DNA of 63,958 nucleotides, the filler included, from Licmophora abbreviata (lineage: Eukaryota), in assembly GCA_900291995.1 (NCBI GenBank). It is 16 parts of 16 records of this genome, joined end to end, with 100 filler letters (N's around TTAATTAATTAA, not from the genome) between each part and the next. Parts side by side here need not be neighbours in the genome. Positions count along the whole stretch, not along the records: positions 43,652 to 55,574 come from OLMU01000422.1; positions 55,675 to 58,539 come from OLMU01000423.1; 14 more parts are not named here. One strand, given 5' to 3'. Each line of letters opens with the position of its first letter. Within the stretch, counting starts at the first letter, position 1. Positions 1-63,958 of this stretch are shown here, in pieces. Both the position numbers and the translations under genes were made by a program. The notes under the pieces are model-generated. The model ran no database searches. It had not been told where the DNA came from and worked only from the letters and a program-made list of their open reading frames with translations.

Positions 1-1722
1 TGTGCACTAACGCGCCACCCGGAGGCATGGCACATGTGGGCCATGTGGGAACTGCGTCGGAGTGGCGATGATGCCAAGGGGGACTACGCGATCGCTGTGT
101 TGCAGCTGGGACAGGATTGTATTCCAGACTGTACGCTCTTGGCGTACACCCAGTCGAATGTCGTCGAACTGCACACTGACAAGCCGGAGTCATGCATTGG
201 GGTATTGGAGCGTTTTGTCGACCGGAGCCCAAACACGTTGGGGTTTGTACTATACCAGCAGCTAGTGCGCAGGTACAAAGGGGTGCAGCAGGCTCGCGAG
301 GTCTTTGCAAGAGCACGTCGCGTCTTGTCGGACTCTGTCGAAAAGAGAAGTGAAACTGAGAAAGCTACACCAGTTGTTGGAGAGACGTCGAAACAAGCTG
401 TGGATCAGAATGAGACGAATGCATCCGGTGAAACTGAATACAAGAGCAACGATGGGAAGCGCCTGATGGTGACCAATCGGCTGGGCCCCGATATCGGCAC
501 CGGTACACCCGAAGAGCCAAGCGATGCCGAGGCTCTAGATGCTAATGAGATGGCAAGGGATGCAACCGAAGAAAGTGCAAAGCCACGTGCTGGTGTGATT
601 ACGTGGCACCTTTACGCCTCTCACGCAACGATGGAGCACAGGCTCAACCATGCCCCATCAGTCGCTGCACGCGTGTATGAACTGGGACTGAGAAAGCACG
701 TTTCATTCTTGACAAGACCGCCGTATGTCTTGAAATATGCGCAGCTGCTATTGGAGTTGGATGATACGGAGAATCTACGAGCGTTGCTGCGTCGCGCCAT
801 TGCAGCCTGTCAAGCGCAAGAAGGCAAGAGTGCCGAGGTGTCGGCGTTGTGGGACATGTCACTGCGTTTGGAAGCCATCTCCAGCGGTCAAGATGCAACA
901 AACGTTAGCAATCTCGACTCTGTTGAACGGAGAAGGCATGCAGCACTCTTCGGTGACGATGTCGAGGACGTGGCGGTGGGAAGGACAAAGACAGCAAATG
1001 AAGGGACCGTGGGGGGCAGTGCAAACAAGTCATCAATATCCGAGCAACTGATTCGGTCGGAAGGATATGATGTGAGTTCCAGCATTGTGAGTGGATTGAG
1101 TCGTACGGTCAACGTCCTTGAGATCATGGGAGTCTTAGGAAATGGGGAAACGACGAGAGTGAGCGAACGGACCGCAAAGCCTGCGTCAGGCGACGACGCG
1201 GACAACATGGTTGGCGGTGTAAGCGATGCATCCTACAGGCAGCGGTTGCAGTTCCAAGCGATGGCAGAAGCTGGCTTGTCACCTGATGCTGCCGGCCTCG
1301 GTGGGGAAGGTGTCAAAACCATGTCGGCACGAGAGCGACTTCATCAGGCTACAGGAGGTGCAACCGGTCCAACAAGTGCTGCTGCTCTTTTGATCCAGCA
1401 AAGCCCTGACTGGTTGCGTTCATTATTGTTGCTTCTTCCGGCCTCCCGATTTCGCACGGCCGCGATGAACAAACCTCCCCCACACATGATTGAAATGGCG
1501 CTCTCTTCCTTGCGCAACAATACTCTCCCTGCCGATCGACCGACGGATGGAAACAACTCGCGCGCCGGAGGTAAGCGCAAGAGAGACGGGGGCGACTCGT
1601 CGGACGAGGAAGATGGCAATGCGGGAAGCGCCGGTGGGTACGGTAGTCAGTTCCGATCGCGACAGCGTGCGAGACAAGGTGGGCAAATAAACGGGTCAGA
1701 GGGAGCTGCCCCGCATCAGTAA
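1..1722 (+). CDS. CSTF3: Cleavage stimulation factor 77 kDa subunit (CstF-77/Rna14/Suppressor of forked), 5'-truncated by the window edge
   Basis: HAT-repeat motifs typical of CstF-77: VRRYKGVQQAREVFARAR, WHLYASHATMEH..VAARVYELGLRKH, YVLKYAQLL..DDTENLRALL; C-terminal LLLLP..PP and KRKR..D..FRSRQ segments. Confidence 0.85.
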   Translation, partial: CALTRHPEAWHMWAMWELRRSGDDAKGDYAIAVLQLGQDCIPDCTLLAYTQSNVVELHTDKPESCIGVLERFVDRSPNTLGFVLYQQLVRRYKGVQQAREVFARARRVLSDSVEKRSETEKATPVVGETSKQAVDQNETNASGETEYKSNDGKRLMVTNRLGPDIGTGTPEEPSDAEALDANEMARDATEESAKPRAGVITWHLYASHATMEHRLNHAPSVAARVYELGLRKHVSFLTRPPYVLKYAQLLLELDDTENLRALLRRAIAACQAQEGKSAEVSALWDMSLRLEAISSGQDATNVSNLDSVERRRHAALFGDDVEDVAVGRTKTANEGTVGGSANKSSISEQLIRSEGYDVSSSIVSGLSRTVNVLEIMGVLGNGETTRVSERTAKPASGDDADNMVGGVSDASYRQRLQFQAMAEAGLSPDAAGLGGEGVKTMSARERLHQATGGATGPTSAAALLIQQSPDWLRSLLLLLPASRFRTAAMNKPPPHMIEMALSSLRNNTLPADRPTDGNNSRAGGKRKRDGGDSSDEEDGNAGSAGGYGSQFRSRQRARQGGQINGSEGAAPHQ

Positions 1723-2425
1723 AAACAGTGTTGACGGCTAAGTCAGGATGCTTTTGATGGGTGATGCTGTCGGGCGGTCTCCACTAGTATATCCGTTCTC
1801 TCTAGCTAGGATTCTGCTACGTAACTTACCATTCTAACTAGCTGAAGAGGCAATGCCTGTATATTACTATTAGACATTAACGAACTATTGCGTTGTGCCC
1901 GCAATATGGTGCTAGCTCTAGTACTTTCATACACTCCATGACAAACTACCGTAACACAGTCGCAAAAGTAGTTTGCTAGTCTTCTGTCGACGAGCTGATA
2001 CAGGCATATGTTTCTTGTACCAGGCACCTGTACTGGTGCAGATATGCCGGTAGACTTAGCTTGAGCTACGATACGTTTCATCTGCAGTTTCAACGGCTTC
2101 TGTGACTCTTGCAGATGGTTATGGTCGTGCGAACCTTGTTCAAGTTGAATGTGAGAATATTGTGTCTCCACCTCAGTGAAGAAGGCCCAGGCCAAATGGC
2201 AACTACGTCACCTGACGTCTGGTTCTGACTTCCTAGCGCCCTTAAACTGTAATATGTTTGATAATAGTTTTAAAGGAAAAGTATTTGAGCGCTAGAGATG
2301 TGACGTCCCGAGATTGAACTTGAAGTCTCTGTGACGTGTTCATCAAAATTCCAAGGCTTCCCGGGAAAGTCGACATCACATGCCTCACATTATCGAACTG
2401 GTAGCACCACGACCAAAAGTGCACC

Positions 2426-3184
2426 GTGACCATGATCAAACTTTCTTCTCGCCGCAGTGCCAAGAGCACCAAATCAATGAGCACAATTACACTAGAGATG
2501 ATCCACGGGAAGAAGTGGAAGGCGCTTCGAGCCCTGTTTGCCTCCCAACACCATCAGGAACAGGTCGCTCCCTTCTTTCTTGATGAAGCCACCAAGAATT
2601 CGGCCGAACGGAGTGACACCCCGACGATGCTTCACCTCTGTTGCAAGATGAACGCACCCACGGATGTCGTCGTCCTCATATATTCGGTATGCCCACAAGC
2701 GATTGAGATTCCTGACAAACTCGGCCGACTTCCTCTTCACATTGCTACGAAGCACGGAGCCTCCCCTTATGTGATTCGATTCCTCGTGGACAAGGCGGCA
2801 CAGGCCGCCCGAGTACAGGACGCCAATGGAATGACGGCTCTGCATCTGGCTTGTGAGAGCTATATGCGAGCCTACAAACCCTCAGAAAGTGATGACACGA
2901 CTCGGAAGGAAGCCATCGAAGCTGTTGTAACCATGCTGTGCATTGCTTCACCAAAGTCGATCAACACGGAAGACAAGAATGACATGTCGGCGCTGGAGTA
3001 TGCTATTGAGAGCGATCTCCCGATTCGCGCTGTTAAGAAGCTTCAGAAGACTTCGGAAAAGGCTTGGAAGACCACTGCCTCTACCGTCAACATGAGAGAG
3101 AATGGGAACTTCTCATCCCCGCAGCATCTTAGCCGACCAGGCATGATGCGACGACGATCATCTGCAATGATCATCGCGGCGTAA
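2426..3184 (+). CDS. Ankyrin-repeat protein
   Basis: Repeats MLHLCC, DKLGRLPLHIA, DANGMTALHLAC, DKNDMSALEYA. Confidence 0.85.
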   Translation: MTMIKLSSRRSAKSTKSMSTITLEMIHGKKWKALRALFASQHHQEQVAPFFLDEATKNSAERSDTPTMLHLCCKMNAPTDVVVLIYSVCPQAIEIPDKLGRLPLHIATKHGASPYVIRFLVDKAAQAARVQDANGMTALHLACESYMRAYKPSESDDTTRKEAIEAVVTMLCIASPKSINTEDKNDMSALEYAIESDLPIRAVKKLQKTSEKAWKTTASTVNMRENGNFSSPQHLSRPGMMRRRSSAMIIAA

Positions 3185-3246
3185 AACGCCTGTCTGATAC
3201 TGTACAGAGACATATACACTAGGAACACAATTAGAACCACTTTTTA

Positions 3247-6200
3247 CTAGTATTGCCCTTTGTATTTATGGATCCTCTGGTAGTTCTGAAAGACGCTTCG
3301 AAAAGTTGCTTTTCCAGTCGTGTCCATTAGTGCGTTGAGCTGCTTTGTCTCATAGTGCGTCAGCATATCCAACAGACAATAGATGCCGGGAAGAATATTC
3401 TTCTTGCATGCAGGGTGGATATCATGTTTACCGACGAATTGCAACAACACTCCCAGTACGTGCTTGCGATACACGTCTCGGTGCGGCACCATTAGCTCAC
3501 AAATTCGGGTAAACTGTTGTGCCTGGTCGTCCATCGAGAACGCGTCGCTCAGCGTGTGCCGAAGAAGCGAATGGACAACCGATACGAGCAGTGCAACGCA
3601 AGAGTAGAGCTGTTTAGGAAACCGCTGCAGCAGCAGCGACAACACCTCAAACGAGCATGTGAAGACCTTTTCGGAAACAGATCCGTGCCCCAGCAACGCG
3701 TTCGTTTGGGACAGGATCAAACCAATGTCTCGCTCTCGAACGCGAAGGATGTCCCTGTTGTGTAACATGGCTGTAATGACCGCAACACCTGTCGTGAGGC
3801 GAAAATGGAGCTTATCTTCGGCTTCGTCGGCTGGGGAGAGCAAGTCCAAAGATGCAACGAAGAAGTGTCTGGAGACAGACGCAATCTGCTCGCTCTGTTC
3901 CAATCCATCGATGTGTGTTATCAGTAGTTCAAACAGTCGATGACTGGACACTGTGTTGTCTTTATCATCAAGCGACACAAGTAGCCTATTCAGAAAGTTT
4001 TGAACGACTTCGGTTTGCAAGGTTGGAACAACTCCGCAAAAAGCAGCTTCTAAAAGCGGGTCCTCTTGCTTGCGCGAAACTAGACACTGCTCCAGGACTA
4101 CGCTTGCAACCGTGTCCAGGTTCCACTCACTGGCAACCATGCAAGCGAGACAGTATGACAAGGCTTCGCTGTGGTCGTATCTTTTGATAGCTGTCGCCTG
4201 CTGTAGTATCATTGAACTGAGACTGTTGAGAAGCTCGCCGTCGTCAACTTTCGAAGATAAGTGCACCATATCGCCAGCGAGTAGCAATAACGCATCCGGC
4301 CAACGGCTTCCCGGGCTACAAAGTTTGAAGAAATTGCCTTGGAGCGAGGAGAGCAGGTGGACAACTGCCTCGCGAGAATCATCGTTTTGCAACACATCGC
4401 TGTCTTCATTCATCAGAGCCATTCGTCTAATAGCAGATCGAGCGAGCACTTGCCTCGAGCGGAGGGGTGCACTATCGTCGTTGCAGCAAACTACGATATG
4501 CCTTGTAGTGACACACAACATATTCTCGTTCTCGCGAATGGCGCTTGAGCAAAATACAAGCAGTGACTCGAGCAGGCATGCACAAAGCCCAAGAAGACGC
4601 CCCTCGCGGGCAGTCTCCCCATTGACGTCGTACAAAGAGAAGAGAAAGCCGACAAGACCCCGTAGAACGCTTTCATCAGATACCAAAAGGTTAACTTCAC
4701 CGGCAGAGGCCATCTCGTCAAAGGTGTGGGATGCAAACGAAAGGACACTCTCAAGTAGGTCACTGGCAACTTCTCGGTAGACAGAATGAGTTTTCGAAAG
4801 CCATCGAGTGAGCACTGCCTGTCTCACACACGAGTCAAACAGTTCTGTGCTATCACACGACAGCGTAGTCGCTCGAGGTATGCCATTGAGCAATAGCATG
4901 ATCCGCAACGCTTGTTTCAGCAAACGCGTCGATTGAATCGGCAGCTTCACAGGTGCTGGTCCTTTCCCTTCAACGTAGTTTGCGCCTAGTATGGTGGCAA
5001 TCTGATGTGGAGTGGCGGATTTCCAACTTTTGGCTCGTCGTGACGCCATCAGATTGGCCCCATTCACGAAATACAGGCCATCAGCGTGGTCCCCGGACGA
5101 CTCCAGAGCTGCCCCTACCTTCTCGGAAACGCACGCGAGGCCCACTCTGCGAAGCCGATCCACTATCGGAGGCATCTCAACAAACGAAGCGTCGCACAAG
5201 AGTGACATTGCCACCTCTGCATCACTCTGAAAGACGGTATGCTCGTCGGAGATCAGCGAGATANNNNNNNNNNNNNNNNNNNNNNNNNNNNNNNNNNNNN
5301 NNNNNNNTTAATTAATTAANNNNNNNNNNNNNNNNNNNNNNNNNNNNNNNNNNNNNNNNNNNNCGTCATCGGACCGTCTTGTATCAGCTGCCCGAGTAAA
5401 TGGTAGGCCAAATTTGCCCAAAAGCGAAACTGACTGGAGGCTGCATCGTTCTGTTTTGCCCGATGCTTTAACTTGCGCACACTGGCAAGGTGATGTTCCC
5501 ATTTCGTACATTGCGCGACGTATCCATTCAAAAGCGAGGGGACAAACTGAATTACAGCAAACTTATGGGCCTGTAACCCATCCTTTCCCGAAATCAAACC
5601 ATGAATTGTTTCAAGAAAATATTCTTGATAACAGTGATGCCGTTTCCTCGTCTCGGGCTCGGCGTCACCTTCTCTGTCCAGATTCACTGTACCGCTGTCA
5701 GGGAAGGAAGGAATTGTCATATTCATGGATCGAAAACCATCCATGTGATTACTCGGACTGAAGAGTCCTTCCCATATCAACGCCTTTATATCGCCTTGAA
5801 TCGCAGTGACGTGCTTCTCTTCCCCTCCCAGAAAGTGAAGATACGAAAGAGTTCCAAAAACTTTGGAATCGGCCAGTACTTGAAACGTCTTCTTCGGACT
5901 CGCGACTCCCAGAACTTGAATATGCCTCAGCAGACGCACGGTCGCAGCAACAACACCCATCTGTTGTACGGATAACAGAACAGGTCGATCAGCAGAATCA
6001 GTACAGCTCTGGCGAACTTTCTCCTCGATGGACATGAGAATGGATTCGCAGGCGACATTCAGCGTCGGCCTGTACAGCCTATCGACCAACATTTCATAGC
6101 ATTCGCATGCTGACGACGCCGCGGATTGGGATTTTGAAAATGCCACATCAGCCGCAAGGGGCACAATCTTGTTCAGGATACTCTGGGGAAAAGTCTCTGA

Positions 6201-6722
6201 ACGATTCCCAGTTCGAGACCTGTCAATGCTCCCGTCTCCTTTTCGAAATTGAAACTGCAAACACTTTGTCATAACTTTCCAAGCAACCATGTCTGCGTCC
6301 CCGTCGGAGGGAAAGTTGGATGCAGCGCGAGCGAGCTCTCTCGTAGACCAAGGCAGTAGCATTTCGACTATATCCTCCGGTGATATCAACGGCGACGCGC
6401 GGGGGGACTCGTCGGACCCATCACTCCGCGTTCGTATCCTCGCCGCCGCTTCGTCCACGTAGGCTATCAAGACATTCAGAGTTTCGATGACGTCGGAAGG
6501 TGTCGCTTTTCTACCAGTCGTTTTGGAATGTTCCATGAATTTCAACACGTATGGAAGTATGTTGATTTCAGCCTCATCTAGTGCCCTATCTACGGATGAA
6601 TCCAGGAACGGGTTCCGCCTTTTACTGATCGCACTACTAGTACCGTCAGTCGACGCCGCTTGAGAAATACTCCGTTCTTCTTCTTTCTGAGCCCCAGAGA
6701 CTGAAACTCTTTTACGTTTCAT
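3247..6722 (-). CDS. URB2: Nucleolar pre-ribosomal protein URB2/Npa2, split by the assembly gap at 5264-5363
   Basis: C-terminal Urb2 domain LLQFV..ILPGIYCLLDML..ETKQLNALMD..GKATFRSVFQNYQRIHKYKG. ORF 5316-6911 on the same strand supplies the N-terminal half; probable ATG at 6722 (MKRKR). Confidence 0.75.
5264..5363. other. Artificial scaffold spacer 44N-TTAATTAATTAA-44N. Same spacer at 11962, 22412, 23779, 27855, 29639, 30903, 32995, 35974, 40735, 43552, 55575, 58540, 61362 and 62737 (each 100 nt)
   Basis: Identical N-flanked linker with stop codons in all six frames, 15 times in the window; not biological. Confidence 0.98.
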
Positions 6723-7049
6723 TGTCGTTAAGCCGTGTCGAATGATCAAGCAGGGAGTCGATGGTGACAGCGGTGATGTACCATGGTCCAAACTGAACCA
6801 TGTCTGTGATTTCTCGGCCGCACCGATTTCGTATGTATGGTGATGGCGCTCCATTTTCAGTACGTCGCCCGGCAAATTCGTCTGACTGCTACCCGTCTCT
6901 GAGGCAGCCACACATCACACATCATGAAAAAAGATTCGAAATTCGGATGATGACCATGACGATGCGTTGAGCCCCGGTCGTCTTCGTCGATGTCCGTTCC
7001 AACGCAAGTCGTTTACTTCCTTCAGAACTTGCGCATTCCTTGGCTCAAC

Positions 7050-8657
7050 ATGGAAAGATCGCGTCCCCCAAAACGAAGAAGACGATCGCTGAAGCGGCCT
7101 TCTGACGCCGCCGATCGCAATAAACGCCGTCGGCGCCACCATCGTCGTTCCAGATCTCCCTCTTACTGCGCATCGCCGTCGCATCAACGTCGTCGTGGTC
7201 GTTCCTCTCGTTATTCCAGGAGAGAGCGATATCGAAACGAGCAAAGTCCTAACTATGATCTGCACGATCATCGACGACGCCGACACGACGGAGGCACCCA
7301 CCGCCGATCTGAAGATAGCGCCAAGGGAGGCAGAAGACGACGAGATGGGGACGAGCGGCCTTCGTGGAGCCCTCACCGACAGCGTTATCGTTCAGATGAG
7401 TCAGCAGAAGATCAAAGTGGGAGGAGGCGACGTAGACGTCATCGCAAGAAGAGACCTCGCCGGAAAAGTCCATCGTACGCTCTGGAGTCCGAGGATGCTG
7501 CCGGCGATAGAGCACGTCCCCCGGCTGGATTAGTCAGCGACGACGACTGTGAGATACCATCGCCCAAGAAGGAGCCACAGATTGTGCCTGAGAGGAGACC
7601 TAGCTACGCTTCCTCGACTCACGACGATTCCAAAGGTCATTTCCAGGGCGGACCCGGGACTATGATTGACGGTCGCTACCGAGTGGTTCGTGATGTCGGC
7701 CTAGGGACATTCGGTCGCGTCGTCGAATGCCACGATCTGAAGCGTGCTCGCCACGCTCGTGGTTGCGACGATGATGGAGCTCATGTTGCCATCAAAATTG
7801 TTCGCAAAATCAAGCGATACTACGAATCCGCCCTGATCGAGGCCAAGATTGTGGTTGACGTCAATCGTCGAGGTGGTCGAGGAACATCGCACTGCGCTGT
7901 TATGTTTGATGCCTTTACTTGGGACTCTCACTACTGCATGGTCTTTGAGAATCTTGGTCCGTCGCTCTATGACTTCATGAAGCGCCATCGCTATCAGCCA
8001 TTCCCATACTTTTGTGTTCGCGACATTGCCCGGCAGCTCCTGGAAACACTGGATTTCCTACACAGCTTTGGTCTGATTCATACAGACTTAAAACCAGAGA
8101 ATATTCTGTTGATGAACCACCGTGAAGGTACTTACAGAGGCCGAAGGCAGTCGTACCAGATACCCGAATCGACTCACATCAAAATTATTGACTTTGGCTG
8201 CGCGACGTTCGACGACGAGAAGAAGTCGAAGATCGTCAACACCCGGCAGTACCGAGCGCCTGAGGTTATTCTCGGTACTGGCTGGGGAAAACCCACTGAC
8301 CTGTGGTCGACAGGATGCATTCTGATGGAACTTTACACAGGCGAGCTCCTCTTTCCGACACACGATAATGTTGAACATCTGGCCCAAATGGAACGGGTGA
8401 TTAGTCCCTTTCCCCGTCGCTTGCTGAAAGAGGCGCGACAGTCGAAGCTCGTTAGTCAGGCCTTCGATCCAAGCGGCAAGCACCGCCAAGCCTCAGTGCT
8501 TTCACCAGAGAGCGCCGCGTTTGTGCGTGGGATGACACCGCTTCAATCCATTATTCGAAGAGAAGATGACCGACTATTGCATTTACTCCGCCGGCTACTT
8601 GTAATCGATCCCCAAGATAGAGGCACGGCCTACGAATGCCTACGATACAGATTGTAA
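7050..8657 (+). CDS. LAMMER/CLK-family dual-specificity kinase with Arg/Ser-rich N-terminus
   Basis: GLGTFG, VAIK, HTDLKPENIL, IIDFG, TRQYRAPEVILG and the LAMMER-like motif EHLAQMERV. Confidence 0.92.
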   Translation: MERSRPPKRRRRSLKRPSDAADRNKRRRRHHRRSRSPSYCASPSHQRRRGRSSRYSRRERYRNEQSPNYDLHDHRRRRHDGGTHRRSEDSAKGGRRRRDGDERPSWSPHRQRYRSDESAEDQSGRRRRRRHRKKRPRRKSPSYALESEDAAGDRARPPAGLVSDDDCEIPSPKKEPQIVPERRPSYASSTHDDSKGHFQGGPGTMIDGRYRVVRDVGLGTFGRVVECHDLKRARHARGCDDDGAHVAIKIVRKIKRYYESALIEAKIVVDVNRRGGRGTSHCAVMFDAFTWDSHYCMVFENLGPSLYDFMKRHRYQPFPYFCVRDIARQLLETLDFLHSFGLIHTDLKPENILLMNHREGTYRGRRQSYQIPESTHIKIIDFGCATFDDEKKSKIVNTRQYRAPEVILGTGWGKPTDLWSTGCILMELYTGELLFPTHDNVEHLAQMERVISPFPRRLLKEARQSKLVSQAFDPSGKHRQASVLSPESAAFVRGMTPLQSIIRREDDRLLHLLRRLLVIDPQDRGTAYECLRYRL

Positions 8658-8890
8658 GAAGTAGGTTCGGCTTTATCCCGTGTCTGGTCGAAAGCTCGTG
8701 TGCTTTGACGCTGGTCTCGTATATCGAACGCTAGGTCTGCCTCAGGAGTCAGAATGACGAACAGGGTTGCGATTATACCCCATTAACTGTGTGTGACTCG
8801 TCGGCTGATATGCTGAGCCACTACCCTTCACCATCTATCCATCATTTGTCGCTCTGAGTGTGCCCTCATCTTGACCCCATTTCACATTGG

Positions 8891-9963
8891 TTATGTCCAG
8901 CCAACAAGATTCTGTCGCGCCGCCGTCGCTTGTTCTGCCGCATTCCTGTTGATTGTCAATCTACCTTTTATGTGCATTTGCTCCAATACCAGATGCTCAC
9001 GAAAGATTGAGTGGCCGTAGCTTCTCGGATTGAACTGAAAATCGGAATCACCAAAGCCTTGAACCCTGGAACAGTTCAGCGGCTTTGGCATGTTGAAGTG
9101 ATAAGGATAGCACGGGTCTTCCTCTCTTCCGAACACAGTGACCGATCTGCAGTTGTCAACGGCCCACAAAGCAATCATCATTCCGGAACTGCAGATTTGG
9201 TTCTTTCCAAGACCCACAAATTTTATACAAGATATAGTTTTAGCCATTGGCACAAGCAGCCAATTTGACGCTGTTCTGGTGTGCCATTTTGCATACCCTT
9301 CCACCTCTCTGGGGGACCTTGTGTCCAGCGTGATTCCCGTCCAGTTCGAGTTGTTTTGTAGCGCGAACCATTCTCCTGGTGATGAATAGTTGCTATTATG
9401 AAAGATTCCAAAGTGGACGAGCCAGTGTGTAGTTCTATGCCCCACATGTCTCTCGAAGCCATCAGGGATAGCACCGTTGATTCGGATACTTCGTCGAACG
9501 AGTCGATGATCGGGCCATCATCATATTTCAGTAAGCTTCCAGAGCTGAAAACAACTGCACAAGAGCCCAGCTCTCTGGAGCTGACCCGAGGGCCTACCCG
9601 CTTGGCTGTCGGAAGCGCTGTCTCATTTAGCGGAGGAAAAGCTTTCGCTTTTTGAGGTACAGCTATCGATCCAGAGGCGATCCTCGCTAATGGAGGGACA
9701 CGCATTGCACTGCTGACTTTTGTAGAGATAGTTTTGGGATCCAAAAAGCTGCTCTTCTGGAAGGAGTGTCGTTGCTGGAGATGCCAATTTTCGCCGTACT
9801 TTCGGAGGAGTCGATGATGCCGTAATGAGGGGTGCCCGTTTGAGCACCAGTAGACACTTAATAGAAAACAGAACACTATCAAAGCCAGTATCGCAGGCGT
9901 GCAGACATGTCGTTGGCGTCCCACTCTCACGTCGTCAAGACGAAAATGTAGAAAACTCGCCAT
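8891..9963 (-). CDS. GT29 (sialyltransferase-like) type II membrane glycosyltransferase; 1-nt frameshift at about 9487
   Basis: N-terminal TM; sialylmotif L CAVVFSSGSLL..GPIIDSFDEV|IRINGA..GFERHVGHRTT split over two frames; motif S SSGMMIALWAVDNCRSVTVFG; motif III PYHF; motif VS HSIFREH. Confidence 0.85.
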
Positions 9964-10448
9964 CTTGTTTGATCAGAAGAAAAATGATAGGGCCTCAAGG
10001 AGACTTTGATTTCGTGGCAGAGAGTCTTTCCTCTATGCTCATGGAGGTTACGTGTCTTGATGTTTGCGGTAGATGACCGTATGCGATGCGACGGCGTGAC
10101 TTGATGACCTCCGCGCATGGTGGGCGTGGGAGGCAGAGGGATGAGCTCGTCTCGCGCGAGAGAGTGCCGGGCATCTAAATAATAACTCAAATGTATTTAT
10201 GCAGGGATGTGATTATAATAGAATGTCAGTGTGATCGACAATTGAAACGTGCTCGCTCCGATCACAACCGGAACCCCTGTGAACCCATGAACACACTTCA
10301 GACGGATACTGCGCAGAAAAGCGTAGCTTGAATTGAGATTGGGTCTTCACTAAAATACCGATACTTACTAGATTATTATAAAAGTCATATAAAGGTGGTA
10401 GCGACTGCTTCAAGAGACGATACACCCCCCGCGCAACACATCTACTCT

Positions 10449-11856
10449 CTAGACTTCCTCGCTCTCTTCGTCGTCTCCATCATCTTCCTTCTGCTTCTTG
10501 CTGTCGCCCTCTTCGTCGCTGCCTTCTGCCTTCCTCTTTGAGCCAGAGGCCGAAGCTTCAAGCTCCTCAGCCTCCTTTTGCCGCTTCGCAATGTCATCTT
10601 TGAGCTTCTGAAGGCGTTCTTCGAGAGTCGCCTGCTCTTGCTGGGCGGTATCCAAGTTCTGCGATCCACCATTAATGACCACAGAAGCCGGTGGTCCCCC
10701 CAGTCCCAAAGAAGATGGACCTGCGGGAAACAAAGAGTTCGATCCACTGTCGGCGGCGGCCGCTCCATCACCATTCTGCAACTGCTGCTGCTGCTGTTGA
10801 AGCTGCTGCTGTTGATAGAGATTCATCATGAGAGTTGTCTCCTGAATCTCGTTGAGGAGATTCATATGATGAAGCTTGAGCATCTCGTAGTGTTGGTTGG
10901 GATTGACGGAGCCACCAGCTCCCATACCACCCATTCCGAGCGCTCCGAGACCGGACGCACGACGTGAGCCCTCATCGCCACCTCGTCCCTTCTGAGAGTA
11001 GTGATCGGCACGGGCAGCCTCGTAGGCAGCAGCAGCGCCCCCGCCAACCAGGGGGCGATGGGAAGGCACTCCTAAGCCCATGGAGTTGTTGCGACGCTTG
11101 AGATCGTCGTCCATCATGTTGAATCCAAGCGACGAACTGCGGCGTTGTGCCATGAGACTATTGAGATCTTCGTTTCCGGGCCAGCCCAAGCTGTTATTGC
11201 GCTCCATTGGACCTCCCGGAGTTCCTTCTCCTCCATCCTCTCCATCTTCACCACCACCCTTGCGGCCCAATCGTCCGCTCACCTGACGGACGCCTAGGCG
11301 CTCCAGCTCGACCATGACCCAGTCGCGACTGGGCTTGGGGCGCATGGTCGAGCGCCATGCTCGCGTCAGCGCCTTGGCACGGGCGCACTTTTCGTCAGCT
11401 TCGCCGGCCGGGAAGGTTCCCAGAGCGATGGTCTTGCCGGCCCACTGTAAGCGATAGAGAAGTGAATCACACGTCGTTAGTTGGCATCGCGATCATTTAT
11501 TTTGTGAGCTGGGGCGCATGTTAAAACTCAACGCTCGTTGACATTTTATCCATTATACGGGGCATACTATCGATAAGTTATTCTCTGACCATACAAAAAC
11601 GCGAAGTCATCGCAGAATCAACCTCTTTCGGGTCTTTGGGCCCAAGGGGTCACAAAATCGTCGAGTGGTCGTGTAGAAAACGTACGGCAGTCTACGGCCG
11701 ACGAGGAAGAGTCTTTTGTTTCGACGATGACCTTGACTCTCCCTTCAGGTCTTCGATCTCGGTCATATGCCTGACTTCGAAACTAAGGTCACATACCTTG
11801 ACATGGACAGCCTTTTTCCCTCCCATTTTGAAAGAAGACGACGGGGTGGAGCTCAT
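10449..11856 (-). CDS. Putative transcription factor with a divergent AP2-like domain and polyQ/coiled coil; exons 11856-11797 and 11444-10449
   Basis: Splice sites AAG|gtatgt ... ttacag|TGG give MSSTPSSSFKMGGKKAVHVK-WAGKTIALGTFPAGEADEKCARAK, resembling the AP2 GKxIxLGTF strand plus helix; Q-rich C-terminal region. Confidence 0.65.
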
Positions 11857-12896
11857 GAGGCTTCAGATGCAGACGTGATATTTTTAGCGATGGATGAACG
11901 TCACCACGTTATCAAGCGGGTCGCAAGATGATGATACGACTGCCGTTCTGGTTGTGTCAAANNNNNNNNNNNNNNNNNNNNNNNNNNNNNNNNNNNNNNN
12001 NNNNNTTAATTAATTAANNNNNNNNNNNNNNNNNNNNNNNNNNNNNNNNNNNNNNNNNNNNGTCGCAAGATGATGATACGACTGCCGTTCTGGTTGTGTC
12101 AAATGGGTATCCACGAGATCGACACACAGGCCGGTTCAACAAGGATTTCAAAGGCGCTAGACGTTCCTCAGCGGTGACGGCAGATCGCCAGGCGTTGAAA
12201 TGTGAACAGCGGTGGCGATTGCTTTATTGTGAAGGCCGTGAACCACAGAACTGGAGAGAACGCGACAACACGCGGTGTGATTTCTTTTGGCGGGGAATTG
12301 GATACCTTTTTCTACGCACTCGTTGGTATGTTTTCGCGTAGACCACAATACAATCAGTGAGATTGCGTACGACGTACATACGAGCTAGACTCGCACAACG
12401 GCTCTAGCCTACCAGGGGAGTATGAATTTCGCACCGCCTCCCATGCAGGCGCAAAGAGCAATCACGTACACTTTTAAGCCACTGTGACAGTGACTGGTGT
12501 TTACTTTCAGCACGTCTCACGAATAGAAGGGAGTGAAATTTGGCAGTTACCGCATGTAAGAAGTTCTTCAATAACTTGAAGAAATTGCAAGCCTACGCCG
12601 ATGAATACAGACCATCTCGAACGCTTGGTGTGAATAGCGACGGATGTCGGGATCTTGGCACCTCCTTTCAATTGCAGCACCTACTGTGGCGTGCGATTTT
12701 GGATAGCAAGGTACGAGGAGTAGCTGCAAGTCTGCGCTCTAGAAGCGACTTCTTAGTAATGCAGAAAAATATAAATAGCAACGTGCACCACACAATGGCA
12801 TTATGCAGGAGAGTGTTAGCGAGACGTGCTGTATCATCTTTCCCGGTACCAGTCCAAATCAACTCGCTGTCGCATCGATGCGCACTGGTGCATTCT

Positions 12897-13103
12897 TCAC
12901 TCGAAAATATTGATGATGTCGATCCAACTGCTCGGGCGGGGCTCCGTAAGCATACCAATCAACACAACTGTTGGGGCGAAACCATAGTACAAGAATAGGC
13001 GGCTTTTTTGGAATAGAAAAGAGATATCCAAAAGATGAAGAACATTTGAAGACATAGTCGACAAGGCGCCCGATGATCCTTTGCGTCTTCTTGGCACTGG
13101 CAT
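12897..13103 (-). CDS. TOM7: Mitochondrial outer-membrane translocase subunit Tom7
   Basis: 68 aa; single TM LYYGFAPTVVLIGM followed by TEPRPSSW matches the Tom7 pattern HYGFIPxVxxxGMxxEPxPS. Confidence 0.8.
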   Translation of the reverse strand: MPVPRRRKGSSGALSTMSSNVLHLLDISFLFQKSRLFLYYGFAPTVVLIGMLTEPRPSSWIDIINIFE

Positions 13104-13780
13104 GGCGAGGAAGTCTAGAGGGAGCGGGAAGAAAGGGGTGAGTACGATGGTTCCTCTCTCGATGTTTCAAGTCAAAAACTGGACTTCAGGCGGGCGACCG
13201 TGCACGCTGACAACAACCAGAGGCTTCAAACAAGCATCCATCATCCAGCTTTCGACCAGTCACGCACTCGACTGTTTTGGTCCGCGCCAAATTTGAAACT
13301 CCGGCTTTTCTTTCTTTCAGGTTTCTATTTCATGGGGTCGCTAAGACTGCTCCATCAATTACCACGCTGCGAGGCATCAATCCAATCATACCTCTTAGTT
13401 CTAGTCCGCGATTCGTTCCTTCCCTGCGACGAGAGAAGAAGTGAGAAGTTTGCAGCTAAAGACGACACAAAGCAACGACGAGAGAGCGGCCACAGAATCG
13501 ACAAAAGGTTATGAGCGCATATTGAGAGTTCTTCTCTCTCAAGACCAACAAACCCAAACCACGAGAGGCAAGGCGAAGGCTGCTTGTGATTCAATGCTCG
13601 ATCCTCTGTATACTCCAGAACATTCTCGGGGTAGATAGACAACATATATGCATAGCAAGGTACTATCCATCGGCTCCTAACTCTTTACACAAGTCAAAGT
13701 AGTTGACCCATCTAGCTACAACAATCCGTCTCTCCGAAGGAATAAAACGTCGGCTTTGAATTCTCCAACCACGCCAGATC

Positions 13781-14206
13781 TTACTCTTCAGTTTCAGTAG
13801 TCGAGTACCGAATCCATGCGTTGGTTCCGACAATCGGCGGTTGCCCTCTCGAAAATCGGATCATGTTAATGTCCTCTACCAACTTGCGCTCCAAGTTCAC
13901 GTAGGCATTTCCAGCCCAGCATCCCACGAAAAAGAATGCCACATGCAAGTAGGGCTCTGCAGGTCAGAGAAGTACCGAATAATAAACGAGTAGTAATTTG
14001 CGTGAGTTACATTGTTAGGACACGCCGGATGGCATGAATCACACTCTCGGACTGCCGGACAGACAGAATGGTGCCTCAGCATGATCTTTACTCCTTGCTG
14101 ATGCGCAGCACTTACCTCTTGAAAGCGGTATTTTTCGGGTCGCATTGGATATCATTTGAATTCCAACACCCGAGACACCTCCAATAATGGCAGCGCCGAA
14201 TCCCAT
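13781..14206 (-). CDS. NDUFC2: Complex I accessory subunit NDUFC2/B14.5b-like (88 aa); exons 14206-14116 and 13956-13781
   Basis: Spliced product (G|gtaag ... gcag|AG): MGFGAAIIGGVSGVGIQMISNATRKIPLSREPYLHVAFFFVGCWAGNAYVNLERKLVEDINMIR..., resembling plant B14.5b (GxGxQMxSNAxRKxP..PWxH). Confidence 0.75.
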
Positions 14207-14484
14207 GGTACAACAATAACAACAGCGATCGAGAGAAAGATGCAACGGCGTCGTCGTCGATTGTGTGTTGTGTGTGTGTGCCTTTTGTTCAACATCGTTG
14301 CACAGACACGTGAAACGTCGGGTTCTGAAAATGTCAATTCAATCAGTCAAAGCAAACACAAACACACAGATGACGCCGGCGCGCCATAAAAACTGCCGCC
14401 GACACAATGATGGCGTAGTCGTCGTGTAAGCATCACGCACAAGAGAACGGTCGGCGTTGACAGCAAGAAGCGAGAGATTCCATC

Positions 14485-16779
14485 ATGCCAACACTCTTAA
14501 ACGTGCCCGTCGAAGGAGATAGTATCGAAGAAACGACGATGAACGAGGATGCCGTTGTGGGCGGCACAGACGATGATGACACCAACGACGCGACGACCTT
14601 GGACATCACCGACCTAGAGGGGCGTGTGATGATGCCAGCATCGGAGGTGGAGGGTGGCCCGCTACTGGACAATTCAACATTGATGGATGTCTCTGATGCA
14701 TTTCTCGGAGTCTTTGGCGACGACGGTTTTGGGTCTCGTTCCGTCCTTGCAGATCCGAAAGGAGAGCTCGACAGTGCATCCCTTGGCACAAGGAACGCTG
14801 GGCCACAGGAAGAGCGCTACAAGCGTCAACACGAAAGTTACGTCCTGAACGTTGTTTCCGACTTCCAACAGCGCCATCCCGGAAAACTACGTGACTACTG
14901 TGTCATGTCTGAGAACGACAAGAAGAGAGAACAAGACCGCGTTTCCGGGCTGCTATCTCGTCTAGGCATTTCCGATGCTCGTCCGACCCTTTTGCGCTGT
15001 CAAGCACCTCAAGCGGAACGTCCTGGGCCCGTCGGTCTCATCAATTCTTCTTCGGATAGTTCCAAGACACGACTCGAGTCGGATGTGTCGAGTAGCTCGG
15101 TGGATTTTCCTGTCGACGTTGAGGAGCCTTCCCCTCCGCCAACGGCCACGATCAACAGTAGATCATCGGAAGTACTGCTGTCGCCCGAGACTGAAGTCGA
15201 TCGGTTGGCCTCTCGAGTTAGTAGATCCATGGCATTATTGTCTCCACAGGAGAATGGCTCTGACGAATCTTCGGTGGAACTTGCAAGACGAGATCGGAGA
15301 CTGTCATCGCCAGCGGCTGCCTACGAGTCGCCTCCCCGTGCATCGGCCCATTCCAAGCGTGTCGCCACGACCAGTGGCAAGAAGGGCACAGATGCATCTA
15401 GATTACGAGTTGACGATGACAGCTTTGTTTCCTTCGATACCGCTGAGACGCGTGCATCGGAAATGATAACATCGCCGTCGCATCTCTTGGCAGCTTCGCC
15501 TGTCGACACGCTGTTCCCTGCTTCCCAGTCGCCGATCCGAGAACACGACACGAGTTGGGAGCTGAGCAGTCCAGAGAGTCAGACGAAGCATCGTGTCCGA
15601 CATGACACCGTTGAAGATCGGTCAGTAATGAATGATACGATCCAGACGGTCGATTGCACTGTCAATTACCGTAACCGGGTAGGCCGTCGCGACGATTCGT
15701 ACCTTCGGGAATTGCCGGTCAACGTGCAGCTCCGGGATGGGGCCGCATTTCGCATGAAGCCGCTGAGTATGCATCGCTCTGCACCGCCTGATACGCGGCG
15801 GAAAGGCCAACTCGGCCGTCGTAGGGGCTCATCGCAGACGTCTTTCCCAGATCCTCTTGCTCAGTATCAGGGGAGATTGGGAGAGAGGATGCACGCTGTC
15901 TACGATTGGATCGACGAACGAGATGAACTTTCCACCGAGGGAGATACTATGGGAGGTATTGTGTTCTCCTTGAATGCAGCGCAGATTGCGAGCGTGGCGT
16001 TGCGGCTCCTCTTGCTCCAACCTTCCAATCATAACGACGTCGACGCATCCCAGGAGCATGCATTGATGGGCGGCACACTCATTGTCGCTCGCTGCAAGGG
16101 CGATCTGGAAAGCTGGCAGAGTGCTCTCCGCGAAGGGACGTCGTATTCTGTCCTAAACCATGCCACCATGACTCTGTCCGAACGCAAACGGACATCGACT
16201 GCCAGTACTTGCTGTGGGTATGATGTTGTGGTCACTACTTTTGACGCCCTGAAATCCAAGGACGTTGCCTTACCATTGGATGAGGACGGACACGTCGTCA
16301 TCGAAAAGGTTGGAGTACAAGATGGTTGGTACGCCTCTCGTTCGAGCGGAAACGATGCTCCCCAGCATTGCGAGGAACTAAGTGTGTTGCATCAAGTTCT
16401 CTGGAGAAGAGTCTTGTTTATTGACGTATTGGGCAGAAAGTGTTTTTTGGCAAAGCTCGGAACGGCCCGTGCGGTCGCAGCAGCAGCGTTGAATAGCAAC
16501 TCTAGGTAAGGAGGCGAGTGCACGTTGACATTGCTTTGGTTTCCGTATTGCTCACCCACAACCACGAACAATCTCCCATGGCTGCGTAGGTTCGTTTTCT
16601 TTTCACACGAAGACACTGGATGCAACGAAAATCCCGTCAAAGTTCTCAAGAAGAGCGATCGTACAGCGTTTCGCGCTGTGGGTGCCGTGCTCCATCTCCC
16701 TGCAGACGACGCCGAGGAGCGTGTCTCAACAGACGCCAAGATTGACTTGCGGCGCGGTGTTCGCGGCTCCTCGAAGTGA
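14485..16779 (+). CDS. Largely disordered protein with a degenerate SNF2/Rad5-type ATPase N-lobe; intron 16506-16589
   Basis: GGTLIVA..LESWQSAL, YDVVVTTFDALK, VLHQVLWRRVLFID, TARAVAAAALNSNSR|F resemble SNF2 motif Ia to III regions; no Walker A or DExH seen. Confidence 0.6.
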
Positions 16780-16908
16780 CGATTGTCATACCGCATGACA
16801 ACACCTTGCGCCTCCTTCATACGCATATCATGGTTCCGGACGATGACGACCAACAAAAATCTATTCCTAATACACAACTAGAATGCATGTGATCTAATTG
16901 AAGTTACT

Positions 16909-19101
16909 TTAGGCAGCCGGAGCCGCCTCAGGCACAGAAAGTTCCAATGCATAAAGCTGACCGGACACCGTGAGACTGGTGGGGTTCAATCCAGCACGTC
17001 GAAATATTCTGGCAGCTTCGTTGAACGCTTCCATCATGGGGATTACATCGTTTCTAGCGAGATGGATATTTCCAATCTCGTTCAGAGTGCGGGCAACAGT
17101 CGCTGGATCTTCCTTGCCCATTGTTTGTCTTTCAATGCGCAACGCGTTTTGAAAGTTGTCGAGGGCAGCCTTGAGGGCGCCGTGTGCTTTGCAGGCTTCT
17201 CCCAGCTTATAGTATGTCATAGATACATCACGATGGTCGTCACCAAGTACAAGTTGCTCCACACGTAGAGTTTCGGTGTAACACTCAATGGCATCCTTGT
17301 AGCAGCCTTGCATTTGATGACACAGTCCGAGGTTGTAGAGTGTGAAGGCCACGTCCCTGTGATTTTCTCCGAGCTGTTCTTTTCGAATGGAAAGAGATTC
17401 CTTGAAGCACTGCATTGCTGTCGATACCATATTCTTTCGATACAAGATAGTGCCGAGGTAGGTTAGCGTCGCAGAAACATCCAGATGCTTCTCGCCGAGC
17501 GTGCTACGCCTCAGAAGGAGCGCTTCTTGAAGGTACTTCATCGCTTGCGTAATTTCACCTTTTTGATCGTAGATCAACCCGATTGCATTCAAAGTGCTAG
17601 CGACATCTGCATGGGTCTCGCCGTATCTACATTTCTGAAGAGCAAGGGCTTTCTCGTAGAGACGGATGGCAAGGCCGAGCTGGTTTCGCTGTCGGTAAAT
17701 CTCGGCAATGTTGCTCAGCGTCACGACAACATTAGGATGCCCAGCCTCTAAAACTTGTTCTTCAATACGAAGCCCGTTCTCGTAGCAACGGAGAGCCTCG
17801 TCCAGGTTATCTCGTTCAAAATGAAAGTTCCCAATCCGATTGAGTAGCATAGCTACCTCAGAATGGTATTCTCCTAGAGCAGCCTTGCCGACGTCCAGTG
17901 ACTCTTGATACAAGACGAGTGCCTTGTCGTAGTCCTTTCGTTCTTGATGAATCTGAGCGATCCCACTCAACACGACGGCGATGTCTCGGTGATTCTTGGG
18001 GAACCGACGTCGTGCGACGCGCAAAAACTCTTCGTACAATTCCAACGCGCGTACGAATTCGCCTTGTTGATGCAGACTCTGGCCGGCATTGAAAGCGCAC
18101 GCGGCATAGTCAATGTGATCGCGCCCTAGGCGGCCGCGACGAATCTCAAGCGCATTTTCGTAGTAGGAAAGCGCACTTTGAAACTCGTCTCTCTGTACGT
18201 GCACTCGACCGAGATTGTTGAGAGTGGTGGCGACGGCCTCGTGATCCGGCCCCAAGGCCTTGCGGAGAATGTGTAGGGCTTGTTGAAAGAAAGAGAGGGC
18301 GCGCTCCGAGTCTTCTGCTGACTTGTGATAGTGAAGGACACCGAGGCAATTGAGCGTGGTGCCAACATAGACATGCTGGGTACCGTACAGCTGCTGGCAA
18401 TGGATTAATGCCTGATGGATATGCTCAATCGCGGTTTCAAAGGATCCCAGTCGGTAAAACATCTGACCAATGTTGTGCAAAATAGGAATGACCATACTAT
18501 GCACGTGATGAGGACTTTGCATATCAACAGGGAGAATGGCTCGAAGAGCTTCTTCGTAACAGTGCGAAGCGCCATCAAAATCTTCCATACGTCGTCTCGC
18601 CTGTCCCGAATTGAATAGAACAATCGCAGTCAACGCTTGAGGCGACTCGTTCTCCTGAATCGGCTCAGCCTCGGAAAAGACGTGCATTCCCTCATCAAAG
18701 TCCATGCGCTGATAAATATAACTGGACGGAGACGGACGGTTGGTGACGAACAACGACGTGTTCTGCGTGCGTCCGCAATCTCCCTCGAAGTTTCCAATCG
18801 AGCAAACGGAGTCTCGCTTGTGCAAACAGTCCTCGGCCTGGTGCAAGAGCGTGGAGGCCTTCTGAAAGTTCCCATCCACGTAACATGAGACCGCCTGATT
18901 ATTAAGTTCGACAATCCTTTTAACGACGGAATCTGCATCATTCTGGTGTCCTCCAAAAACCGAAAGGAGCCGTCGTTTGGTCGGATTCGCTACTTTGATA
19001 TAGGCTCGTCCAATTCCCGCCAGTTCGGCCTTGGACGACCTCCTTCGAAACGAGGAGCTCGCTGCGTTGTTGTTCTGCGGTGGCTGGTTGCACGTTCCCA
19101 T
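16909..19101 (-). CDS. TPR protein with kinesin-light-chain/nephrocystin-3-type 42-aa repeats
   Basis: About 12 repeats of LGxxHxxVAxTLNNLGxVxxxxGxxxxALxxYxxALxI. Confidence 0.92.
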   Translation of the reverse strand: MGTCNQPPQNNNAASSSFRRRSSKAELAGIGRAYIKVANPTKRRLLSVFGGHQNDADSVVKRIVELNNQAVSCYVDGNFQKASTLLHQAEDCLHKRDSVCSIGNFEGDCGRTQNTSLFVTNRPSPSSYIYQRMDFDEGMHVFSEAEPIQENESPQALTAIVLFNSGQARRRMEDFDGASHCYEEALRAILPVDMQSPHHVHSMVIPILHNIGQMFYRLGSFETAIEHIHQALIHCQQLYGTQHVYVGTTLNCLGVLHYHKSAEDSERALSFFQQALHILRKALGPDHEAVATTLNNLGRVHVQRDEFQSALSYYENALEIRRGRLGRDHIDYAACAFNAGQSLHQQGEFVRALELYEEFLRVARRRFPKNHRDIAVVLSGIAQIHQERKDYDKALVLYQESLDVGKAALGEYHSEVAMLLNRIGNFHFERDNLDEALRCYENGLRIEEQVLEAGHPNVVVTLSNIAEIYRQRNQLGLAIRLYEKALALQKCRYGETHADVASTLNAIGLIYDQKGEITQAMKYLQEALLLRRSTLGEKHLDVSATLTYLGTILYRKNMVSTAMQCFKESLSIRKEQLGENHRDVAFTLYNLGLCHQMQGCYKDAIECYTETLRVEQLVLGDDHRDVSMTYYKLGEACKAHGALKAALDNFQNALRIERQTMGKEDPATVARTLNEIGNIHLARNDVIPMMEAFNEAARIFRRAGLNPTSLTVSGQLYALELSVPEAAPAA

Positions 19102-19613
19102 GATTGGACTACTGTGAGAGGACTACAAGAGTGCGATGAGGCCAAAGGGCGTTGGTGTGTGCATGTTCAATGTGAGGAACACATCCAATGTGGACCATGC
19201 CATCTTGACGGGGCAAGGATGAGAAGGCGTAGAACTGTTCTTCGCATCAGGCATCCTCATCCCATCCTCGTGTGTGCGAGCAGAACGCGCGACCACAGGA
19301 CGATTAGAACTTTTCCGGTCACGAGTTGATGAGTCAAGAGTCATGTCCGAGGCAGCCCATCCACATGACGTTTTGTATTTAAAATAAAGTACACTTCTAA
19401 TAATGAGATCTGTTGTTCTTTCAGCTTCTCTGATGATGACTCCAGTCAAAAGCGAGAACCTATTGCGCGCGGGCCAGTCCTCTGTTACGCGCGAACAATC
19501 CAAGCATCCGAAAATGAACCGAAAGATCCGTTCAGATCATGACGACGAGCGCTGACCATGTCGCTCGTGTCATATCTCAGAATTCAGAAAAGAACTTACG
19601 GCACCAGTGATCC

Positions 19614-22600
19614 ATGGCGATACTTGCGTCCTCTCTGTTATTGGATGCTTCAGGGAGGACTCAACAAACGAAAAAGTGCCGTCGATTGAGAGAGTTCGCA
19701 AAATATGTGTGTCTGGTCGTCGTGGCGTGGTCGCCGGTCGCGACCATAGAGGCTTCGAAGAATGGGGACACGGATGGATCGTGGCAGACCATTTTCCCCG
19801 ACTCGGGCCTAACGATTCCATTGTCGGGTCCAGAGGGTACGGAATGGAGCCTGTACAGCCAGGATGGACTCTACAAGAAGGTTCCTGCCCATATCCCAGG
19901 CGACATTCTGAGCGACTTGATGAGTGCCGGACTAATTGATGATCCATACATTTCAAGAAACTTCCTGACACAACGGCGAATTTGGATGGGCCCCGTACTC
20001 AACCCAGACAATGGAACTGAACCGTACCTAGAACAACGAAGTCGCACGTGGGTCTACACTACGAACTTTGTCCTGGACGACTGCAGTTGCGATGATGCTA
20101 GCCATACATTGGTCCTCGAGGGGATCAAAATGGGGGCATCTGTGTCCATCAATGGCGTTTTCCTTGCGAACGTGACAGATCAGTTCTTGCGTTATGAGTT
20201 TGCACTAGATCGCGACATTTTCGAGCGTGGGTCGAACGCTCGATCTTCTACTGTAATGGATCGTCGCACGTCGTTGATGAGTCGTTGGCACCTGCGAACA
20301 GATTTTGACGAACCCTTTTGCGAGAGAGTTCACGAGCTTTCAGTCAAATTTGATCCCACAATTTCAACCAAAGGTAGATTTATGGGGGCCTCTGGCGGTT
20401 GGGACTGGGCTCCGTATTCGAGGGCAGGCGATGTGAGAGGATCCCGAGTCTTTACTTTTGGCATACCAGGGCCAGTGTACATTGTTCAAGAGAGTGCCTT
20501 TCGCATTACACACATTGTCCCAAAAGTGACCTATTTGGGTCCCTACGCTAGGTGAGAAATCTTTAACTTTTTTTTGAATATTCGATCGGGTTGCATTCGT
20601 TTCCTCACAACCCCTATGGTTTCAGAACTCCGCTACGAGATGGTCCGGAAGGAGATTTTCTCGTCCTCATAGACGTTCACGTAAGCTCCAGAGCTGGGAC
20701 GAGCAACACAGCTGAAGCGGGGTTTATCGCCGCAAGATTTGAATTTTCTGGGACAGTGATCAACTCTCCTATTCCGGAGATTCCTGCGGGGGGCAGTGCG
20801 GTGGTGACACTAACAGTGACAGCGTCTAGGAACGCCGTTGAGCTCTGGTGGCCAAACGGGATGGGTAACCAGCCGCTGTACGGCCTTGAAATCACTTACC
20901 AAGAAAGACAAGGCGTTCAGCCAGCCATAGGGGTTCGTAGAAGGATCGGTAAGAGAAATGTCGCAATGTTCCATTCAATACCGACCTGGACCCCTTACAC
21001 TGACGACACGACCTTTCTGCTTGCTCTCGCTATCGCAAAGGATTTCGAACTGTTGCACTTGTAACTGCAAACGACACTGATGATTCGGTCTTTCATGATA
21101 TGATAGCTAATGATACCGAAGGCTCTGGTGATCATGGCATGTATTTTCGAGTCAACGGCGCAGTCGTTTTCAGTCGGGGCGCTAACGTAATACCCATGGA
21201 TCAGCTTGAAGGTCGCCTCTGTGAAGATTCACATCGGACAATGGTGGAGTCCGCCGCCGAGTCAAATATGAATATGCTACGAGTCTGGGGTGGCGGCATG
21301 GTGCTGCCTTCAGAGTTCTACGATGCATGTGATGAAATGGGTATCCTCCTTTATCACGACTTGATGTTCGTCGAAGAGCAGCGTCATGGTGCTTTCCAAA
21401 GCGCAGAAGTTGAGCAAGAAATCCGCCATTTTATTCGAACGTTGTCGTCTCATCCGAGCATCGTCTTATGGAGCGGTTGTAATGAATGTTACGTGGACAT
21501 GAATTCGAAGTCTGCTGTATATGCAACCTTTGTTTTGCAAACGGTCGTGCAGGAGGACGCCACCCGAAGCATCTGGCCCAGCTGTCCGTCTGCAACTGGT
21601 TGGCAAAGTGGTGTACACATGCTCAACGGGCGCCCAAACGGCAAACCTCTGTCGACGTATCCTGCTTCAGTAACCAGACGCGTCCTTGAAAAACATGGAC
21701 CCTACCAGCACGGATCTTCTCCGACGTATCCAGGCATCAATGGACAGTTCGACGAAAGGTATGTGTTTGATTGTTATTGTCTTGTCCTACTTTTTGCTTC
21801 CTCATTTCGTGTCGTCACGCACAATGTTCACTCTCGTAGACCGTTTGATACAAAAGTCCCTCCTTTTCTGGAGAAGTCGCTCATAGGTCCTATGCACCAG
21901 AACACGTTCATTTCAGAATTCGGCATCTCAACAACGTCGTCAGTCGAATCAATGTCATCAAAACTCTTGGAGAATGAATGGGGCCTTCATGGTGGGTCGC
22001 CGCCCGATGGTTGCCACCAGATAGTTGGCAACGACAATACGTGCCTTGGTATGAATACCATGGCGGAACGCAACTATCCATGCGACAATCACATTGAGAC
22101 GTACTTTGGCACACAGGATTTAGAAAGCGTCGGAAGTAGTGCTTTTGCATCCCAATTGTATCTATGCATGCTGGCGCAAGCACTCTGGCTGAAGGGCCAG
22201 ATCGAAGTGTTCCGATCCCAAAACGTTTTTGGGGCGCTGGTGCGTATTTCTGGATCCATTTTCTGAATCATATGCTGTCTCGTGAGAGGTCACGTCTAAT
22301 CATTGTCAATGCTCGACGTCTGGCACTATAGGTGTGGCAACTAAATGAGAATTGGCCTACAGGCGGGTGGGGTCTGCTTGAATATAGCGACGAAGGATTT
22401 GGAAGGTGGAANNNNNNNNNNNNNNNNNNNNNNNNNNNNNNNNNNNNNNNNNNNNTTAATTAATTAANNNNNNNNNNNNNNNNNNNNNNNNNNNNNNNNN
22501 NNNNNNNNNNNAGGCTTTGGAAGGTGGAAGCCGATACTATATTGGCTGAAAGATATGCTTTTTCAGGATGTAGTGGCTGCCTGCGGAAGGAGCGGCGTAT

Positions 22601-23301
22601 GTTTTTGTCGAAACGACGGATGGAAAACTCTCAGTGGGCAGATTCTGGTCCACCGGTTGAACCTCACATCGGGAGCATCGTCGAGGGTCCTTTCTAAAGA
22701 AGTATACCTTACGTCGGGACAAATAGGCGCGTGTCAGAATGAGTGTTATCCGACAATCTTAATAGCGCTGTCCGACCTAACACATGTTCTTTCGTTCCTC
22801 ATGCAGATCGATTTCAGGTAGACGTCCCACGGGACCCAAACGTGATCGATCTACTTTCGCTACTGGATGAGCATGAATTGCCTGTCATTGAAGACAATGT
22901 AATTCTGTGGAACGTCCCTAAGTTCATGAAATCTGCCGATATTAAAGCTCGCGTTAGCGTCGTGTCCGTGGATGACGATGGATCCGGCAGAGGCGCTTTG
23001 GTTGTGGTCCGGAGCGATCGCATCGCCTTGTTTGTCGTCTTGACAACTGTCGTCCCTGGAAAATTCGAAGAAAATGGTTTCATAATGCAACCGAGCATGC
23101 AGAAGGTGAGCATCGACGGGGATGCTTAGGCATTCAGGCGACAAGTTGAAAGTGGCCTGCCTTGCTTCGTACTCACCACTCGTGGTTGGCTCTCGCGCCC
23201 GAAAGACGATCAGATTTGTATCGCCGAAAGACACGATAGACTTGCTGCTTCTTCAGAAAAGTCTGCATATCGAACATTTTGGAAAGTACATTAGTAGATA
23301 G
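19614..23301 (+). CDS. GH2 beta-mannosidase (multi-exon, crosses the gap at 22412)
   Basis: GGWDWAP, WWPNGMGNQPLY, FRVNGAVVFSRGAN, NMLRVWGGG, HPSIVLWSGCNE (acid/base), FISEFG (nucleophile), WQLNENWP; GT-AG introns link the ORFs; last exon ends at TAG 23301. Confidence 0.9.
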
Positions 23302-23878
23302 GTTCACAGAGCGTATAATAGTCGTGAAAAGGAATGTGACTATTTATTGCCTTGCGCGAATGGGCGTTCAAAAAGTCTTGTCGATCTCTAAGACCCAACG
23401 TCTTGGGTATGACAGCGCCAAACCTCTGTGTTTCAACACTCCGAACGCTAAGAAAGGGGATATCTGATATCTTTTTGTATCGCGTCTGGAAGCTGGATCT
23501 CGACGTATTGTGTTCTTCAAGGTGTTACAGAAGGGAGTCGAGTCGACGGCACACCAGAATGCCTGTTGCCTTTTGTTCCTGCAGCCCAAGACTCCAAGTC
23601 CAGATTAAATTTAACAATGACGAACCTACGTCGTCCATCCTGGACTAGAAAAGTCGTCCAGGACGAGATTAAAATTAAGGCGTTAAACGCCTTCCCGGTG
23701 AGTCCTCATCGGTCAAAACGAAAGACAATGTGTTGAACCGAGTTTGATTTTATATCCCAGCTTTCTTGTCTCTGTTGCNNNNNNNNNNNNNNNNNNNNNN
23801 NNNNNNNNNNNNNNNNNNNNNNTTAATTAATTAANNNNNNNNNNNNNNNNNNNNNNNNNNNNNNNNNNNNNNNNNNNN

Positions 23879-26800
23879 TGTCTCATCGCCAGAATCTTAT
23901 TCGAGAACTTCAAGAAAGTACAGGAACCTGTGCTTGCGACGACAATGAAGAGGCTACTACCATTCGAATGCTCTCGGTCGGAGCCCCGGATCACTATCTT
24001 CACTTTGTCTACGACCGGTTCAGCAATCGTGCGGCCAAATTCCTGCAAAACACAGGAGTCACTGTGAGAGTCCAAGGCGAGGGCGACTTGGACAATCTCA
24101 ATGAAGAAATTTTTGCCGATGTCAAGGCAAGAGTTTTTGACGGATACGTCTTTCTGCCGTTTATCACTGGATCGCTTGTGGAGGAGAATGGGCTGGCAGA
24201 TCTAACAGATTTTGTAAGGAGCAACGAAGACATTGCCTGGACGGACGTCTTCCCATTTAATCGCGATGTTCAGGCTGTCTACGACAACGTCGTCCGTGTG
24301 CTGCCCTGCGACGGCGACGTCCACTCGATGTTCTACCGGAAGGATCTATTCGAAGAGTACAATGTCACCGTTCCTCGAACGTGGGATGAATACACGGAGG
24401 CTGCTGCGTCCTTTCACGGCATGTCTGTCCCGAAAGGCGATGGTAGTGGTGAGAACGTGACGCTTGTTGGGAGCTGCGTTGGGAGGCGTCCGAACTGTCT
24501 CGACTTTGGTTTCTTCAACATGCTCGTTCATTCCACTTCCACGCAGGCGGGAGGAACAAGCTCTGGAGCCTTGTTCGATCCAGAAAATTTCGATCCGCTG
24601 ATGGGAGAGGCTATGGCAGAGACGCTCCGACACTTGGAAAATCAGATCAAGTATGGAGCCGATGATGGTACGTCCTCTTGCGGTCTTGTCCTATTTGCCG
24701 CTTGGGAAGCATCACTATGCTTTTGCCTTGCGAATTGACGCCTCATCACTATCTCCCCTCTCTCATGTACACCTTCAGAGCTAACAAATGAAAACTGCAG
24801 TGGCCTCAATATTGCCATGATGAATGAAGGGACAGTGTGCCATGACGTACATGTGGGGCGACTCGTTTGCTCGTCATTTGTTGGAAGGAAGCGTCATCGA
24901 AGGAAAACTAGGCATCGCCCCGACGCCGGGAGTGACCAAGGTTCTGGACCGCTTGACGGGCAAGTTGGTTGATTGTACGGAAAACATTTGTCCTCATGGC
25001 GAGACAATTGACGGCATCGGGCGCGTGAATCGAGCTCCATATGCAGCCGCTGGAGGGTGGTCGGTAGGTGTTTCGGCCGGAGCCTCTCCGGCGAGACAGG
25101 CAGCAATGGCGGACTTCTTTGGAATGGTCTGCGGCAAAGAGGAGTCCATCGAAGATGTGATTCCCTTTGCACAGGGGCCCCTTTTTACGGGTACAGATCC
25201 CTATCGAAAGTCTCACTTCAATATCTCCAAGTGGATCGAGAGAGGTTATCCCAGTGAGACGACTCGAGAGTACCAAGCAACAATCGAGGAACAGTTGGGT
25301 AGCCCTAACACGGTTCTGGATGTGCGATTCCCGGAAGCCAACCGGTTCTTGACAGCCATGCATGATCGCATCTTCCAGCATCTCGACGAAAGTCTGCTTG
25401 TGCAGAAGACGCATGAAGATCGCATGGCAGTCTCCGCCAGCATCGACGCAGCCTGGCGTGAAATACGAGAGGACTTTGATAGTCGCAGCTCGCGCCCTCT
25501 TCTGACTATCTATCAGAAGTCTCTTAACGTCTATGTCCCTCTTCGCGAGAGTGAGTCCGGGCAATTGAGTGCGGGAGCCGTTGCAGGTATTGTTGTCGGA
25601 TGCTGTGCATTTGTGGCGATCGTTGTGGGTCTCTTAGCCTACGTTTCCTTGAAAAAGGAGAAGAGAAGAGCAAGGAACAATGGCAGATCAAGAGTGAACA
25701 TCTCCGACTGACCGGCGAGATCCTTGGCGAGGGATCTTTCGGTGTGATCACGAAGGGATACCTGCAAGGAACTCCTGTTGCGGTAAAAACATCAACTCAG
25801 ATGTACAGTCGCCTTGATAGTGACGGAGACGGGTCCACCAGTTTGTCGTCTCAACTTCAGGGTACAAAGGTTAGTTACCGTCAGATGAAAGAAGAACTCC
25901 TAGTTCTGGTCAAATTGCGAAACCCTCAGATTGTGCAGACACTGGGGGCCACGGTCGATCGAAAGACTGTCTTTGTTGTGTTCGAGTTCATGGCCAATGG
26001 TAGTTTGGCCAGCGTCCTTGCAGATCCATCTGGGGTCGCAGGTGGGGCTGGGAGTGCTTTTGAGATGCAGTGGGCACTACAGGTTGCCAAGGGACTAGAA
26101 TTTCTCCATTCTGTCAATCCTCCCACTGGTCCACTCCTCCACGAGGACCTTAAAGCCTCCCATGTTTTGATTGACGCTTCTTACAACGCAAAGCTATCGA
26201 ATTTCGCCCTAGAAGCGCGAGTCACGGGGTCGAATCGGAACCAAGGCACGCTCTTGTGGACGGCACCTGAAGTTTTGAATGGCCAAAAGCCGTCAAAGGA
26301 TTCTGACGTGTATTCGTATGGGATGTTGTTGTAAGTTTTGTGTCGAGTAAGGGCGACCGGTGGTCTCGAGCATCGTGTACTTACTGAGCCTGATTGTTTC
26401 TGATTGTCGAGGTAGGTACGAAATGATAGCCCGAGCCCGACCATTCTTGGTGCGTCGCTTCTCCAAGAGCTCTTTCACAGAAATTACGGAATCGACCCTA
26501 TCAATGAACACCGATGACGAATGTCTGGTAAGGCCAGAAGAGGAGGATAAGGTTGAGTATTTCGGTGAACAGAACGGCCACCGGGCAACAGTTCCGGAAA
26601 TCGTCAGTCGCGTTTCAGATTTGACTCTCGAACCACCGATGCGTCCTGACATCCCTGCCGACGCACCGCAGCTACTCAAAGACTTGACCGTTGAGTGTTG
26701 GCACAAGAACCCGCTACGCCGCCCGAAGATTGATGAAATTGTTGACCGTCTACAAAAGGGCGTGTCCCCGACAAGTCTCACGCAGCAGCTTTTCCAAAGA

Positions 26801-27649
26801 GGTGCTGTTTTTGATTCGATCCTGCCACCCCACGTGCAGGATGCACTTTCGCGGGGTGAGGCAGTCCCGCCTGAAAAGTACGACGACGTCACCGTTATCT
26901 TTTCTGATATCGTCGGCTTCACCGCGACATGCTCCATGCTCTCCGCCGAAGAAGTTGGCGATCTAATTCATCGACTCTTTACACAGTACGACGAGTTGGC
27001 CACAAAGTATGAAGTCAAGAAGCTTGATGTAATCGGTGACGCTTTTCTCGGCGTATGTGGCATTCCAACGGATGTCTCCGACCACGCTTTGCGAGCGGGA
27101 TGTTTCGCACTTGAAGCCATCAATGCAGCGATGCAGACCCCTATTTGCCCCACAAAGCCGCAGATGGGGAACATTAGCATTCGATTTGGTCTTGCTTCTG
27201 GACCTGTTGTTGCAACCGTTATTGGTAGCGCCAAACACCCAAAGTACACACTGTTCGGGACGACAGTGAACACCAGCAGCCGTATGGAAAGCTCTTCCGA
27301 GCCCAACAGAGTCCAGTGCACAGGGGAGACGGCAGACCTCGTAAAGGCGTCCAATGCCGGGATCGATGTGGAGTATCGGAAGAAAATGGATATCAAAGGC
27401 CGTGGGGAGTTGGACACTTACTTTCTGAACGGTCCCAAGGAGGGATTCGATTCGACGCTTCGTAAATTGAGACGCCGAACGAACAGCATGGACGAACGTC
27501 GGTCTTCAATGGGAGACATCATCCCGCTACGGGCCATTCACACCAGTACAGATGGGACTTCGTTCCAGGAATCGTTCAACAGTGAATCTGATCCCCCTGA
27601 AGAAGGCACGAAGGCACAGGACTCCGTGCCAACAGTTTTGTCCGACTGA
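23879..27649 (+). CDS. Receptor-type class III nucleotide cyclase: extracellular sugar-binding-protein domain, TM, pseudokinase, cyclase; 5' end in gap, 2 introns, frameshift at about 25655-25675
   Basis: SBP motifs LADLTDFV, LPCDGDVHSMFYRKDLF, VPRTWDEY, GIAPTPG; TM AVAGIVVGCCAFVAIVVGLLAYV; kinase LGEGSFG, VAVK, LHEDLK, WTAPE; cyclase VIFSDIVGFT, IGDA, KYTLFGTTVNTSSRMES. Confidence 0.88.
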
Positions 27650-28079
27650 GGAAAGGGGGCACGGCGATGACGCGATACGACTATTGAATGGGGTGATACT
27701 GTTTGCTTGTATTTCTTCTTATGTTATAAACATTTGTTGTTTGCGCTTCGTCTCTCTTGGACTAGCGATCGGCTCGACGACTGCGAAAGAGCAATCTCGA
27801 AATCGAGCCGGCTGTGTGGGACGAGATGAGATTCAAAAAGAGCTCGCACCTTTGNNNNNNNNNNNNNNNNNNNNNNNNNNNNNNNNNNNNNNNNNNNNTT
27901 AATTAATTAANNNNNNNNNNNNNNNNNNNNNNNNNNNNNNNNNNNNNNNNNNNNATGGCGGCGTCGCGGCGCCGAAGCTCTGAAAGAGAGAAGCCGACAC
28001 TCTCTTGTGGCCTACTCTGCTGCTCTTACTTGAAACTGCTCTGTGCTACCGGTACATACTTCATCCTGAATGCGTTGCT

Positions 28080-29207
28080 ATGAAGCGAGGGTGGGCTCTA
28101 TCTCGCCCGATCTATCTTCTGTTTTCGTTTTTCCTCTTGCGAGTGACATGCCTCTCAACATCCGTTGTCCCGCGGTACACCACAAACGTGGTAACAACCC
28201 ACGGTGCTACGGCCAATGAGAATGTCTTACTTCTATCGGTAGGAAGGGCTCGCTCATGCCGTACAATACTGCGTGCTAGATACTGGGAAGGAGACGATAC
28301 ACGATGGATTCAGAGGATACGTCGACGCTTTTCTAGATCAAAATCGAGAGATCCGACTCCATGTCGCAATACGATTGTCTCCCTAAACGTCGCTCTCTTT
28401 TGCTATCAGTTCATCAACGCAGTGAACACTATCCGAATGAAACACCCCTCTTATTGGCCCAGTGAAGCTTTCGAGATAACTATGGACGCGTTGCTGGGTA
28501 CCTCGATTCTGGGACCCCTGTCGATGGATTTTGTCCACTCGCCGAGCTTGTCAAGGCGACAACCACATCGATATCTGACAGCTGGCTTCCTTCACGGTGG
28601 ACTTCTTCACTTACTAGTCAACATGGACGCTCTACGTCGTTCTCCAGCTTGGTTGGAGACGGGTCTTGGGTGGCCGCTATATCTCACAACGTTCGTGGGC
28701 GGAATAATTGGAGGCAACCTATGGCACTCATGGAGCTCGCTCGACAACTCGTTGTGTTTGGGCGCAAGCGGTGGAATCTGCGCTCTCTATGGCCTCATGT
28801 TGACCGCATTCGTTCGAATGGGAAACTCTCAGGGATCTAGTCGCGTAGTGCGCAGCATGGGGCTTCTGCTGCTCTATGGCTCGTTGTTTGAAAACATTAG
28901 CAATTCCGCGCATGTTGGCGGGTTCCTCGCTGGACTGGTCGCTGGGGCTCTCTGTGGACCGGGCTATCGCAAGAGTTACACACTGCTTCGAAAGAATAGT
29001 CTAGAGGTGGACACAGTCTCGGCCGAGTTCCGTCAAGCCATGGGCTTTGGAAGGGTTCCAAAGAAGACGGGGCTCGTCCGCTTGCCGCTTGTGTGGATCT
29101 TGTCGGTGCTAGCATTGGCGGCACAGCCAGTCTATCGGCGAATACCAGTGCTGATCTATCGAGGTTTGCTACATCCCGGCTCACTTTCCAGCATGCGAGT
29201 GTACTGA
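28080..29207 (+). CDS. Rhomboid-family intramembrane serine protease with N-terminal targeting peptide
   Basis: LTAGFLHGGLLHLLVNM, GASG (catalytic Ser), SAHVGGFLAG (catalytic His). Confidence 0.9.
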   Translation: MKRGWALSRPIYLLFSFFLLRVTCLSTSVVPRYTTNVVTTHGATANENVLLLSVGRARSCRTILRARYWEGDDTRWIQRIRRRFSRSKSRDPTPCRNTIVSLNVALFCYQFINAVNTIRMKHPSYWPSEAFEITMDALLGTSILGPLSMDFVHSPSLSRRQPHRYLTAGFLHGGLLHLLVNMDALRRSPAWLETGLGWPLYLTTFVGGIIGGNLWHSWSSLDNSLCLGASGGICALYGLMLTAFVRMGNSQGSSRVVRSMGLLLLYGSLFENISNSAHVGGFLAGLVAGALCGPGYRKSYTLLRKNSLEVDTVSAEFRQAMGFGRVPKKTGLVRLPLVWILSVLALAAQPVYRRIPVLIYRGLLHPGSLSSMRVY

Positions 29208-29820
29208 AATTTGAGAAAATTACTATGTACGAACTTAGAAGGGAAACTGCGACAAATCATTCAAGGTTGTTGTTGCTACTGTCGATGTATTCGCAGCCGC
29301 TTCCTTCTATCAACTATAGCTCATCTTGGGTAGGCCACAATAGCAAGCTTCCTCCTCGTGTGCGCTGAAAGAAGGAGTATGGCTAGACTTAGCAGCAAGT
29401 ATGATAGGTCCCCGGCAATGATGCATAGAGTTGCCACGCCGCCTCTTGGTCGAAGACGACCGATGCATGCAGGCAACGTACGACAGTCAGACATGCACTT
29501 CGTGGTTGGCTTCTCTTTGTCACTACGACAGATGCATCATAAGTAAGATTGATGGCTCTGACGTTTTTCGTCTCAAGCTGCCCCCGATGTCTGCCGCTTC
29601 GAAAGAAAACAGACGCGGAAAAAGTGCCGACTCATCATNNNNNNNNNNNNNNNNNNNNNNNNNNNNNNNNNNNNNNNNNNNNTTAATTAATTAANNNNNN
29701 NNNNNNNNNNNNNNNNNNNNNNNNNNNNNNNNNNNNNNAATGGAAGATGTTGATGGATGTGACTGAATAAGTCCATATCTTAACCGCACTAACCCCCTTT
29801 CTACCCTATCTCCTTGAATG

Positions 29821-30763
29821 ATGTTGACCGCAATTACAAATAGAGCTGCCTCCAAAGCTCGTTTGTTGGGTGTCCAGGGAGCGAAGATTGGGCGACTTGC
29901 CTCGACGCAGGCGCAGTCAGCGGCGGACGTTTCGTCGGCAACTGCGGTAAGCCCCCTGCTATCAATAGCAACGCAACTGGTTTTTTTCTTTCGCAATCAC
30001 TCATTCGCGGAAACATTTTTCACTCTCTGATGCTCTTTGTTCTCAGGGGGCGGAATGCCTGGAGAGACAAGCTTTTCTTCAAGAGGCGGCAAAGGTATGT
30101 CGACCGCCCATTGTCGCAGACCGCGTGGCATCTTGTTCATTATACGCGAAGGACTCAAATACAGCCTCATTTCTTCCTTATCTCATCACTTAGAACGAAT
30201 CCCTTCAAAATTCCATGGCCTACGCCTTGTCTTTTGCCCAAGACGACAACGACAACGGCCTGTCCTCAAGTCTTTTTGTCAGTGAGCCACACAGTGGTAT
30301 GCTACGACAGCTGGCCAACAGTCAAGATCAGCTCAAGAAACACGCATCTAATGCTCCTGCTACTAGTGACATTCGTCCGGTTTCAAATCGCAAGCTGCCT
30401 CGTACACTCCAAGATGCGTTGCGTCCTACCCATCGTCAAGCCATTGTCATTACGGAAACGCAAGCACCGTTCCGAGTCGTTGACGTCAACAAGGCGTGGG
30501 AGGGACTCTGTGGATACACGTACGTGGAGAGCGAAGGCAAAACTCTTGGATCACTGTTGAAAGGACCCGAGACGAATACGGCGACGGCGACGGCTCTCAT
30601 TGCGCAACTGCTGCGAGGAGAAGAGGCGGGTGCTGTACTCACCAACTATACCAAGACAGGGCGACGTTTCCAGAACCACCTCCGTGTCGGACCTCTTGTG
30701 GATGAATCCAATAAGGTCACGCATTTTGTAGGAGTTTTACAGGAGATTCCGGAGGGTATGTAA
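29821..30763 (+). CDS. LOV-like PAS-domain protein lacking the photoactive Cys, with a mitochondrial-type presequence; exons 29821-29946, 30047-30094, 30194-30763
   Basis: Two phase-0 GT-AG introns join in frame; PAS motifs AIVITE..PFRVVDVNKAWEGLCGY, LLKGPET, LTNYTKTGRRFQNHL, VTHFVGVLQ. Confidence 0.8.
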
Positions 30764-31204
30764 GAAGAGTGTGAGCAAAAGAAGAAGGAGGCAAGGCGAG
30801 TACGCGCTTGAGCTTTTCTTGTTTTGGCTATCATTGGATAAACGAGATATCGATGATTTATTTTCGCTTCCGTTAGGATAGAGTAGGTATCTATACGCAC
30901 AANNNNNNNNNNNNNNNNNNNNNNNNNNNNNNNNNNNNNNNNNNNNTTAATTAATTAANNNNNNNNNNNNNNNNNNNNNNNNNNNNNNNNNNNNNNNNNN
31001 NNCCAATAAGGTCACGCATTTTGTAGGAGTATTACAGGAGATTCCGGAGGGTATGTAAGAAGAGTGTGAGCAAAAGAAGAAGGAGGCAAGGCGAGTACGC
31101 GCTTGAGCTTTTCTTGTTTTGGCTATCATTAGATAAACGAGATATCGATGATTTTTAGTTTTATTTTCGCTTCCGTTAGGATAGAGTAGGTATCTATACG
31201 CACA
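30708..31204 (+). repeat. Near-identical duplicate flanking a gap (30708-30902 vs 31003-31204); probably two alleles
   Basis: Same sequence on both sides of the spacer, with two substitutions and a short indel. Confidence 0.85.
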
Positions 31205-31459
31205 AAGAGGTTGTAAACTGTGAAGCAGAGCTGTTGATGAGCCAAGAAAACGAGCTTGTGTTGCATGATTGTTGCAGAACAAGGAATAACGCTTCGCACC
31301 TGCCCCAAATCGTCGGTTCCGGATTCTGTCGTCTGGCCTTCCTCCTTCAGTCTTCGGATTTGCCTTAGCGTAGATCTCAGTACAGATTCTACAAAGCAGA
31401 CTCGACTGACTCGTCTTTCGCTCTGACTCGACTAGATTTGACTCACTTTTTCAACAACC

Positions 31460-32622
31460 ATGGGCCCAAACCCAGCTGCGGCCGAAGCAAAAGCCCGTTT
31501 GTCTTCTCCGACAACCGTGTTGGGCGCAGGAGCAGATAATATATCGCGGGGCAACAAGCTGATACCGCAAAAAGCAAAAATGTCATCAAGAAAAGGTAAA
31601 AACCTGCCATGAGAAATCAAGTCCTGGCTTCTCGGTTCACAGAAGGTGTCCACTGGATGTTCACTCAACCGTCCGTTCTCCTGGTCACATCAACAACAGA
31701 GAATCACATAGACTCTTCTCCTGCGACGTTGCTACCGTGGACAGGCGCGTTAGTCTGGCCCCTCATGCTGACGCTTCCCCTGCTTCTCACGTCTCGTTGG
31801 AGTCCGACCTCGTACGAAGCACTGTTTCCGTCGTCCTGGTATGACTACAATCCCATCGCTAAAGAGGAATGGCCGAAACCACTGGGTCTGTCTCTGGGAA
31901 TTCTGGCTGTAGCGATTGGACAAGTCTTTATATTGATTTACTTTTTCCTGCACAAATATGGCTACCTGTCGTTGGGGGTACCGCCAAAGTCCATTCAGTC
32001 CGCAGGAGCGCCAGAGTACGAATTCCCCGAGGGATTGGTGACGCATCTCTCGCAACCAGAAGGATTCGTATTGTTAGTTGGATACCTTTCCGTCACATGG
32101 ATGTTCCATCTCATGCCCAACTCGTACTATTCATTTGAGGGAAGCGTTCAGTGGAGAGAGTTTGCGTGCTGTCTGGTCTTGCAAGATGGCATTCAGTATT
32201 TGATGCATCTGCTGGAGCATGTGGTTTCGCCAACCTTTTATCAAAAATCCCACAAACCGCATCATAGATTTACCAATCCCCGCTTGTTTGATGCCTTCAA
32301 CGGAAGTGTAACGGATACCATTTGCATGATTCTGATTCCTCTTTTTGCTACAGCCAATCTCGTGCGAACCTGCAATGTCTGGACGTACATGGCATTTGGA
32401 AGTGCCTATGCCAACTGGCTGACGCTGATTCACTCCGAGTATGTGTTTCCATGGGACGGACTCTTCCGAAGACTGGGGTTGGGCACACCGGGAGATCATC
32501 ATGTGCATCACAAAGTTTTCAAGTACAACTACGGACACTTGTTCATGTGGTTCGATCAGATGTGCGGCACGTACCGGGATCCATGCGATTTAGAGAAGCG
32601 TGGATTCAATCAGAATGTGTAA
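31460..32622 (+). CDS. Fatty-acid hydroxylase/sterol desaturase superfamily membrane enzyme; intron 31596-31711
   Basis: His boxes YLMHLLEH, SHKPHH, LIHS, DHHVHH and NYG..FMWFDQMCGTY; several TM segments. Confidence 0.88.
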
Positions 32623-32684
32623 ACAGTATCGCGAAATAACTGTAACTAGATTTTCATAGTAGGACGGTACCCACCACGGTTACT

Positions 32685-34560
32685 TTAGAGACTGGACTGG
32701 GCTTGGACAGCAGTCGCGGCAAACGAGAGAGCACTTGCTGAAAGCCCTGGATCGCAAGTGACCGACGCCTCGTCCTGCAAGAGCGTTGATAATTTCGACA
32801 TAGCTCGCGGCAGGTCGACAAAGAGTGCTTTGAAGGACTGATTCGCCGTCCTCCATGTTGCGCCGAGTGTACGACTACTCGGCAACGGCGGAAAGAGAAT
32901 TCTTGATCGCTCGTATCTGAGTAAACGAAGGACTCTGGCCCCGTCCCGCAATCTTTCGCCCACATATTCATCACTTGATACGATTCGATCCACCNNNNNN
33001 NNNNNNNNNNNNNNNNNNNNNNNNNNNNNNNNNNNNNNTTAATTAATTAANNNNNNNNNNNNNNNNNNNNNNNNNNNNNNNNNNNNNNNNNNNNAATCCT
33101 GCATCCAGAGCATCGCACCCAAGCCAAGTATCCCCTGTTGCAATCTTGTTGATATTCTGGCCTAGTACAGGCCGTGCCGTTGCTACATGCATTTTGAAAG
33201 CGTCGTGAGTGGAGTCCACCATGGATTGTACCTTGGCGACGCCATCTCTTGTAATTTCGCCGATCAACCCAACCGGCGCTTTATCCTTTCCACCGCGAAA
33301 CACGAGCGGTCTCACACCCCATCCCAGGAGAACTCGTTGGATATTGATGGAAGAGCCAATCACACCTATGCTTCCCAGTACCGCGAAGGGTGCGGCGTAT
33401 AGCCGCCCAGGACTGGAACAACATGCGACCATGTATCCGCCGGATGCGGCAACTTTGTCAACACAGACCGTGAGGGTGATTCCTGGTGCATTTCGTAGGC
33501 GAAGAATCTGCTGAGCGGCTAAGCCGTAATCGGCGGCGCTACCACCAGGCGACTCGAGTAGTACCACTACTTCTATTTGAGCCCCGGTCGTGTCTGTTGC
33601 ATCCGGTATTCTCGTATTATTCGATTTCGTGACGCTTGTTTCTTGAGTAGTATTCGACTCACTGGGGCGTTGCTGCGACAGAAGGAAAGACACTTGGTCG
33701 CGCAGAAGCGGCATCTGCGTCACGGACTGGGTTAGCTTTGTCCAGTCCAGCAAAATCACTAGATCCTCAGAAGACCTCGTCTTTGATTCGGGCGCCTGCG
33801 ACCGTGTCGAAAAGTCCTGAGCAGCTTCGTTCGAAGGTTTCATTGCTTTGTGAAACGCCAAAGCGTCGCGAGTGTATCGCTCGTTGACTCTTTCGAACGT
33901 CCAGTGCTGGTCAATCGGGGGAACATACACGGATGACTGCATCGGGTGCATCAGCCTCGAAAGCAGCGGGGCGAGAAGTACACCCTTCGGTCCCATCGGA
34001 AACATCGTACCAGAGTCTGATCCCTTCTGCATGCGTCGCATAAAATCGACAAACAAGAGTATCTTGAGCACGGACGTAGGACTAATGTTGACCGTGCGGG
34101 AGAGAACCTTCCCGGTCTCTGGATCAATCTTATGTGGGACCGTACAGAGTCTCAATAGTAGCTGCCCCAACTCATTTCGAAATGCAAATATAGCCAGAGC
34201 GACAGTGATTTTTACCCGATTCTTCTTGATAGCCTTTAGGGTGCGACGAGGTGAGATACCCTTGGACTTTCCGAGTGCATTGGCCAGGCGACGTTTGACA
34301 CCAGCGCCACCAGTGGCTTCGTCGTCGCCGTCGTAGTCAGTCTCATAGTCGTATTCGTCGTCATACTCATCGGCATCATCTGGATCTCCATAGTTAGGGT
34401 TCAGCTCAACAATATCGTCGACATCGGTTCTTGTGGTCGATGTAACAGTCAGATTTGCATCATCGGAGTCTGATGCGTTGCCGCTCTCTGCTCGGCACGT
34501 TGCGAGAACGGCGGCAAACACTACAAGCAATGTCAGTACACCGATTCGACTGGGATACAT
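32685..34560 (-). CDS. Peptidase S49 (SohB/SppA-like) with signal peptide; crosses the gap at 32995
   Basis: VLLESPGG..YGLAAQQILRLR, VCVDKVAASGGYMVAC, AAPFAVLGSIGV, IATGDTWLG..ALDAG|VDRIVSSDEY. Confidence 0.88.
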
Positions 34561-35012
34561 GATTCGAATAGACCAGTCCCTCCCCCGAAAGATGCGAAAC
34601 AATAGAGACTCTTGTGGCTGTCGGTTGTTGTTTGATCAGTGCACATCATCACATGGATCTCATCTTTCTCTAGGCACCGCCGCTTTTCGATCGGAATGGA
34701 TCCAAATCTGTCGCGTGTTGGCGCGCCGTCGAGCTCCTTAGGGTGATATGCAATCCCTGCGAGCTCGACTCGACGACACTGCACACACCTCCGTCTTCAG
34801 TGGCGATGAACGAGGGTACGCTTTCTGTCAACCCCATATCTATGTACGTTCAGCAACATAAGGCTAAAGTACTTGATTGACGCAATGAAGGGATACCTCA
34901 TCAAAGCATAGCAACAATCCAAGAGAGCTTATTTCTTCCTTTTCGAGTGAATCATGGAACAACATCCTATCACAAGATACTACATGCTAGCGTTGGTTCG
35001 TTCCAACTATCC

Positions 35013-36288
35013 TTACTGTTTCACGTACACGTCCCATCGATTCGCTGATCCTCGAATATCATACGATGGTCTTCTGTCGTGGTTTAGTCCACCGAGCGGT
35101 GCCGCGTTGACTGGTCGTTTCACAACGACGCGGAGCTTGGCAACCCGACAGGCTTCCTCCAGCAACTCGACTTCTGCTGAAGTGCCACCGGAGTCAACAA
35201 TCGAGCCATCATCACCATCACCATTATCATAAAATTGAGATACACTCTGCGAATCCAGTAGACTATGGAGAATCTGCATATTCTTCTTTACTGCTGCCGA
35301 CTTGGAGCGCGGTGGAAACATGGGATCCAAATAGCACACATCCGGCAACGCGGCATCCGAAGGCGATTCGCGTAGGAGTTTCCCCGCAACTTCTATTCCA
35401 TCTCCGACTTGCATGGATAGCTTGCTATGTAGGTCTTTAGCTGTTGCCTCACCTGCATCCGCAAGGTCCGCCAGGCGTCGCAGCGCATCCTGCAACAAGA
35501 CCGCCACAATGGGATTGCGTTCCACCATATGGACCGACGATGCGCCACCAGTTGCAATGAGGATTGCGTCCTGTCCAAAGCCAGCGGTCAAATCAAAGAC
35601 TGTCACTCCCTGTCCCTTATTGAAGGGTGAAACCGCCTTGAGGAGTAAATCTTTTCCCGATTGTCCTCGAGAGCGTTTGCCCTGTCGACTGTCTGCCGGT
35701 GGACAGAAATCGATAAACAGGGGTCGTCCAGTGATCTTTCTACCGCTTCGTCTTTTTCGAGATGATTTCTCTTGTCCCATCACTGGTAGACGTTCGATTG
35801 CAATAGCATGAGAGGAAATAGTGTGGAATTGATAAGGAACAATGGTCAGGTAATGTCGGACAGAGTCGAGTGAGTCCAACAACAGCGAGTCTTCGGGGTA
35901 CAATGGAAGGGACAAATTGGAAGCAAGTTCCCTGGACAGCTCCGAGAAGTCTCCACGATCAATGACGCACACANNNNNNNNNNNNNNNNNNNNNNNNNNN
36001 NNNNNNNNNNNNNNNNNTTAATTAATTAANNNNNNNNNNNNNNNNNNNNNNNNNNNNNNNNNNNNNNNNNNNNCTCACGCCGACTCGTTTGTTTTGCGGG
36101 TCCACTTTCGATGCAAATGACCTTGTGAACAATCCTGGACTCATGCACGTCGGAAAGAATTGAAATCCCATTACCAAGGCTTGACAAGGAGCTAGAAGTA
36201 CCGCTGCCAATACCATCACCGCCCAGACAAAGCCGACGAGGACCCTGACAACTTGCCGCCGTTCATTTCCCGCTCTGCTACATTCCAT
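35013..36288 (-). CDS. rsmJ: RsmJ/YhiQ-like SSU rRNA m2G1516 methyltransferase; hydrophobic leader lies across the gap at 35974
   Basis: VFDLTAGFGQDA, VERNPIVAVLLQDALRR, PDVCYLDPMFP..KSAAVKKNMQ, RVVVKRP, RWDVY. Confidence 0.85.
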
Positions 36289-36538
36289 GAATTCTCTTGA
36301 TCTCGCCAACACTATAGAAGTCTATCGAATCCATGCGTGCCGCCCTCCAGACACCTCAAGGTCCCCCCAAAACACTGTAATGGCTGTGTGAGTCTCGAGT
36401 CGAGCCTCATCCTCGCCACGGCGTCCCCTCGATGAGTTTTTCGCGTTGCCATCACTTTTTGTCATATATGAAGGTATACATAGCGGTATATACGGTATGT
36501 TGAGGATCTTTTTCGGGTCGTCGCGTGTTTCCAAATTC

Positions 36539-37993
36539 ATGTCTCACTTCGTGCCAACAAGAACCATGGGATTTTGCGACGACTTCACGCGACAGAATAG
36601 CAATGTCTGGAAAGAGAATGCCTACTGGAGATCCCTCTGTCCAGAGATGACCTTGTCGGAGAATGATCCCCCTGTTCCATCCTCGAAATTAGCTTCAACG
36701 TCCTCAGATCACGACGACGACGGCATACGGCGACGGACTCGCCTCGTACAAGACGGATATGCACTTGTCGATGATGTAAGGGAAGCACAGGCGAAGCAAT
36801 ATAGAGATCTTATAGAGAAGATTCGAAATGCTGTCACAAAGCTACACTCCCAGCAGTTTCCAGCGACCTTTGTCCTTCTCTATGATGAAACATGGGAGCT
36901 GGCCCGTATCGCACAAAGGATCCTTGAAAACGCGACGCATCCATCGAACGCATTCAATTTCGATTTACTAGCATGGTTCATTGATCCTCGCGAGGGCGAT
37001 TCTGGTTTCAGTCCACACAGAGATCGACAGCCTGAAAATGCGGCCGCTAGTTTTCATTGTCCAGACGAGCAAGCGAAATATGTCACCCTATGGTTGGCAC
37101 TGTCCGATGCCACCCCGGAGAACAGTTGTCTCTATGTTATTCCTAAGCCCTTTGACCCCGGATATACAAAAGGTGACGACAGCATTGACCAAGGTGAAAG
37201 CTGTACTGACGGCTTGCCAGCTACCATATCAGCATGTTCAGAAAAGGTCATGGATCCCATGAGACGAGCGTTGCCAACCAAGACATCGTATCAATGCATT
37301 CGCGCGCTACCAAGACAAGCAGGCCAAGCAGTACTCTTTACTCATCGAATCTTGCATTGGGGATCACGAGGGAATCCAAATGCATCCAATTTACAGCCAC
37401 GGATTGCCATTTCGTTCGTGTGCAGCGATCCGACCTTTGAACGACCCTACATTGACCCCAAGTACTTGAGTGAAGATTCGATGCCTCCTTTTCGAATGCG
37501 TTTGTTGCTGGTTTGTGCGCAGCTGCTGATTTACTATCAGCGATTCAATCTACCTAGCGAATGCATTCGCGCTTGCTATGAAGTCTGCAAAGAGTCAGAG
37601 AGTGAACTCGATGAGTCCTATCGAAAGAAAGTCATGGTGGAGTTTGTAAAGGCGATGAAAGAGTCCTGTGACGAGCGACAGGCGGGTATAAGTCTCAGTC
37701 CCTCACGTATGCTCAGCAAGAACCTTACTGCGACGAACGAATTCGAGGACGAAGAGGATGTCATGCTGGAAGAAATGCTTGACGCCGAGGCTGGGGGCTA
37801 CGGCGAAGTTTTTGAAGATGATTTCGACGAGGAAGTTGCGGGCGATGTAGGTCTCGATGAGACTGAAAGCCCGGATGATGACGATCATTTTGAAGAATTC
37901 GCTGACGAGAGTGAAGACTTTTCCTTATTCGACAAGCGACGACACTCAGATTATGTAGTGTCAGAAAGTCGTAAACGGCCTCGGACTCTGTGA
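36539..37993 (+). CDS. PhyH-family Fe(II)/2-oxoglutarate dioxygenase with acidic tail
   Basis: PHRD (HxD), VTLWLALSDATPENSCLYVIP, LFTHRILHWGS. Confidence 0.85.
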   Translation: MSHFVPTRTMGFCDDFTRQNSNVWKENAYWRSLCPEMTLSENDPPVPSSKLASTSSDHDDDGIRRRTRLVQDGYALVDDVREAQAKQYRDLIEKIRNAVTKLHSQQFPATFVLLYDETWELARIAQRILENATHPSNAFNFDLLAWFIDPREGDSGFSPHRDRQPENAAASFHCPDEQAKYVTLWLALSDATPENSCLYVIPKPFDPGYTKGDDSIDQGESCTDGLPATISACSEKVMDPMRRALPTKTSYQCIRALPRQAGQAVLFTHRILHWGSRGNPNASNLQPRIAISFVCSDPTFERPYIDPKYLSEDSMPPFRMRLLLVCAQLLIYYQRFNLPSECIRACYEVCKESESELDESYRKKVMVEFVKAMKESCDERQAGISLSPSRMLSKNLTATNEFEDEEDVMLEEMLDAEAGGYGEVFEDDFDEEVAGDVGLDETESPDDDDHFEEFADESEDFSLFDKRRHSDYVVSESRKRPRTL

Positions 37994-38239
37994 GACTAGT
38001 ATTGACCAACACTCGTATGTTGGTGTCGCATTTGTGCCATTCTAGGGTAGCAGCAGCTCACGGTCCTGGTGAAATGGAAATTGAGTCGCCCGCTGACCTA
38101 GTAGTTGACGACAAGAGTTCCTACTCCATTCATTAGTCATCGTCATTGAGACGAAAGCTCATCTACGCTGTAGGAAACATTTCACTGCGCGGCGCACCGC
38201 GCGGCATCTCTTACTGCTTTGATGTGATGTACGAGTGTC

Positions 38240-39682
38240 ATGACGGTGGCCACATCACAGTCGACTAACGATGATACGCTCACCATGACTGCACACGAGG
38301 AGCAATCGCTTCGGGGAATAATCGAAGAAAAGCCTCGGAGCGTGAAAGCAATGGCGAGACTGTCGTGTCTTTTGGCGCATCGAGCCAATAAGGGAATAGA
38401 CTCATCGGAAGCCTGCAACGATCGACTCGAAGCCATTCAGTGGGCGCGCAAAGCCATTGCTGTGAATCCTGACCTTCCTGGAGGCTACGCGGCTTTGTCC
38501 ATTGCGTCAGTTGACTATGAGGAGAGAATAAGCGCGTTAGAAAAGTCAATCGAACGGTCTTCTACGGCCGAACGAGGACCGCGGTACATGACGCCGGCGG
38601 CCTCCGCGGGAGCGCATGTCCGCCTGCTAGTCGACCCAAGAGACTACGAAGGAAAGCAACTACGAAAGACCCGCGCTTTGTCGACAATAGATCCCAGCCA
38701 TCCATCAAGACGACGATTGAACGAGACAGAATCTGATCATTATGGCCGGGTTGTCGAGGCCCTCCAGGTTGCATATGGATGCAATGATCAGTCGGAATAC
38801 GTGGCCAAGCTCGACTATCGCTTGGGGCTATTTTTTCGAAAGATGAATCCGATTGGCGAATATAGACCGATAGCGGTGGCGCACTTTCGAAGAGCTATTT
38901 TGCAAGCACGAGAAAAAAGCGAAATGGTGGGTTCATCACGGTTTTGGCTGGCTACCCTGGAGGACCACTTGGGTGACGGCACAAGCATGTCCAACATTGA
39001 TCGCTGTCCTGCACACCATGTCGTCTCTCTGTATTCTACTTTTGTTGAGCGATATGACGACCTTATGGTTGAGAAGCTTAGGTACAAAACACCGATGCAG
39101 CTGAGGCGTCTCGTCGACAAGGCTGTGGGACATGCCGTTGTGAAGACTGCATGGGCGAAACGAGCTGTCGATCTCGGTTGTGGAACAGGACTGTCGGGTG
39201 AGGCATTCCGAGACATTGTAGAGCACTTGAAAGGTGTCGATCTTTCACCGCACATGGTGGAACGAGCTCAGCGACGAAACTGCTATGACGATCTACATGT
39301 AGGCGAGCTGAGCGTCGTGCTCGCTGATCCAACGAACCCGTTCGACTTGATCTTTTCCTGTGACGTGTTTGTGTACATTGGCAATCTTGCAGAGACATTC
39401 TCACGAGTCAAGATGGCTTTGCGCCCAGATGGACTTTTTGCGTTTTCTACGGAGTTTCTTGAAGAGAGCATGGCTGGCTCAAAGCCGTACGTTTTGCGTC
39501 CGTGTGCCAGGTTCGCTCACAAGAAGAGCTATGTCGAGAAGCTACTGTTGCAAGCGAATATGAGCGTTGCGGAGTGTTATGTGTCACCGATTCGAAAGAA
39601 TGGAGGAGAGGATGTCGCCGGCATGCTTGTCGTTGCAAAACACACACCCACCGACCGTATTACTAATTGTTCGACGAGGTGA
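38240..39682 (+). CDS. TPR-like region plus SAM-dependent methyltransferase (COG4976-like)
   Basis: LYSTFVERYDDLMVEKLRYKTP, VDLGCGTGLSG, GVDLSPHM, DVFVYIGNL, GLFAFSTE, RFAHKKSYV. Confidence 0.85.
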   Translation: MTVATSQSTNDDTLTMTAHEEQSLRGIIEEKPRSVKAMARLSCLLAHRANKGIDSSEACNDRLEAIQWARKAIAVNPDLPGGYAALSIASVDYEERISALEKSIERSSTAERGPRYMTPAASAGAHVRLLVDPRDYEGKQLRKTRALSTIDPSHPSRRRLNETESDHYGRVVEALQVAYGCNDQSEYVAKLDYRLGLFFRKMNPIGEYRPIAVAHFRRAILQAREKSEMVGSSRFWLATLEDHLGDGTSMSNIDRCPAHHVVSLYSTFVERYDDLMVEKLRYKTPMQLRRLVDKAVGHAVVKTAWAKRAVDLGCGTGLSGEAFRDIVEHLKGVDLSPHMVERAQRRNCYDDLHVGELSVVLADPTNPFDLIFSCDVFVYIGNLAETFSRVKMALRPDGLFAFSTEFLEESMAGSKPYVLRPCARFAHKKSYVEKLLLQANMSVAECYVSPIRKNGGEDVAGMLVVAKHTPTDRITNCSTR

Positions 39683-39957
39683 CATCGACAGCCCATCACT
39701 ACGGCACGCTCACTGGAGGACTCTAAATTTCGTGGCTCCTTAGGGGTGGCCTTTAGTTTTCCAATTCTAAAAATCTACTCTCTCAAGAGCTTTGATCTCT
39801 CTAGCTTGTATGAATTTGGTTCACGCTAGAATAAGCAAGACTAGAGTACCACGTAGTGCTACTTTTCCCTCCGTTATTGATTCCAAAACACATCGAAGAA
39901 AGGCAAAAACAGATAATCACTGATTATAATTTTGAAAACCCCTTGTGACCCAGCGCA

Positions 39958-40043
39958 CTCGAGATAGCTCAGTTGGTAGTAGCGTTTGACTGTAGAGGCT
40001 TACTGACATCAAACGGTCGCTGGTTCGATTCCGGCTCTCGAGA
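39958..40043 (+). tRNA. trnY-GUA: tRNA-Tyr(GTA) with a 12-nt intron (39996-40007)
   Basis: Acceptor stem CTCGAGA/TCTCGAG plus discriminator A; D arm GCTCAGTTGGTAGTAGC; anticodon stem TTTGA/TCAAA around CTGTAG; T arm GCTGG-TTCGATT-CCGGC; T-run just downstream. Confidence 0.95.
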
Positions 40044-40373
40044 TTGCTTTTTGCACTGGTACTTCTTTTAGGGTCGGCACAGATTCGATCAGCAGCTCCT
40101 GTTGTTTTCTCTTGTTTTATGTCTCCTTCTATTCATCAGCAGCTACTTATGTCAAATTGGTAGGAGGAACTGCTTCTCGACGAAGGCTACTTACCCATCA
40201 TCGTACTGGTATAGTACAAACAGCTCTTGTTTCGAAAAAGCGCGCGCTAAGAAGAGTCGAGTCAGTCGAAAACGACAAACTCGACTCGAAATTTTCAACG
40301 CACAACCTCAAATGCAAGATGATAGACACACTGTTCGTCGTCGTTTCTCCGTAGATTCTTCTTGTCGTGAACC

Positions 40374-42264
40374 ATGTCATCAAGCACACATCAGGTAGAA
40401 AAAAGCGCATCTGGAGTGAGCACTGGACTGAAGAAGGAGGAAAGCAAGATGACGCCGCCACGATCGGTTCGATTCTCACCAGGCACCAAGATTTCCAGCT
40501 CGACGCAAAGAAACCCAGTCCCTCGCAAGAATCCAGCCAAGTTTGGCAAGGCCAATCCAATCCGTGATTTGGGAGTACTCGTGGGTTTCCTTGGGTTTCT
40601 ATTGCTGATTGCGTATGGTACACGTAATGTCGGAAAACCCCGTGACGACGCACACGACATTAAAGAACTGAAGGAGGCCCTGCAGAAAAGAATAATCAAG
40701 AAAGCACAAGAGGAGAAACGACGAAAGCGAAAAANNNNNNNNNNNNNNNNNNNNNNNNNNNNNNNNNNNNNNNNNNNNTTAATTAATTAANNNNNNNNNN
40801 NNNNNNNNNNNNNNNNNNNNNNNNNNNNNNNNNNTGCCTGGAGCAGGGTTTGGACTGTTTGCGGGAAAGAAAATGGCCAAGGGCGACAATGTGGTAAGAG
40901 TAACGAGAATGGAACCTGACGCATTGATGATCGGCCACGTCGCAGACCCTGCTTTGTCGCGTGCAGCTAATGATTTCCTGTGCGTATACTTTCTCCCTAT
41001 CACAAGCTTCATGCCGATGTAAACTTTCCCGTGGGTGATCAGCTTGTTTCTCAGTACGGGCTTCTTCTGAAACACCATCCGCGATTGGCAAATCTGGAGA
41101 AGTTGCGGGGAGAGACTGACGATCGAGTTGAGGAATCGGTATTCATAGCGTCTAGAGCCATCGAACCTGGTGAAGAACTGTTCTTAGACATCAACGATCA
41201 TCCCCAGAAAAACTTTAGTGCATCTCACCCCATTTTCGCGCACATTCCGCTCCCTCAAGACTATGAGATTGCGAATGACATTGTTCAAGATATGATTCGC
41301 CATCAGAATCAGTACCGTGGATCAAAACAAAGAACAGGTGGTTCTGGAGCGAGTAAGTCACTATGATTTTTTCAATTTTTTGTCAAACTCGAACTGCCTT
41401 CTAATCTGTGCTCCATCATTGTGTAGGTACGACCTTGCAGATGGCCCGAAAAGCGGTGACAAGGGTGAACCGAAAGGTAGGATCCCTGCTCCCGACAACT
41501 GGAACAGCGCTTAAAGAGATAGATGCACTGGCGGAAACAATATCACTCGCCGGCCTAAAGAATCGAACAATTTTTAGGTTGGAAGTGGACGGACACTGTC
41601 TTGATGATGTCGAGGTAAAGCTTCAGGCAGCAGGCAGCCCTGACGATGTTGCTCTCGTCGCCAAACGGCCCATCAAGCGAGGTGAAAGTATTGTTGTGTC
41701 TCCGATATACGCCACGCGAATCGATCAGACGTGCACTATTGGCGCGAATAACTGTTCGGAGCGTGCTCATCGGTGCCTTGGTCACAACGAATCCACCGTT
41801 CTTCTGTGTCCGTTGTCGACTGCTGCCTTCTTATTGAAACCGATACCCGGCGACTCAGATCCGTCGCCGATTGTAGAGTTTCGGTGGAGCTCGTGGAATA
41901 AAGCGGTCGACAAGGCCAAGGCTCTACCTCCAAGCGCTGTCATTCAGGTAGGTTGGTTCCATTCTCATTCATGGTTCTAGGCACAACGAACAAATTGCGA
42001 CTTCTCACTTTCCACCTTTCTGGACCAATAAGGACTTTGCCCTCAGCCTCACATTGGACGTCGTTGCACTCCGGGATATCAAGACGGGGGAGAAGGTAAG
42101 GAAAATGCAGAACGGACCAGTTCTTGTTTGACTATGATGATAGCTGACACTTTTTTCGTCTCCACTCTTCTCCGCAGATTACGACGCGAGATGGGCCTGG
42201 CGCCGTTGCAGATTCAATTTTCCCGATCGCATGGAAAGATGCTGGGAGAGTCGAAGTATACTAA
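40374..42264 (+). CDS. Type II membrane protein with two SET-domain-like regions (multi-exon, crosses the gap at 40735)
   Basis: TM LGVLVGFLGFLLLIAYG; PGAGFGLFAGKKMAKGD; FIASRAIEPGEELFLD; LVAKRPIKRGE; LDVVALRDIKTGEK|IT; stop at 42262-42264. Confidence 0.7.
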
Positions 42265-42268
42265 TAGA

Positions 42269-43551
42269 TTATTTTTTGTCTGCTAGCTTTGTCTCTTCGG
42301 TCGCGAGGAGCCGCTCTAGCTGATTAACCAACTCAGTTGCATTCAATCGATCAAATGGATCAAGTTCGTACGATAAATCGATAAGCGTCGCCAACGCAGC
42401 ATCAACTGAGTTTGGCACGAGGTATATTTCGTGAATTGCTGGTTTGCGTCCCTGCTTGGCCATGTCCTTTACTTGAGATCCACTGTAGTCTTTCCATGGC
42501 TCCTCTCCTGTCAGTATGCTATACATGATATGCGAAACGCTGTACACGTCGATCTGCTCCGTGAGCTGACCAATCTCGTATTCTTCTGGAGCGCGGTTCC
42601 TTCCGGGGGCCGTGGGGATGCGGACTGTACAGGGTCGCCCTGTCTTGGTATCGTGTGGCATGAATCGACAGCGGTTGAAGTCGTTGAGTTTCACAATTCC
42701 AGAAGGATCTACAAGAAATTGCTTGCTCTGCACGTCCGCGTGGATGATAGGTCCTCCTGGAAAGTTGTGCATGGCCTCAATGCCGCGGGTCACGTCAAGC
42801 GACAGGCGCAGTCGTCCCAAAGATGTCTTCCTGCTGCGTCCTAGTTCTATCAGACTTTCGTCGTTCAGTTCGTCAAACAGGATCTTGTCAAGACTCAGAT
42901 CAATGTATTCGCTTACCACGGTGTTTCCACAGAAGCCGTAGATTGAGACAACGTATGGAGACGCAGAGAGGCGCTCCATTGTAAGCGCATCTCGTCGATG
43001 TCGATCCAAATTGCGCGAGTCGACGTCATGCTCTCCCCTCATGAGTTTCAGTACTGCATAACCATCACTTCCTTCTTGAGAGGGTATCTTCCAAACGTCT
43101 CGCCATAGGCCACTTCCAATGTAACGTGCTTGCTTTGTCCCACCGTTTGACAGCAGACCCAGGTCCTCCCTCATGTCGATTTCATGAATACTATTGCAGG
43201 TCGGAAAAGAATATGATTGCCAGTCCCTGAGTTCGCATCCACGCTGTAAGTGTTCGATTCCTTGCTTCCGACGGCCCCTGCCTTTCCCCATCAGGCTAAA
43301 GAATCCCTCCTTGGCATCCTTTGTTATTTCGAGCGCAGCGTTCCCCAGGGCACTTCGGGAGTCGCGATGCTTTTGAAGACCTTGCAGCTGTTTGTCATTC
43401 AAAACTTCGCCGTGCCGTATCTTGTGCCGTAAACGCGCTGAGTTCATTTCAAGGTCGTCCATGACGACCTGCCCTATAGTCCCAGTACTAATGTGACTGA
43501 TTCGTGTGACGAGCCAAAACAGAAAGCTGCAAAGCAATATCAAGGAAGACC
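42269..43551 (-). CDS. Membrane-anchored atypical kinase (PKDCC/POMK-like), paralog of 51142-52646; 5' end in gap
   Basis: N-terminal TM; C..DWQSYSFPTCNSIHE; IGSGLWRDVW, AVLK, IIHADVQSKQFLV, KLNDFN, RAPEEY, DVYS. Confidence 0.8.
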
Positions 43552-43651
43552 NNNNNNNNNNNNNNNNNNNNNNNNNNNNNNNNNNNNNNNNNNNNTTAAT
43601 TAATTAANNNNNNNNNNNNNNNNNNNNNNNNNNNNNNNNNNNNNNNNNNNN

Positions 43652-45324
43652 GTAGTGATACCAGCTGCTCTTGTGGTTGGCGTCACTGTCGATACCCGCA
43701 ACGCTGAGCGGAGTATGACCTCGCTGACGCCCCATGTGCCGATGATCGGTCCGTCCGTCTCCGTGATCTCTAGCATTCTCCATCTCCTTGAGCTCATGAA
43801 AAGCGACATTGTGCATACAATTGACGGGGCAAACAGATACCGCCAATGGAACATCTGGGGAACGACTCTGTTCAAACATTCTGGCCCTTCCGCTTTCAAG
43901 CAGAACGAAAGATGACGGGGCAACCGATACACACTGTGCGCAAGAGCAGATGGTTGAGTTAGTGTGCACCTAGCAAACGCAGAAATTCGGCATCGCGAAG
44001 AAACTCACCTGGGCGCACCCAATGCAAGATTCCTCGTCGATAAACACTGTCACGTCACATGAGGTTTAACAAGTGGGTAAGGACCAGCGAACACGAGTTA
44101 TTCGATTGTCAATGAACACATCATGTACGTACCGAATTCGCCATCCCGCATCCGAAGGGATGTCTTGGCATCCGATGCTAGTTCAACAAGCTCGTGACTG
44201 CTTTTTCTCTCCTCTTCTTCAAGGTTCATAGCCTTTTCCCATTCGAGAATCTCGCATTCGTCGAGAAGGGAGTCGAGATGCTGAGTCTTTAAAAGTGCCT
44301 CTTGGGCACTCGCAGAACCATGTTTCTCTCTCAATTCGGCAGCGACCTGTTCTCGCTCAAACTCAACAGGTAGGACAATTCCGTGTTGACGGATGTCACG
44401 AAAGATAGTTTCCACTGTCGGAAGCTTCTCCTTGCCACGAGTCTTTGCTGCAATGGGTAAGTTCATGCTCGTTTCGAGGGCGCGCAAGTAGAGCTCTTGG
44501 AACTCTTCTTCCGACAGATGACCACTGCCATGAGTCCCGTAGGTTGCTATCGATGACAGAACACGCTTATCATGCAAACTAACAACTTGATTCTCTTCTT
44601 CCCAGAGGCACTTGGTCATCCAATTTGCCAAGCTCGAGGCGTCTAATACAGCTTGGCCGCTAGCTTCGTGGTACTTGGCATGACTGTGAAACATACTCGA
44701 AACGGCTTCACGAAAAAACACCGTTGGCATAATCGATCCATCATTACCCTTTTTCGCCAACTGGCTAGGATCATTCCGTTCCTCATCCGTCAGGGGCAGC
44801 TGGACCCGACCCTCGCCCACTAGCATGTCTTCCGGCATGGTGTTGCAATTGACCAGCATGCTTATCTCCTGACCCATTTCGTCCTCGAAGCTAACCCTCT
44901 GTGTATTAGACTCTAGCCCAGTATCATACAGGCGGGAGTCATCCGATGAAGTCGAAAGGAGCCCATGGTTCTGTATGTGATCGACAGCGTCCTTGAGCCA
45001 CTCGTCGTCGTCGTTGGATGATTTGTTCTGTTTCGTTTCACCCTCCATTCTAAGAGCAGCGCTGGCAGCTAGGTCCAGGTTGAACAAGTCCTCAGTGTCC
45101 GGAGTGGCATTTTCGGGATGCTCTAAAGACAGCGACGACCAGTCGTCTTCGATTGACCAAGAAGACTTGGTGACCTCCAGGGTCAGCAGCGAATGTTCTT
45201 TCGGAATGTTGGCACCAAACGCACGCGAGTCAAGGGAAACAACCCTGGATTTCGGAGCAAAGGAAGAGCCAATTTCAAAGATAGCGGCGGTACATAGGAC
45301 CATAAGTCCAATTTGATCCATCAT
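43652..45324 (-). CDS. Plastid-targeted protein with a degenerate EF-hand and a C-terminal Fe-S ferredoxin domain; 2 introns; 3' end in gap
   Basis: Signal peptide ending GSS-FAP; spliced VFIDEESCIGCAQ|CVSVAP..VSVCPVNCMH (CxxCxxC..CP); GSGHLSEEEFQELY. Confidence 0.8.
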
Positions 45325-45735
45325 GGTTTTGGAGAGTCGACTGATGTTCTTTGCCAATCGTTTTCGCATCGCCGTGGTCGAGAGCCAAAGCCATCACCAT
45401 GGTTTGATTCGATGCGCTTTCTGCTGGTCGAAACTAACTTGATTCTCCAGCGCAACGTTTCAGTCGGAATCGACTAAATCGCATGCTCGCTATGTGACCT
45501 CCAAAACGAGAGACCGCTTGATTTTATGTTCTGCCCGTCCGCATACGACAGCTGGGGTTCGCAAATTTGATGGCAGGTTCGCAAAAAACGTCACACCAAA
45601 GAACCGACGCCCAACCGGCTAGCTAACACGTTCTGATAGGTATTGCCGAAGCAATCGTGCCCATGTGGGTATGCGATGAGCGTGACACATTGTTTCTCTA
45701 ACCTACGACTCTAGCGTCATTGTTACTGTGTATGC

Positions 45736-48578
45736 CTAAAGCAGGTAATCCGACAGCGGCAAACCAACACTCGCCGCCACAGCTTCCGCCTCATCGCGGC
45801 TCAACGAGCACCAGAACTTGGTCGAGTTCACATTGACGGACGAATTGGTAAAGGAAGACCCTGTCGTCTCGTGAAGTATCCCACTTTCGCGGAGCTGCGC
45901 AAGGTTCTCAAAGAAAGGCGTCGATCCCATAGAACGGACGTAGTCTTGCATATCCAGACCATCCTCACACAGTGGCAACAAGTCATCGTTCTGGTTTAGT
46001 CCAACAATATTGACAAAGACTGACAACATACGCTCCATGGGAAATAAGCGAGGTCGGATCATCTTTAGCTGCTGCTGTTCCATCGTGGTGGTACCACCGT
46101 ACGCTGAATTGGCTTGCGAAAAGTGATGGAAGTTCTTCGTCTTCTTCTTGCTATTCTTTTGAATCGTGAAGAGCCGTTTGTCCTTGTCGGGCTTGTTGTG
46201 CTGACAGATAAAAGCAGATAGTAAAAGACACTTGCTAAGATAAGAAAGCTCGTGTACCTTGGAAGCTTCTTTTCTTGTCTTCAAATCGCTTGCAAGAGAA
46301 AACAGGTTAGCGTTGATGCAAGACTTCATGCGGGGAAGAAGTTTTTCGTCTAGGAAGACTCGAACTTCCTTTTGAAGTGCGGCATGGGAAGGTGGTGCCG
46401 AGTCATTCGGAGCAATATCCACAAGACGTTCGCGAACAGCCCGTAGAGTTTTGCTTGCGCGATCTGGATGAAGAGGTTCGATGTAGACCGTCCACATTTG
46501 TCGACCTATACGAATCATCTCGCGCAGGTCTCGTGTAATTCCAAGCAGTGACTGGATTAGTGTGTCGAGAAACGACGAAACAATCAGCTGTTTGGTAGTA
46601 GTCTGCTCGTGTCCTCTTTCGGGGGCAGTATACGAATCTCCGACAACGAGCGGGAGAACACTGGGATGTTTAAGAATCTGAGGACGGACGTCGAGAGGCA
46701 TGTCAGATGAGACAAAAGAAAGAGGGCATCAACCCTTTCCGAAGAATATATCTTACCTCCTTGAAAGTGTCTTTTCCTGCGTAGGCTGCGAAATGAACAC
46801 GGATTGGCCTCACAGCGATCGAAACGATACCCAACGCCTTTTCCACGGATACATCATTGTTGATGCGAGAGCAGTCCAGCATTGTGTTCGAGGTTATCAC
46901 GATAACCGTCAAGTTCAGGCCATACACTTTCGGGAGGAGCAAAAGCTGCGATAAGTAGTTGTTGTTCTCCATTGCCTTCTGAGAGCCGAGAGAATGCAGC
47001 CGCTCCGCATGATCGAGGACAAGAAAGGCGCATCCAGGGCGTTTCCCACCAGACAAATAATAAGCGTCGGCACCGAAGAATGGCAAGAGAGCCTTGCCAA
47101 ACGCGACCGTCGCCAGATTGGAAACTCCTGAGCCTCGATTCTTTTCAGGACCGACAGAGTGCTGGATCCCCCGACTCTTGATAAAACCTGATGTCGCCTC
47201 CTGTGGGACCGACTTTGCCTTTCGCGACAAACTCTTTCGCCTGCTTGACTCGCTCGTATCCTGATTGCTGAGCTCTTGGCCGAGCTGGGCGCGAGTCTGT
47301 TCAATCCTATCCTCCATCGCTTCCATTGCAGCCTCGTCCTCACCGTCAAAATCAGCATCAGCTGGCTCGTCAATCGCCTCCTCAACGGAAGATTCCCTAG
47401 TCGAGTCAACATTTCTGTCCCCGATCGCCTCCATAGCGGCAGCGTCCTCAGACTCGACGTTTGCACGCTCCTCCAGTCGGCTTTTCTTTTTCCGCGGAAG
47501 GATCTCGATTGAGCGAGTTAGTCGAATCAAGCTTCCTCTGTTTTGTAGAACTGTCACGAGAAGAGACTTTCGCTTTCTGCTTGCTACGTTTCCGCTTCTT
47601 TTTCTTCTTGCTCTGCCGGCGGGACAGGTCGTCATCCATGACTTTTGTGAGTTGGGAAAAGGCGCTCCTCACAATAGCGTCGAAGGAACACGGGTCAACC
47701 GTCGAGCAGTTGACATAGGCATGTTCGACAACGGGTTGCGCTGGGCTGTCCATGTCGAGAGCTGAAGTATATTGACGTTTTGTCGATTCTAAAGCATCCA
47801 GGACAATAGAGGTCTTTCCTGTCCCGCTTGGTCCAGTCACAAAAATGGGCGAGGGGACGTAGACATCCTGCGAGGCGACAGGGGCATCCGACACCGCTTG
47901 TGCCATTGACGATCCCATTAGACTGGTTAACAAGCGTATCTGTGTTTGTCGGAACGGGTAGCGGTCCTGCAACCGAGTAGGATCAGTCGATGCCAAATAG
48001 CGCATGCCACATGGATCTTCCCGACAGCTTGCAATCTCATTGCGGGATGTAGAGAACAGCATTCCGCTCTTCCTATTCGCAACTTCGCTTATGACGCTTT
48101 CCTCATCGCTGATCTGGGCTTCGAGCTCAGGTGAATCATTCTGTTTGGCAAATCCTAAAGATTCCCGAAACGCATTTCGCCTTGCAATGTTCCGGGCACG
48201 GCGTTCCATCAGCTCCTTCGCCATGCTCGCCATCTTCTTGGCGTGACCATCCAAGAGACCACAGGATGAATCGTCATCAGTATCCCCGCCTTCGGAGCTG
48301 AGAGAGTCCCCAGCGCTTGCTGCTGCGGGTTCATCGTCGGAGTTCTTCTCCTCGGCATCAGAACCAAGTTCGACATTAGTAGCCTCAAATCTGGGTTGCG
48401 TTAAGACATTCCCAATATCAACGTGCAGCGCTGCCGTTTCCTTTGACTCTTGACATGTAACTCCTAGGGCTTCCTCGCCTTCAGTTTCCTCTCTGGACCG
48501 TTGCGATGAAGGCCGCTCCTGCGTGAAAAAGTCTGGCACATGCATTGTCGCGCTGTCGCAACTATGATCGCTGTCCAT
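45736..48578 (-). CDS. ORC5: Origin recognition complex subunit 5; intron 46678-46756; apparent frameshift at about 47490
   Basis: RYPFRQTQIRLL, IFVTGPSGTGKT, AYVNC, LVLDHAERL; C-terminal LSKCLLLSAFICQHN..DKRLF, PRLFPMERMLSVF, VAASVGLPLSDYL. Confidence 0.88.
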
Positions 48579-48860
48579 ACTAATTTCGTCGGATAGGATA
48601 TTACTTCGTATGATGCTATGATCAGCAACGAGGACGGCGGGTCTCGGGAACTGGTGATAAGGTAGAGAAAGTGTTCAGTCAAGCTGCGGCAAGTTTCCAT
48701 CATCCTCGAAGGTAGTGCGCAGATATTTTCTGGTACAAAATTCAGGAGAGCGCGAGATCATGCGACATCATGGATGACGACGACGGTGAGAAAAGGGGCC
48801 GATTTAGTTGAATGGAGACATGACACAGTGTCCTGTTCGTTCTAGGAGAGTCTCAGCGCA

Positions 48861-50142
48861 ATGAATATTCCGAGGGAAAGAGATGATGAGAAGGAGCGGA
48901 GGCAACGGAATTCATTGTTTCGTTCGCGGTTTGGACTGCCTGTTGGTAGTTGCAACTCATCGGTAGCAGCATGGTTTGTTTTGGGATTTCTTCTGGACTC
49001 CACTGACCTTACCACATGGGGGACAACAACGAAGCCGTCCGTGGCTGCTGGTACAAACGAGAGTGTTTCCTTTTCCTTCGATCAGCACAAGAACGACGAG
49101 GTCGAAGGTTCGATGAGCCACTCATGTGCCGGAACAGAAGTGCACTGGAGTATGAACCTATCGGAAAGCTTATGTCATCCAAGAAACAAGGCGACCATGG
49201 CAAGTGGCGACGGAAGTTTCTCGCTGCGCTTCAGAATAACCTCCCACGGAAAGTCTCATCGTGAATGGATACAAGCCACGCGGCGATCTTGACAATACCG
49301 TCCCTTATTCCCTCCGACTCTTCGACTGGTTCATACTGAGGCCTTCGATCGAGAACAAAACAGATGATCCGAATCCCCAATCTATATTTTGCGATGTTCT
49401 GATGATAGAGGAATGCTGGAATCTGGTTCAGAAACTGCCTCCTCTTGATGCCAGTGGAACCCGAGTGATTGCGTTTGGCGATCATGACCGTCCCTGGTTG
49501 ACCAAGTGGGAAGAGAGGGCCATAAGCTTCCGAGATAGCAGACAAATCTCCAAGGTATTGGCCGTGAGCAAAGACAAGCGCATTCCCGGTGTTTACGCTC
49601 TACCCATAGGCCTCAATACGCTATACATTCAAAACCTGTATGGACCTGAAGGACTCTTGGAGGCTACGCGGACCGCATCGCTCGATTCCAAAACAAAATC
49701 GGTTCTCGCTGCGTGGGGTGCGAGATTCGAGCGGTTGGACGATCTGCTCATGTCGCGCCAGCAAGCGAAGGCACTGTTCACGAATGAGAGTTGCGTGGCT
49801 CCTCGTGTTATGCTGAACAAAAAGGAGTACTTGAGGGAAATGTCAAAGTATCGTTTCATGATTTCCCCAACAGGGAATGGTATTTTTTCACCAAAAACGA
49901 TGGAGGCCTTACTCGTGCTAACAATACCAATCCTACAGCGCGAACCTGATGGTGGGGCTTGGGAAGATCTACGTGATGAGTACGGCTGGCCAGTAGTGAT
50001 TGTGGATAAATGGGAAGAAGTGAATGCTGCCAACTTGACCCGGTGGTGGAAGGAACTCGCACCGACACTTCACCAGGGCCGAATGAAGCTACTGGCTGAC
50101 CCTTGGTTCGACACAGTTATGAGAACCCCCTCTAGTAGTTAG
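48861..50142 (+). CDS. Exostosin/RXYLT1(TMEM5)-like glycosyltransferase with weak N-terminal anchor; one or two frameshifts at about 49135-49260
   Basis: ALPIGLN; YLREMSKYRFMISPTGNG..KTMEALLVLTIPIL..WPVVIVDKWEEV resembles the exostosin C-terminal pattern; hydrophobic SVAAWFVLGFLL in the upstream ORF. Confidence 0.65.
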
Positions 50143-50360
50143 TATAATAGTACTCTCCTAGCTGGTTACTAGGTACTTGTTCTGCTTCGCGTGTTGGATC
50201 TACTTCCTCACTCAGATTTGAAGTCGCGGAAGTGCTCTTGTCCAACCGCACATGGTACCGGTGCCACAAAAGGTAGAAGACGATACGGTCATACACCGAT
50301 TCAATCGGGCCGGAGAATGTCACACAGCGCCTAAGCCAGAATCGTCTTCTTTCGAGTCAA

Positions 50361-50603
50361 TCAAAGGAGAAGACTCGGTCCCCTCTCCCAGTTTTGCTCG
50401 CTTCTTGGCCTCGCGGTGTGCTTTTCGCTTCTGTTTCCGAAACGCGAGTCGTTCATCGTACTGTGGTTTCTTCTTGGTAGCTTCCTTGATTTCTCGCGAA
50501 TGCTGGCAACTTTCTCAGCACTCTCGGGTCCGTTCTTCCATGCTGCCTTCCGATATTCACCTGTTTCGACTCGTCGTAATAGTAGCAACTCGTGGACCTT
50601 CTT
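50361..50603 (-). pseudogene. Degenerate duplicate of the TRM11 3' end (paralog of about 55707-55910)
   Basis: EYRKAAWKNGPESAEKVASIREK vs EYEKATWKNGPESAEKVANIREK; clear DNA similarity with indels; rest of the gene absent. Confidence 0.92.
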
Positions 50604-50638
50604 GTTCGGTCCCTTGGTGTATGCGTGCTACAGGGAGC

Positions 50639-50734
50639 AACAGCCTCGCTGGCACGTTTCCCGAACAAGTGGCGGCTTTACCGCTTCTGAAAGCTATCGA
50701 TCTGTCCATCAACGATATTGGTGGACCTCCTCCC
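50639..50734 (+). pseudogene. Orphan leucine-rich-repeat exon fragment
   Basis: NSLAGTFPEQVAALPLLKAIDLSINDIGGPPP matches the plant-type LRR consensus NxLxGxIP..L..LxxLDLSxNxLxGxIP; preceded by ctacag; no full gene around it. Confidence 0.65.
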
Positions 50735-51141
50735 AGGGCCCTGGCACTTCCAGTGTATTGAGTTTAATGTGAAACACCCGCCAAAACGCAAACAAGATGC
50801 CACCCGCGCCGGCCGCTGAAAGATATGTCTTATTTGTGTCCTTGCTTCCATAAATATTGTGTCGTTTTCAACTCATCATCAGAACCATAATCAGTGACGT
50901 GCGAAGTGCGTCCGTATACTTTGTATCATGCCTGGTATCCCTGATGGCAATACGTAGTTGCTTAGAAGTTGCGACTTTCATTTATTTCCACAAGTACCAG
51001 GGTACTCCTTCCGTTGAAACTGTGTCCTCTCTCTCTTGTCACGGCATTCTTCCAGTCTATTTCTTATTCTAGTAGCTGGCAGCTACTTCAGAGGTCTTCA
51101 CATTTTCCAATATTTCGCTTCGACATAGCATAATCCGTACG

Positions 51142-52646
51142 ATGCAGCAACGCAAGAGTTGGGGGGTCACGGAACAAACACCAACCTCGACTCCCACGAG
51201 TGCACACAACAATAAGTCGTTACTACCAGCACAGCAGCCATCACACGAGCAGCCCAAGGAACGCAATTGTCATCATCGTTGGCGCAATGCCTGGACCCGA
51301 CTAACTGTGGTGCCAACAGTGTGGCCGTTGCGAATCGTATTCGGAGTACTCTTGGCCACCGTGTCTTTGTATTACTCCATTTCCATACATCATACCAGCC
51401 ATCGAGCACTGCTAACAATTTGAGTAGGTTGACCGAGACTGCCGCGAGAATGAACGAGCGCCCAAAACCCCGTGTCATGGGATATTACTTTGGGGGAGTC
51501 AGTGCAGAGCGACTGTCGGGCTCGAACGTTACCGCTAGATATACCGACCGAACAATTACAGTTTCAAAAGATGAGCTAGAGGGCCAAGAGCGTCTGCAAA
51601 ATTCAGAGGACTATCAGAGCCACTTTGTCCTGACACCCGTGGATGAGGAGGGTGGAGATTGCAAGGCACAGTATGAATGGCAAAAGCAGTCTTTTCCAAC
51701 ATGCAACATACTACACGAGCAAGACTTGACACATCTCCAACCCGAACACAGCGGGCCGGTGCCAGTACGTCTTTTGGCAAATGGATTCTGGAGAGAAGTA
51801 TGGATGGTACTGGGCGCTAGTAGCATGGGCATACAACAACCCAAGTATGCTCTCAAGACACTTCGATTGGGGCGGTTTGAAAATGTCTTTGCTCCACACA
51901 CGTATGAGCGGCAGCGCCGAGATGCAGTCGCTATGGAACGGCTGAGTCGTTCCCCCTCTATACTCGATATTCATGCGTTCTGTGGCACCTCTGCTATAAA
52001 TGAGTTTGCACCTACTGGTACTCTTGAAGACTATCTCTGGTGGAGAAAGAAGCGAGACGTGACTCTTCATGAAATACTCGTGGCATCTTATCAAGTTGCA
52101 CGAGCAATAGCCGACGTACACAACCTGGGAGAGGACACTCGTCCCGCTGCCATTGTGCACAAGGACATTATGATGAATCAGTTTGTACTCGTGGATGGAC
52201 AATTCAAGCTGAACGATTTCAATCTCTGTCGTTTCCTCGCATGGAATGGCAAAACAAACGAAACATGTGGCTTTCACACTGATTCGAACCAGGGACAGCT
52301 TCGGTCTCCAGAAGAGTACATGTACGAACTGGAAACTGAAAAGGTAGATGTATACAGCATGGGAAATATATTCTACTCTCTACTGACGAACAAGTGGCCG
52401 TTTAGCAACGAAACGCTAGAGGATACAAGTTTACTTGTAATGCAAGGAAAAAGGCCACCGATCCCGGACGAATTGAAGACGAGTGCCGACCCAGTCCATC
52501 GTTCGCTGCTGCATGTGATTGAAAGATGCTGGCAACAGATCCCAAAGGAACGAGCCACATCCAAGGAAATTGCTGCCTACCTGCGAAATCACGCAGAGAA
52601 GGCAGGGCCATTGCCCGAATCGTCCGTATTTTACATTAAGGACTAA
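51142..52646 (+). CDS. Type II membrane atypical kinase (PKDCC/POMK-like); frameshift at about 51375-51420
   Basis: TM IVFGVLLATVSLYYSI in ORF 51142; C..YEWQKQSFPTCNILHE, LANGFWREVW, ALK, IVHKDIMMNQFVLV, KLNDFN, RSPEEY in ORF 51267. Confidence 0.82.
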
Positions 52647-52731
52647 TACCAGGTACTAACTGTTCAGAGCTTCGACTTCCGTCGTGTTCATCATACACAG
52701 ATCAATTTCTAATATAGTTTGAATCAAAATT

Positions 52732-54600
52732 CTAAACATCTAAGATACGAACATTGCTGGTTCTCTTGCGAGTCTCTGATGATGTCTCGAAAGACTGCGA
52801 GAGAAGTTCGACAGTGAGCTCATCATCCTCGGAAGAAAACGAATCTTCTTCCGTGGAATATCCAATGCTGCTACCAATCTTCTCGTCTGGCTGGTAGAGC
52901 GTCTTCGGGGCAGTAATATACGCAATGGACTGGTGAAAAAGCGCGTGGTAGGCTTGTTTCCAGATGGCGCAAGAGTAAAACAGGAAGGAGGCCAGAGGAC
53001 TGAGGAAGGGATAGGCAACAAGTAGCAAAAGTTGACGCCACATGGCCATGTGCATGTAGTGCTTGCGATGAGACAAGATGACCTGTCGCATTACCATGTC
53101 ACGGATGATGGCCCGGATGGCAGTGTAGACGTAGTGCGCAAGCTGAAAGCCTAGAAACAAGCGAACAGACGACAGGGCAAAGAGCTTCCAAACCTGTGGG
53201 AACAGCAGGACCACCCAGCTGGGCACAGCTCCTGGCATATCCAAAGACAAAATGAACTGCACAAGATTCAACCAGGTACGTAGTCGAATCACTGGAAACA
53301 AGGAAAATGTCCATGGAATGAGTTCGATGCACCACATGTGACGCTTGGCTTGAACCCAGCGATCGCTCATGGAGCACACCGAATCGTTGAGAATGATGGA
53401 CCAGACGCGAACAAAGGTCGCCGAGCCTTCTCCGGTAAAGCACATGGCCTTCATGTTGACACCAACGTCCTCTGCGATGACACCGGGATCCCAGTAGTTG
53501 ATTTGATGGGCGAATCCCAGCGTCAGAGCGTAGTTGGAGAAGGCAATGGGCGGGTCTCTTTTCCAAAAGAGTCGATAGTTGCATCGGTTGATCTCGACCA
53601 GCTGCACAAGAAGATTGCAGAGAGGTGTGTTGCGATACGTGTTGACAGGAGTCTCATAGATGCAACGACGCCCATCCGGCTGACGACAGAACTCGGCCTC
53701 GAGCTGTTCGAGAAATACCGAGTCAAAAATGCTGTCAGCATCACAGACGGTAACCATGACATTGAAGTGGTCCAAGCCCTTCTCCATGGCGTACTGGTAG
53801 AGCTCTCGCACTGCATAGTTCTCGTTGGATCCCTTTCCAGCAACCTCTCCAGGCTGAAGAATGTGGCTGGTCATAATAAAGTCTTGAAAGCTATGACCAT
53901 ACTTGTCGATGAGGAGTCTGAACTTTTCGTGCGCCGACTCGTCGCGTTCTTCACACGCAAAGACGACAACGCAAGACTTGGAGAGCGTTGTTTCCGCAAG
54001 GCTCTCTACGCAGGCTTCGAGCACATCCAGTGGTTCCTTGTACTGACACAACACGACGGCATGAGTGAGGCGGGGAATATCTGCCGGAAGTTGGACCCTC
54101 TGGAGTCCTTGCTTCAACATTTTCATCGTGCATGCGTCGAGGAGGAAGTCAACGATCACCCGGAAGATCAAGATAGAGGCAATCAAGATAGAAGCTAAGT
54201 GCTGGTACGGTACCAGGCGCTCTGAAGTCTGTTCAAGGGTTTCGGATAGGGCTGGAAAGATCACAGTAGCCGTCAAAACAGTGAGAATCAAGTGCCCCAA
54301 AGGCAGGGCAATAACCCACTTGATAAATGAACGACTGCCGTCAATACTAGGAAGAGTGAGACGTCCTCGAGAGTACTTGGCTTGAAACAAACGGTCAATG
54401 AAGCTTGCAAGAGGCTTGGCAGAGGTTGAGGAAGACTTATCAGAAGAAAGGTTGTCGGGAAGAGAAATATCCTGCTTTAGGTCTTTCACTACAAATGACG
54501 GGTCGTCCCTCCCGAGTTTGCGTCGGCGGACTGCGCCTCCTGGAGACACTCCCGATCTCAGGTTGAGCGATCCTCTCGTGTCTTCACCACGACGCTGCAT
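52732..54600 (-). CDS. Multi-TM processive GT2-family glycosyltransferase
   Basis: YKEP, AGKGSN, VCDADS (DxD), VIAED, QAKRH (QxxRW-like); TM segments on both sides of the GT-A domain. Confidence 0.82.
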   Translation of the reverse strand: MQRRGEDTRGSLNLRSGVSPGGAVRRRKLGRDDPSFVVKDLKQDISLPDNLSSDKSSSTSAKPLASFIDRLFQAKYSRGRLTLPSIDGSRSFIKWVIALPLGHLILTVLTATVIFPALSETLEQTSERLVPYQHLASILIASILIFRVIVDFLLDACTMKMLKQGLQRVQLPADIPRLTHAVVLCQYKEPLDVLEACVESLAETTLSKSCVVVFACEERDESAHEKFRLLIDKYGHSFQDFIMTSHILQPGEVAGKGSNENYAVRELYQYAMEKGLDHFNVMVTVCDADSIFDSVFLEQLEAEFCRQPDGRRCIYETPVNTYRNTPLCNLLVQLVEINRCNYRLFWKRDPPIAFSNYALTLGFAHQINYWDPGVIAEDVGVNMKAMCFTGEGSATFVRVWSIILNDSVCSMSDRWVQAKRHMWCIELIPWTFSLFPVIRLRTWLNLVQFILSLDMPGAVPSWVVLLFPQVWKLFALSSVRLFLGFQLAHYVYTAIRAIIRDMVMRQVILSHRKHYMHMAMWRQLLLLVAYPFLSPLASFLFYSCAIWKQAYHALFHQSIAYITAPKTLYQPDEKIGSSIGYSTEEDSFSSEDDELTVELLSQSFETSSETRKRTSNVRILDV

Positions 54601-54679
54601 TTTGACATACGCGATCCGTTGGGTATGTTGAGGGGTAAATTATGAGAAGGCATGACGCAGTGTTAGCACCATATTCAAA

Positions 54680-54828
54680 AAGTTCAATCCATAAGTCACA
54701 AGCTGAGTGAGATGGCGCGGGTGAGTTAAGTTCAATCCAGATTTCACAAGCTGAGTGAGATGCCGCCGGTGAGTTAACCATTCCAGAATTCAGAAGTCAC
54801 AAGCTGAGTGAGATGGCACGAGTGAGTT
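54680..54828. repeat. Three-copy tandem repeat, period 48-53 bp
   Basis: Core TCACAAGCTGAGTGAGATG..GTGAGTT starting at 54696, 54744 and 54797. Confidence 0.92.
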
Positions 54829-55086
54829 TCAAAGTTGAATGAGTCAGTCGGTCATTATGTTTTCTGCGCACATTTACCGTGATATCATACATCAGCATAC
54901 TATACCACCGGAAAGCCGGGTGTTGTGACAAGTTGAAGTTAAAGGCGAAGAAAGTCTCTTGGGCGCGATGACTTTTGGGTGCGCGGCAGCAACCTTTTCC
55001 TCTCACGGCAACGCGGGTATTACCGTACCTGTTACTCTCAAGCGCTACTCATGACCTGTAACTACTACGATACGATAGGGTATCCC

Positions 55087-55315
55087 CGCCTTCAGTTTCC
55101 TAGATCGCGGCGGTGAAGGTTGCTCCTGCGTAAAAAAAGCTGGTACATGCATCACCGTCGAGCTGTTATTGTCGCTGCTGCAATCGCTGTCCATGCTGAC
55201 GTCGTCTTGCTTGAACAATCAATCGCCCGTCGGATATGACCAGCGACTAGAACGGGTCTCGGGAGTCGGTGCTTTCTCACGTAGAGAATAGTTAAGCCAA
55301 ACTGCGGCGAGTCTC
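55087..55315 (-). pseudogene. Degenerate duplicate of the ORC5 5' end and upstream region (paralog of about 48476-48697)
   Basis: Translates as MDSDCSSDNNSSTVMHVPAFFTQEQPS vs ORC5 MDSDHSCDSATMHVPDFFTQERPS; shared DNA blocks cgccttcagtttcct, atcgctgtccat, cgggtctcggga. Confidence 0.85.
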
Positions 55316-55674
55316 TGCTGTCTCCTGCTAAAAGGGCTCCTTGGTCCTGATTGGCTGATTGGTCGCCATCAATTCAAAAGTAGGGTCTCTCGCGCAGCGC
55401 ACGGGCTCAAAGCCTTCGACTTCGACATATGAAGCTGAGCATCTACTAGCACGAAATAGTACCCACCATATCTAATGAATGTCGTATCACACACCTGCAC
55501 GGATGTGAATCAATCCAAGCGCGATACATTCGCAGAGGGCTACTAGCTCTAGGCTATGTAAGCTTCAAGCCAGCNNNNNNNNNNNNNNNNNNNNNNNNNN
55601 NNNNNNNNNNNNNNNNNNTTAATTAATTAANNNNNNNNNNNNNNNNNNNNNNNNNNNNNNNNNNNNNNNNNNNN

Positions 55675-57320
55675 ATCGTAGGAGGAGACCCAACCTTCTG
55701 TTCCACTTTTGCTCGCTTCTTGGCCTCGCGTTGCGCCTTTCGCTTCTGCTTCCGAAACGCCAGACGTTCCTCGTACTGTGGTTTCTTCTTGGCAGCTTCG
55801 TTTATTTTCTCGCGAATGTTCGCCACTTTCTCAGCACTCTCGGGACCGTTCTTCCATGTTGCCTTTTCATATTCACTCTGCTTTGACTCGTCATACTCGT
55901 GCACCTTCTTCAGTGCCACCATACGCCGTCCAAGGTCGGTTGTCTGCAATGGCTGGTAGCAGACGTGTACTATCTCGAGGCACTCGTGGTGTGGCAAGTC
56001 TGACGAGACGTCGAAGTCTGAGAAAGACGGGATGATGTACACAAGTCTTCCGCCCATGACCAGAGTACGAGCCGCCACGTCCAGTAGATCAGCCATGACA
56101 TCAGACACGGGATACGGTCTTGTCTGCGCAATGTGGTCGTGTCGATGCTCCTCCAACACTCGTCGCGGCTCGTCCAGTCGGGACCCTGACTTTCGAGCTC
56201 CAGCACGGATCCCGTAGGGAGGGTCGGTGACAATAGCGTCGTAGAGGGGCGAATGAGATCGATAGTGACGCGGGTAGATTGCATTGTCGCTGCGAATCAG
56301 ATCTGGTCGCGGCAGATTCTGTTGTCTAAAGTTGCTCAGCACATTCTCTTCTTGACTTCGTCCTCTGAGAACACGAATGTCGATATCTGTTCCCACGCAA
56401 TACGCACCCCGAAGCGCGCAGGACAGCAATATGGACCCTGTTCCGACGAACGGATCAAATACAACGGTTCCTTTTCCCACTTGAGCAAGATTGGACATGA
56501 TAAAGGAGAGCTCAGCGTCCATGGACGTGGGTCCCAAGTAGCGTCGCTTCTTGAGGCTATATTCGTCTACTCCACCTCGTCCCTTGAGATTACGGCTGCC
56601 ACCAAGCACCCTTCCAAAGTAAACTCCCAAAGGCGGTCGCGCGTCATTTTCTGGTATCAGCACCTTTTCGTCCTTCGTTCCTACTCCATGACGAGGATAG
56701 AGAGGACTACCGCGCGGATCCAACTGGACTTCCCGAATCAGTATCAAGTTATTCCATGGATCTTTCATTCTCACTGGTCCTTCAAGGTCCAAGAAGGAAA
56801 ATTGCTGTCTCATGGCATCCTGTTCCTCTCGAGTATACTTGGACCCGAGAGTGTGTACCGTGATCTTCCAGCTGTGTGTCGGCTTTGATCGCTTGGCAAA
56901 GACATGACGACCCACTGTATCCTCTTTCACCCACTGGTTCACATCTGAGACACACGATCCGATGGATGTGCCCCGTCCCCACAGCTCCAAGACACTTCTC
57001 ACCAAAGTACATCGACCGAAGATTCGTCTGATACTCCTCCGCTCGTTCTCGTCGTCGTCGTCGTCGCCGAGCTGAAACAGTGTCCCTCGAGCCTCCGGTG
57101 GAAACGACAGTATACAGAATGGACGCACAGTACCATCATTGTGATCAAACTGGTTGGGGAGCGGAATAAATTTGCAGCAACCATCATTGTTGCTGTCGTC
57201 CAAGACGATGCCGCTCATCTCCAGGACAGAACAGAGCTCCGCGCGTTGAAAATCCGCATGACGCACTGCGAATTCTACCAACAGATTGTAGCGATTTTTG
57301 GGAATGCTCAGCGTTGACAT
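55675..57320 (-). CDS. TRM11: tRNA (guanine-10-N2)-methyltransferase Trm11; stop codon in gap
   Basis: YSLKKRRYLGPTSMDAELSFIMSN, VFDPFVGTGSIL, DAIVTDPPYGIRAG, LLDVAARTLVMGGRLV. Confidence 0.93.
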
Positions 57321-57585
57321 GGTTTTACTAGGGATTGATTCTAATAGTTTCCAGGGGAACGCTTCGCAGTCGGTCAAGCGATCTTCAGCAGAGCCTCATG
57401 GTCTAGCTTCAATTATCGTCGGGGGCGTCGGCGTCTAACTTCCTGGCCGCCAACCGTCAAAGCTTTTACCACACAAGTCTGTTGCTCTCGCATTCGCATT
57501 TCCATCGCGACGATGTGTGCACTATACATAGTCTAGCGCCTATCCTTGAGAACTGGCGCTCTCAGCGTGATTGCGTATCCCTCAA

Positions 57586-59575
57586 ATGACATCAGTTTCC
57601 GGTCAGAAAGGCAAACTGGTAGGCAGAAGGATAGCAGCAGCCCTGGTGTGGCTACACGCTTCTTTTGTCAATGGCAAACTTGGGGCCGATGGCGGAGCCT
57701 TTGTCGGGTCTCGACGGCTCATCAGTTTCCGCCCGCGGTGCTCGACCGTTCCTTGCCACCTTACCCCGTCAGAAAGAGACAATGAGTCGCTAGAGGCTGT
57801 TCAATCCATGGTGGAGTTTCATGACGGAAAATGGCAAGGCAGAGCGACTTCATTTACGGTCTCTGCCGATGTGGCTGCTGGTATCCTCCGACGCAAGGAG
57901 TCCCCGGAGTATCGCTCATCCGTGAAGCTAGGCATGTCAGACAGTAGAGAACTAAGCGTGTTTGAAACCTTTGAATGGGACGACAAGATATCGTCACGCT
58001 CAACGTCGTTGATTCAGTCCAATTTTGATGTCGACTCGGTGGACGCTTCCTATTCTCTCGACATGACACTCCCCAACCTACCTGCAGAACTCACTGGGAC
58101 CAACGCTCTACTTCAGTTTGGCATTGAACACTGCATCGCCGTCAGTGATGACGAACGGGTACGCTGCTTTGTCTTGTATGGAGTTGATCAGTCTTTGGCA
58201 CGTGTCGTCGTGTGTGACGAGCGAAAAGTAAGAGAGGACGACGGTGTGTCATCAAACTCAGGAGAGGATCTACTGGCCCTCGATAGCGATGTCGATCGTA
58301 TTGTAGACAAGATTGCAGGGCAAATTCAGGGAGAGGGATCATCGAAAAGTCCAGCGTCTCGCGATAGCAAGGGGTCTTCTGACGAGAATAAGTGGAGTCG
58401 ACTCCAAAGTTCCATGTCCTCAACGACGTCGAACAAAGGCGACGGCAACGACCTGGCACGCCATCCCATGAGCCTACTCGAGATCACATCTGGCATATGG
58501 TTGGGGGACAGCATCATTCGGGACATTCCTAGCGTAAGGNNNNNNNNNNNNNNNNNNNNNNNNNNNNNNNNNNNNNNNNNNNNTTAATTAATTAANNNNN
58601 NNNNNNNNNNNNNNNNNNNNNNNNNNNNNNNNNNNNNNNGTCGATCGTATTGTAGACAAGATTGCAGGGCAAATTCAGGGAGATGGATCATCGAAAAGTC
58701 CAGCGTCTCGCGATAGCAAAGGGTCTTCTGACGAGGATAAGTGGAGTCGACTCCAGAGTTCCATGTCCTCAACGACGTCGAACAAAGGCGACGGCAACGA
58801 CCTGGCACGCCATCCCATGAGCCTACTCGAGATCACATCTGGCATATGGTTGGGGGACAGCATCATTCGGGACATTCCTAGCGTAAGGGCAACGCCGTTC
58901 GGCACGGGGAGTGGTTTCGGCGACGGGCCCAAGAATGACAAGCAGGACACTCCAAGTGTGTCTGGCACGGGCAGGTCGCAGCTTGCAGGGTGGGAGTTGG
59001 GTGTTCAAAAGTCGGCATGGCAATGGATCTGGGACTTCGGTTCAGAAATTCGCCAGCAACATGATACTGGAAAAGTGATGGGATCTGAAATGGCCAAAGA
59101 GTTGTCCAAGTCGCTATCTGGGTCTGTGTGCGTCAACGAGAGTCTATCGAGAAGGATACCAAAAGAATCTCGAATGATCTATTTCGACTGGAACAACGGT
59201 GACTACGTCGGGTCTATTCTCGGATCTGTCTCGATTCAGGTATGATGGAACGGGGTGACAATAGACTGCATGCTGCCTGAGATGGCGGCTGCATGCTGAT
59301 GCGGCATCAAACCTTATTTTGACACTTCATTGTTGCTTCGCTCTGACGGCCAGGTACCTCGCTTCATCACATTCAATCGTGCCGCTACCAAGAATGTCAA
59401 GCCATTCTTTACCGAGGTTTGTGTGTTTCAGGCGTCTTCGGCGAGAGAAAACGAGCTACCAGACGTCTGCTGTTCGAAGATGGCTCGCGTCTACAACTTT
59501 GAAGGCAAGCTCAAGCAGGGATGTACCGCATTTTACACGCTCAATCGTTTCGGCGTGGAAGAAGATACACAATAG
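57586..59575 (+). CDS. Uncharacterised protein with targeting peptide and possible calycin-like (DUF3598-type) beta-barrels; crosses gap, one intron near 59241-59353
   Basis: Two similar motifs HDGKWQGRATSF and TSGIWLGDSII; hydrophobic N-terminus; CAG|gtatga and ccag|GTA splice sites. Confidence 0.55.
58291..58888 (+). repeat. Near-identical duplicate flanking a gap (58291-58539 vs 58640-58888); probably two alleles
   Basis: 249-bp overlap with four substitutions seen. Confidence 0.88.
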
Positions 59576-59769
59576 AACATCCAGTTTGATAGAAAAAACA
59601 TTGCTAGTGAGCTATACATACATACATACGCTTTGTCGATCGCGGAGAAGAATGGTCGAGTGAAAAATTGCGTCAGTTGCTCCATCGTCCGATGGGGCAA
59701 ACGCAAAAGAGTGCGTGGGGATTTACAAGGAGAGAAAAATCCTCAGAAAGCCAAAACCTCAAAACTGTA

Positions 59770-60150
59770 TCATTTCTTCGCTTCTCTTGGGTCGCGCCTC
59801 TTGTCGGTGCCACTTGCAGGGCGTTTCGTGTCTCGCTTCTCGGCCATCAAGGATTCGAAGATGTCGTCGTTGCCATCCCAGGAGGAGCTCCTCGTACTGC
59901 TGAAGGAGCCAAAGCCATTCCACCGAAAACTTGTGCCAGACAGGCACTTCACATGGTAATTATCAAGAAGTCCCTTTACAATCAAGAGAAGAGGGCCGAG
60001 ATGTGACATCATGTGAGTGCTAGAATCCACGACCGATATCACCGATCAACAAGCGAGGAGTGGGCTACTCACGTCCAGAGACTCGTCTTCAATCGCAACA
60101 ATTACAGGCCTGTTGAGGCGACGAAGCTCCTCGTGTATAGTGCGCGGCAT
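59770..60150 (-). CDS. Small hypothetical protein (about 93 aa); exons 60150-60073 and 59973-59770
   Basis: GAC|gtgagt ... taaag|GGA joins MPRTIHEELRRLNRPVIVAIEDESLD in frame to GLLDNYHVKC...; no family recognised. Confidence 0.4.
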
Positions 60151-60662
60151 TGCTGATAACGAAGCTACGAAGCGGAACGATCTCGGTGGTAGATCGTACC
60201 TTTGATGTGCAGAGCTGTGACGGATCGCATGAGACGATTTTGTGTGCAGTTGCGCTGAGCAGTGAGACAAGATGACGAACGTGTGGAACCATAATCTCAT
60301 TCTCATGCAATTTCGCTCTCACCTGCACACACTTAGGGAAATGTCTCGACTATTGAATTGATTATGCAAATTGATCTCGCACATGACACACTTGCAGAAA
60401 CTTAATATTGAACGCCTTTGAGGCTCATTTAAGAAGCTTGTATCCTTTATGCCATATCCAAATATCATATGACGCAGGTGGCGACCACAAGCCATCACAC
60501 TCAATAAATGAGGGTCGTGAGCTTCATCATACCGCACACTTTCACGTGACACAGTGATAAAACATCAACTAACTTACTTTAAAAAATATGATATACAACT
60601 AACCGCGTAAATTCTGTTTCGTTTCGTGCTACCGGTACATCCTATGCGGGCCATCGTCCTCC

Positions 60663-61361
60663 CTAGTAGCTTCCTCCAGCCTGAAACGTCTTCATGTCCT
60701 TGTTCGCTTCGCTTGCGTCGACTACCTCAGCTGCAGCTCCTTGCGCAATCGCATCCGCACAGCTCATTCGAATCCGTTCGCTGGTGGCGGGCATGCGGAA
60801 CTCAAAGTAGGTGTCTTCCTTAAGGTTTTGCTTCCGGGCTGCCCGAACGGCCTCCTTCGCAGCATAGTAAACACTGCTCCCAAGATAGAACGGGGGCTCT
60901 CCAATAGCCTTGCTGCTATGGACTGCAAACGGATTATCAACCTTGTCGAGCAAAGTGACATTGAAGATCTCGGGCACGTCATTGAACGCTGGGATCTTGT
61001 ATGTACCAGGGCCCTTGGTGAAGAGGGAGCCTCTTGGACGGACCCACTTGTGATCGTCGTCGGCGTAGATGGGTTCTTCAATCGTACTCCAGCCCATTCC
61101 TTGCGTAAAGGCACCTTCAATCTGACCGATATCAATCGAAGGATTGATACTTGAGCCGACATCTACCAGTAGATCGGACCGGATCGTACGATGATTGCCT
61201 GTCAGAGTCTCAATCTCGACTTCCGTACACGCGATACCTTGTGTGAAGTAGTTGAACGGGTTGCCCTTCCAAGAGTTCTCGGGGGCATCCGCCGGAAAGT
61301 CGTCAGGCTTCTGCTTATCCCAAAAGAATCCACAGCGCTTGTCGTCGAGCGCAAAGAATCC
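60663..61361 (-). CDS. XDH: Xanthine dehydrogenase, C-terminal molybdopterin-domain fragment (rest lost in the gap)
   Basis: PFNYFTQG..EVEI..LTG, DVGSSINPSIDIGQIEGAFTQGMG, GPGTYKIP, SSKAIGEPP, PATSERIRM. Confidence 0.93.
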   Translation of the reverse strand, partial: GFFALDDKRCGFFWDKQKPDDFPADAPENSWKGNPFNYFTQGIACTEVEIETLTGNHRTIRSDLLVDVGSSINPSIDIGQIEGAFTQGMGWSTIEEPIYADDDHKWVRPRGSLFTKGPGTYKIPAFNDVPEIFNVTLLDKVDNPFAVHSSKAIGEPPFYLGSSVYYAAKEAVRAARKQNLKEDTYFEFRMPATSERIRMSCADAIAQGAAAEVVDASEANKDMKTFQAGGSY

Positions 61362-61857
61362 NNNNNNNNNNNNNNNNNNNNNNNNNNNNNNNNNNNNNNN
61401 NNNNNTTAATTAATTAANNNNNNNNNNNNNNNNNNNNNNNNNNNNNNNNNNNNNNNNNNNNAAGACGAGAACATGAGACATTTATGCAATTTGTTCTTAG
61501 TGCAGCTTTGGACAGTATCGTCAGTGGAAGGCGATGTTGCCTTGTTGCTATCATCGTGGTCGAGAAAGATGAACGGCCTCCGCAAGAGATGGCGGAGAAA
61601 ATGGAGGGAAAGTCTGTCTGTCATCAGGCATCCATCCTAATGCAAATCGTCGCTCTCGAACAACCGGGTGATGATGAGAGGTGCCCTTCGCAAAAGTCAG
61701 AGGAAAGTCTCATGACGCTCACGCCTCGCATTGTTGCGCGTTGCACAGCATCGGCGCAGTCGCTTGCAGATGAGAGTGGTATGACCGTGACAGCAGTGAC
61801 TTTCTGGACCCTCATCGCCAGTACTACTGTCTGTTGAAGACAAACGAATCATAAATC

Positions 61858-62736
61858 ATGTTGGAAGCGCCGACACAGCCGTTTCCCGTTTCAAAAACAC
61901 AAGTCAATGGCAGCAATCATGCCAAGGACGACGACGACGACGACCAGTCATCCTTGACAGCAGCAGCCGATTTGATTCGCACTTTGGATACGGCGTTTGC
62001 AGAAATGTCGACGCTCTCTGCCTCGGCAGCACGAGATGCGGAAGATGCACGCCGCAATGCGCGAGCGGCATCGGAAGTCGCACGACGATATACCGCACGA
62101 TCATACCCGACTTCCTCTGCATTTGGAACTGAGACAACGACGACGACGATGATTACCGGTGGCAATAACTACCCGAGATCGACTAGCAATGTTTCAAACG
62201 ACCGAACCAACGGTGGATACCATGTTTCCGGAAATTCTGGAGCAAGCATGATGGAGGCTTCTTCAGAAATACGCTTTCTCGCTTCCAATGACAAGGCGCA
62301 ACTCGCCACCTTGGACGAAAATGACGCGACGGCCGTGGTGCACTACGACGGTGCACAGGCGTCCGCCGACGCTACTGCGGCAGGAAGAAAGCGTAAAACT
62401 TACAAATCAGCTCAATCATCTTCGGAACGACTGGCGCAGTCACATGCCGAAGACGTGCTATCCTTGTCTTTGGAACTTGAGCGGACCAAACAAGCATTGG
62501 AAACGGAACAGCGCCATCACGACGAGACGCGGGCGTCTTTGACGGAAGCTCGGTGCCAAAATACGCAGCTTGACAATCAGGTGCAAAAAATTCTGAGTGA
62601 TCTGGAAACGCAGCGAGAAGATCACGGGCGGGAGGTGGACGGATTGAAACAAGAATTGAAACGAGCACAGGTGCGGGTGGACGCGGCGGAAGAAGATGCG
62701 CAGCTGGCACTGGATTTGGCCAAGGCGAATGCGGAT
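61858..62736 (+). CDS. Coiled-coil protein, 3'-truncated by gap
   Basis: Long ORF with heptad, charged helices (LSLELERTKQALETEQ...). Confidence 0.7.
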
Positions 62737-63081
62737 NNNNNNNNNNNNNNNNNNNNNNNNNNNNNNNNNNNNNNNNNNNNTTAATTAATTAANNNNNNNN
62801 NNNNNNNNNNNNNNNNNNNNNNNNNNNNNNNNNNNNATTGTTAGTATAGGGGTCGACTGAACGATGTAACGAGACGACTGACGACAGGTGTTATCGTGCA
62901 AGGACTTGCGAGCTCTTTGGACTCGTGACGAACTCTGCATTTCTGATTCACGCGTTCGCATCATCGTGTGGCCTCTCCGCGGCGCTGATGTCGACCCTTG
63001 TCATTTTGTCTCGCGGGTTGTTTGCTCTCGCCCCCACACAGTCCACAGTTGCACTCTTTCGCTTCTTCTAACGTTCTGTAA

Positions 63082-63958
63082 ATGACGGAAAACGAGACTG
63101 CGCAAATGGTTCCTTCGCTGACTGCGGAGGAGGATCCTGCTTTCGTCGAGTCTGATGCAGGTGCTGCCAAAGACAACGACGACTCCACGAGTGAGGACAA
63201 GAACAACGATCGTTATGGCGACTCGGCCCTTCAGATTGTCTCGATTGGTACGGAAGAAAGCGCATACGCCTTCGAATTCAAGGAAGAGAATCTCAACGCC
63301 ATCCTCTCCAAGGTGCCTCCGGGTTGGAATGTGGCAGTCGTGAGCGTCGTCGGCGCCTTCCGCACGGGCAAGTCCTTTCTGCTCAGCTGGTTCTTGCGCT
63401 ACTTGCACAGTCAAAGTCAGACAAGTATCAAGCAAACGGACAAGGACTCCAAGTGGTACGAGACATTTCAGACTTTAGGAAACGACGGATTCGATTGGAG
63501 GGGTGGCGCAGAACGCAACACAACGGGCATTTGGATGTGGAGCGAGCCGCACTTTCTGCCTGACAATCTTGCAGTCTTGCTGGTCGACACTCAGGGCATG
63601 TTTGATCACGAGACCACCATGGCCTTGACGGCATCCATCTTTGGACTCAGCACGCTCCTCAGTAGTTACCAGATTTACAATGTCGACAAGCGTATTCAGG
63701 AAGACAACTTGCAACAGCTTGCTTTGTTTTCCGAGTACGCGCGCATGGCCATGGCAACGGAACACCGTGACAAGAAGGGCGACGACGTTAGTGGTAAGGA
63801 CGGAGAAGAAGCCAAACCATTCCAAACTATGGAGTTTCTGGTGCGTGATTGGCAGCACTTCGAGGAGGAAGATGACTATGACGCCATGCAAAAGGAGATG
63901 GACGAGTATTTGAAGGGCGTCATTGCCGAGCGAGATGCAAAAGACTTGCAAGACACTC
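63082..63958 (+). CDS. ATL: Atlastin/guanylate-binding-protein family GTPase, 3'-truncated (absent from the ORF track because it has no stop in the window)
   Basis: My translation: VAVVSVVGAFRTGKSFLL (G1), GFDWRGGAERNTTGIWMW (G2), LLVDTQGMFD (G3), SSYQIYNV, FLVRDW (G4). Confidence 0.92.
   Translation, partial: MTENETAQMVPSLTAEEDPAFVESDAGAAKDNDDSTSEDKNNDRYGDSALQIVSIGTEESAYAFEFKEENLNAILSKVPPGWNVAVVSVVGAFRTGKSFLLSWFLRYLHSQSQTSIKQTDKDSKWYETFQTLGNDGFDWRGGAERNTTGIWMWSEPHFLPDNLAVLLVDTQGMFDHETTMALTASIFGLSTLLSSYQIYNVDKRIQEDNLQQLALFSEYARMAMATEHRDKKGDDVSGKDGEEAKPFQTMEFLVRDWQHFEEEDDYDAMQKEMDEYLKGVIAERDAKDLQDT

Follow-up and report, generated by a model that had tools for sequence, protein, structure and literature searches.

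Pack-MULEs and Helitrons are gene-capturing transposons, and they leave gene fragments beside intact genes, as is also seen at the locus of the diatom Licmophora abbreviata described here. Unlike those elements, this locus is flanked by no detectable terminal inverted repeats, contains no transposase among the scanned ORFs and has no second copy of any flank in the genome; a test for gene-capturing transposons found no terminal repeats and no termini shared by several copies. Tandem duplication-random loss (TDRL), a process described for mitogenomes, leaves decaying gene copies at its breakpoints as its trace, according to the excerpted account in PMC5569537. The Licmophora locus resembles that account in its apparent head-to-tail duplication, the survival of one copy per gene, decaying remnants at the breakpoints and an altered gene order; it differs in being nuclear and in that the ancestral order of its middle genes is missing, which leaves the full path beyond reconstruction. 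Serial translocation of cattle KIT via circles, as outlined in part of a review (PMC3420103), would also be expected to give a direct duplication bracketing other DNA. Here, in contrast, there is no donor locus and no permuted order, the scale is 7 kb rather than ~500 kb, and one of the two stumps apparently accumulated its divergence while still functional. Segmental duplications attributed to circular DNA in humans likewise have the junction of the duplication inside genes, but in the excerpted text of PMC7450558 they are non-tandem and flip A-B/C-D to B-A/D-C, whereas the copies here are local and collinear. Judged by titles and the start of abstracts, no literature on the diatom ORC5/TRM11 locus was found, and our search for extrachromosomal circular DNA integrating into diatom genomes turned up no such event among the papers listed. 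The locus offers a clear, datable example of diatom gene-order reshuffling around an old TRM11-ORC5 linkage, and it also cautions that finding genes bracketed by a direct duplication is not, in itself, a demonstration of integration.

The locus lies within a stretch of 63,958 nucleotides from assembly GCA_900291995.1 (29.2 Mb in 7734 contigs), hereafter the window, which consists of contigs joined by N spacers. Contig C422 (OLMU01000422.1, positions 43652-55574) carries the intact ORC5 gene and the remnants of both ORC5 and TRM11, while C423 (OLMU01000423.1) opens with an intact TRM11 gene whose stop codon is absent from the contig and falls inside the intervening assembly gap (55575-55674), the true size of which is not set by the assembly. 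From left to right, the order is ORC5, a GT47/RXYLT1-like gene, the TRM11 3′ remnant, an LRR scrap, a protein kinase, a GT2-like gene, a tandem repeat, the ORC5 5′ remnant and TRM11. Self-BLAST of the window, a self-comparison proposed with the initial annotation, reveals only two duplicated segments once the overlaps at gaps and the tandem repeat are set aside. Both are direct: 48465-48697 matches 55076-55315 (the ORC5 arm; 67.7% identity, E = 1e-12), and 50365-50578 matches 55680-55895 (the TRM11 arm; 84.7% identity, E = 2e-61). Local alignment pairs 48446-48697 with 55047-55315 (score 179; best of 100 shuffles, 39) and 50360-50603 with 55675-55910 (score 308; best shuffle, 38), bearing out the gene order and both remnants as initially annotated.

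The arms are adjacent and directly oriented, with the right-hand pair depending on scaffolding across one gap: the ORC5 remnant closes C422, and TRM11 opens C423. The DNA between the arms, 1.66 kb on the left versus 259 bp on the right (55316-55574, the end of C422, without a counterpart in the left copy), gives shuffle-level scores of 19 and 26; aligning 48690-50400 with 55300-55574 gives 26, equal to the shuffle mean, and reveals no shared interior. Because this interior is unshared, the duplication comprises two arms, with no visible duplicate of the junction itself, and part of the right interior falls in the gap. The earlier statement that the ORC5-5′/TRM11-3′ junction occurs twice in direct orientation is confirmed for the arms only, and the right-hand junction crosses the gap. 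A DNA search with 48300-55600 across the assembled genome matches only itself and TRM11, and eight intergenic pieces searched by tblastx and short-word blastn yield no other remnants. The duplication, which involves two housekeeping genes of a marine diatom, is a real, old, locus-specific scar of a known and ordinary kind, and it gives no clear evidence that a DNA circle was inserted.

Assembly error could in principle create such a pattern, either from two haplotypes or through a chimeric join, most plausibly at the gap at 55575. The assembly is fragmented, some neighboring contigs in the window overlap allelically at gaps (95-100% identity by self-BLAST), and no environmental contig bridges this gap. 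The remnants, however, are 68-85% identical to their counterparts and frameshifted, a divergence far above that of the gap overlaps or of environmental alleles (~99%), in agreement with the earlier view that they are not allelic overlaps; moreover, a single contig holds both remnants and ORC5. The locus is also present in wild populations. Fifty-one metagenome contigs align to C422, drawn from four of the seven runs matching the stretch (three studies, with one run possibly related to the assembly’s source), and most are at least 99% alike (32 of 51 itemised). No RNA run is listed among those that match. Environmental pieces at 49974-50325 and 50233-50457 connect the 3′ end of the GT47-like gene to the TRM11 remnant, and another at 50458-50699 connects the remnant to the LRR scrap. 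Since contigs at ~99% identity bridge both of its edges, the TRM11 stump is not an assembly artefact, and its gap-free environmental coverage (50320-50576) with the same indels indicates that its frameshifts are real. One environmental run differs from the assembly inside the ORC5 remnant, at 55217 and 55247, so this remnant is covered there as well. None of the aligned pieces spans the whole block or runs past the end of C422, and no joints were seen among contigs of four of the seven runs, where depth is too low to carry weight. We regard an artefact as highly improbable.

TRM11 (55675-57356, minus strand) has no other full-length copy in the genome and encodes a tRNA m2G10 methyltransferase, with a Pfam match to the UPF0020 methyltransferase family and an identity assigned by named homologs. 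The closest homolog is 68% identical, the best with a species name comes from Fragilaria crotonensis (62%), and the species-named homologs are diatom proteins, in keeping with a diatom host that lacks any closely related sequenced species in the database. The TRM11 remnant (50320-50603, minus strand) extends from approximately codon 483 to its own stop codon at 50320-50322 and contains frameshifting indels. Across 70 codons, it differs from intact TRM11 with dS of 0.34 and dN of 0.12 (dN/dS 0.37), where a fragment that was dead on arrival would change neutrally at all sites and show a pairwise dN/dS of at least 0.5. In columns conserved among 120 homologs, we count 3 differences that alter the amino acid, where a dead-on-arrival fragment should have 10-15, and at the strictest conservation threshold we count 1 where 6-7 are expected; simulation of the conserved columns yields P values of 0.005-0.034 in all six settings. 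The test covers 75 codons under a simple substitution model, a small sample for which we grade the evidence as moderate. A 65-codon core, picked post hoc, differs by 12 synonymous and 8 non-synonymous changes (P up to 0.024), while all 75 codons under one uniform model give no significant result (P 0.11-0.50). The TRM11 remnant was thus probably a complete, functional gene while it diverged and was truncated only later. The paucity of amino acid changes at conserved sites would make the cut end a later deletion rather than an integration boundary, and divergence as a working gene speaks more for a tandem duplication whose copies were reciprocally lost than for a Campbell integration of fragments in one step.

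ORC5 (45736-48578, minus strand) likewise has no second full-length copy in the genome and matches Pfam ORC5_C above the cut-off (E = 1e-23). Its reading frame switches at 47448-47668 with no convincing intron, and tblastn with the homolog P0184 hits three frames; the switch is probably a sequence error or an allele. The gene’s description as intact is tempered by this frame switch. The left copy of the ORC5 arm (48446-48697, minus strand) comprises the first ~44 codons and 118 bp of upstream DNA, and the ORC5 remnant (55047-55315, minus strand) retains the start codon, ~44 codons and upstream DNA. Two of its indels are in-frame and two are frameshifting, and it matches the intact gene at 105 of 130 aligned coding bases and 79 of 114 upstream bases. 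Differences fall 7/6/10 by codon position over 39 codons, which indicates no bias in a poorly conserved N-terminus. The duplicated upstream DNA, at 69% identity, is no better preserved than synonymous sites and provides no evidence of promoter capture by the GT2 gene.

To place the arrangement among relatives, we reduced 588 pattern matches in metagenome contigs to four TRM11-relative loci, two of which are near-identical. TRM11 and ORC5 abut tail-to-tail in locus L010 and are convergent with an LRR gene between them in L012. In L011, ORC5 was not found downstream, and TRM11 instead lies head-to-head with the window’s next gene after ORC5 (44101-45393); L013 is too short to show the position of ORC5. 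The two genes are therefore near neighbors in two of the four loci (two of three distinct ones), convergent and never head-to-tail. None of the four loci has a match to the kinase or the GT2 gene, and none of the relatives found is close enough to give the pre-event order. On the evidence of these contigs, the TRM11-ORC5 linkage is old, and, from the three distinct loci, the head-to-tail order in the window is probably derived. The proposal that TRM11 and ORC5 were ancestrally adjacent is thus upheld as to proximity, although the genes lie tail-to-tail where they are neighbors.

The explanation we favor, with a probability of approximately 0.6, is that a local tandem duplication took place long ago and that reciprocal loss then left one copy of each gene. 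A block containing at least the 5′ end of ORC5 and a complete TRM11 would have been duplicated head-to-tail, with purifying selection acting on both TRM11 copies for much of the elapsed time (pairwise dS ~0.34). The center of the array would then have been hit by deletions that took away the 5′ portion of the left TRM11 and reduced the right ORC5 to its 5′ end, leaving a working copy of each gene on the outside and stumps, most likely without function, facing inward. The kinase, the GT2 gene and the LRR scrap may have belonged to the original block and lost their second copies, or may have relocated to the redundant center. This course of events is consistent with the direct orientation and reciprocal survival, the single-copy status of ORC5, TRM11, the GT2 gene and the GT47-like gene, the presence of decayed remnants (for ORC5 and TRM11 only), the shortage of conserved-site changes in the TRM11 remnant, the native appearance of the middle genes and the locus-specific 48-bp repeat; decaying pseudogene copies are, in the excerpt of PMC5569537, the described trace of TDRL. 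Against these points stand the at least three deletions required should the block have included the middle genes, the lack of any trace of second kinase, GT2 or GT47-like copies, a selection signal that comes from 75 codons and a simple model, an ORC5 remnant with no codon-position bias and a pre-event order seen in no close relative. The selection signal is also fitted equally well by a diverged donor haplotype.

The most economical course, with the fewest events, would be a one-step insertion from the same genome, in which a circle integrating in Campbell fashion, or template switching, copies only the ORC5-5′/TRM11-3′ segment, placing 4.5 kb of cargo between the copies, and neither remnant ever functions. 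Both remnants terminate at the borders of the middle block, no second cargo copy sits beside intact TRM11, and the relevant part of PMC3420103 describes circles that returned to the cattle genome with duplication. The depletion of conserved-site amino acid changes in the TRM11 remnant nevertheless runs counter to a fragment that was never functional, the assembled genome contains no donor locus, the interior between the arms is unshared, and the permuted donor/acceptor order, given in the excerpt of PMC7450558 as diagnostic of a circle, cannot be shown at this locus. We consider such an insertion unlikely. The initial annotation had offered Campbell integration or duplication-associated insertion of ~4.5 kb of cargo; its duplication-associated origin survives, while one-step integration or templated insertion of gene fragments alone is disfavored by the selection signature. 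That signature would be explained without long coexistence of two copies if DNA from a diverged haplotype or a sister lineage with the order ORC5-(GT47)-TRM11-LRR-kinase-GT2, arriving on a circle or by unequal crossover, had integrated into the resident ORC5/TRM11 segment and the incoming TRM11 had been truncated afterwards. The ORC5/TRM11 segment would then have served as a landing pad for the kinase and GT2 genes, in an introgression via a circular intermediate in a diatom nucleus, and both the missing donor locus and the missing second cargo copies beside TRM11 would be accounted for. Yet homologous recombination would presumably have been needed between sequences already at dS of ~0.25, no further diverged duplicate occurs in the 64 kb, the single-copy ORC5, TRM11, GT2 and GT47-like genes speak against a second subgenome, and the donor lineage was not found, nor is there independent support for such integration. 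We judge this reading unlikely as well; if the remnants did come from another lineage, they would show that homologous integration can bring diverged DNA into a diatom chromosome.

The GT47/RXYLT1-like glycosyltransferase gene (48861-50142, plus strand) is single-copy and has a catalytic ORF at 49240-50142. Its match to Exostosin_GT47 (PF03016; E = 0.001) scores 18.9 bits against a gathering score of 33.4 and is below the cut-off, but the ORF falls with RXYLT1_C-like clusters in the atlas, and, by sequence, the predicted product is a distant GT47/RXYLT1-like protein. The catalytic ORF is out of frame with the ORF upstream, with homology starting at 49240, right after an in-frame stop, and nearly all canonical introns that could join the two would remove conserved sequence. 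The environmental contig carries no repairing indel, and the gene is possibly a decaying pseudogene. A second frameshift further upstream is suggestive only, as the frame in the middle reaches just 2.2 bits, a score that many of 1350 control pieces exceed. Relatives of the ORF number 777 at an E value of 0.001 and 13 at 1e-30; among the 17 top relatives checked, those with species names are two from Alexandrium and one from Stephanoeca, with no named diatom. In the tree, the ORF falls in a 13-row clade with two near-identical Alexandrium rows and has a transcriptome protein as its own sister; the support is too thin to claim lateral transfer. The window contains no decayed second copy, and the annotation of this gene as lying inside the left copy only is true of the assembled DNA, bordered on the right by an unsized gap.

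The LRR scrap (50636-50743, plus strand) spans ~1.5 repeats. An HMM built from eight LRR C-terminal segments, seven from this genome and one from L012, finds it as the sole match in the window (i-E 0.007), and it groups with LRR_1 clusters at 0.97 in the atlas, which confirms the initial annotation even though Pfam gives no match. The idea that the scrap represents the 3′ terminus of a gene oriented away from TRM11, such that one deletion took both 5′ ends, is unsupported: a C-cap HMM of 15 segments ranks it 9625th of 9971 scored chunks (12763 given).

The tandem repeat (54680-54828, unstranded) consists of three copies of a 48-bp unit and is unique to the locus in the genome. The GT2-like membrane glycosyltransferase gene (52732-54603, minus strand) is a single-copy open frame with a Pfam GT2 match below the cut-off. 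Its family yields 63 matches with up to 51% identity, whose named members are from Seminavis, Nitzschia, an Amphora cluster and Symbiodinium; in a quick tree search, it sits on a long branch within no starred small clade. Single-sequence queries, which detect close relatives only, find no viral-contig relatives of the GT2 gene or the GT47-like ORF. GC3 is 0.49 in the kinase and 0.60 in the GT2 gene, both at the margins of the values for eight other frames (0.53-0.60), and the assembled genome, though incomplete, contains no second copy of the kinase-GT2 block. With host-like GC3, diatom relatives, no donor copy and no mobile-element marks, the middle genes, called cargo in the initial annotation, look native. 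The protein kinase gene (51142-52646, plus strand; Pkinase E = 1e-18) has at least 37 family matches in this genome, the closest at 51%, and comparison by eye of the neighbors of this closest paralog (C5807, C5808, C5810 and C5811) shows no link to the locus. The gene contains a 1-base frameshift near 51407, where one environmental contig has an extra base that opens a 501-codon kinase frame.

The gene at 44101-45393, which lies downstream of ORC5 (45736-48578, minus strand) in the window and has no Pfam match, has a counterpart (L011:2314-3669) arranged head-to-head with TRM11 on a metagenome contig. Since this gene adjoins ORC5 in one setting and TRM11 in the other, gene order suggests an ancestral three-gene neighborhood that was later reshuffled. 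Single-copy ORC5 itself switches frame at 47448-47668, inside a low-complexity insert, and no convincing intron was found to explain the switch. Among the near-identical environmental contigs listed, coverage falls outside this interval; the switch is likely an indel error or an allele.

The nearest species-named relatives of the GT47/RXYLT1-like gene (48861-50142, plus strand) are Alexandrium proteins (43-47%), and the 17 matches looked up include no named diatoms. Atlas clusters resembling the gene are for the most part viral, and its reading frame is disrupted near 49240. From these relationships, transfer or patchy retention is possible. A 179-codon open reading frame (50222-50761, plus strand) runs antisense to the TRM11 remnant and extends into the LRR scrap. 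Because long antisense frames are common in the window, it probably arose by chance.

The kinase of the block between the two remnants (51142-52646, plus strand) is frameshifted at position 51407 in the assembly, and one environmental contig (depth 3) lacks the frameshift. Another kinase of the same expanded family, with ~35% identity to it, lies 8 kb to the left (42272-43459, minus strand). Directly upstream of GT2 (52732-54603, minus strand), three copies of a 48-bp unit (54680-54828), found nowhere else in the genome, form a possible promoter element. Two GT2 relatives deposited as Symbiodinium (P0136 and P0157) share a clade with diatom members, a placement that could reflect transfer or contamination.

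Contig ends overlap across gaps with 95-100% identity at 58291-58888, 30708-31205, and 11920-12103. These ends are allelic or redundant, and the overlaps show that the neighboring contigs there are genuinely adjacent.
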